Part shown: positions 1-46,716 of the stretch, piece after piece
Numbering within the stretch: position 1 is the stretch's first letter
How the letters are laid out: each line of letters starts with the position of its first letter
NCBI GenBank assembly: GCA_018580065.1
Contig: GCA_018580065.1_4845.1
Length of the DNA stretch: 46,716 nt
Origin: a phage
Reading direction: 5' to 3' (one strand)
Translations under genes and position numbers: made by a program
The notes under the pieces: model-generated
Told to the model about the DNA's origin: nothing
Seen by the model: the letters and a program-made list of their open reading frames with translations, nothing else
The model's database searches: none

Positions 1-71
1 AAAAAAAAACTCCTGTCGGAAAGCGAGATGCGCATCTCTCCGATTTCTGTTAGTGGCGTGCGATTGCTCAT
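1..71 (-). CDS. 5' end of putative tail assembly chaperone gene (partial, runs off window start)
   Basis: ATG at 71..69 (minus) with AGGA about 8 nt upstream and an extended -10 at 101-109. The ORF is open to the window edge. If the window is circular it continues in frame into 46716..46080. Confidence 0.4.
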   Translation of the reverse strand, partial: MSNRTPLTEIGEMRISLSDRSFF

Positions 72-100
72 GTTTTGCATCCTGAATTTGACTGATGTTG

Positions 101-109
101 ATTATATCA
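101..109 (-). promoter_or_regulatory. late-type extended -10 promoter (TGATATAAT on minus strand)
   Basis: attatatca on plus strand is the reverse complement of TGATATAAT, about 30 nt upstream of the ATG at 71. Same 9-mer class precedes 8 other minus-strand genes. Confidence 0.45.
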
Positions 110-120
110 TCTCAGTGGTG

Positions 121-149
121 TTGACACCTGTGAGGCGGTGATGTAGATT
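121..149 (+). promoter_or_regulatory. sigma70-like promoter TTGACA-17-TAGATT
   Basis: TTGACA 121-126, 17-nt spacer, TAGATT 144-149. Drives the plus-strand cassette 185-1060. Contains the TGATGTAGATT motif. Confidence 0.6.
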
Positions 150-184
150 CAATTCATCGAAACGAGATATGAATGAGGTGAGTT

Positions 185-478
185 ATGAAAATTAAAATGT
201 TGATTGCATCTGCTTTACTGGTTTCTTCTTTTCCCGTCAGCGCAACTTCAGAGATGTGCAAAAACATCGGAGAAATTGCCATGAATACCGCCGATGTTCG
301 CGACAGCGGTATCAGTAAGAATCTTGCCGAGGTGGTAGTAAAAGGCTCTGCAAAAAACAACGAATCAGCAGAAATAATCGGCCTTGCTATCGTAGAAATG
401 GTTTATGCGCGCAAGGATATGACTAAAGAGCAATTGCGTGATGTGGCTGTTGCTTTGTGCGAAAAGAATGGCATGTAA
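185..478 (+). CDS. small secreted/periplasmic protein (signal peptide)
   Basis: 97-aa ORF. N-terminal MKIKMLIASALLVSSFPVSA is signal-peptide-like. GAGGTG RBS at 174-179. Confidence 0.7.
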   Translation: MKIKMLIASALLVSSFPVSATSEMCKNIGEIAMNTADVRDSGISKNLAEVVVKGSAKNNESAEIIGLAIVEMVYARKDMTKEQLRDVAVALCEKNGM

Positions 479-510
479 TATAAACAAGTTATTAACAGTT
501 GAGGTTAGCT

Positions 511-705
511 ATGGACGTTGTTATTTTGTTGCTTTTCGCTGGATTGGTTATATTTGCTTATCTTCTCCCGTCATTTGTGGCATTGCAAAGAAAGCACACA
601 AATGCGACCGCAATCTGTGTATTGAATATTCTTGTCGGATGGAGCTTTGTTGGGTGGGTTGCAGCACTTGTTTGGGCGTTAGTTAACAGTGGCGACAAGA
701 AATGA
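511..705 (+). CDS. superinfection-immunity (Imm_superinfect-like) inner membrane protein
   Basis: Motif YLLPSFVALQRKH...NILVGWSFVGWVAALVWA matches the signature of the small Imm superinfection family. Two TM segments. ATG 511 follows a GAGGT RBS. Confidence 0.7.
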   Translation: MDVVILLLFAGLVIFAYLLPSFVALQRKHTNATAICVLNILVGWSFVGWVAALVWALVNSGDKK

Positions 706-845
706 ACGAGCAAACAAAAGCAGACCTGATTTTCTACACTGATCTGTATGTCGATGCAGGTTACGACTATGAAGAAGCCGAACGCATGGCGAAAGATTTG
801 CTTCGTGTGATTGGTGTGATTTTTGAAGAGGATAAGGTCATATGA
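702..845 (+). CDS. hypothetical acidic 47-aa protein
   Basis: ATGA overlaps at both ends (702-705 and 842-845) suggest translational coupling. Below the ORF-track size cutoff; translated by hand. Confidence 0.5.
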   Translation: MNEQTKADLIFYTDLYVDAGYDYEEAERMAKDLLRVIGVIFEEDKVI

Positions 846-1060
846 AAATATCGCTAATTGATGACAAATGTGTATTAAATGCTGTAGGAAAGATGCTTCA
901 TGGAGAGCCTACATATTACATCAGAAACCTGCTTAGCTATACATATCCTGGGATTGACACGCCGTCAGTTCTTAGGAAGTTAAAATATATGGAAAAGAGA
1001 GGCTTAGTAAGAATGGTAAGAAGCCCAAACTTACTTAATAATATTAGCTGGACTAAGTAA
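842..1060 (+). CDS. hypothetical protein, possible winged-helix
   Basis: 72-aa ORF coupled to the upstream ORF. LRKLKYMEKRGLV segment is wHTH-like. Followed by a terminator. Confidence 0.6.
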   Translation: MKISLIDDKCVLNAVGKMLHGEPTYYIRNLLSYTYPGIDTPSVLRKLKYMEKRGLVRMVRSPNLLNNISWTK

Positions 1061-1062
1061 AC

Positions 1063-1088
1063 AAAGCCCCTTTCGGGGCTTTTTCTTT
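1063..1088. terminator. rho-independent terminator (bidirectional position)
   Basis: Stem AGCCCC/GGGGCT, loop TTTC, T-run. Lies between convergent genes 842-1060 (+) and 1090-1806 (-). Confidence 0.8.
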
Positions 1089-1089
1089 A

Positions 1090-1806
1090 TCATGATACGG
1101 TGCACGCCGTGCTGATGATAATTTCAGGGTCGGTAGATGAGTCCGTCACTGTGACTGTATACACGCCAGCAGTTGGGCTTGCCAGTGATGCGCCAGACTC
1201 ACCACCAACAACCACACCATCTTTGCGCCAAACGTAGGTGTATGGTGCGACACCACCTTCAACAGCAACAGTTAACTGGCTGCCAGTGCTGCCAGTTGAT
1301 TGCAGGTCGGTGGTGAACTTCAGTGGCTCAAGGCTTTCGACGGTAACGCTGTCAGAATCGTAAACCTTGAACTCAAGGCTGCCAGTGACGATGTCGTTCG
1401 TGCCACCTTCGTAGCTGATGCTGGTAATGTTGCAGTACGCGGTAACGATAGTTGCACCAGTCACCTCGCGTACCCACAAAGAAGGCTGGCGACGCGCTTT
1501 CAGTTCAGTGGCGTAAATCTCAACCAGACGATGGAAGCCAAACTCATCGCTCGGGTCATTCTTGCGGATTTCCACTTCTGCGCTGATGGTCATATCAGAG
1601 CTGGTAACGAGAGTGGAAACAAAACCTCCAGCGGTATCCGCTTCAGACGTGGTAGTCTGCGGAGAGTAGTCAACACCTTTGCTGGTGGTTGAACCTAAAT
1701 ACTTCCAGTCTTCTGCATCAGGAACTGCGTCACCGCACCCTTCAGCAAGGAACAGTCGGGTCATGCGACCGACCAGAGCACCCTTATCATTTGCACAAAT
1801 AGCCAT
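1090..1806 (-). CDS. major tail protein with C-terminal Ig-like domain
   Basis: 238 aa. The C-terminal ~70 aa (APYTYVWRKDG...YTVTVTD) looks like a Big_2/Ig-like domain typical of siphovirus major tail proteins. Position in the tail module. Confidence 0.8.
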   Translation of the reverse strand: MAICANDKGALVGRMTRLFLAEGCGDAVPDAEDWKYLGSTTSKGVDYSPQTTTSEADTAGGFVSTLVTSSDMTISAEVEIRKNDPSDEFGFHRLVEIYATELKARRQPSLWVREVTGATIVTAYCNITSISYEGGTNDIVTGSLEFKVYDSDSVTVESLEPLKFTTDLQSTGSTGSQLTVAVEGGVAPYTYVWRKDGVVVGGESGASLASPTAGVYTVTVTDSSTDPEIIISTACTVS

Positions 1807-1842
1807 TTCGATCTCCGAATTGTGTTAGCTGCTAACGTGGTG

Positions 1843-1851
1843 ATTATATCA
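1843..1851 (-). promoter_or_regulatory. late-type extended -10 promoter (TGATATAAT)
   Basis: Reverse complement GTGATATAAT, about 37 nt upstream of the major tail ATG (1806). Confidence 0.5.
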
Positions 1852-1857
1852 CAGGTG

Positions 1858-1886
1858 TTGACAGTGATTATTTTGTGGTGTAGATT
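1858..1886 (+). promoter_or_regulatory. sigma70-like promoter TTGACA-17-TAGATT
   Basis: TTGACA 1858-1863, 17-nt spacer, TAGATT 1881-1886. Near-duplicate of the promoter at 121-149. Confidence 0.6.
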
Positions 1887-1892
1887 TATATG

Positions 1893-2326
1893 CAACAGAG
1901 ATTTGTTCCCTGATTTCATTTAATTACAGCAAGTCCTTTAATTAAATTAGCGGTCGAGAGACGCCGGACGCGTAACCGGCACACAACAGGTGAGAGCATT
2001 TGGTGAATCGGCGATACTGCCCCACAAGCCCGTAGCCATCGATAGAGGTAGACAAGTGCTCTTTCCGTTGTGGTGAATGCGCAGGCTGATGCGCTAACTC
2101 GCGTGGGTTCCGGTGGTTTCACCGGGTAGACAGGGATTAACTGACCTGCCTCCGTAGATGAAAAGGCTAGCGGCCACAAGACACGGGGAATCATCAAGCC
2201 GGAAATCAGCACCGGCCACCACAACACTTAATATCCAGCATTATCGCAATCATATATAGGGGTATGTATGGGTTACGGGGCTGGATATTAAGAAAGCACG
2301 CTGGCAATGCTTAAACCAGCACTTAT
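1893..2326 (+). ncRNA. candidate structured non-coding leader RNA co-transcribed with the tRNA
   Basis: No plausible ORF on either strand (longest plus-strand ATG ORF 33 aa, no RBS). Local hairpins at 1963-1980, 2079-2094, 2110-2125 and 2198-2216. A 13-bp perfect inverted repeat at 2227-2239/2280-2292. Bracketed by a promoter and by the tRNA plus terminator. Confidence 0.35.
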
Positions 2327-2403
2327 GGACGCGTAGCTTAATTGGTTAAAGCAACCGACTCATAATCGGCTGATTGAAGGTTCAAATCCGTCCGTGTCCA
2401 CCA
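2327..2403 (+). tRNA. tRNA with anticodon CAT (elongator Met or Ile2-type), CCA encoded
   Basis: Hand-folded cloverleaf. Acceptor GGACGCG/CGTGTCC, D stem GCTT/AAGC, anticodon loop CTCATAA, T loop TTCAAAT, 3' ACCA. Mismatches A27-C43 and A51-G63 are typical of phage tRNAs. Confidence 0.85.
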
Positions 2404-2409
2404 AATTAA

Positions 2410-2437
2410 AAGCCGCTTCGTGCGGCTTTATTTATTT
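2410..2437. terminator. rho-independent terminator (works in both directions)
   Basis: Stem AGCCGC/GCGGCT, loop TTCGT, T-rich tail on plus strand and TTTTAATTT on minus strand. Confidence 0.75.
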
Positions 2438-2806
2438 CACAACCCGCAAAAGCAACTCATGCACAGGTCTTTTCTCTTCCGTCAGCATTGGCCTACCGAG
2501 CGGAGCCTGCAACTGGATGTAGTTAACGCATGAATCAATCGGATGGGTTTTGATGTATTCGATAATCTCATTGGCTTTAGCGTCAACATCAGCCACATTG
2601 TATTGTCCTTGTTTCCCAACAATGTACAACGAGAAATAGAAGTCACCACCGAGGTCGTCCATAACCTGCGTTCCACCGTTGGATTGCAGGACAATAAACT
2701 GCTCGTTTCCATCTCCGGTGTCATTCCAGAACTGCAACTGCGAAGTCCAGCCATTATACAACCCGGCATCCTGAAGATATGCGTCAACCAGTTCAAGCAT
2801 ATTCAC
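2432..2806 (-). CDS. tail terminator / tail completion protein (putative)
   Basis: 124-aa ORF, last of the connector gene string, overlapping the upstream gene. Assignment by position. Confidence 0.6.
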   Translation of the reverse strand: MNMLELVDAYLQDAGLYNGWTSQLQFWNDTGDGNEQFIVLQSNGGTQVMDDLGGDFYFSLYIVGKQGQYNVADVDAKANEIIEYIKTHPIDSCVNYIQLQAPLGRPMLTEEKRPVHELLLRVVK

Positions 2807-3204
2807 AGTTTCATCTCCTTCTTAATCACGCTGTCAACCAGGTCTTTTGTGCGTTGCGCCGCTTTGGTCAGAAATTGCGGCTCACCGCCCGGACTCCAAT
2901 ATGTGCCATTACCGTTGCTGCGCGGTTTGCCTGTAAGTTTTCCACTGGCGTTGTGGGCGTACAGCGCATATTTCGCAGAGTAGCCAACCTTACCAGTGAT
3001 TCGCGTTCCGCTAACTTCCACGGTATCAAACTGACTGTTAATCAGCGTTGATGTGTCAATTGGCGTTAGTGTGGCTGATTCGGTGCGGATGATGTATGTC
3101 GCCGATTTCAGAGCGCGCACAGCTTTCGTGGCGATTATCTCATCCACAATCTGCGATGTTCTTTCTACGGCCTGCCGGACGCCTCTTAATTTCGCTGGCA
3201 TCAT
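2803..3204 (-). CDS. HK97 gp10-like neck/tail completion protein
   Basis: 133 aa. Pattern and size resemble the HK97 gp10 family. Coupled overlaps on both sides. Confidence 0.65.
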   Translation of the reverse strand: MMPAKLRGVRQAVERTSQIVDEIIATKAVRALKSATYIIRTESATLTPIDTSTLINSQFDTVEVSGTRITGKVGYSAKYALYAHNASGKLTGKPRSNGNGTYWSPGGEPQFLTKAAQRTKDLVDSVIKKEMKL

Positions 3205-3542
3205 GTCACCAGTGCGAAATCAGGTGGCTCAGCGCGATTGAACGTATTGCCATAATTAATCACATTCAGAATCTGATTTGCGCCAGCAACCAGCGGGTCA
3301 GCTTCTGTCACCGTGCCAATCATGATGTAGTCGCCAGTCTTAGCACCAACATACTCAGTCCAGAACGTATTCTTCTGCACAATCTCATTGCCTTTCGCAT
3401 CGGTAGATACATCATCGTTAAAACCATAATCGCACATGATGCTCACTGGCTCATCAAAAGTCGGCTTGCCGTACTTGTCGGTTCCGGTCTTGTGCCAGAT
3501 AGTGCATGGCTGCGTGTAAGAAAACCGAGAGATTGAGGTCAT
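3201..3542 (-). CDS. head closure / head-tail adaptor protein (putative)
   Basis: 113-aa ORF in the connector string. Assignment by position and size. Confidence 0.6.
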   Translation of the reverse strand: MTSISRFSYTQPCTIWHKTGTDKYGKPTFDEPVSIMCDYGFNDDVSTDAKGNEIVQKNTFWTEYVGAKTGDYIMIGTVTEADPLVAGANQILNVINYGNTFNRAEPPDFALVT

Positions 3543-4168
3543 AAAACATTCCTATATGAACGATTTTTCTTGATGTGCTGGATAGCACCTTTAGACACGC
3601 CAAACTCATCAGCAAGTGATTGTGAGTGCTCTCCATTTGCTAGTCTGGTTCTCACCTCCCTAACCTGATCATCAGTTAATTTAGCGTGTTTTGGAGTCCT
3701 GCCGAACATTGGGTTTTTCTCGCCAATTCTTGATTGCGATATTTTCTTTCTTGTTTCTTCTGTTTTTGGACCCATAGAGCAAGGTGGTGTTTTCCCATAC
3801 CAGCAGTTATTCTTTCCCATCCTGCTTTTGCTCATTTTAGCTTTAGCCACATCTGTTGCCTGAACCCCCAAGCACGTACCAGCTATTTTTGCCACATTAT
3901 ATTGAGGACTTAGCTTGTCTATGTAGAATTGCTCTCTACTAAGCAGGATTGATTCATCGTTAACAATTTCAAGAATTGAAAATCTGAATAATGACTCGCC
4001 ATATTTTGCTCCATCATTATACAACCTGTGTGGGCTGTGCATGCCATTCCTCATTTTGTATCGATGCACAGCAATTCTATTGGTGTAGCTTATTGTTGAA
4101 CCAACATAAATCTCTTTAGTTATTGTATTTTCAATCTGATATACAGCCATCACTCTCTTCATTTGCAC
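3539..4168 (-). CDS. GIY-YIG homing endonuclease
   Basis: N-terminal VYQIEN...IYVGST...R..H GIY-YIG motif, repeated NUMOD-like K/G-rich modules, C-terminal HTH. AT-rich insert between connector genes. Confidence 0.85.
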   Translation of the reverse strand: MQMKRVMAVYQIENTITKEIYVGSTISYTNRIAVHRYKMRNGMHSPHRLYNDGAKYGESLFRFSILEIVNDESILLSREQFYIDKLSPQYNVAKIAGTCLGVQATDVAKAKMSKSRMGKNNCWYGKTPPCSMGPKTEETRKKISQSRIGEKNPMFGRTPKHAKLTDDQVREVRTRLANGEHSQSLADEFGVSKGAIQHIKKNRSYRNVL

Positions 4169-4551
4169 TTACTCCCACGAACAACCGCAAACCACGGTTT
4201 ACCGCTTCCGTCAGGGTCTTCCACTAAATCGCCAGTGCATCCGGCTGTATCCAGTAGCTTCATCTGATTGTACAGTGCCACCCACGGCTTGCTACCATAC
4301 GCGAATGATTGTGATGCGCCAGAAGGTGCGCTCTGCCTGGTGACGTAGCGCCCTGCGGTATTTGCGCTAATCAGGATGGAAGCCCACAGCATGATCGCAT
4401 TTTGTCGGCATTCATCATTTGGATAGTTCAGTTCAAGGCATTCGCTGATTGATGACACAAGGCACAGAATGCCAGACGCATCTGTCGTGGTGATGGTCAT
4501 CCCGCGCGACGCCATCTGACTGACCAGTTCTTCAGGTGTTGGTGCTGCCAT
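4159..4551 (-). CDS. head-tail connector protein (putative)
   Basis: ORF 4159-4587. Preferred start MAAPTPEEL at 4551 with GGGAG upstream. Position upstream of the adaptor genes. Confidence 0.6.
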   Translation of the reverse strand: MAAPTPEELVSQMASRGMTITTTDASGILCLVSSISECLELNYPNDECRQNAIMLWASILISANTAGRYVTRQSAPSGASQSFAYGSKPWVALYNQMKLLDTAGCTGDLVEDPDGSGKPWFAVVRGSKCK

Positions 4552-4816
4552 TTCTTTTCGACTCCCGTACCTTCCACCACATTTCAAACAGGTTCTTTAT
4601 TACCAGAGACAGAGCGCCGAGGATTGACGCTACTGCCGCCCACTCTGTCAGGCTGTGTGGAATCATAGCCTCAAAATAAGATTGCGTGACAGGTGCTTGT
4701 TCTGCAACTTTCAGACCGATACCGGTGCCAATAGAAGCGTATCCTGCCTTGTCAATCACCTGTCCTGTCGTTCCGCTTATAATCTGCTCTGCGACTTGCC
4801 TTAGTGTCCCGTTCAT
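4532..4816 (-). CDS. membrane protein, C-terminal TM plus charged tail
   Basis: 94 aa. TEWAAVASILGALSLVIKNLF hydrophobic segment followed by KVRESKR. Confidence 0.55.
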   Translation of the reverse strand: MNGTLRQVAEQIISGTTGQVIDKAGYASIGTGIGLKVAEQAPVTQSYFEAMIPHSLTEWAAVASILGALSLVIKNLFEMWWKVRESKRNGSTNT

Positions 4817-4848
4817 TGCGTGTCTCGCTGATGATATGTTTCCAGCAC

Positions 4849-5289
4849 TTATAGATTTGAATCAGCGAAAAAACAATGGCGACCACGCCAAGAATAATGT
4901 CCAATTTCGCCGCCCCATTTAAAAGTGATGGAAAGGATGAACAGATGGATGCCGATAATAATAAATGCGTACTGCACATGAAGCGGCGTTTCTACAGGCG
5001 TGATAAATTCCCATACGAATGACTCTATCGCAACCAGCCATTCGTAAAGGCTCATCGTCAGCACGCAAAGCGCCATCTTTGTACTTTTGCGCAGCGCAAT
5101 AGCCGGAAACAACCAGACCATAGACTGCGCAAGGTAATACAGATATTCGGCGGGAAATGAATCAACAAGCACCCATCCAAGATACACAGACATCACCATT
5201 GCCGGAATGAACACCAGAAACGCGAACATGCCTGTGCAGGCAAAACCCAGCACATACATGATCATGATGGTAACATCTGCGCCGAACAT
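4849..5289 (-). CDS. polytopic membrane protein (about 4 TM)
   Basis: 146-aa ORF with four long hydrophobic stretches. Start overlaps the upstream stop (TAATG). Confidence 0.6.
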   Translation of the reverse strand: MFGADVTIMIMYVLGFACTGMFAFLVFIPAMVMSVYLGWVLVDSFPAEYLYYLAQSMVWLFPAIALRKSTKMALCVLTMSLYEWLVAIESFVWEFITPVETPLHVQYAFIIIGIHLFILSITFKWGGEIGHYSWRGRHCFFADSNL

Positions 5290-5408
5290 TATTTTTTACC
5301 GCGTGATGGTGAGCGGGTGGAGCCGTTTGGTTTCACTGCGCCAGTTTTGCCGCCGGTTTTGGTGTTACCAGTAGCGCGTGAACGAGACGGACCGTTTGTT
5401 GAACCCAT
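5289..5408 (-). CDS. 39-aa highly basic, disordered peptide
   Basis: Hand translation MGSTNGPSRSRATGNTKTGGKTGAVKPNGSTRSPSRGKK. AGGAG RBS 7 nt upstream. TAATG coupling to the next gene. Confidence 0.5.
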   Translation of the reverse strand: MGSTNGPSRSRATGNTKTGGKTGAVKPNGSTRSPSRGKK

Positions 5409-5438
5409 GTTTAAATCTCCTGTTGTTTGATTAGCATG

Positions 5439-5447
5439 ATTTTAGCA
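5439..5447 (-). promoter_or_regulatory. late-type extended -10 promoter (TGCTAAAAT)
   Basis: Reverse complement ATGCTAAAAT, about 30 nt upstream of the ATG at 5408. Confidence 0.4.
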
Positions 5448-5455
5448 TATTCCTG

Positions 5456-5499
5456 TTGACGTAGATTGATGGTGTGTTTATAGTTAGTGACGTAGAAAC
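5456..5499 (+). promoter_or_regulatory. sigma70-like promoter TTGACG-17-TATAGT with two TGACGTAGA motifs
   Basis: TTGACG 5456-5461, TATAGT 5479-5484. Motif copies at 5457-5467 and 5488-5498, the second just downstream of the -10. Confidence 0.6.
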
Positions 5500-5524
5500 A
5501 ACAATAAATGTTAGAGGTGATGAA

Positions 5525-5785
5525 ATGTTTGATATTGATAACCCAAGTGATGACAAAGCCAAGCTGATTGATGCGGTCGCTTGCAGTTTCGCATCTTGCC
5601 AGACAGAAGGTGAATATCAGGTTGTGAAAATGTGCATTGTTGAGTTCTTCTCGGCAATCAACATTCCTGATGATGAGGCGGTTGATATTCTGCTGTGTGC
5701 CGCTGGGAGCTCCACTGAGGCGGACGAGTGCATTGATGAACTGGTTGAGGAGTTTGGCGGCATTTTCCAGGGTGATGAGGAGTAA
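5525..5785 (+). CDS. very acidic 86-aa early protein (DNA-mimic candidate)
   Basis: GAGGTGA RBS then ATG 5525. By hand count 22 D/E versus 3 K/R. First gene after the promoter. Confidence 0.7.
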   Translation: MFDIDNPSDDKAKLIDAVACSFASCQTEGEYQVVKMCIVEFFSAINIPDDEAVDILLCAAGSSTEADECIDELVEEFGGIFQGDEE

Positions 5786-5787
5786 TC

Positions 5788-5979
5788 ATGGCAAACATGT
5801 ACTACTGTATGTTCCGCAATACCGTGATTGATTTTCGTGATTGCGTTGATGCAATTGGTAATGCTGAGTCTATTGACGAGTTCAGCAATTCAGAACACAA
5901 GTCTGCCGAGCGCCTGTACCATCTGGCTAATGAGTACGTCGCATATTACGAGCAATTGTTAGAAGAAAGTGGTGAATGA
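5788..5979 (+). CDS. hypothetical acidic protein
   Basis: 63-aa ORF immediately following the previous gene. Confidence 0.6.
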   Translation: MANMYYCMFRNTVIDFRDCVDAIGNAESIDEFSNSEHKSAERLYHLANEYVAYYEQLLEESGE

Positions 5980-5980
5980 T

Positions 5981-6790
5981 ATGAAAACACTAAGCAAAAT
6001 CTATTCAGACAAAGAAACACGCAACGGCATCGCTGTTAACAAAACCTATCTCGTGCCAGTGGAGCAAATCTATCTGGAGCCGGGATATAACATCCGTGAA
6101 GCAGATGAGCAGCATGTTGAATATTTTGCGCAGTGCTGGGAGTCCGGCCAGCCATTACCAGCATTAACAGTTATTCCAGACGAGAAGGGAATCCGCATTC
6201 TTGATGGTCAGCATCGCTATCTCGGCGCATTGCGTGCCATTGAGCGCGGAGCACCAATCGTTCGAATTGAGTGCAAGGATTTCACTGGCGACGAGGCGGA
6301 CAAAATCGCCTTCATGGTGTCATCAAGTCAGGGTAAGCAGCTTGACCCGTTTGAGCGCGCAAAGGCTTACACGCGACTGAAAGGCTTCGGCTGGACGAAT
6401 GAAGAAATCGCAAAAAAGGTAGGGCGCTCAGTATCTGACGTGCAAATGCATCTGTCTCTTGGTGATGTTCCGGCGGAAGTAAAAGCGCGAATCAGCGCCG
6501 GGCAAATCAGCTATGCAAATGCCGTAGCAGTAACTCGTGAGCATGGTGACGATGCGGTAAAGGTTATCGACGAGGCGGTCGAGGAAGCCAAAGCGCAAGG
6601 TAAGGATAAGGTCACTGCGAAGGTGCTGAAGTCGAAAAAGATTAAGCCAGTAGACCGTCTGATTGAGTTATTGAAGCCAGCAGACCACGTGATTCTTCCT
6701 GCTGGTCATGTGGTGGCAGAGGATGAGGAATTTATCCAGATTCCTGTTGCTGACATTCACGAGGTTATGGCAATTCTGGAGAAGATGTGA
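5981..6790 (+). CDS. ParB-like N-terminal domain (ParB/Srx) protein with HTH
   Basis: YLEPGYNIRE and ILDGQHRYLGA motifs of the ParB N-terminal domain. WTNEEIAKKVGRSVSDV HTH. Confidence 0.8.
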   Translation: MKTLSKIYSDKETRNGIAVNKTYLVPVEQIYLEPGYNIREADEQHVEYFAQCWESGQPLPALTVIPDEKGIRILDGQHRYLGALRAIERGAPIVRIECKDFTGDEADKIAFMVSSSQGKQLDPFERAKAYTRLKGFGWTNEEIAKKVGRSVSDVQMHLSLGDVPAEVKARISAGQISYANAVAVTREHGDDAVKVIDEAVEEAKAQGKDKVTAKVLKSKKIKPVDRLIELLKPADHVILPAGHVVAEDEEFIQIPVADIHEVMAILEKM

Positions 6791-7281
6791 TGAACACAAC
6801 TAAAATAAATTGGGGTGATATTTTTCATTATGAAAATGGGGTGCTTAGGTGGAAGCACCAAAAAAGAAAAATGCTAAGTGGCTCTTTAGCTGGGACAATT
6901 GCAAATACAGGATATGTAATCATATGCGTTGATTACAAAAAATTCTTGGCTCACAGAATCATATGGGAGATGTTTAATGGACCAATCCCTGACGGGATGC
7001 AAATTGATCACATTAACCATATTCGTAATGATAACCGCATTGAAAACTTAAGGCTGGTAAGCCATATAGAGAACCATAGAAATCTTAGTAGGCAGAAAAA
7101 TAACAAATCAGGAAGAACTGGCGTTAGCTTTGACAGGAAGAGTGGGTTATGGAGGGCTTATGTATCAAAGATGCATATTGGTTTTTTTGCCAATAAAGAA
7201 GATGCAATATCCGCTAGAGAAAAAGCTGAAACTTCAACTGGGTATCACGAGAATCACGGAGTAAAAAGTGAACGTTTATGA
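6790..7281 (+). CDS. HNH homing endonuclease (HNH_3 plus AP2-like domain)
   Basis: LAHRIIWEMF...IDHINHIRNDNRIENLR...H..N motif, then GVSFD...WRAY AP2-like segment. AT-rich. Paralog of 17264-17749. Confidence 0.85.
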   Translation: MNTTKINWGDIFHYENGVLRWKHQKRKMLSGSLAGTIANTGYVIICVDYKKFLAHRIIWEMFNGPIPDGMQIDHINHIRNDNRIENLRLVSHIENHRNLSRQKNNKSGRTGVSFDRKSGLWRAYVSKMHIGFFANKEDAISAREKAETSTGYHENHGVKSERL

Positions 7282-7441
7282 TTTTCTCGTCAAGCAACTC
7301 CGCGCCAAGTTGCCTGACATTGACCAGATGGCAATTGATGCGGCGATTCAATATTACAAGCGCAATCAGAGCGCAAAGAAGGGTGGTATTTTTGAAGAAT
7401 GCCTGAAGGTTGCAAAACAGCACATGATTAAGGTGAAGTGA
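7268..7441 (+). CDS. hypothetical 57-aa protein (GTG start)
   Basis: Hand translation MNVYDFLVKQLRAKLPDIDQMAIDAAIQYYKRNQ... GGAG 7 nt upstream of the GTG. Stop overlaps the next ATG. Confidence 0.45.
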   Translation: MNVYDFLVKQLRAKLPDIDQMAIDAAIQYYKRNQSAKKGGIFEECLKVAKQHMIKVK

Positions 7442-7977
7442 TGAAACTAAAAATCAGCAAATTATTACTTGAGTCAGCATTAATATTTCAGGCGCGAAAC
7501 GATGTTCGCTACTACCTGAATGGCATCTGCTTCATGCCTGATGGTCGTATTGTCTCAACTGACGGTCATCGCGCATTCATTGGTGGCAGCCATGACAACA
7601 AGCTGACAGAGAATGTGATTATCAAGATGGTAAAGTCGCCAACAAAGCGATATGAATACGCCATAATTGATACCAAGTCGAAAATTGCAACGTATCATGA
7701 TGAAGCTGGCGTGATGGTTGGTACTGGTATCTGCGAAGAGATTGATGGTCGATTCCCTGATATTGATCGCGTCATTCCTAAGCAGACCTTGCCAACAGAG
7801 GAAATTGGCTTCAATGCTGGTTACCTTGTGGATATCGAGAAAGTGGCGAAGCTGTTTAACCCTAAATTCTGTGGGGTTAAGTTTGAACTGAATGGAAACA
7901 CAAATGCCGCAGTTTGCTGTCTTATCGCGCCATCTGGCGAGGCGGCGAAGATTGTTGTTATGCCTATGCGTCTGTAG
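7441..7977 (+). CDS. truncated DNA polymerase III beta-clamp (DnaN)-like protein
   Basis: Motifs VRYYLNG, STDGHR, DGRFPDIDRVIP, IGFNAGY and C-terminal VVMPMRL match E. coli DnaN domains II-III. Only 178 aa. Confidence 0.8.
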   Translation: MKLKISKLLLESALIFQARNDVRYYLNGICFMPDGRIVSTDGHRAFIGGSHDNKLTENVIIKMVKSPTKRYEYAIIDTKSKIATYHDEAGVMVGTGICEEIDGRFPDIDRVIPKQTLPTEEIGFNAGYLVDIEKVAKLFNPKFCGVKFELNGNTNAAVCCLIAPSGEAAKIVVMPMRL

Positions 7978-7981
7978 CAAT

Positions 7982-8010
7982 AAAAAACCCGCATAATGCG
8001 GGTTTTGTTT
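7982..8010. terminator. rho-independent terminator
   Basis: Stem ACCCGC/GCGGGT, loop ATAAT, flanked by an A-run and a T-run. Between convergent genes. Confidence 0.8.
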
Positions 8011-8206
8011 ACTCTGCTTTCTTTTTCTTTGTCGTCTTTTGTTGTGGTGTTGCGACTTCGAAAGACTTTTCCAGTTCTGGCATGATGCGCAATTTTGGTA
8101 GCAGATGCTCGTCTGGTTCGGTAATCACTTCGCCAAGCTGCAACTCACGAATCTTGCCTTTCTCTTTAACAAAGATTCCGCGTGCGATGACTTCGTATTT
8201 GGCCAT
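8009..8206 (-). CDS. hypothetical protein downstream of major capsid gene
   Basis: 65-aa ORF, GAGGTG RBS, lysine-rich C-terminus. Confidence 0.6.
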   Translation of the reverse strand: MAKYEVIARGIFVKEKGKIRELQLGEVITEPDEHLLPKLRIMPELEKSFEVATPQQKTTKKKKAE

Positions 8207-8224
8207 TATTCACCTCAAATTTAT

Positions 8225-8246
8225 AAAGGGGCTTTCGCCCCTTTTT
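8225..8246. terminator. stem-loop immediately after the capsid gene (attenuator/terminator)
   Basis: AAAGGGGC-TTTC-GCCCCTTT hairpin. The T-run is on the plus strand only, so termination on the minus strand is probably partial. Confidence 0.5.
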
Positions 8247-8247
8247 A

Positions 8248-9320
8248 TTACTGCGGAGTTTGCGTACCGTAGCCGTTAAATACTTTCGAACGACCAGCGA
8301 AATCCTTGCGTATCTGGATTCCGTAAGCAGACCATACCATAAAGTTAAAGTTATCGTGCGGGTTGACACGGGCTGCTGCGTAGGTGGAAACAGGCTGAGC
8401 AACACGCGGGCGGATGTACATGTCGTTGCGAACGTAGCCAACGAAATGGTTACCAGTCAGCAGGAAGTTGGTGCCAATCTTGCCGATGCGACCATTACCA
8501 AACTGCGTGATGTACTGCTCAACAGTGCCGCCTTTGAAACCTGCTGCATCAGAATACGGACGCATGAAGCTGCGACGCACTGCCGGGGAAACCCACAGGG
8601 TCACCTGCTCAAATACGTTCTGCGCATCCAGAATAGCCTGGAAATCCTGATTGAAGAAGGTCACGATTTCGTCTGGCGTTGCAGTTTGCAGGTCGATATT
8701 AAGGCCGCCGGAAGCATTCAGGTTAACCTGAACAGTGTTCGGGTGGTTGGTGATACCGTAACCAGTGTAAACGCCGTTCACGTTCAGAGTCTGGTCGCCA
8801 GTCAGCAGATACTGCGCCATGTCGGAACGCAGGTTGAAGGTGACGTTGGCCTGATCGTCCAGCAGTGGGTCGAAGCCTTCAGACTGCATACCCAGCAGTT
8901 CGCGCCATTCGCGGCTGTAGCCAGTCTTGAAGATTGGAATCACATCACCAGTGTAATCGTAGCGAGTTTTATCCAAATCTTCCGGTTCCTGACCAGACAG
9001 AGTGCGGACAACCTTGCCAGCATCGGAAGCAATGCGGCTGATTGCCACAGTCTTACCAATGTTGATGTTTGCCGCGATACCCATCAGGTCAGCCATCATG
9101 TCCTGACCAGCTTCATTGCGGAAAACTCGGGTGGTCACGTTATCCACGTCGCGCCAGTAATCTTTCGTTACCAGTGCGGTAGCGTTCACACCGTAAGTTT
9201 TCGCCAGTTCAGCTTCTGCATTGCAGAACACCTTACGGTCGATGGTGAGATGTTTCCACTGGTCAGCCACCACTGCGGAGTTGGCTACCAAATCTTTGGT
9301 AAAAATAATCTTTTCCATCA

Positions 9321-9321
<1 letters not shown>
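8248..9321 (-). CDS. major capsid protein
   Basis: 357-aa ORF between the decoration/scaffold genes and a post-gene hairpin. Strong codon regularity, which also generates a long antisense ORF. Assignment by position. Confidence 0.8.
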
Positions 9322-11200
<1,879 letters not shown>

Positions 11201-11216
11201 GGTTAACTCTCCACGG

Positions 11217-11339
11217 TTAGTTTGTGGTCGAATTATAACACAGGGAGATGTAGCACCATGAGGCGGTAGCCAGTGCAAATAATGGCGAATCGGTGAGTGC
11301 GTAGAGTGTGAGAAAGTAAGTGATAGGGATTATGTTCAT
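11217..11339 (-). CDS. 40-aa hydrophobic peptide
   Basis: Hand translation MNIIPITYFLTLYALTDSPLFALATASWCYISLCYNSTTN. AGGAGG RBS. Confidence 0.45.
   Translation of the reverse strand: MNIIPITYFLTLYALTDSPLFALATASWCYISLCYNSTTN
11232..11240 (-). promoter_or_regulatory. late-type extended -10 promoter (TGTTATAAT)
   Basis: Reverse complement CTGTGTTATAAT, about 32 nt upstream of the scaffold/protease ATG (11200). Confidence 0.45.
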
Positions 11340-11394
11340 GGGCTACCTCCTGATTAAATGATAGCAGCCCATGATGAATAAAAGATATACGGTG

Positions 11395-11541
11395 TTAGTC
11401 TGAAATTACATCATCCATGAATGCGAGAGCAGCACCTGTAAGACAAAACAGAGCGCCATAGCAAATCATCTGGTACAGAGTGTCAGCCTCAAATACCCTT
11501 GCGAATGCGTATGCTGATAATATCCACAGTAATGGAATCAT
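11395..11541 (-). CDS. 48-aa membrane peptide
   Basis: ATGA overlap with the upstream gene. Hand translation MIPLLWILSAYAFARVF...GALFCLTGAALAF. Confidence 0.45.
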   Translation of the reverse strand: MIPLLWILSAYAFARVFEADTLYQMICYGALFCLTGAALAFMDDVISD

Positions 11542-11726
11542 GGTCTACCCCTGTTTTCTTTGTAGAGTGCATCGCAGATTTTTTGATACTCCCTCTGAAA
11601 CCAGTCTATGTTCCTGTTGTAATCACTGCCTATTGCCTCAATCTTCTTTGTCGCCATTGCACTTGCTGCATTAATCAATGCAACCTGAACCTCAACAGGC
11701 AGCTCTGGAAATTTTGGGGTGTTCAT
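11538..11726 (-). CDS. hypothetical protein
   Basis: 62-aa ORF in a tightly coupled leftward operon. Confidence 0.6.
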   Translation of the reverse strand: MNTPKFPELPVEVQVALINAASAMATKKIEAIGSDYNRNIDWFQREYQKICDALYKENRGRP

Positions 11727-12049
11727 AACCCAGACTCCTGTTTTGCGCGATGCACGTATGACATAAACTTGCCAATCGGCATTTCCTTGCGGATTTGCGC
11801 CAGAATTGCTCCATGCAACATCCTTTCCTCACCAAAATACAGTTTATCAAGACGAGTTTTGATGAGTGCTCGCGTGCGCTTCATGTGGTCGCGCGCCTTA
11901 AGTGCCTTCTCATGCCAGATGCGGTCATTCTTCTTATCCGCATATTGAAGTTGGCGCTCAACGGTTTCGATTTCAAACGCAAGTTGCATGTCATAATCCT
12001 CAAGCTGAATGATGTCTGCTTTCATGATGTCGTTCAGTTGGATAATCAT
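11723..12049 (-). CDS. hypothetical coiled-coil protein
   Basis: 108-aa ORF, overlapping stop/start on both sides. Confidence 0.65.
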   Translation of the reverse strand: MIIQLNDIMKADIIQLEDYDMQLAFEIETVERQLQYADKKNDRIWHEKALKARDHMKRTRALIKTRLDKLYFGEERMLHGAILAQIRKEMPIGKFMSYVHRAKQESGL

Positions 12050-12438
12050 TTTTTCACCTTTAGTCCTGCACTGATAATTGCTTTCTCTGTCGCCATGACG
12101 CCATCGTTATAGCCTTGAGTCCATTCGTTATCATTATCACCGTCTCCGCATAGCCACGGCGTTGCAACTTCAATTGCTGCACGGGATGCCTGCCACGCCA
12201 TCCATGCAAGGTTTGTTTGATGGCATTTGTACTGCTGGTCATCCCATTCTGTCATTGGGTACTCCGTGCGCCATAAATCAAAGCCTGTTTCTTCCTTAAT
12301 CCACTCCTCAAACTGCTCTCTACTCGTCATCTTCACTTCCTCCACTATCCAGCCCATCTTTCTACGGTTATTGGCAATAAACTCATCCGATGTTACAAAC
12401 AGAGTTCTGCCTGATTTATGCTTAATAGCCCATCTCAT
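12046..12438 (-). CDS. hypothetical protein
   Basis: 130-aa ORF, coupled. Confidence 0.65.
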   Translation of the reverse strand: MRWAIKHKSGRTLFVTSDEFIANNRRKMGWIVEEVKMTSREQFEEWIKEETGFDLWRTEYPMTEWDDQQYKCHQTNLAWMAWQASRAAIEVATPWLCGDGDNDNEWTQGYNDGVMATEKAIISAGLKVKK

Positions 12439-12597
12439 TTAGTACATCCTCAGCAAGTTTGCGGAACATGATTTGCACTCTTGCCACCTTGCGCCACTCA
12501 GCCTCGGTGAGAATCACATCTTCCTGCCGCGGCATTCCTGACATTTCGCATGGCGGTAATGGCTCATACTCTTGCTTCTTGCGTTTGGACTTCCCCA
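12421..12597 (-). CDS. hypothetical 58-aa protein
   Basis: Hand translation MGKSKRKKQEYEPLPPCEMSG... AAGAGG RBS. Overlaps both neighbours. Confidence 0.4.
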
Positions 12598-13052
12598 TGA
12601 TGACCTCTTACATTGCGAAGAAGTGAATTAAACAGATTGCCGACGTTAACCTCCTGCTCACTCCATGAATAACGCCATATCTTCTTGTGGTGGTCATAGC
12701 TTCGCGTTACATCGCCGTTATGAAACATGATGCGAATGCGGCTTTTCACGATGCGGTAATCAATACCAGTGGCGGCGCTAATCTCTTTCACCTCTGCGCC
12801 AGCGTTATCAAGCATGTGGCACTTAATCGCATCATCAATACCTGCCGCATCATCAGATATAAAATATTTATACTGCCACTTCCCGCCACGAATCACTGAC
12901 TTCTCGCGGCGAATAAAGCCAAGCGCAAGCATCTCATGCAAACGATGCGTTGTGGTGCTTGAATGCTTTCCTCTGCAATGCTCCTCAATGTATGCACGCG
13001 TTGCGCCGGGATGCATCATAATCACGCGCATGATTTGCGATTTATAATCCAT
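12564..13052 (-). CDS. putative winged-helix DNA-binding protein
   Basis: 162 aa. N-terminal IMRVIMMHPGATRAYIEEH...LHEMLALGFIRRE resembles a MarR-type wHTH. Confidence 0.6.
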   Translation of the reverse strand: MDYKSQIMRVIMMHPGATRAYIEEHCRGKHSSTTTHRLHEMLALGFIRREKSVIRGGKWQYKYFISDDAAGIDDAIKCHMLDNAGAEVKEISAATGIDYRIVKSRIRIMFHNGDVTRSYDHHKKIWRYSWSEQEVNVGNLFNSLLRNVRGHHGEVQTQEARV

Positions 13053-13290
13053 GAGCGCGCTCCTCTACTGCCTGATTAAAGTCTTCGGCGATGTACAGAT
13101 GTCCGTTGCGGGTGTTCCATTTTTTAATTATGACTGATTTCTGTTGATACAAATCAGTTGCAATGCCACACCCCAAGCAAACAATTTGCGATAATCCATC
13201 CTCTCTATCCATTGTCGCATCTCCGCTACCACAGAACGGGCACTCAAGCAATCCTTCATCATTCATCATCGGCATATGTGGTGCGCTCAT
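13042..13290 (-). CDS. Lar-family restriction alleviation-like zinc-ribbon protein
   Basis: LLECPFCGSG...CLGCG...KKWNTR pattern typical of the Lar family. ATGA coupling at 13287-13290. Confidence 0.6.
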   Translation of the reverse strand: MSAPHMPMMNDEGLLECPFCGSGDATMDREDGLSQIVCLGCGIATDLYQQKSVIIKKWNTRNGHLYIAEDFNQAVEERAHGL

Positions 13291-13481
13291 TTCAACCATT
13301 CTCCAATGTTGTTAAATTTAGGCGCATCGCCAGACCAGTCGATGACATCTCTTTGCTGACTGCGCTTGCGTTGCAGACGGTTTCGCACCTCTCGCAGCTC
13401 ACATTCAAGCCATTCACGAGTGCGCTCAACTTCATTCAGTCGCCGGATTAGCGATTGTTCGTACAGTTCGTCATGCGCCAT
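13287..13481 (-). CDS. hypothetical coiled-coil protein
   Basis: 64-aa ORF. Confidence 0.55.
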   Translation of the reverse strand: MAHDELYEQSLIRRLNEVERTREWLECELREVRNRLQRKRSQQRDVIDWSGDAPKFNNIGEWLK

Positions 13482-13541
13482 TTGTAATTTCTCCCGTAGA
13501 ACTTAATAACAACGTGCTCAACGCACAGATAACCTTCGTCT

Positions 13542-13739
13542 TCAACCGTTACTGGTTGAACTATAAACCACCGCAGATATAAGTTCGTCAGCCTTTTCAC
13601 GACCAGCAACCTCCGCTTCAAGCGCCAGTGAACACATGGCAGTTTCCACATACTTAATGGTGTCCTCGCGTACGTTAAGTATTTCCATAACCTCGCGCAC
13701 CTCTTTCTGATATCTCGCTGCTATTTCTTTGTATCGCAT
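13542..13739 (-). CDS. hypothetical early protein
   Basis: Start MRYKEIAARY at 13739, preceded by AAAGGTGA. First gene of the leftward operon. Confidence 0.55.
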   Translation of the reverse strand: MRYKEIAARYQKEVREVMEILNVREDTIKYVETAMCSLALEAEVAGREKADELISAVVYSSTSNG

Positions 13740-13750
13740 TTCCACATCAC

Positions 13751-13814
13751 CTTTTACGTTGTGGTACAATCTACGTCAATAAGTATTGACTATGTGACGT
13801 AGAAACGTCAAGAT
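13751..13814. promoter_or_regulatory. divergent promoter pair with TGACGTAGA motifs
   Basis: Minus strand: TTGACG (13779..13774)-17-TAAAAG. Plus strand: TTGACT 13786-13791-17-CAAGAT. Motif copies at 13768-13778 (minus) and 13795-13805 (plus). Confidence 0.5.
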
Positions 13815-13837
13815 GTTTTCGAGAAGGAGTAGTAAAT

Positions 13838-14032
13838 ATGCCAAGACCACGACGCGAGCCGATGGACATTATCACCAGCATTGTGGAGAAGCGGCAGCCG
13901 CTGACACTCCGTGATGTTCGCTACTTTGCCCGTTGCTATGTGGCACTGGCTGATATGCCTAAAGATGAGATGTACCAGATGATTCGTGAGAATTTTAATG
14001 TTGATGAAAATAACCGGGTGACGATGAAATGA
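13838..14032 (+). CDS. hypothetical protein
   Basis: 64-aa ORF, GAAGGAG RBS. Confidence 0.65.
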   Translation: MPRPRREPMDIITSIVEKRQPLTLRDVRYFARCYVALADMPKDEMYQMIRENFNVDENNRVTMK

Positions 14033-14613
14033 AAAAATGGAAATATCTGAAAGGCTGTGAGGATGATTTTGCTGGCCATGACACGGCTTATCTTGTAGTT
14101 AAGTCAGGAAGTACTGGTGAGATTTTCTATCTAAGCATAGATTATGCTGGTCGCATTGAAGTGATTGAGGGTTGCGGGGATGTTGTTATTGCATACCGCG
14201 AGCCAATTACCGACGAGCAAGACCTCAATGATTGCATTGGTGCGCCGGAAGCAGATTTGAATCGAGGTGGCTTTATTCCCAACACCACATTTGTTGGCGG
14301 TTTCCTGCCTGAAGGATATCCGACCTTTGGTCACACCAATTGCCGATGCAAGTCAGTTAAAGTTGGCGAGACTCACATCGACGGGAAATGCCATGAGGCG
14401 CAACTTGGAAACAAATACCTGCACGAAATTAAGCCTGGTGTATTTGTTGACGTGTACGATGTGCTCATGGCGTGGAATGTCACAAATCCAGCGCTGCAGC
14501 ATCTGATTAAAAAGGCACTGCAGCCAGGCGAGCGCGGACACAAATCACGCGAACAGGATTTACAGGACATCATTGATAGCGCAATTCGCGCAAAAGAACT
14601 GGAGATTAAATAA
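14029..14613 (+). CDS. hypothetical protein with DUF3310-like C-terminal region
   Basis: 194 aa. The C-terminal VDVYDVLMAWNV...LIKKAL.PGERGHK...DLQD pattern resembles DUF3310. A central GHTNCRC motif is noted. Confidence 0.6.
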   Translation: MKKWKYLKGCEDDFAGHDTAYLVVKSGSTGEIFYLSIDYAGRIEVIEGCGDVVIAYREPITDEQDLNDCIGAPEADLNRGGFIPNTTFVGGFLPEGYPTFGHTNCRCKSVKVGETHIDGKCHEAQLGNKYLHEIKPGVFVDVYDVLMAWNVTNPALQHLIKKALQPGERGHKSREQDLQDIIDSAIRAKELEIK

Positions 14614-14921
14614 TGGCATTCTGCGACATCACCATCGCGCAACGAAACGCGAACTTTACCAACATTGCTGACACATCAGCGCAGCTGGTATCACTGAATA
14701 GCGACGGCAGTGCGGTGCTGAAAATCGGCACCGAAACAGCGCAATTCATTGTGCAGAATCTGTCACAGGCGAATGCAAAGCAGGTGCTGATTAGCACTGG
14801 CAGCGTGCTGTTTCTGGCTGGTAATTACAATGCGCCGAACCTTGAATGTTCACTGGTGCGCATCGTTGAAGCTGCGGTTGAGGAATCTGTTGATGAGCCA
14901 ACAACATTGCCAGCAGAGTGA
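14613..14921 (+). CDS. hypothetical protein
   Basis: 102-aa ORF, ATG overlapping the upstream stop. Confidence 0.6.
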   Translation: MAFCDITIAQRNANFTNIADTSAQLVSLNSDGSAVLKIGTETAQFIVQNLSQANAKQVLISTGSVLFLAGNYNAPNLECSLVRIVEAAVEESVDEPTTLPAE

Positions 14922-15048
14922 GCCACCAAAACCATCTGCATGGTGTGAGCAAATGGAACGCAATGCGAAGGATGGTGATGAGGCTTATACTTATTTCCAG
15001 CTGAAGCAAATGTGGAAGCAGAGAGAAAGTTCAGAGCAAGCCACTTAA
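14893..15048 (+). CDS. hypothetical 51-aa protein
   Basis: ATG 14893 after a GAGGA RBS. Followed by a terminator. Confidence 0.4.
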   Translation: MSQQHCQQSEPPKPSAWCEQMERNAKDGDEAYTYFQLKQMWKQRESSEQAT

Positions 15049-15053
15049 ACACA

Positions 15054-15076
15054 AGCCCCTTCACGGGGCTTTTTTA
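15054..15076. terminator. rho-independent terminator between convergent operons
   Basis: Stem GCCCC/GGGGC, loop TTCAC, T6 run. Confidence 0.8.
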
Positions 15077-15319
15077 TTGGAAGTTGTCACGATACCATCC
15101 CTGCCAATCGTAAATAGTCATCTTCCTTTTGGTAGCGCACTCCGTATTCTGGTTTTCTATAACAATGCTCTCATCGCTGTTTTTCGGTGCCACTTTCGAC
15201 AATTCGCACACCTCCCCCAACATTTCTGCTGACGGCTGAGTCTGCGTTGAGAGCTGATTGGCGCAACCGGATATAGTCATCATCAAAAGTGCAAACGGTA
15301 CGGTTCTGGTCGGAGACAT
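15074..15319 (-). CDS. o-spanin (Rz1-like outer membrane lipoprotein), overlapped architecture
   Basis: Lipobox LMMTISG-C after a hydrophobic leader. Starts inside the i-spanin gene in another frame and extends beyond it. Confidence 0.7.
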   Translation of the reverse strand: MSPTRTVPFALLMMTISGCANQLSTQTQPSAEMLGEVCELSKVAPKNSDESIVIENQNTECATKRKMTIYDWQGWYRDNFQ

Positions 15320-15560
15320 ATTTCACCACATCGCGATAAATGGTTTTGTATTTAGTTTCGGTCACCACGCGCACCTGTTGGGATTGCGCGGTTGACTTTG
15401 CCTGTTTGTTTTCTGCGTTCTGTTTGCGCTTGGCGGCATCAAGATTGACCTTATCACTATGAGCATACCATCCTTTCAGGTAGCCAGCGCCAAATAATAG
15501 CGAACCAATAGCAATGCCGGTCAATAGCAGAATTATAATTAATTTAACTTTTACCATCAT
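15171..15560 (-). CDS. i-spanin (Rz-like)
   Basis: N-terminal TM (LIIILLLTGIAIGSLLFGAG), then a charged coiled-coil periplasmic domain. Position after the holin. Confidence 0.75.
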   Translation of the reverse strand: MMVKVKLIIILLLTGIAIGSLLFGAGYLKGWYAHSDKVNLDAAKRKQNAENKQAKSTAQSQQVRVVTETKYKTIYRDVVKYVSDQNRTVCTFDDDYIRLRQSALNADSAVSRNVGGGVRIVESGTEKQR

Positions 15561-15780
15561 TGCGCAGCCTCCGGTTTTCCTTCCTCATGCCGTGCATCTT
15601 GCCGAGAATACCAACCAGCATGATTGAATAGCTCACACCTTTGACCACGATTGGCGGCAGCGCTGCTTTCAGGTCGTCCGGCATCATTACCCACACATGC
15701 ATCATTGCGTCAGGCCATAGTTGCAACAGTGAGCAGAACGAAATCCACGCGCCGAGCAGCCAGTTGCTTAGCTTTTTCAT
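15544..15780 (-). CDS. holin (two TM, class II-like)
   Basis: 78 aa, two hydrophobic segments, highly charged C-terminus RKENRRLRNDGKS. Adjacent to the endolysin. Confidence 0.75.
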   Translation of the reverse strand: MKKLSNWLLGAWISFCSLLQLWPDAMMHVWVMMPDDLKAALPPIVVKGVSYSIMLVGILGKMHGMRKENRRLRNDGKS

Positions 15781-16241
15781 GTCACAGCCCCGCCAGCATC
15801 CTTGTATACCTGAATCAGCTTATCCAGTTTCTGCTCATGCTGACCATAGCCAGCACCCGGCAATGAAGCCCAGCGGGAACGGCATTTATGGATGGCATCA
15901 GCAATGCGACCAGCCTCGATGTCGGTAGTGGCCTTGCATTCACGGATTAGCTGCATTGCAATGGCATCCTGTGATGCAGGAGAGAAGTCAGGCAGGCGCA
16001 GTTGCTTTTTGTATGCATCATAAAACTTAGCCAGCACCTGATAGCGCCCGGCGGCGGTGGATTTGATGCCCAGCCTAGGCAGACTAATCAGCTTGCGCGG
16101 GTGATCGGAATAGTCAGTAAACAGTGAGCCGCCAACGATCACATCATAACCATGATTATTGGTTTTCTGTCGCCCGTTATCAGTCCCCTCGCTGTACGCC
16201 AGCATATCCAGAAACGCCTTCATGTTTTTGCTAATAGCCAT
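15777..16241 (-). CDS. endolysin, lambda R-like lytic transglycosylase
   Basis: KAFLDMLAYSEGTDNGRQKTNNHGYDVIVGG.LFTDYSDHPR...AGRYQ...WASLPGAGYGQ closely parallels phage lambda R. Confidence 0.9.
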   Translation of the reverse strand: MAISKNMKAFLDMLAYSEGTDNGRQKTNNHGYDVIVGGSLFTDYSDHPRKLISLPRLGIKSTAAGRYQVLAKFYDAYKKQLRLPDFSPASQDAIAMQLIRECKATTDIEAGRIADAIHKCRSRWASLPGAGYGQHEQKLDKLIQVYKDAGGAVT

Positions 16242-16509
16242 ACCAGTAAACCTCTTTTTCAGCTTTGCGTTTTGCCTTATCACCAGTCTTCTCGCACCAC
16301 ACGATGAAATGCGCAACAGCACATGAGAAGCAGCGGAGATTGTGCTTCTTCAGAAGCGTTGATTTACGGAACACGTCAATGCCAATGTCAGTAGCAAGGC
16401 TCGTCAGCGCGTCGAACTGATTCTGTGTCGTCTTGGTAGTGATATAGGGCGATATATCTACGGCATCGGTGATTCCAAGGGTCTCTATGCCGCGTTGCGA
16501 TAGTTTCAT
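16231..16509 (-). CDS. GH24 (T4/P22-type) lysozyme-like remnant lacking the catalytic core
   Basis: QNQFDALTSLATDIGIDVFRKSTLLKK matches the GH24 helix region. The N-terminal E...D...T(IGYGH) catalytic segment is absent. 92 aa versus about 150 in intact enzymes. AGGAGG RBS retained. Confidence 0.55.
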   Translation of the reverse strand: MKLSQRGIETLGITDAVDISPYITTKTTQNQFDALTSLATDIGIDVFRKSTLLKKHNLRCFSCAVAHFIVWCEKTGDKAKRKAEKEVYWYGY

Positions 16510-16535
16510 CCTGCCTCCTGCTCAAATAATAACTA

Positions 16536-16544
16536 ATTCTATCA
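16536..16544 (-). promoter_or_regulatory. late-type extended -10 promoter (TGATAGAAT)
   Basis: Reverse complement GTGATAGAAT, about 27 nt upstream of the lysis cassette ATG (16509). Confidence 0.45.
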
Positions 16545-16553
16545 CAATGGCTA

Positions 16554-16593
16554 TTGACGTAGATTGAGCGGTGGTGCATAGTATCTACATCAA
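16554..16593 (+). promoter_or_regulatory. sigma70-like promoter TTGACG-17-CATAGT flanked by inverted motif copies
   Basis: TTGACGTAGAT (16554-16564) and ATCTACATCAA (16583-16593) form an inverted repeat bracketing the -10. Confidence 0.55.
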
Positions 16594-16614
16594 GTGATGA
16601 GTGAGGTGATGAAG

Positions 16615-16836
16615 ATGGAAATAAAACTTAACAAAGAAAGTAATATGCTAAGTCTTACCGGGCAGGGCGAGATGGTGTTCACAAGGCTAAAAAATGGAAA
16701 TGAAACCGCAATAACAATGATATGTGAAGGAGCGAAAACTTCTGTTTCAAATATGTATCTGGTCAATTTGAAAGAGAAAACAAGGGTTGGTAGATTTCTC
16801 TCTGCGCTGAAGCATGTGTGGATTCTTGCCAAATGA
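16615..16836 (+). CDS. hypothetical protein
   Basis: ATG 16615 lies 8 nt after GAGG. 73 aa. Confidence 0.6.
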   Translation: MEIKLNKESNMLSLTGQGEMVFTRLKNGNETAITMICEGAKTSVSNMYLVNLKEKTRVGRFLSALKHVWILAK

Positions 16837-16846
16837 AGGTGTAATT

Positions 16847-16990
16847 ATGGTAATGGTCAAATTCAAAGAAAACGGACGCTGCGGAGTGTTCGGTCTTGAA
16901 CAAATCAAAATCCGTCCGTGCGGTAAAGTGGTTGCACCATTTGGTCTGGTGCAGATGCGTGAATGTGAGATCGTGGAATATATTAAGTGA
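16847..16990 (+). CDS. hypothetical 47-aa protein
   Basis: Hand translation MVMVKFKENGRCGVFGLEQIKIRPCGKVV... AAGGTG RBS. Confidence 0.45.
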   Translation: MVMVKFKENGRCGVFGLEQIKIRPCGKVVAPFGLVQMRECEIVEYIK

Positions 16991-16998
16991 GGTTAGAA

Positions 16999-17277
16999 AT
17001 GACAAAACGCGAATTACACCAATTATTTAACAAATGGCTTGATTCTGTTGGTTTTGGCGACATGAATGATAGAGAGAAGGACTTGCTTTGGTTTGGGTTT
17101 TCTGTTGGATATTGCCACGACAATAACAAGACCATGCTCGCAGCACTCCAGCAGCTTCTGGAAATCTACGACGACCATTCAGGAAAAGCCTGGACAACAT
17201 CAAGCAAGCGTCGTGCTCTGGATAATGCGCGCGATGCGGTTAATAAAGCGCTGGGGGAGCGCAATGAAACAATGTGA
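16999..17277 (+). CDS. hypothetical protein
   Basis: 92 aa from MTKRELHQLF. GAGGT RBS. Confidence 0.65.
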   Translation: MTKRELHQLFNKWLDSVGFGDMNDREKDLLWFGFSVGYCHDNNKTMLAALQQLLEIYDDHSGKAWTTSSKRRALDNARDAVNKALGERNETM

Positions 17278-17749
17278 TCTTTTCCGTGTTCTTAGTTATA
17301 ACCCTGAATCTGGTGAATTCACGTGGATTAAATCAAGAAGACATGGGTTTAGCGGTCGAAAGGCTGGGTCGGTAAATGGGAAAGGGTACATACAGATCTG
17401 CATTGATGGAAAGCTTTATCTTGCGCACAGGCTTGCTCTTCTATACGTGACAGGAGAGATGCCAAAGGAGGTGGATCATATTAACAGGGTGAGAGATGAC
17501 AATAGATTATGCAACTTAAGGCCATGCACTTCATCTGAAAATAAGCACAACAAGGATATCACATCCAGAAACAAAACAGGGATGAAGGGCGTCAGCTGGT
17601 ATCCTGCCGGAAATTCATGGCGAGTAAGGATATGCGTAAATAAAACACAGATTCATCTGGGCTACTACGAAGACATTGAGCTGGCAGAGCTTGTGTCGCA
17701 AGAGGCGAGAATTAAATACGCAGGAGATTTTAATTATGAAGCTTATTGA
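17264..17749 (+). CDS. HNH homing endonuclease (HNH_3 plus AP2-like domain)
   Basis: LAHRLALLYVTGEMPKEVDHINRVRDDNRLCNLR...N motif plus GVSWY...WRVRI AP2-like segment. Paralog of 6790-7281. Confidence 0.85.
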   Translation: MKQCDLFRVLSYNPESGEFTWIKSRRHGFSGRKAGSVNGKGYIQICIDGKLYLAHRLALLYVTGEMPKEVDHINRVRDDNRLCNLRPCTSSENKHNKDITSRNKTGMKGVSWYPAGNSWRVRICVNKTQIHLGYYEDIELAELVSQEARIKYAGDFNYEAY

Positions 17750-18371
17750 TTTACTGGTTAAAGAATTACCTAAGCGTGGCGGGTGGCCTGAGGGTGCCGT
17801 TGAGTGTCAACGATTTGTTGATGAGGCAACCATTGATTTTTACGATGAAAATGGCAACTGGGATGATGACTGCTCACTTACTTACGGCTCGATAGCGGTG
17901 GAACTCGTCAGAAAGCAGACGTACCCTTGCGAGAGCGAGCAAGTAACTCGCAAGCAATACGAATCCGCACTTGCAGCATCTCAAAAGCCAGCATGGAACG
18001 GCGAAGGTCTTCCGCCAGTTGGTGAGAAAGTTGAGTTCTTCATTAATCCAAAACTCGGATACAGAAACGCCTGGAATCCTGATGCTGGCACTGAAATGGA
18101 AGTGGTTGCACACAAGACAACAACGGATGGCAATAATGTGGCAGTTTGTTATTGGGATGAGCGCGGCGCAGGAAGGTCACACTGCTTCGTACCAGAAAGC
18201 CTAAAACCACCACGCTCAGAAGCAGAGCGCAAGCGTCATGAGGCAGCAGAATCCATTGACTTTTATATGCCGGAATTTATTACCGATACGCCAAATGAGT
18301 TTTACCACGCCAAAAAGATTTACGACGCCATCGCGGCAGGTAAGATTCCCGGCGTGAAACTGGAGGATTGA
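17736..18371 (+). CDS. hypothetical protein
   Basis: 211 aa. CAGGAG RBS 9 nt upstream. Confidence 0.7.
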   Translation: MKLIDLLVKELPKRGGWPEGAVECQRFVDEATIDFYDENGNWDDDCSLTYGSIAVELVRKQTYPCESEQVTRKQYESALAASQKPAWNGEGLPPVGEKVEFFINPKLGYRNAWNPDAGTEMEVVAHKTTTDGNNVAVCYWDERGAGRSHCFVPESLKPPRSEAERKRHEAAESIDFYMPEFITDTPNEFYHAKKIYDAIAAGKIPGVKLED

Positions 18372-18372
18372 T

Positions 18373-18501
18373 ATGTGGTTATTCCCGTTTCTTCTCGGTA
18401 TTGCGTGGTTTGTGATGTATATGTTTGGTGGTAATGATTTCGACGTGGTGATTGCAAATATATGGATGGCGACTAGCTTCATGCTTGCTAACAATAAATA
18501 A
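18373..18501 (+). CDS. 42-aa membrane peptide
   Basis: Hand translation MWLFPFLLGIAWFVMYMFGG... Starts 2 nt after the upstream stop. Followed by a terminator. Confidence 0.45.
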   Translation: MWLFPFLLGIAWFVMYMFGGNDFDVVIANIWMATSFMLANNK

Positions 18502-18505
18502 AACC

Positions 18506-18530
18506 AAGCCCTCACTTAGAGGGCTTTTTG
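18506..18530. terminator. rho-independent terminator between convergent genes
   Basis: Stem GCCCTC/GAGGGC, loop ACTTA, T5 run. Confidence 0.8.
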
Positions 18531-19433
18531 TTATTGCTCTGGTTTTCCTCCGAGCTTTCTAATAATTTCTGCAGCAACGCACGGATCAACATTAAAAAAT
18601 TCAGTCGCCCCATCGAAACCTGACAACCCAGCATTTAAGTCCTTTAGCTTTCTATGCGCAGCGCCTTCCGCTTTCCTTGCTTTGTAATAGCTTTCGAATG
18701 AGAACTGACACAACAAAGATATAGAAAGACCTGATTTTTTAGTTAGTTGCTGAATCCTTAGAGGAACGTTATTTGATAACCCTATCTTTATCATTCCATT
18801 TGCTTCCAACAAATAAACCATAGTCTTTTTGAATGGGTTTCTTCCTGCGCATTTTGCACACCCGTGCCCCTTGGCGTGATGGCCAGCAAACTGGCGAAAA
18901 CTGCCATGAATAGGGCATATTATTTCAACCATGCTATTCATGCCACTAAAAACTACCTCATCATATGAATATTTCCCGCCATGGGCCTCTTTGCATCTTG
19001 CTATGAAGGATTCTGTATCCATGCCGCCCTTTCCACTGCAAACCCTGCACCCAATATTCCCTCTCAAGTGATCTCTTGCTATTTGCTGGAATTCACCATG
19101 TTTTTTGCACCTTATGGTTATCATTGACAGCATTCCAGAGTATTTGGTTGGTGAATAATCATAAATATCATGGTTTTTACTGGGAATCATATCCATAAAC
19201 TCATCATGACTGTACCCGTTATGCATTCCCCTGCCGGGCCTGCACTTTCTGCATCCGTTGCAACCGTTGAGGTGATCATTTGGCGTCTGTTTAAATAACA
19301 CATCATGCTTAATACATCTGATTATTACTGGCGATTTCCTTTTGATGTATTTAGTTTCTGAATAGTCAAATTTATCGCCGTGGATTAACTTAGCGCGTGA
19401 AATGAAATCTTCTGTGGTAGGTCTTTTTGCCAT
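18531..19433 (-). CDS. T5orf172-domain putative homing endonuclease with three tandem zinc-ribbon repeats
   Basis: Three ~58-aa repeats (F...A...HG.KYDYS...I.C..HG.F.Q....HL.G.GC..C), then the C-terminal VYLLEANGMIKIGLSNN...EFF T5orf172-like domain. AT-rich. Own promoter. Confidence 0.75.
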   Translation of the reverse strand: MAKRPTTEDFISRAKLIHGDKFDYSETKYIKRKSPVIIRCIKHDVLFKQTPNDHLNGCNGCRKCRPGRGMHNGYSHDEFMDMIPSKNHDIYDYSPTKYSGMLSMITIRCKKHGEFQQIARDHLRGNIGCRVCSGKGGMDTESFIARCKEAHGGKYSYDEVVFSGMNSMVEIICPIHGSFRQFAGHHAKGHGCAKCAGRNPFKKTMVYLLEANGMIKIGLSNNVPLRIQQLTKKSGLSISLLCQFSFESYYKARKAEGAAHRKLKDLNAGLSGFDGATEFFNVDPCVAAEIIRKLGGKPEQ

Positions 19434-19522
19434 TATTAACCCCGTAGCAGGTTCGTAGATTGAGGATTGCAGCAGGGTGTCTACGTTCACCTTTTCGTCT
19501 GGCCGGACTAGCTGCAATTGAG

Positions 19523-19531
19523 ATTATATCA
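19523..19531 (-). promoter_or_regulatory. late-type extended -10 promoter (TGATATAAT)
   Basis: Reverse complement AGTGATATAAT, overlapping the stop of the MuF-like gene, upstream of 19433. Confidence 0.4.
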
Positions 19532-20485
19532 CTTTGCCTTGTGAGCTGAAAGCCACTTATCTCTCGCTGATATCATCCTGTCAAGAGAAGATTCAAGCAT
19601 GATCACATTACCATTTTCATCTAATAGGCATGGCGTTTGACCACAATGGCACCGAAATCTATTTCCGTCCTTGCTGTAAAACTCCTCCACCTGTTCTGGC
19701 GAGTACGCCTTAGAGTGTCTGATGGCGTGAGTTTGTCTGGTTGTTGGTAATAGCGCCGACACCCAAAATAGGGCACTATTTAGCCCCAAAATAATCTTTG
19801 ATTCCTGAACTTCGTCAGACTGCGACTTGCGTAAAATGCCCGTAAGCTCGGTTTGGGCAATGTTTTTTGCTCGCGATTCACTTACACCAACGCGCTTAAT
19901 GATGTCTGATTCAATATCTCTCGGATTAGAACCAACAGCGATAGCATTCATGATCACCTGAGACAAATCATTACGTGCCGCGTCTCCAATTCCAACCCAA
20001 TCGCTGTAAGTGGAGGCATTGGCAATAGACAGGCGCTGCAAATATGGCTCAGAGTAAATAATGTCTGCAATTGAACGGCGCTCAGCATAGAGTGGAGACA
20101 TGGCTGCCAGTTGCTGTTGCGCCTCAACCGTACCAGCTGAATAGGCGTCAGAGACATAAATTGACATCCAGAACTGACCAGCATCCATTGGCTGAGTATC
20201 ATCAAGCAGTATTTCATCAATTAGCTGTTGCAGCGCCTCATTAAATTGAGCTGCCCTAGCGGCTGAAAAATCATACCTGTAACCATAGGCATCAATGGAG
20301 TTAATTGCGGCAACTGGAATTGACCTGAATAAGTCTATGACTGACGATTTAAGGCGCTTGTATCGCGCCTCAATCTGTTTGTTTGCCTTGCTTAGTCTCC
20401 TGTTAGCGCCAACAGGGTCTGTTTTGCTGGTTGGTATCTTCGGGCCAACCAGTCTGGCGCTAACCTTAAAGATTTTGATTTTCAT
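19529..20485 (-). CDS. head morphogenesis protein (SPP1 gp7 / Mu F-like)
   Basis: 318 aa from MKIKIFKV. Position immediately after the portal. Family-like C-terminal R.H...RCHCG region. Confidence 0.7.
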
Positions 20486-21869
20486 CGTCAGGATTACCCT
20501 CTGTGACGATCTGAATTTCTTCAATCGGCTCCATGCCAACCATGCCGCGAGCCTCATCGACAGTTAACAGCGCAGACTGACCAGCATCAAAGAATGACTT
20601 GTTCGCAGTGGCCAGTTTGGCTAGCAACTCCGCTTTATCCAGTTCCGATGGTGCCAGCAGGTCATCCCACTTAACTTTGTAGCCATTTTCTGGTGCTTTA
20701 TCGACAATGCCGAACTGAATCATGCGCTCAACAAACATTGAAATGACATAATCAACCCATGTTTCGCGGCGTTGTTTGGCGGTCATCGCCTCCTGCATCT
20801 TGTCTTCATCGCTTGCAAGGCGCCCTGTCTGCTGCCCGAAAATGACGGTGAACGGAAGCGCCATAGATGCAGCGAACTGGTTGGCAGCAACTTCCCATGT
20901 TGGTTTCGGATCGGCTGGCGCCACAGCGAGAACCTTTGCGTCAGCGCCCATTGTGAACATGGCGGCGTCGATGCCTGAGTTCAGCGCCTCAATGTTCTCA
21001 TTCATGATGTCGGTGAGTTCTTCGATGTCGACACCCATCGACTGAGCGAGACTTGCTGGTGTTACATTATCCTCCGTATAGTTAACAGCCAGTTGGCGGC
21101 TTGCATTCTTCAGGAATCCTTCTGCGGAGCTACCGGAAACCTTAGCCATGTCGATAAGGCTGTTGTAGCCAGCACGCAACATCGGGACGCCACTGAACAT
21201 GCTGCCGTCAAAGCTCCCCTCCGCCAGAATAATGATGCGGTCAGGGTGAATCTGCACGGAACGCTCAGGCTTGCCGTCGCTGTCGAAGTCTTCCACGGCG
21301 CTTTCCTGATATTCGTACATCTCAGGCATTCCGTAGTCTTCGCTGGTTTCGTCGTTATTCCACGCACTGACTTTGAGCTGCTCCTCCCATACCGGAATAA
21401 AGCGGACGATGGATTTATCTTTAATGCGGCGTGTTTTTGTGATGTCTACCGGTTCACTCCATTGCTTACCATCGCGGATTTGCAGGATGACGGCGGAATA
21501 GCGGTTGATGGCGTTGCGCTTGTCGGCCTCCTTGATGAACGGATAGGCACGCTTCATCATGCCGTTGATGGACAGTTCCCACGACGTAGAGTTCTTGTCA
21601 TCCTCGCCATCTTCGACCACCTCTGGGTACTTCTGCCAGCATTTATTAATAATGCGGTTAATGCCAGCTGCGGCGGCAGGATGTCGCTCGTAGGCGTAGC
21701 GGAACATCTCAGCGGTGATTTCCTGCGGGTAGCCGCATTCCGTCCAGAGTCTGTCGTGCTTCTGGTCAAGATTCTTCCCACCAGCACAAAGCCGTTGCTG
21801 CTGAATAGCCCGGTTATTGTTCGCCACGCGGTCGCGTATGTAGGCGTTTAAAGCATCAATTTTGGACAT
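20466..21869 (-). CDS. portal protein
   Basis: 467-aa ORF between the terminase region and the MuF-like gene. Size and acidic C-terminus typical of portals. Confidence 0.8.
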
Positions 21870-21880
21870 ATGTCACCAAT

Positions 21881-21905
21881 AAAAAAACCCATCACGTTGG
21901 ATGGG
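21881..21905 (-). terminator. rho-independent terminator upstream of portal gene
   Basis: On the minus strand: CCCATC-CAACGT-GATGGG followed by T7. Confidence 0.7.
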
Positions 21906-21914
21906 ATTATAGCA
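21906..21914 (-). promoter_or_regulatory. late-type extended -10 promoter (TGCTATAAT) abutting the terminator hairpin
   Basis: Reverse complement ATGCTATAAT. The predicted start site falls inside the hairpin at 21905-21888. Confidence 0.45.
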
Positions 21915-21919
21915 TGGTA

Positions 21920-22126
21920 TCAATAGTCGAAGGCTCGCCTGTGCATCGTGGCGTTACTGTGATGGAATACAACATTTTCCATCCTATCCCCTAGCACCAA
22001 CCCTCTGCATTTTGCGTAAATCTGATACTGCTTATTATTGAATTTATCATGACTATCAAACCAGATGCCCTCAAACCTTTTTCTAAGTTCAACAGCCATC
22101 TCGTGAAGATGTTTTCTGTCCATCAC
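21920..22126 (-). CDS. hypothetical protein
   Basis: 68-aa ORF, coupled to the upstream gene. Confidence 0.55.
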   Translation of the reverse strand: MMDRKHLHEMAVELRKRFEGIWFDSHDKFNNKQYQIYAKCRGLVLGDRMENVVFHHSNATMHRRAFDY

Positions 22127-22308
22127 TCCACCTTTTCCAGTTTATCAATGATAACGTCGTAGCCCTTTATTTCGTACTTTGCAACCAATTCGCAACCCAA
22201 AAACCAATCGAACGCTTCATTGGCGTTAGATGTCGTGGCTGTCGCGCAAACCTTGGTAACAACTTCACCACCATCAAGCACTTCAGCATGAATAAAATAA
22301 ACGCTCAT
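22123..22308 (-). CDS. hypothetical protein
   Basis: 61 aa from the ATG at 22308. TGATG overlap with the upstream ORF. Confidence 0.55.
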   Translation of the reverse strand: MSVYFIHAEVLDGGEVVTKVCATATTSNANEAFDWFLGCELVAKYEIKGYDVIIDKLEKVE

Positions 22309-22478
22309 CACTCAATCTCCTCACCATCAACCCAGCGTTGCAGGACTTCGATTAGCTGCATGGCTTGGTGTTTGTCAATAATAATAGCGTTATGACCCTG
22401 AGTAATCATTGGATTAAACTTGAAATCAACAGCTATTGTGCACATTGGCGTTTTTGTTTCGTCTTCAATAACAATCAT
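22308..22478 (-). CDS. hypothetical 56-aa protein
   Basis: Hand translation MIVIEDETKTPMCTIAVDFKFNPMITQGHNAIIID... Confidence 0.45.
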   Translation of the reverse strand: MIVIEDETKTPMCTIAVDFKFNPMITQGHNAIIIDKHQAMQLIEVLQRWVDGEEIE

Positions 22479-22487
22479 CACATCACC

Positions 22488-22895
22488 TCAACAAAGCTCA
22501 CCATCAGTTATCATCAATAACTTCTGCCATTTAGCTACCGGCTTGCACAACTCAGACTTCAACCTGCTTAACGAGCCTGTAATATCAGACCATTCGGCAA
22601 ACGGAACGAATCGCACAAACCGGTAGTCAGCTCCAGCCCAGTGCCAGCCAAGCGTGTAGTCGATGTATGTGCCGTCTGACTGCATGTTTATGTAATGTGC
22701 AGTCACAGACTTATCATCAATCACCACAACCTCAACCACTGCGCACGAACTTCCGTCACGCGCCCTGTTCACTGCATTCAGATGACAGGCGTGATTGTAC
22801 AGGCCAGTACCATCAATGAATGATATATCAATCTTTTTGGTGTATTTCTTATCCGCAGCGTCGCGGATTATTTTCTTTAATTTATCCCTGAACAT
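22488..22895 (-). CDS. hypothetical protein
   Basis: 135 aa from MFRDKLKKIIRD. Confidence 0.6.
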   Translation of the reverse strand: MFRDKLKKIIRDAADKKYTKKIDISFIDGTGLYNHACHLNAVNRARDGSSCAVVEVVVIDDKSVTAHYINMQSDGTYIDYTLGWHWAGADYRFVRFVPFAEWSDITGSLSRLKSELCKPVAKWQKLLMITDGELC

Positions 22896-23085
22896 GATTA
22901 ATCCACCATGCGGCAATGGCTGAGAAAATCCACAATCCGATAACAAGTCTGAAAACCTGCCAGTTTAGAATGTCATCAATGCTTGGTGCTTCCCATCTAA
23001 TCAACCAGATAAGCGGAAAAGCAATCGCTAGTGCAATGGTGTACTTAATACCAATAAACAGAAAATCTCTCACAAAATCTCTCAT
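22882..23085 (-). CDS. membrane protein (two TM)
   Basis: 67 aa with two hydrophobic segments. Confidence 0.6.
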   Translation of the reverse strand: MRDFVRDFLFIGIKYTIALAIAFPLIWLIRWEAPSIDDILNWQVFRLVIGLWIFSAIAAWWINHVQG

Positions 23086-23100
23086 ATCACCCTCTCAAAA

Positions 23101-23298
23101 TCAGTTAACCATATAGTAAATATCATCACGAGCAAACTCGTCAGCATCCTCCTGGCATTCAATTGCAACATCCTCATCGTAATATGATGCTAACTGCCGC
23201 GCCGTAGCTCTGCGTTTTTTCTTGCTATTGCGCATATCTCTGAACACGCACAGTTCTTTATCATAAGCCCGGACCATTCTTTTCATTATGCTTTTCAT
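23101..23298 (-). CDS. hypothetical protein, basic N-terminus and acidic C-terminus
   Basis: 65-aa ORF. Confidence 0.55.
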   Translation of the reverse strand: MKSIMKRMVRAYDKELCVFRDMRNSKKKRRATARQLASYYDEDVAIECQEDADEFARDDIYYMVN

Positions 23299-23302
23299 GT
23301 TT

Positions 23303-23509
23303 TCACCCTCTCAAAAAATCATTCTTGCAGCAGATACCTTTATATCCGCGCTTCTCTTGCAGGTTAACGAAAACATCATCAATAACACGCAGCAGAAAAT
23401 CCTCGTCAATATCATACCGACGACAAATCACATCATCAGGAACACCAGCTCGTGCCAGGGAATAAACCTGCTCTTTTTCCTCCTGTGTGAATCCTGCATA
23501 GCTGCGCAT
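23303..23509 (-). CDS. hypothetical protein, possible HTH
   Basis: 68 aa from MRSYAGFTQEEKEQVYSLARAGVPDDVICRRY. GGAG RBS. First gene of the leftward operon. Confidence 0.55.
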   Translation of the reverse strand: MRSYAGFTQEEKEQVYSLARAGVPDDVICRRYDIDEDFLLRVIDDVFVNLQEKRGYKGICCKNDFLRG

Positions 23510-23529
23510 AGTGATATCTCCGATAAACC

Positions 23530-23636
23530 TGATGTAGATTATACTATGCGCTCGGTGTAGATTGGTCAAGTGTGGTGATGCAGATTTATCAACAACAATA
23601 ATAAATGTTGACGTAGATATGTTGGTGACGTAGAAT
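23530..23636. promoter_or_regulatory. divergent control region with five direct copies of the TGAYGTAGAWW motif
   Basis: Copies at 23530, 23553, 23576, 23609 and 23626. Leftward TTGACC-17-TAGTAT (23569..23541) and rightward TTGACG-17-TAGAAT (23608-23636). Confidence 0.6.
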
Positions 23637-23670
23637 CATCTTATCGAAAAGAGATTAAGGAACAAGAGAA

Positions 23671-23826
23671 ATGTTTGAGACTAAAAAAGAATGCGAAGCG
23701 TACATTGCCGAAACTTATGGTGCTGACTACGTTAAATTTGGCATCGTTACCGCCCAGAAAGTTGGCTCAACAGTCGCCAAGATGCTTGGCATCAAAGAAG
23801 GTTACTACCCATCAAATGCCTACTAA
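23671..23826 (+). CDS. hypothetical 51-aa protein
   Basis: Hand translation MFETKKECEAYIAETYGADYVKFGIVTAQKVG... Different frame from the ORF-track ORF 23675-24028. Confidence 0.5.
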   Translation: MFETKKECEAYIAETYGADYVKFGIVTAQKVGSTVAKMLGIKEGYYPSNAY

Positions 23827-23830
23827 TTAC

Positions 23831-24028
23831 ATGCCAAGATGCCTTCGTGAAATACCGAAGTCGAAAGTGAAACCAAGTAATCAAGCGATAAGGGAGGCAA
23901 AGATTGAGGCTTTCAATATTGCCATTTCGATAATAAAAGACAGATGCAGAGATGAAAAGTCTGAGCGCGTTAAATCGAACATGTATGCAGCTGTGAGTGA
24001 TATATCCAGATTGAGAGATGAGCTTTAA
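23831..24028 (+). CDS. hypothetical protein
   Basis: 65 aa from MPRCLREIPK (alternative ATG at 23816). No clear RBS. Followed by a terminator. Confidence 0.45.
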   Translation: MPRCLREIPKSKVKPSNQAIREAKIEAFNIAISIIKDRCRDEKSERVKSNMYAAVSDISRLRDEL

Positions 24029-24054
24029 GCCCTCGATTGAGGGCTTTATTTTTA
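24027..24054. terminator. rho-independent terminator between convergent genes
   Basis: Stem AAGCCCTC/GAGGGCTT, loop GATT, T-rich tail. Confidence 0.8.
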
Positions 24055-25476
24055 TCGCCTGCGCCGGATTAGCATCCCGCTACCGCGCTGTACGATGTGG
24101 TCATTGAGTGCGTAGCGAACCGCATCCCAATAGTGGTTGTATGCATCAACAATATCAGTCAGCACATTCCCAGTCAGCTTATCAACCTTATAGCTGTACA
24201 TTGCAGCCTCATTCTGCATTTCCTTGCATCGCTCGTGGATGACAATGCTGTCACATCCGCGCAGCCATGTTACGCCATCTTCAACGCTACCCGGCCATTT
24301 TGTGCATGGATGAATATCAAATCCAGAGCGCTTAATATGGCTAATGGTTTCGGGTCGAGCACAGTCGGCATACCATCTTGCGCGTTTAGCCATCGGGAAT
24401 GATTGCTCCATCGCGGCTGGTGTATCGGTAATCTCAAGGCCAACCTTGCCATACTCGCGATTAATATAAATGTTGCGTCGTCCACCTGGTAATTCTTCAA
24501 TGTAAACCTCAACCATTGCGGTAGGATCGGTGGAAAACCCGAAGTCCATCCCGAAATATGGACCATGCCATTCAGGCTTAACCTCAAAGTTATCAATGCG
24601 CCATTTTCCGCCGAATACCTGCTCGTCGCTGCGTTTGTTGAATGCTCCCATCCAAATCCAGCGATAACGGTCGTAATCAGTTCGCTTCATTTGCTCCATA
24701 GCGGACGGCAGGGGAGTGTCCCAGAACCACGGGTTGTCTGAATAGTTACATTCGATAATCAGAATTTCATCGTTTTCGAATATGCCATCAACCATCTGCG
24801 AGTGATAAGGCGCAATCCAGTTTTTCCACGTCGGGTCTGTTTCCTTGTTTGGGTTGAATGAGCACCACAACTCGGAATTGGCGGCACGGATGGTAGGCAC
24901 AAGAATATCCCAGCTTGTCTGGCTGACGTTCTCTGCTTCCTCTACCCAACCAACGGTAATGCCAGCGAAGCCCTTAACGGTTGTCTGATTGCGATACAGC
25001 CCCTTGAAGCGAAACTTCGCTTTGGTCTTCTTGTGTGTTATCTCGTTGTTGATAACGCGAAACTCTGCCGATTCACCCTTCCGGGCTATCTCATCAACAA
25101 GTTCCTGATAGCTTGAATCCTCAATGGATTGCTGAATCTCACGAAAGCAAGCAAAGCGGTCAGGTCGAAACCTTGCGCGCTCGGTAAGGATAGTGATAAT
25201 TGTTCTCGTCTTCCCTGACCCACGGCCACCATAGACGAACTTGAATCGTTTGGGGTAAAGCAGTCGCTCCAGTTTTGCGGGAATCAGGTGGTCGGCATGA
25301 GTGGTTGCATTGGTCACGTCATCAACGCCAGTAGCGGTCATCCTTAACCGCTTGATGACGTTTTTCTGCATGTCGCAGATACCAAAGATGGCAGACTCTG
25401 CAACATCTGTCATTGCATCATCAATCTGCGCTTCCAGCTTTTCTATTGCCAGTGCAGAGAGGCGTTTACGAGCCAT
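24052..25476 (-). CDS. terL: terminase large subunit
   Basis: 474 aa from MARKRLSAL. Walker A YGGRGSGKT. C-terminal nuclease-like region. Follows the small subunit. Confidence 0.9.
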   Translation of the reverse strand: MARKRLSALAIEKLEAQIDDAMTDVAESAIFGICDMQKNVIKRLRMTATGVDDVTNATTHADHLIPAKLERLLYPKRFKFVYGGRGSGKTRTIITILTERARFRPDRFACFREIQQSIEDSSYQELVDEIARKGESAEFRVINNEITHKKTKAKFRFKGLYRNQTTVKGFAGITVGWVEEAENVSQTSWDILVPTIRAANSELWCSFNPNKETDPTWKNWIAPYHSQMVDGIFENDEILIIECNYSDNPWFWDTPLPSAMEQMKRTDYDRYRWIWMGAFNKRSDEQVFGGKWRIDNFEVKPEWHGPYFGMDFGFSTDPTAMVEVYIEELPGGRRNIYINREYGKVGLEITDTPAAMEQSFPMAKRARWYADCARPETISHIKRSGFDIHPCTKWPGSVEDGVTWLRGCDSIVIHERCKEMQNEAAMYSYKVDKLTGNVLTDIVDAYNHYWDAVRYALNDHIVQRGSGMLIRRRR

Positions 25477-25609
25477 TGGTTGGCTCCTGAAGAATGTCGG
25501 CCACCTCCTCATCACTCATTGACTCATCAAACACAACGTCTCGCTCATCTCCGCTGCGCAGAAGAATCACCTCATCACATCTTTGTTTATAATAAACTGA
25601 ATCATCCAT
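25466..25609 (-). CDS. hypothetical acidic 47-aa protein between terS and terL
   Basis: The ATG overlaps the terS stop codon region (ATG 25609..25607, stop 25604..25602). The ORF ends 11 nt inside terL. Confidence 0.45.
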   Translation of the reverse strand: MDDSVYYKQRCDEVILLRSGDERDVVFDESMSDEEVADILQEPTNGS

Positions 25610-26021
25610 TCTGCTGCTCCAGTAGTTTCTCCAGCCGCTCAAGTCTCGCGGCGAGTTCAGTAACTTCGGCAATATCCAGCCCTGTCCTGATAACCTCGGC
25701 AAATGTCTTACCAATGTCCACAGGTATAACACCAGCGGCTATACCTCGAATGACGGCGTCAATCTTCTGCACCGGAGTTCCGTCATCAGGGAAGTCCACC
25801 TCAAACACTGGGGCAACTGGTTTAGGTAGCGGACTGAATCGAACGATAAGCTCCTTCATCATTGCGGTGTCACGCTCAATCATTGCCATCTCAATGATGG
25901 TGTCATAGAGCTTTTCTTCGCTAAATCCCTTTCTCTCAAGAGCTTCAACAAGCAGCTTACGCTTATCTTTCCCGCGTTTGTTTTGTGGTTGATTTTCTTT
26001 ACTGAATAGCTTTTTAGCCAT
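25602..26021 (-). CDS. terS: terminase small subunit (putative)
   Basis: 139 aa. Basic N-terminus (KENQPQNKRGKDKRK), C-terminal coiled coil. Directly upstream of terL. Confidence 0.7.
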   Translation of the reverse strand: MAKKLFSKENQPQNKRGKDKRKLLVEALERKGFSEEKLYDTIIEMAMIERDTAMMKELIVRFSPLPKPVAPVFEVDFPDDGTPVQKIDAVIRGIAAGVIPVDIGKTFAEVIRTGLDIAEVTELAARLERLEKLLEQQNG

Positions 26022-26064
26022 AGATAAAACCTATCAATATTCCGCTATTTTTCCGTTATTCGAT

Positions 26065-26085
26065 ATTGTAACAGATTCTACACCA
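26065..26085 (-). promoter_or_regulatory. late-type extended -10 promoter (TGTTACAAT) preceded by a TGGTGTAGAAT motif
   Basis: Minus strand reads GGTGTAGAATCTGTTACAAT, about 44 nt upstream of the terS ATG. Confidence 0.45.
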
Positions 26086-26098
26086 TAGCGTTAATGGC

Positions 26099-26124
26099 AA
26101 AAAAAGAACCCGCACGGGGCGGGC
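26099..26124 (-). terminator. rho-independent terminator ending the leftward early operon
   Basis: Minus strand: CCCGC...GCGGG stem followed by TTCTTTTTTT. Confidence 0.7.
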
Positions 26125-26169
26125 CAAAGGTTGGGTGATGATATGAGGAAAGCAATGGTGGTTATGCGT

Positions 26170-26343
26170 TTATTGTACACCATGATTATCACGCTTGCCA
26201 GCATAGCACCACGCGTTTTCTGTTCTGGTCTGCACATGAACGATTTCAAGCGCATCAGGAAATGTTTTGGCGACCTTAGCGATAAAATCGTCCAGCTCGT
26301 GCTGTTTTGCGAGTTGCCAGACTTTCTGTTTAGTGGTTTGCAT
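26170..26343 (-). CDS. hypothetical 57-aa protein
   Basis: Start MQTTKQKVWQ at 26343. Confidence 0.5.
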   Translation of the reverse strand: MQTTKQKVWQLAKQHELDDFIAKVAKTFPDALEIVHVQTRTENAWCYAGKRDNHGVQ

Positions 26344-26509
26344 TAGCAAAAGCCCTCGTTGAGCACATACACTTAATGTCATGTACCCCAGTATCAGGAA
26401 CAACCTCAATGTAATTTCCGAGCTGAACCATCATGTAGTGACACGTCATGCCGCCGTCCCAGTAGCGTTTCCACATGAATTCCATTGCGGAGTTGATGTC
26501 ATTAAACAT
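26330..26509 (-). CDS. hypothetical 59-aa protein
   Basis: Start MFNDINSAMEF at 26509. Confidence 0.5.
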   Translation of the reverse strand: MFNDINSAMEFMWKRYWDGGMTCHYMMVQLGNYIEVVPDTGVHDIKCMCSTRAFANANH

Positions 26510-26609
26510 AATGCACAACTCCTGCAATAGCTGCCATCAGTGTCAGCACATAGACAGCAAGAAAGATTTTAGCGCCAGGGGTGTATCGGCTTCGTTGGTG
26601 TCTGGTCAT
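26502..26609 (-). CDS. 35-aa membrane peptide
   Basis: Hand translation MTRHQRSRYTPGAKIFLAVYVLTLMAAIAGVVHYV. GGAG RBS. Confidence 0.4.
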   Translation of the reverse strand: MTRHQRSRYTPGAKIFLAVYVLTLMAAIAGVVHYV

Positions 26610-26672
26610 TTGCATGTCTCCACTAAAGCGTGCGCCACGTAGAGCGCACTGATAATTAACATTAACGGGTAG

Positions 26673-26975
26673 CTATTCACTTTTAGCCAGGCTTTCGAAT
26701 TGCTGGTTGGTAGTGTCGAACTGAACCATCTTGACAACATCGTCGAACATGACAAATTCTCCTTCATGGTCTTCAGCCATGTCAGCACAGAAGTTCGGAC
26801 TTAATGGGTCGCAACCACCAGTATTAAGCTCGTATCGCTTCAGGTTTGCGATATTTGATAAATTCAGCGCCAGTACAGCAAGGTCATAAACCTCATCAGC
26901 GGTATACCCGGCACCATGCCCATACATTTCAATACGGGATATGATTTCTTCTACACGTTGTTTTGTGATTGTCAT
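26673..26975 (-). CDS. hypothetical protein
   Basis: 100-aa ORF. Confidence 0.65.
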   Translation of the reverse strand: MTITKQRVEEIISRIEMYGHGAGYTADEVYDLAVLALNLSNIANLKRYELNTGGCDPLSPNFCADMAEDHEGEFVMFDDVVKMVQFDTTNQQFESLAKSE

Positions 26976-27205
26976 ACCCTAACCCCCATAATTTCTTCGT
27001 AATAACCATCCTCTTCAAACTCAATCTTTGCGATTGTGAGCGCATCCTCATCAGTGATGTCAATCGCTTTGAATTTGCACTTTGCCAGCACTATGCATCC
27101 TGACAAGATTAGCCACTTATTCCACCATCGCACTCGCCTGATTGTTTTGCTGTCATACATTTTATTCTGCACTATCCAGAACTCGTATGTTTTTACTTTT
27201 GCCAT
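26972..27205 (-). CDS. hypothetical protein
   Basis: 77-aa ORF, coupled to the downstream gene. Confidence 0.6.
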   Translation of the reverse strand: MAKVKTYEFWIVQNKMYDSKTIRRVRWWNKWLILSGCIVLAKCKFKAIDITDEDALTIAKIEFEEDGYYEEIMGVRV

Positions 27206-27241
27206 ATCATCACCATTAAAAATAAGAATGCTGAATCGTGT

Positions 27242-27424
27242 TCAGAACACGATAATTAGCTCATCCATTACTCTTCGCTTACCTTCACCATTGAACACGC
27301 GCACAACGCGATTCACACGGATAGATTCCATTGCATTGCGTGCCTGCTTGCTCATAAAGTTCTGCGCGCCAACGCGACCGAGTTCTGGTTCCAGCTTCTC
27401 GCGACGATAGATAGTCTTTGCCAT
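27242..27424 (-). CDS. hypothetical basic protein
   Basis: 60-aa ORF. Confidence 0.55.
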   Translation of the reverse strand: MAKTIYRREKLEPELGRVGAQNFMSKQARNAMESIRVNRVVRVFNGEGKRRVMDELIIVF

Positions 27425-27427
27425 TTG

Positions 27428-27586
27428 TTATTTCTCCACGTGCGCCTGATACATTGCTTGCCAGATGAAAACAACAGTGTCACTCATCTCATCATCTGTC
27501 ATGCACTCAACATCAATATTTTCCATAAGTTCATGGATGCCAGCTTCAATCATTTCTTCTGTTGGTTGGATTGGTTTGTTGCTCAT
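27428..27586 (-). CDS. hypothetical acidic 52-aa protein
   Basis: Hand translation MSNKPIQPTEEMIEAGIHELMENIDVECMTDDEMS... GAGG RBS. Confidence 0.45.
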   Translation of the reverse strand: MSNKPIQPTEEMIEAGIHELMENIDVECMTDDEMSDTVVFIWQAMYQAHVEK

Positions 27587-27590
27587 TTTG

Positions 27591-27671
27591 TTAAGCCTCA
27601 TAAGAGTTAATGATTGCCTTGATGCGACGACGATACCACTGCATGATGTGTTCGTTATGCCAGTTACTCAT
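27591..27671 (-). CDS. 26-aa peptide
   Basis: Hand translation MSNWHNEHIMQWYRRRIKAIINSYEA. GGGAG RBS. Confidence 0.3.
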   Translation of the reverse strand: MSNWHNEHIMQWYRRRIKAIINSYEA

Positions 27672-27673
27672 TG

Positions 27674-27769
27674 TTACTCCCTATACCCTGATTTAGAAAC
27701 TGCCACTGCGATAATGATGAACGCCACGATAACCAGACTGGCGATAAGCTCGAATGATGCGCCTGTCAT
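27674..27769 (-). CDS. 31-aa membrane peptide
   Basis: Hand translation MTGASFELIASLVIVAFIIIAVAVSKSGYRE. ATGA coupling with the upstream gene. Confidence 0.35.
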   Translation of the reverse strand: MTGASFELIASLVIVAFIIIAVAVSKSGYRE

Positions 27770-27912
27770 TTACCTAACCCATACGCCGAGATTAAAGCCT
27801 GCATTGCTGCGTTCCAGAATGCTTCTGCAGGAATACTGTTATTTGTGCGCTCAACTGCAATGCGCGCCATAGCCTGTGCATCTTTAAATTCTTCGCGGTC
27901 TTTAATTTTCAT
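27766..27912 (-). CDS. hypothetical 48-aa protein, first gene of the leftward early operon
   Basis: Hand translation MKIKDREEFKDAQAMARIAVERTNNSIPAEAFW... GAAGGT RBS. Confidence 0.45.
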   Translation of the reverse strand: MKIKDREEFKDAQAMARIAVERTNNSIPAEAFWNAAMQALISAYGLGK

Positions 27913-27942
27913 ACCTTCACCCTCGTTTGTTTCGATGAGTTC

Positions 27943-27971
27943 AATCTACATCAGTTGTGATTCTACGTCAA
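27943..27971 (-). promoter_or_regulatory. sigma70-like promoter TTGACG-17-TAGATT (minus strand) with two motif copies
   Basis: Minus strand: TTGACGTAGAATCACAACTGATGTAGATT. Motif copies at 27960-27970 and 27943-27953. Confidence 0.6.
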
Positions 27972-28137
27972 CATGCAGAGAAAGAAAAAGCACTACCAAA
28001 TGTTAGTTAATGCTAGCCAACATATATAGTTACATATATTACTAATAGTAACCTTTGTTTATTACCTCTATAAAGTATATTAAGATCTTCTTTATATTTA
28101 TTGTAGATATTAATACCTTACGCTACAGAAACACGAA

Positions 28138-28164
28138 AACCAGCAGTTAAGCTGGTTATTTTTT
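28138..28164 (+). terminator. terminator-like hairpin at the edge of the putative origin
   Basis: Stem AACCAGC/GCTGGTT, loop AGTTAA, then A plus T6. No upstream CDS on the plus strand. Confidence 0.5.
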
Positions 28165-28185
28165 AGTGGTTTTTAGTGTTTTTTG

Positions 28186-28545
28186 GCTTCCCGCGCTTCC
28201 CTGAATTCCCTGGAAGCATTTTTTTCTTTGTTTTCAGTAGCTTCTGAGTGTTTTTTGTATCGCTTCCCGCCTCCCAAGAAAATAATTTTTGAATTTTAAA
28301 ACTCTCAATTTTTTTCGAAAATCTTCCCGGGAAGCGGGAAGTTGGGAAGCGACGACTTAAATAATTGATTTTCCTGTATTTTCGCTTCCCAAGCTGTTTT
28401 GGTTTTTTGGAAGCAAAGCTATTGAAAATAAAAGAAAAATTACCCCTCTGGTAAGCGTTATACTCCTGTTGGAGTGTGCTGTCAACCAGCCGCACGGAAC
28501 AAAGATCATCCCCGTGTAAATGTGTTTGACTAGCTTCCTTTTTCC
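28186..28545. repeat. iteron array GCTTCCC/GGGAAGC (putative replication origin)
   Basis: 7-mer or close variants at 28186, 28195, 28206, 28212(inv), 28262, 28269, 28322, 28329(inv), 28336(inv), 28344(inv), 28384, 28409(inv) and 28533. Interspersed T-tracts. AT-rich block 27990-28135 alongside. Directly upstream of the replication genes. Confidence 0.6.
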
Positions 28546-28554
28546 CTTTATTCT
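28526..28554 (+). promoter_or_regulatory. candidate promoter TTGACT-17-TATTCT for the replication operon
   Basis: TTGACT 28526-28531, TATTCT 28549-28554, upstream of 28582. Confidence 0.4.
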
Positions 28555-28581
28555 TTTTTTTATCAAACAAGAAGTGGAGAA

Positions 28582-28809
28582 ATGGCGATGAGCAAAGAAT
28601 ACCGATTTGGCAGTGCGATTGGCGAGGTCTGGGATTTTGTGCGTGATATGTTGGTTGGTGATCGTAAGGAGTTTAAATTTGATGAGTTTACCGCTAATGA
28701 AGGATTAAGGGGATTCAGAGTGAACCTTCATAAGGTTGCAGTGCGGAACGGATGGATGTTTAAAACGCGAGCTAAGGAGGGTGGCTTGTGGGTAAAACGG
28801 ATTAAGTGA
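28582..28809 (+). CDS. hypothetical small protein, paralog of the C-terminus of the next gene
   Basis: 75 aa (alternative ATG at 28588). Shares the pattern F.FD[DE]F...LR..L.[KR]V....F......V[KR][RV].K with 28821-29243. Confidence 0.65.
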   Translation: MAMSKEYRFGSAIGEVWDFVRDMLVGDRKEFKFDEFTANEGLRGFRVNLHKVAVRNGWMFKTRAKEGGLWVKRIK

Positions 28810-28820
28810 GGTGTTTGGAT

Positions 28821-29243
28821 ATGAAAAGGTACTACATTGAGGCAATTGGGGCTGATGGTAAAAAGTTATATGCCAGCGGTAGATGTGGTTTTCTGCATGA
28901 TTTTACCTATGCGAAGTTTTTCAAAACAATAGAGGAGGCTGAGGGGTATATGGCGTGGCGGAAGCCTCATCTCCCATGTGAAATAAAATGCAAGGAGCAA
29001 AGGGTAAAAAAACGGTCTGCGTCTCAGGTGGAACAAAAAACGACAATGGAGGGAGAAGCTAGAAACTTCGTCTACCGCCTTGGTTTGGATAAGGGAAAGC
29101 ATTTTGTGTTTGATGATTTTAAGTTGATAAAGAGCATTGATCAGTTGAGAACTTCCCTTGACAGGGTGGGTAAGAAGCTGCAAAAAAAATTCAGTGTCAA
29201 TATGGTTGCGCGTAATACCGCTTATGTGGTGAGGGTTAAATGA
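28821..29243 (+). CDS. hypothetical protein with C-terminal domain paralogous to 28582-28809
   Basis: 140 aa from MKRYYIEAIG. GAGGTG RBS. Confidence 0.65.
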   Translation: MKRYYIEAIGADGKKLYASGRCGFLHDFTYAKFFKTIEEAEGYMAWRKPHLPCEIKCKEQRVKKRSASQVEQKTTMEGEARNFVYRLGLDKGKHFVFDDFKLIKSIDQLRTSLDRVGKKLQKKFSVNMVARNTAYVVRVK

Positions 29244-31573
29244 TGATTGGTTATGAAGATTACCGCAAATGTGGCTTCCCTATTATTGGAATCCATGCGA
29301 TGGATATCGACCGAAATTGCACATGCGGTGATCCAGAGTGCAATGCTGCCGGTAAGCATCCGGTTATGAGCAACTGGCAGCTTGGAGTTATATGGGCTGA
29401 TGACCAGATTGAAAATATGGCTGAATATGGTCAGTTGCAGTCATTCGGTGTCCTTGTGAATGGTTATCTGGTCGTTGATATTGACCCACGCAACGGAGGT
29501 AATGATGGATATGAATCGCTTTGTGATGCCTTAGACGTAGAGCTTGCTGACGAAGCTGGTTTTACGGTCAAGACTGGTGGTGGTGGTCGCCACATCTATT
29601 ACAAACTTCCTGAAGGAATAAAGCTGCGCTCTCATGACAGAAGATTTAATGGTATTGACTTTAAATCATCTGGTTTTGTTGTTGGATGTGGTTCTTTTCA
29701 TAAAACTGGAAACTTTTATGAGGCCGAGCATGGATCCCCTTCAGAGATAACTGAATGTCCATCTGAACTTATTGAGCTTTTGTTGCGTCCTGAGAGAACG
29801 GAAGACGAGGTTTTCACGCTTGATAGTAAAAATTACAGCATTGCCGAAATGGAGGATATGCTCAAATACATCAAAGATGGTGATGAGTATGACCCATGGC
29901 TTCATGTAGGTATGGCTATCCACGAAGCTACAGAAGGCAATGGTTTTGAGCTTTGGGATAGATGGTCATCGCAGTTCAGCAAATACAGAGCTGAAGAGAT
30001 GGACGCAAAATGGCATTCCTTTGGAAAGGACGGCGTTAGCGAAAAGATAACAGAAGCAACGCTGGTTTATCTCGCGCAAGAGGGGGGGTGGGTAAGGCAA
30101 GTAACTTTTGAGGCTACGCCAGAGGAAATTGAGAAACTTGAGTCTTTCGAACGAGAGATGGCAATGGGTGTTGGTGAATGCCCTGTAGAGTACAAAAGTG
30201 TTGATGTCCGTTATCCGCCTGGATTTGTTGGTCGCCTTGCGGCGTGGATTAATAAGAACTGTGCAGAGAAGCGAGAGAATATTGCAGCACTTGCCGCATT
30301 GCATGCCGCATCCATGATTTGCGGTGCGTCATCTGATATTTACCTTACAAACAGGAAGGCTTTACCAAACCTTTTTGCTGTTGGTATCGCTGGTTCAGGT
30401 TCAGGTAAGGGTGATGTCCTTGCTGCGCTACAAAAGATAATTGATTGCTCAGGATTGAGTAAGACAGTTGCCGGTAAGATACGCTCAGAGCGTGCGATAT
30501 ATGAAGGTCTTTGCGCTAACCAGATGTTTAATATCATCATGGATGAGATTGGGATAAAACTTGGGAGTGTTGTTGGTCAGAAAGTAAGCGAGTACAACAT
30601 GGCAACCGCTGGTGCGATCATGGAGGCTTACACGTCAGAAGTTCTTTATTGTGACCAGCGGGTTACTGAGGATTTCATTAAGTCTTTTGAAAAAAGAAAG
30701 GCTATGCTGTTGATGGCTATTGAGGAAAATGAAATACAGGCAGACCCCGTTGACATTAAGTGTCAGTTTGATGATGTGATAAACAGAATTGACGGAGCTA
30801 TAAGGAATCCATTTTTTTCAATCTTTGGTGTATCTACTGATGATCAGTTTAAGCGCCTTATTACAGAAGAAAACATTAAGTCAGGCCTTATGGGTCGCGC
30901 AATGATTATGCAGGAGTTACAGGAGATTGCTGATGAAAACGAAAACGTAAACTACTGTGATCTACCTATGGATATGCAACTGACCATAAAAACAATAATA
31001 AATGGCGGAACGGCTGGGCACAAAAACTGGACAGACTCAATAATCAGTCAAAAAGAAAGACGGATTATAAAAGCCACGCCTGAAGTTTCTCAGCTCGCCA
31101 AGGAGTTCTTCTCATGGATTAAAACCGTTGCAAGAAAGCATGTAGAAAATGGTACTGGTTATCACCCATTGATAAACAGATGCGCCGTGAAGGTGGCAAA
31201 GATTGCTGGAATTCTCGCGTGCGATACTGGCGTCATAACCATGGAGCACTTGAGATATGCGGTAGCATTAACAATTAAATCAACAAGCGATCTGATGATG
31301 CGTGCCGACAGTATCGCCGGAGCGAAGTCTAAAGCTATGGAAGAGAGAATTGAAGGCATTTTCTCCATGGTTAAAGAATATGTGAAGCGAGGAATGACCA
31401 AAACAGCAATGGTTAGAGGGGTGGCAAAAGAAGGTGGTTATAAACGTGCTGATGTCGAGAGGTGCGTAGAGAAGTTGTTATCAGATGGTGTTATTTGCAT
31501 TGATGAAAATGCAAAAAGAACATCTCACAACGTAATAATTTACAAATTAACAAATGATGAGGTTGAGATATGA
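29240..31573 (+). CDS. bifunctional primase-polymerase (Prim-Pol) / PriCT-2 / P-loop helicase-like replication protein
   Basis: N-terminal C.CGDPEC..AGKHP...VVDIDPRNGG...GGGRHIYY Prim-Pol motifs. DEYDPWLHVGMAIH PriCT-2-like segment. Walker A GIAGSGSGKG. Confidence 0.85.
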   Translation: MMIGYEDYRKCGFPIIGIHAMDIDRNCTCGDPECNAAGKHPVMSNWQLGVIWADDQIENMAEYGQLQSFGVLVNGYLVVDIDPRNGGNDGYESLCDALDVELADEAGFTVKTGGGGRHIYYKLPEGIKLRSHDRRFNGIDFKSSGFVVGCGSFHKTGNFYEAEHGSPSEITECPSELIELLLRPERTEDEVFTLDSKNYSIAEMEDMLKYIKDGDEYDPWLHVGMAIHEATEGNGFELWDRWSSQFSKYRAEEMDAKWHSFGKDGVSEKITEATLVYLAQEGGWVRQVTFEATPEEIEKLESFEREMAMGVGECPVEYKSVDVRYPPGFVGRLAAWINKNCAEKRENIAALAALHAASMICGASSDIYLTNRKALPNLFAVGIAGSGSGKGDVLAALQKIIDCSGLSKTVAGKIRSERAIYEGLCANQMFNIIMDEIGIKLGSVVGQKVSEYNMATAGAIMEAYTSEVLYCDQRVTEDFIKSFEKRKAMLLMAIEENEIQADPVDIKCQFDDVINRIDGAIRNPFFSIFGVSTDDQFKRLITEENIKSGLMGRAMIMQELQEIADENENVNYCDLPMDMQLTIKTIINGGTAGHKNWTDSIISQKERRIIKATPEVSQLAKEFFSWIKTVARKHVENGTGYHPLINRCAVKVAKIAGILACDTGVITMEHLRYAVALTIKSTSDLMMRADSIAGAKSKAMEERIEGIFSMVKEYVKRGMTKTAMVRGVAKEGGYKRADVERCVEKLLSDGVICIDENAKRTSHNVIIYKLTNDEVEI

Positions 31574-31992
31574 TTAATTACAAGTATCTGGTGATGAGAG
31601 GTTTGTATGACTATTTTGAGTCAGAAAATCCTGAGCGCGCACATGATAACGCAATATCCATGATGACAGGAAAACACCTGATGGAAGTTTACTACTGGAA
31701 AATGCCAGTATTCCGCTGCAATATGGGTATCTGCATTGATGATGACGTACTGTTTTGTCGAATACAATATGAAAACAATGTAGGCATAGTGACAGCATCG
31801 TACAGGGATGTCGCAAGAAAATCCGGGAAATGGCATCCAAGCGAAGTATTTGCTGGTGACGCACTATTTAATTTCTGCAAGGCGTTTGGTGTTTTGTATG
31901 AGGATGTAAGCAAAGAGTATAGCGGAAGGCGTGAGAAAGATAGCTTGAGTTCCAAAGGCGTGACTAACTACAAGGATAAAAACCATGTGTAA
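31570..31992 (+). CDS. hypothetical protein
   Basis: 140-aa ORF, ATGA-coupled to the primase gene. Confidence 0.65.
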   Translation: MINYKYLVMRGLYDYFESENPERAHDNAISMMTGKHLMEVYYWKMPVFRCNMGICIDDDVLFCRIQYENNVGIVTASYRDVARKSGKWHPSEVFAGDALFNFCKAFGVLYEDVSKEYSGRREKDSLSSKGVTNYKDKNHV

Positions 31993-32188
31993 CACAATTA
32001 GAACAATATCAGGCGAACTTTGTCGCTCAGAAGGTTCATGGCATTTCAGGCCGCATGGTTATTCGACATGGTTTTTCTGGAGCGGGATTAACAAAGTATG
32101 GATTCGCTCTAATTACCACGTGCTTGATGATTACTGGCATAGATTTTGTGTTGGTTATGTTGATATTTCAAAATTGATGATTAAGTGA
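31985..32188 (+). CDS. hypothetical Trp-rich protein
   Basis: 67-aa ORF. Confidence 0.5.
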   Translation: MCNTIRTISGELCRSEGSWHFRPHGYSTWFFWSGINKVWIRSNYHVLDDYWHRFCVGYVDISKLMIK

Positions 32189-32198
32189 GGGCAAGGAA

Positions 32199-32450
32199 AT
32201 GGATGTGAAAGATAAGGTTTTGTACGTGATGAGAAAGAGAAAATCCATTGAGGAGGAGACCCTTGGGATTTGTCGAAAGTTCTCCGTTGCCCCGTGGAGT
32301 TTACGTCTATCGATGGTGAATGAATTTCCTGATGATGAATGGACGGCGGCAAAGTTACGGAAGGTTCTGGTTTCTCTTTGTAAGGAGAGCCTTGTATCAA
32401 AGGATTTAAATAACAGTCGCATTGGTAATTCAGTTTGGATTCTGGAGTAA
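32199..32450 (+). CDS. hypothetical protein, possible winged helix
   Basis: 83 aa. AAKLRKVLVSLCKESLV segment similar in style to 842-1060. Confidence 0.55.
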   Translation: MDVKDKVLYVMRKRKSIEEETLGICRKFSVAPWSLRLSMVNEFPDDEWTAAKLRKVLVSLCKESLVSKDLNNSRIGNSVWILE

Positions 32451-32455
32451 AACTG

Positions 32456-32761
32456 ATGGCTAACTTGCAACTTGCCGTCAAAGGCGAATACTTCGACGCC
32501 ATGATTCGTGGAGAGAAAACGGAAGAGTATCGCCTTTTTAATGACTACTGGAAGAAACGCCTTATTAACTTTAAAGATAGCGGACAGATTGGAAGGAAGT
32601 ACGAAAGGTTAATTATCACAAAAGGATATCCAAAGAAGGACGATAAATCCAGGCGCATTGACATCCCATATAATGGATGGACGGTTAAAACCATCACGCA
32701 CCTGCACTTCGGTCCTGACCCAGTGGAAGTGTTCGCAATAAAAGTTAACATCAAAGCATAA
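32456..32761 (+). CDS. ASCH domain protein
   Basis: LQLAVKGEYFDAMIRGEKTEEYR... and ITKGY pattern typical of the ASC-1 homology domain. 101 aa. Confidence 0.6.
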   Translation: MANLQLAVKGEYFDAMIRGEKTEEYRLFNDYWKKRLINFKDSGQIGRKYERLIITKGYPKKDDKSRRIDIPYNGWTVKTITHLHFGPDPVEVFAIKVNIKA

Positions 32762-32765
32762 CAAA

Positions 32766-32790
32766 AAGCCCGCAAACGCGGGATTTATTA
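32766..32790. terminator. rho-independent terminator between convergent genes
   Basis: Stem CCCGC/GCGGG, loop AAAC, T-rich tail. Confidence 0.7.
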
Positions 32791-33030
32791 TTTAACAATC
32801 CATTTTGTAACGGCTGGCCTTAAATCTTCCTTTCTGAAAACGCCACCAGTAAGTCTCTCGGCATCAATTGCTGCTGTAGCGCTAATTCTTCCTCTTGACA
32901 CCCACTGATTGACAGCCTGTTTTGACACACCAAGAAACCTTGCCAGTTGTGATTGCCCTCCAACATAATCAATCAGCTCTGACAGCTTCGTCTGTTCCAT
33001 TTCTCTTATCTGTTCTGCGATGCTTTTCAT
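32788..33030 (-). CDS. Cro/YdaS-like HTH transcriptional regulator
   Basis: 80 aa from MKSIAEQ. GGQSQLARFLGVSKQAVNQWVSRGRIS HTH and ...TGGVFRKEDLRP resemble the YdaS/Cro family. Confidence 0.75.
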   Translation of the reverse strand: MKSIAEQIREMEQTKLSELIDYVGGQSQLARFLGVSKQAVNQWVSRGRISATAAIDAERLTGGVFRKEDLRPAVTKWIVK

Positions 33031-33059
33031 GTGTTTACCTCTGCTATCTGTATGCAGCA

Positions 33060-33088
33060 ATAATGAACTCAAAAAAAATTTTCGTCAA
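33060..33088 (-). promoter_or_regulatory. promoter TTGACG-17-CATTAT for the Cro-like gene
   Basis: Minus strand: TTGACG (33088..33083), 17-nt A/T spacer, CATTAT (33065..33060). Confidence 0.5.
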
Positions 33089-33164
33089 GGTATTGTGTTT
33101 ACCATCACGTTGACGTATCTTTAAGTCACACCAGCGATATGCTGAGTTAAATCGAGGGGACACT

Positions 33165-34007
33165 ATGAGCTTATCAATGATTCAAAAACCAAAACCAGCA
33201 GCGCCAATCATAACATTGGTTGGTACTCCAGGTGTAGGCAAGACAACTCTTGCGGCGCTATTCCCAAACCCAGTGTTTATTCAGGCTGAAGAGATCACTG
33301 GTGTTTTTGATGACTGGGATGATGAAAAGAAACCTGATTCATTTCCTGTTCTGAAGCGCGCTGACGTTAAACGCAAAACAAGCACAAAGGATGATTTGCT
33401 GTCACAGCTACGCGCATTAATTACTGAGGAACATAATTACAAAACGCTTGTAATTGACTCAATCACAAGCCTGCATTCAATGTTTGAGCATGAGGTTTGT
33501 GAAAATTACGGTGTTGACAACGTAGGTTCTGCGGCTGGTGGTTACAACAAAGGATATATTGTTGTTTCTGAAATGCACGCTGAAATAATAAATGCATGTA
33601 AGTATCTTCGCAAAGAAAAAGGGATGAGCATTATTTATCTTGCACACGCAGGTGTTAAAAAGATGAAGAATCGCCCTGATGCTGATGAATACACTGTTTA
33701 CACACTTGACATGCATGACGCTTCAGTTTCTGGTTATGTGAATCTGAGTGATGCTGTTATTTACATCAGGAATGAGGAGTTCGTGAAAGGAACTGAGACT
33801 GATAAGAAAGGTCAGGTGACCAAGTTTGGAAAGGTTGTTCAGACTGGTCAGCGAGTTCTTATCACCTCTGGTGATGGTCGGGTTGGGTATGTTAATGCAA
33901 AAAACAGATATAACCTTGAACCTGAAATTCCTTTTGAAAAAGGTGAGAATCCACTTTTGAGTGAGATTAAATATTATGCATCTCTACGAGATAACCAAAC
34001 AGCTTAA
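33165..34007 (+). CDS. AAA_24 / Sak4-like RecA-type ATPase
   Basis: Walker A LVGTPGVGKTTLA, Walker B LVIDSIT. Typical partner of Gp157-like and SSB genes. Confidence 0.8.
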   Translation: MSLSMIQKPKPAAPIITLVGTPGVGKTTLAALFPNPVFIQAEEITGVFDDWDDEKKPDSFPVLKRADVKRKTSTKDDLLSQLRALITEEHNYKTLVIDSITSLHSMFEHEVCENYGVDNVGSAAGGYNKGYIVVSEMHAEIINACKYLRKEKGMSIIYLAHAGVKKMKNRPDADEYTVYTLDMHDASVSGYVNLSDAVIYIRNEEFVKGTETDKKGQVTKFGKVVQTGQRVLITSGDGRVGYVNAKNRYNLEPEIPFEKGENPLLSEIKYYASLRDNQTA

Positions 34008-34455
34008 TGAACTGCTGGCGATGGAGGATATTCCACGGGAGCAGATTGAAGATACCATAAATCTTATTGAAGAGGAGTTTGAAGGAAAGGCTGAAATGGT
34101 TGCTGCTTACATTCGTGAGCTTGAAGCTGATGATGCCGGACTTAAGTCCGAGATTGACCGTCTTTCTGAGCGTAAGCGTGTTTTAGTTGCGAAGATTGAT
34201 AACCTTAAAGATTATCTTCGTCAAAACATGATGGCGTCAGGAAAGACAGATATCAAAGGTAAGTTGTTCAGTATCACTCTTGGCAAACCGTCACCAGTTC
34301 TTGATGTGTTTGTCCCTGTTGAGCAGCTTCCTGAGCAGTACCGGGTTGTGAAAGTGTCGGCAGATAACGCAGCAATTAAAAATGCGATAAAAGCCGGGAT
34401 TGAAATTAATGGTTGTGCCATCACCGACGGCAAACCAAAACTGATCATCAAATAA
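33976..34455 (+). CDS. Siphovirus Gp157-like protein
   Basis: 159 aa. N-terminal coiled coil plus C-terminal ...P.Y......D...I..A......I.G pattern. Position between Sak4 and SSB as in Gp157 modules. Confidence 0.6.
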   Translation: MHLYEITKQLNELLAMEDIPREQIEDTINLIEEEFEGKAEMVAAYIRELEADDAGLKSEIDRLSERKRVLVAKIDNLKDYLRQNMMASGKTDIKGKLFSITLGKPSPVLDVFVPVEQLPEQYRVVKVSADNAAIKNAIKAGIEINGCAITDGKPKLIIK

Positions 34456-34472
34456 ATCGAGAGGACACAAAA

Positions 34473-34994
34473 ATGGGTTTCTGGAATCTTTCTGACGGTA
34501 AAGCTGTTGAGTCTAAATCTGAATTTGAACTGGGTGGTGGTTTCGAAGTAATTCCTGATGGCAGCCGTGTTCTTGCTGCCGTTGAAGAATGTAAAGACGA
34601 TCAGTGGGAAGGTGAGCGATTCTTCAATCTTAAGTGGCGAATCCTTGAGGGTGATTATAAAAATCGCATCATCTTCCAGAAGCTGAAAGTATTTAGCTCA
34701 AAAGAAAAGCAGCGCGACAATGCTATCACTATGCTTGCAGCAATTGACGCAAACGCCGGTGGCAAGCTGATGGCTTCAGGTAAAGAGCCGACTGATTTTG
34801 CTATTGCTAGTGCGCTTGCAAATCGCCCAATGATTCTTCTTCTTCGCGTTTGGGAGTCTGAGGATAAGCAAAAAACTGGTAACTATGTGGCTGGTGTTTT
34901 CAGTCGTCAACAGACAAAAGCATCACCTACTACTAAGCAATCAGCGCCGTCTAACGAGCCGCCGATGGACTTTGACTCTGACGTGCCGTTTTAA
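34473..34994 (+). CDS. DUF669-type phage ssDNA-binding protein with SSB-like acidic C-terminal tip
   Basis: 173 aa. Ends SNEPPMDFDSDVPF, matching the bacterial SSB C-terminal tip motif. Confidence 0.75.
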   Translation: MGFWNLSDGKAVESKSEFELGGGFEVIPDGSRVLAAVEECKDDQWEGERFFNLKWRILEGDYKNRIIFQKLKVFSSKEKQRDNAITMLAAIDANAGGKLMASGKEPTDFAIASALANRPMILLLRVWESEDKQKTGNYVAGVFSRQQTKASPTTKQSAPSNEPPMDFDSDVPF

Positions 34995-35016
34995 TGACTT
35001 GATATTTATTTAAATA

Positions 35017-35040
35017 AAGCCCCTTAACGGGGCTTTTAAT
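35017..35040 (+). terminator. rho-independent terminator
   Basis: Stem GCCCC/GGGGC, loop TTAAC, T4. Confidence 0.65.
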
Positions 35041-35051
35041 TGGTGGTTTAT

Positions 35052-35426
35052 ATGTACGAAGTTATCTGTGATTACTGCAATATTGCGACAAGACTAGCCA
35101 AAGGGAGTGAAATTTACCCACACAGACCAGACCTTTCGTCTCTTAATTTTTATCTGTGTGATTCTTGTGGTGCTTATGTTGGTTGCCATAAAAATGGTGA
35201 TGGTAAAAGGCCACTTGGGCGTGTGGCTAATGAAGAATTAAGGAAGGCAAAAAGCAAAGCCCATGCTGCATTTGATCCATTATGGAAATCAGGAAAAATG
35301 TCAAGAGGCTCTGCTTATTCTGCATTAGCTAGTTCGATGGGAATAAGAAAAGAGAAGTGTCACATAGGAATGTTTGATGTTAAGCAGTGCGAGCATGTTG
35401 TCGAGTGGTGCAAGGAGTTTGACTGA
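35052..35426 (+). CDS. DUF3268-like zinc-finger protein
   Basis: CDYC...YLCDSCGAYVGCH...PLGRVAN.ELR.AK..AH..FD.LW pattern. Confidence 0.6.
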   Translation: MYEVICDYCNIATRLAKGSEIYPHRPDLSSLNFYLCDSCGAYVGCHKNGDGKRPLGRVANEELRKAKSKAHAAFDPLWKSGKMSRGSAYSALASSMGIRKEKCHIGMFDVKQCEHVVEWCKEFD

Positions 35427-37291
35427 TGAAATACACACTAAGGCCATACCAACAGGAAGCTGTTGATTCAGCTATGGCACACATTCGCAGCACAATCTCA
35501 TCATGCGTTATCATCCTGCCTACAGGTGCAGGAAAATCTATGGTTGTAGCAGAACTTGCATCTCGTATTTATGGTATGAGCAAAAAGCGAGTTTTGTGCA
35601 TTGCTCCCACGGCGGAACTCGTCACACAAAATCGCGCTAAATATCTTCTCACCGGAGAACCAGCCAGCATGTTCAGTGCAAAGGCTGGCCCCAAAAACCT
35701 GCGTCATCCGGTGGTGTTTGGTTCACCAGTTACAATCAAGAACTCAATAGAGATGTTTGGTGATAAGTATGGTGCTGTCATTATTGATGAGTGCGATGGA
35801 ATAACACCAACCATTAAATTTATTATTAATGAAATGAAGCGTCGCAATCCAAAACTGCGTGTTATTGGAATGACCGCTACGCCTTATCGCCTTGGAACTG
35901 GATACATCTACAAAGAGCATTACCTCGACGGTCCTACAGATGAAGAAACAGCCATAGACCCATATTACGACAAAGTCGTTTATGAGCTTGAGGCGAAATT
36001 CCTCATTGAAAACGGATACCTTACGCCTCCAGTAACAGAGCCTGTTTTTGACGAGTATGATACGTCTTGTCTTGAAAAAGATAAGTTGGGTCGGTACACG
36101 ACGGCTTCAGTGGAAAAGGCGATGGTTGGCAAAGGAAGGAAAACATCACGTATTGTTGAAGATATTATCCGTCGCTCTGTTAATCGGCGCGGAACGATGA
36201 TTTTTGCCAGCACCAAAAAACACGCTATGGAGATAATGGAGTCACTTCCTCCCGGTTCTTATAGTTATGTTTTTGGTGACATGCCGACAGCTGAACGCAA
36301 TAAGGCAATATCAGACTTCAAGGCGCAAAAAGTTAAATACATCGTTAACCAAAATATACTTACTGTAGGGGTTGATGTTCCTCATTGTGATCACATAGCA
36401 GTAATGAGAGCCACAGAATCACCAAGGCTCTATCAGCAAATAATTGGCAGGGGGACGCGTCTTTATGAAGGAAAGGAAGACTTTCTTGTCAGCGATTACG
36501 CAGGCAACATTCAGCGCCACTTTTCTGAGACTGGGGACTTGTTCACTCCAGAAATAAAAGCAACAAGGAAAAAACCATCCGTGCCAATGGATGTCAAATG
36601 CCCTCTTTGTGGCTTTATTAATGAATTTGGTGTGCGCCCAAATCCTGAAAATCTTGAAGTTGACAAGGAAGGTTACTGGCTGGATTTGGCGGGTGACAGA
36701 GTAATGATTGATATTTTTGATAAGTCAGGTGAAAAGATTGGAAGCAAGCCTATGCCTGCTCATTTTGGTAGGCGGTGTAAAAACTACGTTATGCATGGAC
36801 CACTAAGGGAAATGCATAGGTGTACTTATAAATGGTCGGTAAAGGAGTGTCCTGATTGTGGGTTTGAAAATGATATAGCGGCAAGAAACTGCACATCATG
36901 CGGAGCTGAAATCATTGACCCCAACCAAAAGCTAAAAGAAGAAGCTGACAGGCTTGATTCCTCTCCTTATGCAACCAAGCAATCAAACGTAACCATGATG
37001 AACATCATGAAGCATTACGTTTCAAGCGGTGAAGATTTGGTACACGTAAAATTTGCTATTGAACATAAACCATTTTTTGTTAGTAAGTTCTACAATCCAA
37101 ACTCTGAGAAGGGATGGATGAAGAAGGAGTGGGAAGAATTTTGTGAGAAGTGCTTTGGTGAACATAACATGTCAATTGATGATGCAATAGCAAAAAGAGA
37201 TGAGGCTGTCGCGCCATCAGTGATTATGTTCAGAAGAGACAAGGGTAGTAAATATTTCAACGTTAAAGGCATGTATTGGGGGGTATTATGA
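35426..37291 (+). CDS. SF2 DEAD/DEAH-box DNA helicase with C-terminal zinc ribbons
   Basis: RPYQ, PTGAGKS (Walker A), DECD, TATP motifs. CPLCG and CPDCG...CTSCG ribbons. Confidence 0.9.
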   Translation: MKYTLRPYQQEAVDSAMAHIRSTISSCVIILPTGAGKSMVVAELASRIYGMSKKRVLCIAPTAELVTQNRAKYLLTGEPASMFSAKAGPKNLRHPVVFGSPVTIKNSIEMFGDKYGAVIIDECDGITPTIKFIINEMKRRNPKLRVIGMTATPYRLGTGYIYKEHYLDGPTDEETAIDPYYDKVVYELEAKFLIENGYLTPPVTEPVFDEYDTSCLEKDKLGRYTTASVEKAMVGKGRKTSRIVEDIIRRSVNRRGTMIFASTKKHAMEIMESLPPGSYSYVFGDMPTAERNKAISDFKAQKVKYIVNQNILTVGVDVPHCDHIAVMRATESPRLYQQIIGRGTRLYEGKEDFLVSDYAGNIQRHFSETGDLFTPEIKATRKKPSVPMDVKCPLCGFINEFGVRPNPENLEVDKEGYWLDLAGDRVMIDIFDKSGEKIGSKPMPAHFGRRCKNYVMHGPLREMHRCTYKWSVKECPDCGFENDIAARNCTSCGAEIIDPNQKLKEEADRLDSSPYATKQSNVTMMNIMKHYVSSGEDLVHVKFAIEHKPFFVSKFYNPNSEKGWMKKEWEEFCEKCFGEHNMSIDDAIAKRDEAVAPSVIMFRRDKGSKYFNVKGMYWGVL

Positions 37292-37743
37292 TTTTTCCAG
37301 AAGGCGTTAAGGTATATGGTGATTTAGATTACAGAAACAAAAAGTGCCCGTCAGAAGATGCTGAGCTTGAGACTTTTGTGAATCAGATAAGGAAGCTATA
37401 TCCTGACTTTGCAAGAGTTATGATTCATGTACCAAATGAAGGAAAGCGTAAAGGGTATGAAGTTGAAAACCTGAAGAAAAAAGGCGCGCTAAACTTCGGG
37501 GCGTCAGACATCATTATCATCGGAAAGCAATCATTCGTTATGGAGATGAAAAGAATGGATCATACTTTATCAAAATGGCAGCCCGGTCAAATGGCATACC
37601 TAAAGGCGGCAAAAGAATTAGGTTCCTTCGCGTGTGTATGCCTTGGCTGGGAAGCTGCAATGATGGCATTTAACGACTGGAGAGCAATGAATTACCCAAA
37701 CTATAAGAAACCATCAGAGCCATTGATATTTGATGGTTTTTAG
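37288..37743 (+). CDS. VRR-NUC domain nuclease
   Basis: 151 aa. GASDIIIIGK...VMEMKR (D...E.K) PD-(D/E)xK core typical of VRR-NUC. ATGA coupling to the helicase gene. Ends at TAG 37741-37743. Confidence 0.8.
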   Translation: MIFPEGVKVYGDLDYRNKKCPSEDAELETFVNQIRKLYPDFARVMIHVPNEGKRKGYEVENLKKKGALNFGASDIIIIGKQSFVMEMKRMDHTLSKWQPGQMAYLKAAKELGSFACVCLGWEAAMMAFNDWRAMNYPNYKKPSEPLIFDGF

Positions 37744-37860
37744 CAACCACGCCAGCAATCAGGCCAACAACCGCAAAGACAACAGCAGCCACCAAAACAA
37801 CAAAGACCACAAGGAGGCAATGAGCCTCCGATTGACTTCGACGATTCGATACCCTTCTAG
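37744..37860 (+). other. in-frame SSB C-terminal tail coding segment downstream of the VRR-NUC TAG stop
   Basis: Same frame as VRR-NUC. Translates QPRQQSGQQPQRQQQPPKQQRPQGGNEPPIDFDDSIPF-stop. No in-frame start codon. Lies before the terminator. Confidence 0.6.
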
Positions 37861-37865
37861 ATGAT

Positions 37866-37897
37866 AAAACCAACCCCGCCGAAGCGGGGTTGGTTTT
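37866..37897. terminator. strong bidirectional rho-independent terminator
   Basis: 14-bp perfect stem AAAACCAACCCCGC/GCGGGGTTGGTTTT, loop CGAA. Confidence 0.9.
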
Positions 37898-37986
37898 CCA
37901 TTGTTTAATCACCATCCATTCGCCAACAAGCGGGTCAGTTACGGAGAGATAAGCCACAGTCAGCCCATGAATATCCACACTAAGCA

Positions 37987-39897
37987 TTAAGCGCCCTTCA
38001 TCACAGCATACTGGCCCAGGGAGGCACGCACCACCGTGAACTCCGCAGCAGACAGGGGTGGAATAGCATACGGGTTATTAACTCCAAGGCCCAGAATCTG
38101 CTGCCCAATCACAGGGTAGACGTTCACAGTGTGCGCTGTACCATTATAAATAATCACACTGTAACCATCACCTGCATCAGTAGTACTGGTAAGTTTAACA
38201 CCAGTACCGGCGCTCCCTGATTCCACAAACACGCGACTAGCGGTATTACCATACCCAGTAGCAGTTGCCTGATCACCACCTGCCGCTGTAACTACGGCAA
38301 TGGGTACATTGTCAGCTTTAACCACTTTACGCACAATCTGAGCTTTACCGCCGGATACAACCACGTCCAGATCATCCGTAGCATGTGGAGTGCCCTGCAC
38401 TGCTACGTGCGTAGTGCTAGCGGTATAGCCTCGGATACGAATACTATTGTAACCGGCGCTATCCCCTACGTACAGCGTGCCACCATCTTGACCATTAGCG
38501 ATACAGTCAATCACGGAGCCAGACACACCACCAAAGCCTCCGGCCAGTTGCACACCAATCGCCGGTGGTAGACCAATTCCTTTGTACTCCTCACCGATGT
38601 AGCAGGATATGCGAGCGTTAGAGCCTGCTAGGACAATGTTTGCACCGGACCACGGGTAGTAGACCTTACAGGACTCACTCAGGGTAAAGTTGTTAGCCTC
38701 TACAAATACGTTTGTATCAGCTCCCTCGAAGTGTGAGGTGTCGAACTCATTACCCTCTGCTGGGCGGGATACCTTGAGAGCATACTTAGAACGAGCATCA
38801 TCAGCACTAGTCCAGCAGTGTACGCCTGACCAACGGGCATTACCGCGCTCAAGCCACAGACCGGAGTAGGTGCTAGCCGTATTCTGACCGGAGCTGATAA
38901 TAATGATATCGGAGCACACACTGTCATGTGGTCCTGCAAAGCGCCATCCGTCCTCGCCAGATTTATCAATAAGAATATTTTTGAAGGAGCCCTCCATACC
39001 ACCGCTGGCGTTACCTGAGTCGGCCCACTCGGTGCGCATACCGTTACGACCGCAGTTGATGATATTGACGCCCTCTACGCGGATACGGAAGCCATACAGG
39101 GCGATACCAGAACCGGTAGCATTGTTGGCCTTGTTCCCGTCGATGGTGAGGTTCTTAATGATAGTACCATCTACACCACCCAGGGACTGTGTGCCCCACA
39201 GGGCATCAGCACCATCGCTGTAGATACAGGCTGCGTTAGTCCCGTTCTTCAGCTTCAGGAACGAGCGCTCCTGCCCAACACCTTGGATAGTAGTCTTGGA
39301 GTAAACAGTCAGCCTGCCAACCAGAGTAGTACCCTCTGGTACACGGCAGGGTTTACCTGTAAGTTTGTTCTCATTAATGGCAGCCTGGAAGTTAGCGGTA
39401 TCGTCGGTTACACCATCACACTTACAACCCCACCCGCGAATATCACCCTCATCACGCCAGCGTTGAATCTGAATTGATGGAATCAGTTTATAACCATCGT
39501 TTGATGCCAATTCCGTTCTCAATGATGCATCACCAACACTAATCCACGCGCCAAAACCAACTCCGCCGGAATTTTCAGGAGTTGAAGCGGCAGAAACGGT
39601 TTTAGGAAATTCACCATCCCAGCGGTAATATTCTCCAGTGGATTCGTATCGCAATACCTGATTAGGCAATGTCAGCGTTGCGCCATCCTCGAAGCTATCC
39701 ATTGTGATATATCCATAGTTACGAATAGCTTCTTCTGCTGTGTATTGGAACCCAGCAATTGTCCAGCGGCGCACTCCGAATCTGTCGGTATAGTAATGCG
39801 CGTCAGATGTCACTACCTCGTCAATCTTACCAGCATTAAATTTCAGGTCGCGCGGGTCTTCTGACGGAATTGGTTTATTCGTTGGTGTGGTAGCCAT
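37987..39897 (-). CDS. tailspike, pectate-lyase-like beta-helix
   Basis: 636 aa. GWGCKCDGVTDDTANFQAAIN motif of the pectate_lyase_3 type. Gly/Ser/Thr-rich repeats. Conserved-looking N-terminal adaptor domain. Confidence 0.85.
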   Translation of the reverse strand: MATTPTNKPIPSEDPRDLKFNAGKIDEVVTSDAHYYTDRFGVRRWTIAGFQYTAEEAIRNYGYITMDSFEDGATLTLPNQVLRYESTGEYYRWDGEFPKTVSAASTPENSGGVGFGAWISVGDASLRTELASNDGYKLIPSIQIQRWRDEGDIRGWGCKCDGVTDDTANFQAAINENKLTGKPCRVPEGTTLVGRLTVYSKTTIQGVGQERSFLKLKNGTNAACIYSDGADALWGTQSLGGVDGTIIKNLTIDGNKANNATGSGIALYGFRIRVEGVNIINCGRNGMRTEWADSGNASGGMEGSFKNILIDKSGEDGWRFAGPHDSVCSDIIIISSGQNTASTYSGLWLERGNARWSGVHCWTSADDARSKYALKVSRPAEGNEFDTSHFEGADTNVFVEANNFTLSESCKVYYPWSGANIVLAGSNARISCYIGEEYKGIGLPPAIGVQLAGGFGGVSGSVIDCIANGQDGGTLYVGDSAGYNSIRIRGYTASTTHVAVQGTPHATDDLDVVVSGGKAQIVRKVVKADNVPIAVVTAAGGDQATATGYGNTASRVFVESGSAGTGVKLTSTTDAGDGYSVIIYNGTAHTVNVYPVIGQQILGLGVNNPYAIPPLSAAEFTVVRASLGQYAVMKGA

Positions 39898-39932
39898 TAT
39901 AATAAATGCTCCTTTGTGAATTTGATGTATAT

Positions 39933-43737
<3,805 letters not shown>

Positions 43738-43738
<1 letters not shown>

Positions 43739-46080
43739 TATTCGGTTGCTCTCCGGTTTGCGTTATAGTTTCTGCCAATACTTTGCCCGATTGGTCCATT
43801 GTTCTCAATGTCGCTAACAATGGTCTCAATTGTCACGCTGCCGTCACCATTATCTCTGGCGCTGCTGCTAACCTGCGCTGAGCTGTTATTGATGATGCTA
43901 TTATAAACCACGACGCCACTACCACCTCCGGTAATGTCTTTGTTGCTGATAACGCGACCACTATCGCCCGGTATCATGTACTGGTGACCGTTTGATGCCC
44001 GGAATATCTCAGGCAGGTTATTCTCTCCGACACGGTACATTGAACCTTCCTGTGCGGGGCCACCGTTTTTAAGCGCGCCAGCAATGGATAGTGTTTTTGC
44101 AAGACCAACTGTTGCTGACATTCCTGCCATAGCTGGTGCTGAGTTTGTACCTGCGGTGGCGAGAGAAGTCATTGCTGCTGCTGGAGCCATCGCGGCTGAT
44201 ATCGCTGCCGCCTGAGCCATTGTTGCTGCTGATGCTGCTGCCATTCCAGCCTGACCCATGATTACTGACTGCGCCCACTGGATACCCATTTGAACGAAAG
44301 CATTAATAACGCTGGACAGGATGTTTGAACCAACTGAACGAAGCGCATCTGATACAGACATTGAGCCAGTGAGGATGCCAGTAAGCGCATTTCCAGCGGT
44401 CTGCCCAAAAGCATCAAACGCCGCAGCGGCCGCCTGTGTTGCTGCATTCTGTTGCGACCACTCAGACCACATAGCCTCAAGTCGTTTTTGTCTGTATTGT
44501 TCTTCAATGGTGGCTCTTGTTTGCTGTATCTCTGCCATTTTTTGCGGATACGCCTTGGCATACGCATCCAAATCAGCCATATCTTTTTGATATGACGTTT
44601 CAACAGCAAACATTGGTGAGGTTTGTGATTTTAATGCGCTGTAACCTTTTACTGCATCTATCCTTTTCTTCTCAGCCGCTGCCTGCTCCTTCAGTGCATT
44701 CTTCTGGTCCCAAATCTTAGCGGCGTACTCACCAGCCAGTTTTATTTGCTCCTGAGTGGCGGCCTTGCCAAGCGATTGCTGCGCGTTGAGGATTGCCTGT
44801 TCGCGGGATAACTCGCTGGTAGATGTGGCATTGAGCATGGTTTGCTGGCGTAATTTCTCCAGCTTTTCAGCTACTGATTCAGCTTGTCTTTCTTCGGCGC
44901 TTTTGCCCTTTCCTTTTCCTTTTTTGTCTTTGGTTGGTGCTTGTGCAATCTTCAGGTGTTTTGTTGCTTCAGCCTGTTTCTTTGTCTGCTCGTAACCTTC
45001 TGCTGATGCCTTAACGAATCGCTCAACCTGATCGTTATATTGTTTTTGCTTTTCAATATCGTCATCACCAAAAAGCGCATCAACTCCCATTTGCGCCCAC
45101 GCACCCGGATTTAACTTCGATATAACCGTGGCGAGAGATAAAACCTTATCGCTTGTGCTGGTCGATTTATCACCAAGAAAATCAATGTATTTTGCTAGCT
45201 GGTCGATAATCTCTACCGCTGTTTTTGATGCGCCAGTCGCATCGTTAACAGCAACCACAAGTTTGGAGAATGAAACCTCGAGAGAGCCTACGGCCTGATC
45301 CATTGTGCGAGGAAGTTTTTCAAACTCAGCATTGACGACGCTTGTTCTGTCCTGAATGGCATTTAGCGCATCTTCTGCTGTCAGTTTGCCATCGAGCATT
45401 CTGGCTCGAAGCTCACCCATTGAAATGCCAAGCCCCGCCGCAATTTGGCGTGCAAGTTCAGGCATCTGCTCAAGGATGGAGTTGAACTCTTCCGCACGTA
45501 TTGTGCCAGATGCGATTGACTGACCGAACTGACGTAATGCGTTCGCCATTTCTTCGGTTGATGACCCACCGATTCGACCTATTTTTTGCAGGGTGTCTGT
45601 AAGGTTAAGAACTTGCGCATTTGTTGCGCCAGCCTCTTTCAGTGATGATGTTAATGTCTCCCACAGCTTCGTGGTGTCACTGAGGCTTGCGCCAGTTGTT
45701 GAGGCGATATTTGCCAGTGTGCTGAATGTTTCGTTCGCGGTTTTCGCATCAGTTGACAAGCGAGCAATCCTTGCCTGAAGTTGTGTCATGTTATCGGCAA
45801 CCTCAAGGAATCGCTTTCCCCATTCGATAATCAGTGACACGGATATTGCGCCAGCCAGCATCGACATACTGGTCTTGAGTCCTGAAGCTGCGCCGCCAGC
45901 ATTCTTCATTCCGCTGCCAGCATTTCTGGCGTTTTTATCCAGCTTACCAAGCGCGCTTGTGGTTTTGTTGGTTGATGATTCAAGGTCATCTAAAGTCTTA
46001 TTGGCTGTTGTCGCGCCAGCTTTCAGGCCTTTAACATCCATCCCGACTTCATAGACAATTCCGCCGACTTCTTCAGCCAT
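43738..46080 (-). CDS. tail tape measure protein
   Basis: 780 aa, Ala/Gln/Gly-rich, long helical segments, hydrophobic GMAAASAATMAQAAAISAAMAPAAAM stretch. Confidence 0.9.
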
Positions 46081-46716
46081 TATGTATTCCTCGCTTTTTT
46101 CGCTTTGCGTTCAGCCAGTGCCTTCATGCGCTCACGGTCTGCTTTAGCCTGATCGTACTCTGCCGCGCGCTCTTCTTTCGTTAACCCTTTCGGCTCTGGA
46201 TATTTATTCTTAATCATCATCTGAAACTCTGTCATGGACAGGTTTTCTGCCTCATCGCGCGTCATGTCGAAATGCGTGCGTGCTGAGATAATGTATTGCG
46301 ACGCATGAAACTCATTTGTGGTTTTCTTGCCCTGCTCTTCCAGACGCTCAGGTACTTTGAGTGGTGACTTGCCAATGATGCCATGCTGCATCAGGTTGCG
46401 CGCAATAATAATAATGTCGCTCACTGGCATGATGCCGGGAACGTATCGCACGCCGCGCGGCGTTGGCTTCCAGCCACCAATCAGCACAGAAATATCATCT
46501 TCACAGCATGACTGCATTACGATATAGGCCGCACTCAGTACATGGCGACCATACACTGGTTTGCTGATTGTCTTCATAACCTGCATCTGCGCGCCAAATG
46601 GCAGGTATTCGACGTGCTGCAGCGGCGCAACATAATCAATGCCATTGAGCTTAGCGTATACCTCAACGATTTCCTTTGGTGTGCCAATTTCATTCATTGC
46701 GCGAAATGATGGCTTG
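46080..46716 (-). CDS. tail assembly chaperone (putative); ORF open to window end
   Basis: Directly upstream of the tape measure gene (TAATG overlap). The reading frame stays open from 46697 to 46716 and matches the frame of 71..1 if the sequence is circular. Confidence 0.6.
   Translation of the reverse strand, partial: KPSFRAMNEIGTPKEIVEVYAKLNGIDYVAPLQHVEYLPFGAQMQVMKTISKPVYGRHVLSAAYIVMQSCCEDDISVLIGGWKPTPRGVRYVPGIMPVSDIIIIARNLMQHGIIGKSPLKVPERLEEQGKKTTNEFHASQYIISARTHFDMTRDEAENLSMTEFQMMIKNKYPEPKGLTKEERAAEYDQAKADRERMKALAERKAKKARNT

Follow-up and report, generated by a model that had tools for sequence, protein, structure and literature searches.

The 46,716-bp stretch of DNA analysed here (the window) represents a siphophage of ∼46.7 kb and contains, at positions 28186–28545, an array of the short repeat GCTTCCC and its complement GGGAAGC. 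A sequence-only reading had taken this array for an iteron-type origin beside the replication operon, and had not been able to assign the repeat to an initiator. Two questions follow: is the array an origin of replication, and which protein recognizes it? From the excess of repeats, the placement of inverted iterons around an AT-rich centre and the covariation of the iterons with the phage primase, we consider it quite likely that the array is the replication origin of this phage, of the type served by a self-loading helicase initiator, in agreement with the original proposal. The initiator that was lacking also has a candidate now, as the covariation points to the C-terminal winged helix of a Prim-Pol/DUF3987 protein, the phage primase, as the probable reader of the iterons.

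Genomic context of the repeat array

The relatives of this phage include Shigella phage Sf11 (Cedarrivervirus), Escherichia phage Sa179lw and Klebsiella phage YX3973. In order of increasing position, the region consists of small early genes on the minus strand, a promoter-like site, an AT-rich block, a hairpin, the array and a second promoter-like site, which is followed by four ORFs on the plus strand. The first of them (28582–28809; phrog_28700) encodes a small protein of 75 aa and the second (28821–29243) a small protein of 140 aa, the C-terminal half of which is weakly similar to the 75-aa protein. These two had been described as paralogues; the similarity was indeed found, but with a BLASTP E of 5e-4 over 39 aa it supports paralogy only weakly, and we also observed 32% identity over 71 aa to the second protein of a relative. 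The third ORF (29240–31573), which starts ∼0.7 kb from the array, encodes a 777-aa protein annotated as ‘DNA primase’ (phrog_3022), where Pfam detects Prim-Pol, PriCT-2 and DUF3987 ATPase domains; a winged-helix domain occupies about aa 700–777 (31337–31570), with the recognition helix YKRADVER and the wing AKRTSHNVIIYKL. The stop codon of this gene is overlapped by the fourth ORF (31570–31992; phrog_33005), a conserved partner of 140 aa, hereafter p140. Further away lie the terminase genes (24052–26021), including that of a TerS-like protein (25602–26021) ∼2.2 kb to the left of the array, and the gene of a Cro-like regulator (32788–33072). A Pfam scan of eight neighbouring proteins did not detect any Rep_3 or O-like domain.

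The array contains more repeats than expected by chance

The whole window contains nine exact copies of GCTTCCC/GGGAAGC, and six of the nine fall within 28186–28390, against an expectation of ∼0.02 per 360 bp. The remaining GCTTCCC copies are singletons at 22988, 29274 and 37649. When one mismatch was allowed, we counted 13 copies in 28186–28545, where the rest of the window predicts 0.79 and where no other 360-bp stretch reaches more than 5. Seven of these copies are on the plus strand (28186, 28195, 28262, 28269, 28322, 28384 and 28533) and six on the minus strand (28211, 28329, 28336, 28344, 28408 and 28450). The earlier count of about 13 bidirectional 7-mers in ∼360 bp is thus reproduced. 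The same holds for the other elements named with it: a palindromic core, CTTCCCGGGAAG, at 28323–28334, three tandem GGGAAG units at 28329, 28336 and 28344, T-tracts between the copies (runs of T5 to T8 at 28159, 28170, 28179, 28219, 28251, 28286, 28309, 28403, 28539 and 28554) and tandem repeats ahead of the array, where TTTTTAGTG is repeated at 28159–28187 (family D1).

Opposed iterons surround an AT-rich centre

The array is preceded by the T-tract repeats TTTTTTAGTGG, TTTTTAGTG and TTTTTTGG (28159–28185, plus strand), which are spaced by ∼10 bp and run into the first iteron. These are likely to form bent DNA. Degenerate iteron runs with an 11-bp period are found in an analogous arrangement in YX3973 and Sa179lw. 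The left outer iterons follow (28186–28217), with GCTTCCC at 28186 and 28195 on the plus strand and GGAAGC at 28212 on the minus strand. The left core iterons, GCTTCCC and GCCTCCC (28262–28275, plus strand), are oriented toward an AT-rich centre of 47 bp (28276–28322; 85% AT); the relative L005 has GCTTCCCGCTTCCC at the position of the left core iterons. Of all the 40-mers in the 46.7 kb of the window, the second least stable lies in this centre, a candidate DNA-unwinding element. On its other side are the right core iterons (28322–28350), which comprise TCTTCCC on the plus strand, palindromic with GGGAAGC, and then GGGAAGT and GGGAAGC on the minus strand; this block pairs with 28260–28283 through the inverted repeats I2 and I6. 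The iterons at 28262 and 28269 (plus) and those at 28329, 28336 and 28344 (minus) face each other across 28276–28322. The right outer iterons (28384–28456) include GCTTCCC at 28384 (plus), GGAAGC at 28409 (minus) and a degenerate GGTAAGC at 28450 (minus), and TTGGGAAGCGA together with TCGCTTCCCAA forms a perfect 11-nt inverted repeat (I14) in this part. From this layout, we regard 28262–28350 as the probable core origin, with 28276–28322 as its putative unwinding element.

Sequences flanking the array

The leftward early promoter, TTGACG-17-TAGATT, lies at 27943–27971 on the minus strand, as a neighbour of the putative origin outside the type-specific module, and its -35 region, TTGACGTAGA, recurs beside the arrays of distant relatives. 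Upstream of this promoter is a conserved AT-rich block (27990–28135) which, as the sequence-only reading had it, is very AT-rich (73% AT) and precedes the array. The window has its least stable 40-mer here, at 28076. The block is real; however, melting would more likely occur inside the array, at the centre 28276–28322, than here. The block retains 91–96% identity across phages with different iteron types, it borders on the conserved early promoter and a hairpin stands between it and the array, and for these reasons we interpret it as probably a promoter or UP/regulatory region rather than an unwinding element.

The hairpin, AACCAGC/GCTGGTT (28138–28157, minus strand), has a 7-pair stem with a T-rich tail on both strands and a calculated stability of −10.8 kcal/mol (z = −1.9). 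Probably, it acts as a terminator and keeps the early promoter insulated from the array. Its stem is kept in 10 loci; in these, the tail on the minus strand, TTTTCGTGTTTC, never changes, whereas that on the plus strand is variable. We did not adopt the view that it is a conserved terminator of the minus strand, since this asymmetry of the tails may only mark where the conserved block on the left gives way to the variable array.

At the other end, the rightward promoter of the replication operon, TTGACT-17-TATTCT (28526–28554, plus strand), contains an iteron-like GCTTCC in its spacer (28533–28538). Phages with class D iterons (see below) have the same promoter frame, and their spacer contains GTATTTTCC, which resembles their own iteron. 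It is possible that the site in the spacer serves autoregulation. No match to the DnaA box TTATCCACA with at most one mismatch was found between 28130 and 28580. The cumulative GC skew reaches its minimum near 28000, which coincides with the switch of the gene strand, and is therefore uninformative.

Related phages carry arrays of different iteron classes

We compared loci with homologous primases from IMG/VR, from GenBank phages and from assemblies encoding primase homologues. Short bidirectional repeat arrays were observed at every locus examined except that of Proteus RS51pmB, where none was seen in the two short intergenic stretches inspected. The iterons fall into five classes. Class A, (C/G)GCTTCCC(G), comprises the window, L005, ECO95, the Sf11 type (Sf11, L006 and L017), L025 and L028. 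Class B, CCTAAATGCCA, is represented by YX3973, and class C, CTATTTGCCA, by Sa179lw and L020, while L023 has a mixture of B and C (CCTAWWTGMC). Class D, CTATTTCCCGT or CTATTTC(C/A)CGT, is found in gmqsjt-1 and ECO111, and class E, GACTTTAGA with variants, in the Klebsiella-phage group, L027, Yersinia P400 and L029. A cross-table of the five class motifs against 18 arrays was block-diagonal, without mixing of the classes.

Within class A, the arrays of the window and of the Sf11-type phages are only ∼50–58% identical and effectively unalignable. The motif is nevertheless kept 4–8 times per array in this unconserved backbone, with exact GCTTCCC counts of 5–6 in the Sf11-type arrays, 8 in L025 and 4 in L028. 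The plan of the array is also shared: the window, Sf11, L025, L028, Sa179lw and L023 all have at least two iterons, then a spacer of ∼45–65 bp with an AT-rich centre, and then at least two inverted iterons. As the motif persists in diverged DNA and switches among close relatives with the same hosts, these comparisons suggest that the iterons are read by a sequence-specific protein of the phage and not by a host factor.

The position of the array is less constant. It had been described as lying between the leftward promoter and the replication operon, and this is the case in the window; but the Cro-primase-p127 module of the Klebsiella-phage group, of Yersinia P400 and of several relatives from metagenomes has the opposite orientation to that in the window, and the array is found downstream of p127, with terminator-like hairpins on both sides and the early-promoter block adjoining. 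Two phages with primases of only ∼33% identity also have repeats. In Vibrio phage pYD21-A, repeats of the TTATGATCAC type surround an AT-rich centre upstream of a small gene and the primase, and in Brucella phage Tb, 5–6 TGGGATCT repeats lie upstream of the gene. The array accompanies the primase family and does not keep a fixed position.

The iteron class follows the winged helix of the primase

The primase was the sole protein found beside the iteron array in all the relatives examined. A model of its aa 663–777, built with AlphaFold2 from 96 aligned sequences, had a mean pLDDT of 85.5 and the topology helix-helix-helix-strand-wing-strand, which predicts that the C-terminal domain folds as a winged helix. 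In Foldseek, the best PDB matches of the model were winged-helix regulators such as MarR, ArsR/SmtB and PadR (probability ∼0.9–1.0, E-values 0.01–0.1). At the level of the model, these are matches to generic winged helices, and the origin-binding domain of P4 α (1KA8) was not among the matches listed. Searching the sequences of solved structures with the whole primase and with its C-terminal domain gave nothing significant. A homologue search with the C-terminal 104 aa returned only three close fragments, and the alignment for the model was built from the full-length search.

Between iteron classes, the differences in the primase cluster at aa 1–275 and aa 700–777. Classes B, C and D can be told apart by the C-terminal variants, but not by the N-terminal ones. 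At the DNA level, the helicase core (30100–31300) is 93–100% identical, and both the array and the block encoding the winged helix and p140 (31300–31900) have diverged. The class A proteins have YKR(A/S)DVER at the start of the helix and RTSHNV at the wing tip; the corresponding signatures are YKRADVER and RTSNKA in class D, YKR(D/E)DVKR and RTSNAV in classes B and C, and K(R/Q)AD(S/A)ER and RTSNRA in class E. This covariation of signature and iteron spans about a dozen lineages.

The iteron class follows the signature of the winged helix and not the overall relatedness of the proteins, as becomes clear from two sets of relatives. Outside the winged helix, the primases of L025 and L028 share 70% identity with that of the window, yet both loci keep YKR(A/S)DVER...RTSHNV and have class A iterons. 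In contrast, L001, L007 and L008 reach ∼94% identity outside this domain, but their helix or wing residues are altered and they belong to classes D, B and C, respectively. A part of the covariation could reflect physical linkage, because the 3′ end of the primase gene, p127 and the array are contiguous in the Klebsiella-type arrangement. In addition, L007 and L020 have the same winged-helix sequence in spite of belonging to classes B and C, respectively, the iterons of which differ at the two central bases; either the domain tolerates changes of the central bases, or something else contributes.

We also considered p140 as a reader. This protein hardly differs between L001 and L007, which belong to classes D and B, respectively, and it is absent from L030, Brucella phage Tb and Vibrio phage pYD21-A; it was set aside.

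Alternative functions of the array

The location of the array between the leftward (27971–27943) and the rightward (28526–28554) promoter would also suit a set of transcriptional operators for divergent early promoters, bound by a phage protein, possibly the winged helix of the primase itself, with no start of replication. The iteron-like site in the spacer of the rightward promoter, which changes with the iteron type, fits this explanation, as does the early-promoter block that adjoins the array in all the relatives and would allow a regulatory role. However, most of the copies are 150–350 bp away from either promoter, and the hairpin stands between them and the leftward one. Inverted iterons around a very unstable AT-rich centre constitute the layout of an origin and not of an operator, and the array accompanies the primase family even where the genome context is unrelated. 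The Cro-like regulator does not fit either, as it is 98–99% identical across classes A and D and its own upstream region lacks GCTTCCC. We therefore consider it unlikely that the array consists mainly of operators. A regulatory role would in any case be compatible with an origin, as initiators often autoregulate.

Quite improbable, in our view, is an origin whose repeats are bound by one or both of the small proteins (28582–28809 and 28821–29243) as initiator or loader, with the primase recruited later. In favour of this explanation, their genes come first in the operon and are the immediate neighbours of the array, no function is known for the proteins and their family evolves fast. Their divergence does not follow the iterons, however. 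The window and Sf11 share the same iterons, yet the 75-aa protein is only 47% identical to its Sf11 homologue and the 140-aa protein is absent from the Sf11-type phages; conversely, the 75-aa protein is 85% identical in gmqsjt-1, the iterons of which are different (class D). Similarly, the small protein of Sf11 shares 84.5% identity with its class C counterpart in Sa179lw, but only 51% with the class A one in L025. In the class E loci examined, among them the Klebsiella-type and Yersinia loci, arrays are present with no homologue of the small proteins within 3–4 kb on each side of the primase gene. Judging from these comparisons, the small proteins are not the specificity determinants.

Some pac sites are made up of short repeated binding sites, the terminase genes (24052–26021) are nearby and the GenBank record of Sf11 begins close to the array region. 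If the array were a pac site for the small terminase subunit, whose gene is ∼2.2 kb to the left, its repeats should nevertheless follow TerS, and this is not what we observed: the identity of the TerS-like protein amounts to 98% for the class D phage gmqsjt-1, but to 44% for Sf11, which belongs to class A. Moreover, the boundary of the Sf11 record cuts the gene of the small protein and is therefore arbitrary, and where the primase module is inverted, the array is still beside the module, at its downstream end. Packaging at this array is thus very improbable.

Finally, it is scarcely credible that the region is a gene, either the 135-codon minus-strand ORF (28163–28570) or a non-coding RNA that ends at the terminator-like hairpin 28138–28157 just downstream, in spite of a weak minus-strand promoter match at 28308–28279, since the ORF differs by one-base indels between the window and its closest relatives, L005 and ECO95, is split into pieces of 44 and 73 aa in ECO95, has no Pfam match and encodes a lysine-rich, low-complexity product that is explained by the T-tracts of the opposite strand, while arrays of the same class elsewhere are effectively unalignable. 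The ORF had already been called an artefact, and we concur. An Rfam scan of 27600–28900 with E-values up to 1 returned two implausible sub-threshold matches, to miRNA and snoRNA models, the better of which, the miRNA model, scored 24.6 bits against a gathering score of 86.

Comparison with known origins

[quoted passage not shown] SaPI origins have 6–12 short iterons of 5–8 bp, described as penta- or hexanucleotides, and an AT-rich centre with at least two opposed iterons on each side; the initiator, a self-loading helicase (a fusion with the primase in SaPI5), reads the iterons through its C-terminal winged helix, and each element has its own Rep-ori specificity (PMC9371898). This layout of the Rep and PriRep origins fits the array of the window point for point: short repeats clustered beyond chance, an AT-rich centre, at least two opposed iterons per side, and a helicase-type ATPase with a C-terminal winged helix encoded beside the putative origin, where helicase activity is assumed from the family. 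There are differences as well. The ATPase here belongs to Pfam DUF3987 and the primase is a Prim-Pol with PriCT-2. The putative origin of the window is ∼0.7 kb upstream of the gene, whereas that of SaPIs is immediately downstream; in the Klebsiella-type relatives, the array is downstream as well. SaPIs are satellites, while the window is a lytic-type siphophage of an enterobacterial host, known from sequence alone.

In the α protein of phage P4, one polypeptide unites a primase, a helicase and a C-terminal winged helix for origin binding, and it binds short bidirectional repeats; in both respects, the window protein, as proposed here, and its array are alike. The primase and helicase domains of α belong to other families than those of the window protein. 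P4 also needs two separate iteron clusters, ori and crr, whereas the window has a single array. The winged helix of α is known as structure 1KA8 (PMC2777425).

[quoted passage not shown] The combination of AEP, PriCT, a DUF3987 or DUF927 ATPase and a winged helix has been described, and the winged helix was predicted to recognize the origin (Kazlauskas et al., PMC5862659). A DUF927 protein of a Staphylococcus genomic island is reported to have helicase activity (PMC5862659). The winged helix of ORF904 has also been proposed to recognize the origin, but neither iterons nor a cognate site were identified (PMC2777425). In the window, on the other hand, the iterons are explicit, and they change together with the winged helix.

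The array is also akin to the Rep_3-type and lambda origins in having repeats as initiator sites beside an AT-rich unwinding element, and possibly in the autoregulation of the rep promoter. In these origins (pSC101, R6K, RK2 and F for the Rep_3 type, and lambda), the iterons are 17–22 bp long, mostly direct and helically phased. They are bound by a dimeric or monomeric Rep or by lambda O, and depend on the host DnaA or on DnaB loading. The window differs from them in that its repeats are 7–9 bp long and in both orientations, with no 17–22-bp direct repeats, no Rep_3 or O-like protein among the eight neighbours scanned and no host DnaA box between 28130 and 28580.

In the plasmid collection, we found no member with this primase. 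We also found no description of an origin for Sf11, Sa179lw or Cedarrivervirus in the literature, and no annotation of an origin or initiator for siphophages with phrog_3022 primases in the GenBank records and literature searched. The proposed type of origin is a known one and leaves the general understanding of origins unchanged, but it appears to be new for this phage group. For the Sf11, Sa179lw, YX3973 and Klebsiella–Yersinia siphophages with phrog_3022 primases, the analysis offers a concrete origin with a candidate initiator domain, and it gives the C-terminal winged helix of Prim-Pol/DUF3987 proteins, hitherto only predicted to recognize origins, a testable role.

A tentative specificity code

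The signatures of the winged helix can be set against parts of the iterons. Tentatively, the helix start RADVER would correspond to a CCCG half-site (classes A and D) and R(D/E)DVKR to GCCA (classes B and C). With the same reservation, the wing tip RTSH may correspond to GCTT (class A) and RTSN to CTAWW(T/G) (classes B, C, D and E). It is conceivable, though we are doubtful, that this phage group constitutes a natural series of initiator–origin specificity switches with a modular code. If this were true, the exchange of a cassette of winged helix and array between primases of ∼94% identity would create replicons that do not cross-react, which could matter in co-infection. Several iteron classes on nearly identical primases would also provide a compact system for the study of how a winged helix changes its DNA specificity and for the engineering of orthogonal phage replicons.

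Proposed mode of origin function

If the array is the origin, its working can be pictured as follows, where binding, melting, helicase loading and priming are steps that we infer. The 777-aa Prim-Pol/PriCT-2/DUF3987 protein would use its C-terminal winged helix to bind the 7–9-bp iterons, (C/G)GCTTCCC(G), and the opposed iterons would place two assemblies of the protein face to face across the 47-bp AT-rich centre. This centre (28276–28322) would then melt, ATPase/helicase rings would load onto the melted DNA and the Prim-Pol domain would prime synthesis. The outer iterons and the phased T-tracts probably aid assembly and the bending of the DNA, and the iteron-like site at 28533–28538 in the operon promoter may permit the protein to regulate its own operon. 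In many of the relatives, runs of C8–C12 and G6–G8 bracket the AT-rich centre; these could be a further element of the origin, for example a priming site for the Prim-Pol domain or a structure-forming site.

Iteron-like sequences in the promoter and the genes around the primase

[quoted passage not shown] TATTCT is otherwise conserved (28526-28554 of the window; 5600-5635 of L001, phage gmqsjt-1; 3300-3335 of L021, another such locus). The element is AGCTTCC in class A, to which the window belongs, and GTATTTTCC in class D. As this element switches with the iteron class in a conserved frame, the sequence comparison suggests that the initiator autoregulates the replication operon.

Some relatives also have stand-alone ORFs adjoining their arrays, with a terminal segment resembling the winged helix of the primase. 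These are found at L016:5810-6170 (+), where an example of the winged-helix-like end is ...RRAVEEVLKKMINDGRIEQDREARGKSNRSIIYK, and at L009:5739-6311 (-); CCGAAAG is a second repeat within the L009-type arrays. Judged from their sequences, these ORFs may encode a second iteron-binding protein, with a competing or an auxiliary role. Two distinct repeat families, CTGTAAA/TTTACAG and CGTTAGAAG, were also observed in a single intergenic region (6700-7230) of L030, a more distant relative with a 58% identical primase.

Next to the primase gene is p140 (31570-31992; phrog_33005, without a Pfam match), whose start lies within the stop codon of the primase. p140 accompanies the primase down to ∼30–36% identity (L027; Proteus RS51pmB over a 61-aa stretch), and is absent from L030, Tb and pYD21-A. 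We consider p140 to be a conserved partner of the primase. Compared with the window group (window 28582-33072), the Klebsiella- and Yersinia-phage group (L009-L018, L022, L027 and L029) carries the module of Cro-like gene, primase and p140 in inverted orientation; in consequence, its array is found downstream of the primase, and that of the window group upstream. A variable block of accessory genes (31900-32750) lies between the Cro-like gene and p140. Sf11-type phages have this block, but in the remaining close relatives it is missing or has been replaced (identity drops to ∼0%).

Non-coding elements in and around the array

To the left of the array, a hairpin at 28138-28157 (stem AACCAGC/GCTGGTT) is kept in all close relatives, in which its minus-strand tail, TTTTCGTGTTTC, is invariant and its plus-strand tail is variable. 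No gene ends at this hairpin on the minus strand. It may act as an insulator of the early promoter against array-initiated transcription; alternatively, the asymmetry of the tails may merely reflect the border between conserved and variable blocks.

The AT-rich block at 27990-28135 contains the least stable 40-mer of the entire window (28076), and shows 91–96% identity across phages whose neighbouring arrays are unalignable. For non-coding DNA this is a high degree of conservation, which suggests a dense promoter/regulatory region of the leftward early operon.

DnaA-box near matches (consensus TTATCCACA, ≤1 mismatch) are enriched in the whole window (25 versus 11.9 expected; 0 of 100 shuffles reached 25), and none of them is inside the array.

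Homopolymer runs of C8–C12 and G6–G8, none of which occurs in the window's array, are present in many related arrays (L025:3520-3580; L028:3510-3570; L018:5895-5955; L010:5895-5950; L002, Sf11:5360-5375; L001:5360-5415; L022, Yersinia phage P400:6930-6990). The AT-rich centre of the related arrays is often bracketed by an inverted C-run/G-run pair, just inside the core iterons.

Follow-up and report, generated by a model that had tools for sequence, protein, structure and literature searches.

The DNA analyzed here, referred to as the window, is the whole 46,716-nt phage stretch in contig GCA_018580065.1_4845.1. The region of interest lies at the end of a module composed of genes for a Sak4-like ATPase, Gp157, DUF669, DUF3268, a helicase and a nuclease, the nuclease gene being the last. 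The relevant features are as follows.

34473..34994, plus strand: DUF669 protein (PF05037; phrog_9002)
35426..37291, plus strand: superfamily-2 helicase gene, directly 5' of the nuclease gene
37288..37743, plus strand: gene for a nuclease of predicted VRR-NUC fold, from ORF and translation (151 codons, 151 aa)
37744..37860, plus strand: probable 3'-end remnant of a bacterial-type ssb gene (last 38 codons and stop)
37866..37897, strand ".": intrinsic terminator hairpin (14-bp stem), with the nuclease and tailspike genes converging on it
37987..39897, minus strand: tailspike gene (636 aa)

The ATG of the nuclease gene at 37288 overlaps the helicase stop codon as ATGA, and the encoded C-terminus, ...FDGF, is followed by TAG at 37741–37743. 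Translation beyond this TAG in frame 0 gives QPRQQSGQQPQRQQQPPKQQRPQGGNEPPIDFDDSIPF, which is closed by a second TAG at 37858–37860. A sequence-only reading of the window had pointed out this 38-codon in-frame tail, the stops on either side of it and the terminator at 37866–37897, and we reproduced all of these positions. Its statement that the segment has no start codon also held, as a translation scan of 37744–37857 found no ATG, GTG or TTG in the tail frame. The tail comprises a Gln/Pro linker and the acidic tip NEPPIDFDDSIPF, both of which are SSB-type features (D-x-x-I-P-F), and it is not a complete SSB gene, having neither an OB fold nor its own start codon. On the nuclease transcript, it forms part of the 3' UTR.

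The nuclease had been labelled VRR-NUC from its sequence, a label that found no counterpart in Pfam (no match even at E = 10) and was borne out by structure. A sequence-profile search of the PDB also returned nothing, and the protein matched phrog_824, whose function is unknown; because the Pfam and PDB sequence searches gave nothing, the fold was recognized through structure prediction. The AlphaFold (AF2) model had a pLDDT of 89, and its best PDB match in Foldseek was 4qbl, a VRR_NUC domain protein (probability 1.0, rmsd 2.0 Å). The top six PDB matches were all 4qbl VRR_NUC chains (TM 0.6–0.77, rmsd about 2 Å), with FAN1 next. Residues E51, D74, E86, K88 and Q101 were invariant across 35 nuclease homologues. 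The model and the conservation pattern support the prediction of a VRR-NUC fold with conserved acidic/Lys catalytic residues (PF08774-type PD-(D/E)xK). A reading of the 17-residue extension at the nuclease C-terminus (...KKPSEPLIFDGF) as an older, degenerate captured SSB tip was not supported (shuffle p = 0.03–0.66, with a comparison chosen post hoc). The DUF669 protein matched PHROG 9002, "single strand DNA binding protein", and is the SSB analogue of the recombination module of the window phage. As had been noticed from the sequence, it ends in a second SSB-type tip, NEPPMDFDSDVPF, and the phage therefore already owns a tip-bearing protein. The DNA similarity between the 3' end of the DUF669 gene and the tail behind the nuclease gene was limited to what the peptide imposes.

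The origin of this tail was indicated by its match to intact genes. Positions 37744–37891 matched the annotated ssb 3' ends of Salmonella phage Akira, E. coli phages ASO78B and HC6, and others; identity between the tail DNA and intact ssb ends was 88–94%, and the E-values reached as low as 2e-42. With the final 38 codons of intact ssb in sibling phages, identity was about 94%. Such a resemblance is far beyond chance. The homology begins at 37744, right behind the nuclease stop, and the DNA 5' of this junction is unrelated to ssb. Siblings within this mosaic group of siphoviruses have a left module of helicase, exonuclease, recombinase and SSB genes, and ssb is the final gene, followed by the same terminator (annotated as bidirectional in ASO78B) and the convergent tailspike gene. 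The window phage has the Sak4-like ATPase, Gp157, DUF669, helicase and VRR-NUC nuclease genes in place of this module. The tail is thus highly identical to part of a syntenic intact gene of which the remainder is absent. A Klebsiella sister clade showed the same layout with Klebsiella-phage ssb ends (94–98% identity), and the peptide at the tip of the window tail also terminates real phage SSBs (L070 and L072). For a third clade, clade (c), with the tip MEDDIPF, no real SSBs with this tip were found in IMG/VR, and in the phage collection the match, to a Klebsiella phage ssb, reached only 85%. In Sashavirus BDX09P1, in a different genomic context, the tailspike gene likewise adjoins a fragment of ssb that is truncated at its 5' end and interrupted by a TAG. 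A metagenome contig scan for the junction yielded only one additional locus.

An open frame behind a stop codon could reflect programmed or suppressor-dependent TAG readthrough, which had been proposed from the sequence and would give a nuclease carrying an SSB linker and tip, docking on SSB-interacting host proteins or competing with SSB. We compared 22 distinct junction-plus-tail versions from the clade of the window phage with 23 real SSB tails. The tail was open and in frame in 17 of the 22 versions, as in the window copy, and all tails of the Klebsiella clade were in frame, as readthrough would predict. However, three versions contained internal stops (L021, L152 and L153) and two were shifted by +1 (L161–163 and L164–165), such that 5 of the 22 cannot be reached by readthrough. 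Disrupted tails were thereby found in 5/22 nuclease-linked and 0/23 real SSB tails (Fisher p = 0.022). One version carried DDDISF, which we take to be the change in E. coli ssb-113 (P176S). In clade (c), the tail was in the +1 frame in all three members; a prfB-like +1 frameshift site in this clade (UUU UGA C motif) is speculative and was set aside because each clade would need a different recoding mechanism. Disabling lesions are therefore present in some copies, and the tail has been lost from some relatives.

TAG is usually a rare stop, and in some systems its combination with a following C and CAA CCA favours leakiness; this context follows the TAG found in 20/22 versions. However, the identity of the stop varied, being TAA in the other 2/22 versions, and the Klebsiella sister clade uses TGA or TAA. 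No phage-encoded suppressor tRNA was present, no stimulatory RNA structure was predicted 3' of the stop (folding z = 0.15), and in the surroundings of the stop Rfam gave no match and folding no structure other than the terminator hairpin. Moreover, there were no sense-codon fusions among 58 homologue clusters, and a tip-bearing SSB analogue, the DUF669 protein, is already encoded by the phage.

A further argument for readthrough was the low dN/dS of the tail (0.053/0.87). We compared the tail with its neighbours, using the last 1200 nt of the helicase gene in clade members as a control for divergence, and found that the mean pairwise dS of the tail (0.87) was roughly four times as high as the values for the nuclease gene (0.23) and the helicase 3' end (0.27). 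Nuclease-linked and SSB-linked tails were undifferentiated (Fst –0.01, permutation p 0.74), with within-group distances of 0.135 and 0.143 and a between-group distance of 0.137. Most nuclease-linked tails had a real SSB tail as their nearest neighbour, and 31 codon variants, including the window tip PPIDFDDSIPF, were common to nuclease-linked tails and real SSBs. In McDonald–Kreitman-style counts, private variants of nuclease-linked tails comprised 3 synonymous, 10 non-synonymous and 1 stop, compared with 6 synonymous and 29 non-synonymous singletons in real SSB tails (p = 0.7); both sets were mostly non-synonymous, and the counts do not discriminate between the two kinds of tail. Given the fourfold dS excess and an Fst of about 0, the signature of constraint in the tail is therefore imported. 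The low dN/dS represents inherited constraint, not selection acting in place, and the sequence comparisons show no constraint on a readthrough product. Together with the variable stop, the unreachable tails and the missing suppressor tRNA and stimulatory structure, these results make programmed or suppressor-dependent readthrough very unlikely.

A less demanding version concerns the intact copies only. Since the window copy and 17/22 versions are open and in frame, the window phage could physically make small amounts of an extended isoform. In intact in-frame remnants, low-level natural UAG-C readthrough would generate a minor nuclease isoform with a working SSB tip, more of it in amber-suppressing hosts, and we regard this too as very unlikely. 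If it were true, SSB-partner proteins or SSB-coated DNA would recruit the tip-bearing isoform, and a tail often renewed from functional ssb genes would keep such a moonlighting isoform available, though dispensable in relatives. Background readthrough or a supE host could yield traces of the extended protein, but there is no sign that it is selected.

The region might alternatively encode an independent small protein, either an alternative-frame ORF of the gp12 type or a short tip peptide started internally. The annotation of Shigella phage Sf11 places gp12 on the homologous DNA (window 37730–37864, TTG start), and in the Klebsiella clade an ATG right behind the nuclease stop opens a 22–24-codon ORF (MKPS...DDDIPF) in 16 of the 17 loci examined, the exception being L028. 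However, substitutions track the ssb frame and not the gp12 frame, the ssb frame of the window is devoid of ATG, GTG and TTG (the internal Met codon of relatives being ATT in the window), and versions with internal stops exist. An independent small protein is therefore even less probable than an extended nuclease.

Comparison among relatives also bears on the age of the stop codon. Homologue lengths in the 58 clusters ranged from 119 to 152 aa, and 39 of the 40 cluster members read were 151 aa, the exception being a 109-aa fragment. The tail-less relatives ECO95, gmqsjt-1, L144, L148 and L149, which belong to several sub-clades, stop at the homologous Phe-stop (TAG and TAA) and run directly into the same terminator. 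When the codon was compared in related phages, as the sequence-only reading had advised, a stop was found at the nuclease end in 22/22 tailed versions and a sense codon never. The stop is thus ancestral and belongs to the nuclease itself. The proposal that a recent CAG/CAA-to-TAG nonsense mutation broke an ancestral VRR-NUC–SSB-tail fusion has a next to negligible probability, for although the codon aligned with the stop in intact ssb is CAA, one transition from TAA, it is refuted by the tail-less relatives of several sub-clades ending at the homologous ...x-Phe-stop and by the absence of any homologue exceeding 152 aa, with the invariable stop at the junction and the lack of ssb homology 5' of it also counting against it.

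We further analyzed the tailspike side of the junction. The tailspike of the window phage is conserved with its relatives only over the N-terminal anchor part, roughly 39510–39897, and its receptor-binding part had no match in the phage collection. The homologous neighbours received a Tail_spike_N call, and beside identical nuclease genes they vary in length and domain content. Six loci whose nuclease genes show 0–1 mismatches across the final 450 nt split from +7 to +35 nt past the stop, with 120–176 mismatches in the following 260 nt, and the tailspikes differed in length and domains in 4/5 of these loci with a called downstream gene. The boundary of exchange is the 5' edge of the remnant. 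In addition, Klebsiella phage YX3973 follows the clade of the window phage up to about +95 nt, a point within the tip-coding DNA, and the Klebsiella clade from there on. Recombination breakpoints accordingly fall on the remnant, and the tailspike gene is an exchangeable cassette with the ssb remnant and terminator as its 3' flank. Extensive mosaicism of this phage group has already been published (PMC11769527); the junction is unmentioned in that comparative paper, in which "SSB" occurs nowhere.

These results indicate that 37744–37860 is very probably a non-coding remnant of an ssb 3' end, located where the replication/recombination module meets the tailspike cassette. The right-hand junction of the module replacement falls directly behind the nuclease stop, inside the ssb linker, and therefore 38 ssb codons are left over. 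The population pattern suggests that, on this tailspike side, the remnant and terminator would be the sole homology with the ssb-carrying phages, which would be the more numerous ones. Each tailspike acquisition would therefore resolve in this patch, overwriting it with functional ssb sequence from the donor, and the remnant may thereby serve as a homology or crossover patch for tailspike exchange. The tail would look conserved, rich in synonymous changes and open because donor ssb sequence repeatedly overwrites the patch. The match of the tail to the nuclease frame is an accident of the junction. A further observation weighs against a remnant: in three junction types, the ssb fragment starts within 5 nt (0–5) of the nuclease stop, a neater fit than illegitimate joining at random would require. 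The suggestion that the tail is the in-frame scar of a deleted SSB gene was thus right in part: identity to ssb ends and synteny argue for a scar, and its formation by module replacement and repeated recombinational renewal, instead of simple deletion, is supported.

A remnant at a mosaic junction is ordinary mosaic-phage biology. Comparable cases are the gene remnants and the conserved linker or boundary sequences found where modules meet in mosaic phages (Susskind–Botstein modular theory), and boundary sequences have reportedly been described in lambdoid phages by Juhala et al. in 2000 and Clark et al. in 2001. As in those, a short shared stretch lies between interchangeable modules, with breakpoints clustering at its edge and inside it; unlike those, the patch in the window is a recognizable fragment of a protein gene, and its conservation would be borrowed from selection on the ssb genes of other phages. 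Tailspikes of the P22, Sf6 and HK620 type are exchanged as cassettes via a conserved N-terminal head-binding or anchor domain. The window group resembles them in its variable receptor-binding part, conserved anchor and identical neighbour genes beside several tailspikes, and differs in that the second flank of the cassette is an ssb-tail remnant with a terminator and that, in YX3973, the crossover in tip-coding DNA accompanies a change of host from E. coli to Klebsiella.

The locus also resembles two further systems. In Q-beta, programmed readthrough at UGA extends the coat protein to A1; the window phage likewise has an open in-frame extension behind a stop codon, whereas in its group the identity of the stop, openness and frame are not conserved, and no stimulatory element was found. 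E. coli SSB ends in ...MDFDDDIPF, and ssb-113 (P176S) abolishes partner binding. The window tail similarly encodes a linker and canonical tip, but it is devoid of an OB fold, a start codon and a translation signal, and one natural version has the ssb-113-type ISF change while others have stops.

An open, in-frame and seemingly conserved post-stop extension can thus arise wholly by recombinational import, without translation. Two tests told the explanations apart, the comparison of dS between an extension and its neighbours and the survey of lesions in many natural variants, and both are reusable wherever readthrough or recoding is suspected in a mosaic genome. For this small siphovirus group, one flank of the tailspike exchange cassette is placed within about 150 nt, a location that is relevant to host-range prediction and engineered tailspike swaps.

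The coordinates and the in-frame sequence past the TAG described in the sequence-only reading were confirmed by re-reading the window, as was its second SSB-type tip, with which the DUF669 protein ends. The features concerned are as follows.

34473-34994, DUF669 protein, C-terminus NEPPMDFDSDVPF, matching PF05037 and a PHROG for single-strand DNA binding protein
37288-37743, + strand, nuclease ORF of 151 codons, ATG at 37288, ending ...PLIFDGF-TAG with the stop at 37741-37743
37744-37860, + strand, ssb-like tail; the nuclease frame past the stop reads QPRQQSGQQPQRQQQPPKQQRPQGGNEPPIDFDDSIPF, then TAG at 37858-37860
37866-37897, terminator with a 14-bp stem
37987-39897, - strand, tailspike gene (636 aa), converging on the nuclease gene

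The nuclease ATG shares bases with the upstream helicase stop as ATGA, and no ATG, GTG or TTG was found in the nuclease frame across the tail. The sole tRNA gene in the window is a tRNA-Met (CAT) at 2327-2403 (+).

By megablast, window positions 37744-37891 matched, at 88-94% identity, the terminator and about the last 38 codons of annotated ssb genes, including those of Salmonella phage Akira, E. coli phages ASO78B and HC6, and Vi II-E1; at higher search sensitivity, 155 records showed such a match. In these sibling phages, ssb is the final gene of a helicase/exonuclease/recombinase/SSB module and is followed by the same terminator as in the window and then by a convergent tailspike gene. The window phage instead carries an AAA_24 (Sak4-like) ATPase/Gp157/DUF669/DUF3268/helicase/nuclease module, which is also present in its close relatives Sa179lw, Sf11, ECO111 5-P and YX3973 and in several IMG/VR and Logan contigs. 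The ssb homology starts at the first base past the nuclease stop, and alignments with ssb-module phages contained no homology to ssb upstream of it. The identity, the shared synteny and this point of onset show that the tail is the 3΄ end of an ssb gene, retained at a module boundary. The earlier suggestion of a scar of a deleted SSB gene was therefore right as to an ssb-derived remnant, although the module was replaced. Sf11 gp12, annotated as a 'hypothetical protein', is an alternative frame over the remnant (window 37730-37864 (+); 3734-3916 in locus L003), and this annotation is probably spurious because substitutions across the remnant follow the ssb frame.

Programmed or suppressor-dependent amber readthrough had also been proposed, and in the first five relatives compared with the window, the changes in the tail were mostly synonymous and the tip was retained. 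This apparent coding constraint is borrowed, as shown by an excess of dS, the lack of differentiation from SSB tails and the presence of lesions. The fourfold dS excess of the tail over its flanking genes can be explained by import from a pool that is older and more diverse; neutral drift and in-place purifying selection were rejected as sources, since neither can yield it.

Mean dS and dN over 28 pairs of window-clade members (the nuclease gene's tailed close relatives)
Nuclease gene: dS 0.23, dN 0.014
Helicase gene, last 1200 nt: dS 0.27, dN 0.010
Tail: dS 0.87, dN 0.053

Nuclease-linked and SSB-linked tails were undifferentiated (Fst -0.01, permutation p 0.74), with mean distances of 0.135 and 0.143 within the respective groups and 0.137 between them. 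Most nuclease-linked tails had a real SSB tail as their nearest neighbour; 31 codon variants were common to both groups, including multi-nucleotide ones (DSIPF vs DDDIPF), and two real SSBs (L070 and L072) end in the window's exact tip. A McDonald-Kreitman-style comparison of private variants found that singletons in real SSB linkers were mostly non-synonymous too.

We collected 22 distinct junction-plus-tail versions of the window clade from the window, GenBank phages, IMG/VR, one metagenome contig and Logan/ENA contigs. The tail was open and in frame in 17/22; three versions contained internal stops (L021, L152, L153), and two (L161-163, L164-165) had a one-base junction shift (TAG AAAA CCA... 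vs TAG CAA CCA...) that moves the tail, itself undamaged otherwise, into the +1 frame. No real SSB tail was disrupted (0/23; Fisher p = 0.022 against nuclease-linked tails). One in-frame version, found in contigs from several samples, ends in DDDISF, not DDDIPF (L151, L157, L158, L160; about 1165-1175 in L151); this penultimate Pro-to-Ser change is that of the E. coli ssb-113 allele, P176S. The codon that the sequence-only reading had singled out for comparison among relatives was a stop in 22/22 versions (TAG in 20/22, TAA in 2/22). No suppressor tRNA is encoded in the window, no RNA structure was detected after the nuclease stop (z = 0.15), and Rfam returned no family around the stop, chance matches on the terminator hairpin aside. 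With 5/22 versions lesioned or shifted and the stop variable, these results speak against amber readthrough of either kind, and nothing suggests selection for an extended nuclease protein. Trace amounts of such a protein from the window's intact copy, by low-level readthrough of the UAG or in a supE host, have only a slim chance of occurring.

The stop codon belongs to the nuclease itself. In the tail-less relatives ECO95, gmqsjt-1, L144/L145, L148 and L149 (about 65% identity), the nuclease finishes at the homologous ...x-Phe-stop, and the same terminator follows directly. Among 58 homologue clusters in a large protein collection, none exceeded 152 aa; in a 341-member cluster at 90% identity (representative 97% identical to the query), all but one of the 40 members read were of 151 aa, the exception being a 109-aa fragment. 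A recent CAG-to-TAG mutation in an ancestral fusion, as once suggested, is therefore ruled out. E. coli phage ECO95 1-6-1 (L006, about 3700-3745) and likewise S.Kent 1-2-1 have an in-frame TAG within the nuclease, 11 codons ahead of the homologous end (...YPKQN(stop)PSSPITISHF(stop); gmqsjt-1 reads ...YPKQNEPSPPTTINNF(stop)), so that the nuclease is truncated there or the record, which is unverified, has a sequencing or assembly fault.

Breakpoints were located within the remnant. Over the final 450 nt of the nuclease gene, six loci (L151-L156) had 0-1 mismatches; their divergence began 7-35 nt past the stop and reached 120-176 mismatches over the following 260 nt; tailspikes differed in length and domain content at 4/5 of those with a called downstream gene. 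Klebsiella phage YX3973 tracks the window clade to about +95 nt, within tip-coding DNA. For about 80 nt from there, through the tip end and terminator, it matches Klebsiella-clade phages without a difference, and it is 70-90% identical to them onward into the tail fibre gene. Only the N-terminal anchor part of the window tailspike (about 39510-39897) matches relatives (83-88% identity); for the receptor-binding part of the 636-aa protein (38000-39500 (-)), megablast against 50,697 phage records gave no match. Sashavirus BDX09P1 (L008 2722-3150) carries, between its tailspike gene and the gene of an 843-aa tail protein, a 5΄-truncated ssb pseudogene that lacks the normal N-terminus and is interrupted by a TAG 17 codons from its end (...KQQS(stop)QGGNEPPMDFDDLIPF), so an ssb end can travel with the tailspike cassette.

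We infer that, on this side of the tailspike, nuclease-module phages share no homology except the remnant and terminator with the ssb-module phages, which outnumber them, so that recombinants gaining a new tailspike would have to resolve there. Exchange of a strand-annealing type would convert all of the patch, as far as the homology reaches, which fits a boundary exactly at the nuclease stop. SSB-tip codons, held near-invariant across enterobacterial phages by selection on SSB proteins, would serve well as a universal patch. The patch may be retained for promoting tailspike exchange or may merely persist through constant renewal.

Other junctions show that an ssb 3΄ fragment right after the nuclease stop is recurrent and that its in-frame position is not universal. 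In a Klebsiella-phage sister clade (XY3, VLCpiS13c, 6991, RSU-F4K5 and IMG/VR or Logan loci; L009, L010, L011 and L013 at 1957-2035, L024-L029, L041, L058, L171-L176), the nuclease stop is TGA or TAA and is directly followed by an ATG in the same frame, with 21-23 codons after it (MKPS... to ...KPPANEPPMD(F)DDDIPF). These tails, open and in frame in 17/17 loci examined (L028 has ATT for ATG), are 94-98% identical in DNA to ssb ends of sibling Klebsiella phages and, as in the window clade, share haplotypes with them; they may encode a translationally coupled SSB-tip peptide of 22-24 aa. In a third clade (VLCpiS13b, L146, L147), the nuclease ends GAG TTT TGA C/A and the +1 frame contains a shorter remnant, (D/E)QQPSNSPPMEDDIPF (L014 1954-2010; same positions in L146 and L147). 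Its UUU UGA C resembles the prfB +1 frameshift site, CUU UGA C; no real SSB with its MEDDIPF tip was found in IMG/VR.

The VRR-NUC label given to the nuclease holds by predicted fold and motif and not by Pfam model, as the 151-aa protein had zero Pfam matches even at E = 10; it falls in phrog_824, of unknown function. The AlphaFold model, for which 35 homologues were aligned (mean pLDDT 89, confident core, residues 136-151 low), had as its best six PDB matches chains of 4qbl, 'VRR_NUC domain protein' (probability 1.0, TM 0.6-0.77, rmsd about 2 Å), followed by FAN1, and E51, D74, E86, K88 and Q101 are invariant. A 17-residue C-terminal extension (window 37693-37743 and homologues), modelled with low confidence, occurs only in enterobacterial clades of the nuclease and always ends x-x-Phe-stop (FDGF, IDSF, INNF, IESF, IKEF, IDNF; alignment A3, last 17 columns). 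Acidic/hydrophobic with a C-terminal Phe, it is reminiscent of SSB and T7 gp2.5 tips, but shuffle tests gave no significant resemblance to SSB tips. The upstream helicase is 968 or 941 aa in some relatives, compared with about 621 aa (L156 1-604, ENA contig MUNK18-1 scaffold_248; L005 467-3292, YX3973); Hom_end_hint and LAGLIDADG matches suggest that the L156 gene harbours an inserted intein or homing endonuclease.

The tail is thus best read as what is left of a gene at a mosaic junction, which may act as a recombination patch; such remnants and patches are long established in lambdoid phages, and the window junction is of the same kind. It fits the mosaicism described for Skatevirus and relatives (PMC11769527; PMC11990801). 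The former, a comparative paper on the phage group, does not include the junction, and 'SSB' occurs nowhere in its text. The junction is new as an example of a kind already known, and its main value lies in caution and method: an open, synonymous-rich, in-frame extension past a stop is no evidence of recoding unless its dS equals that of its neighbours and it is intact across many variants.
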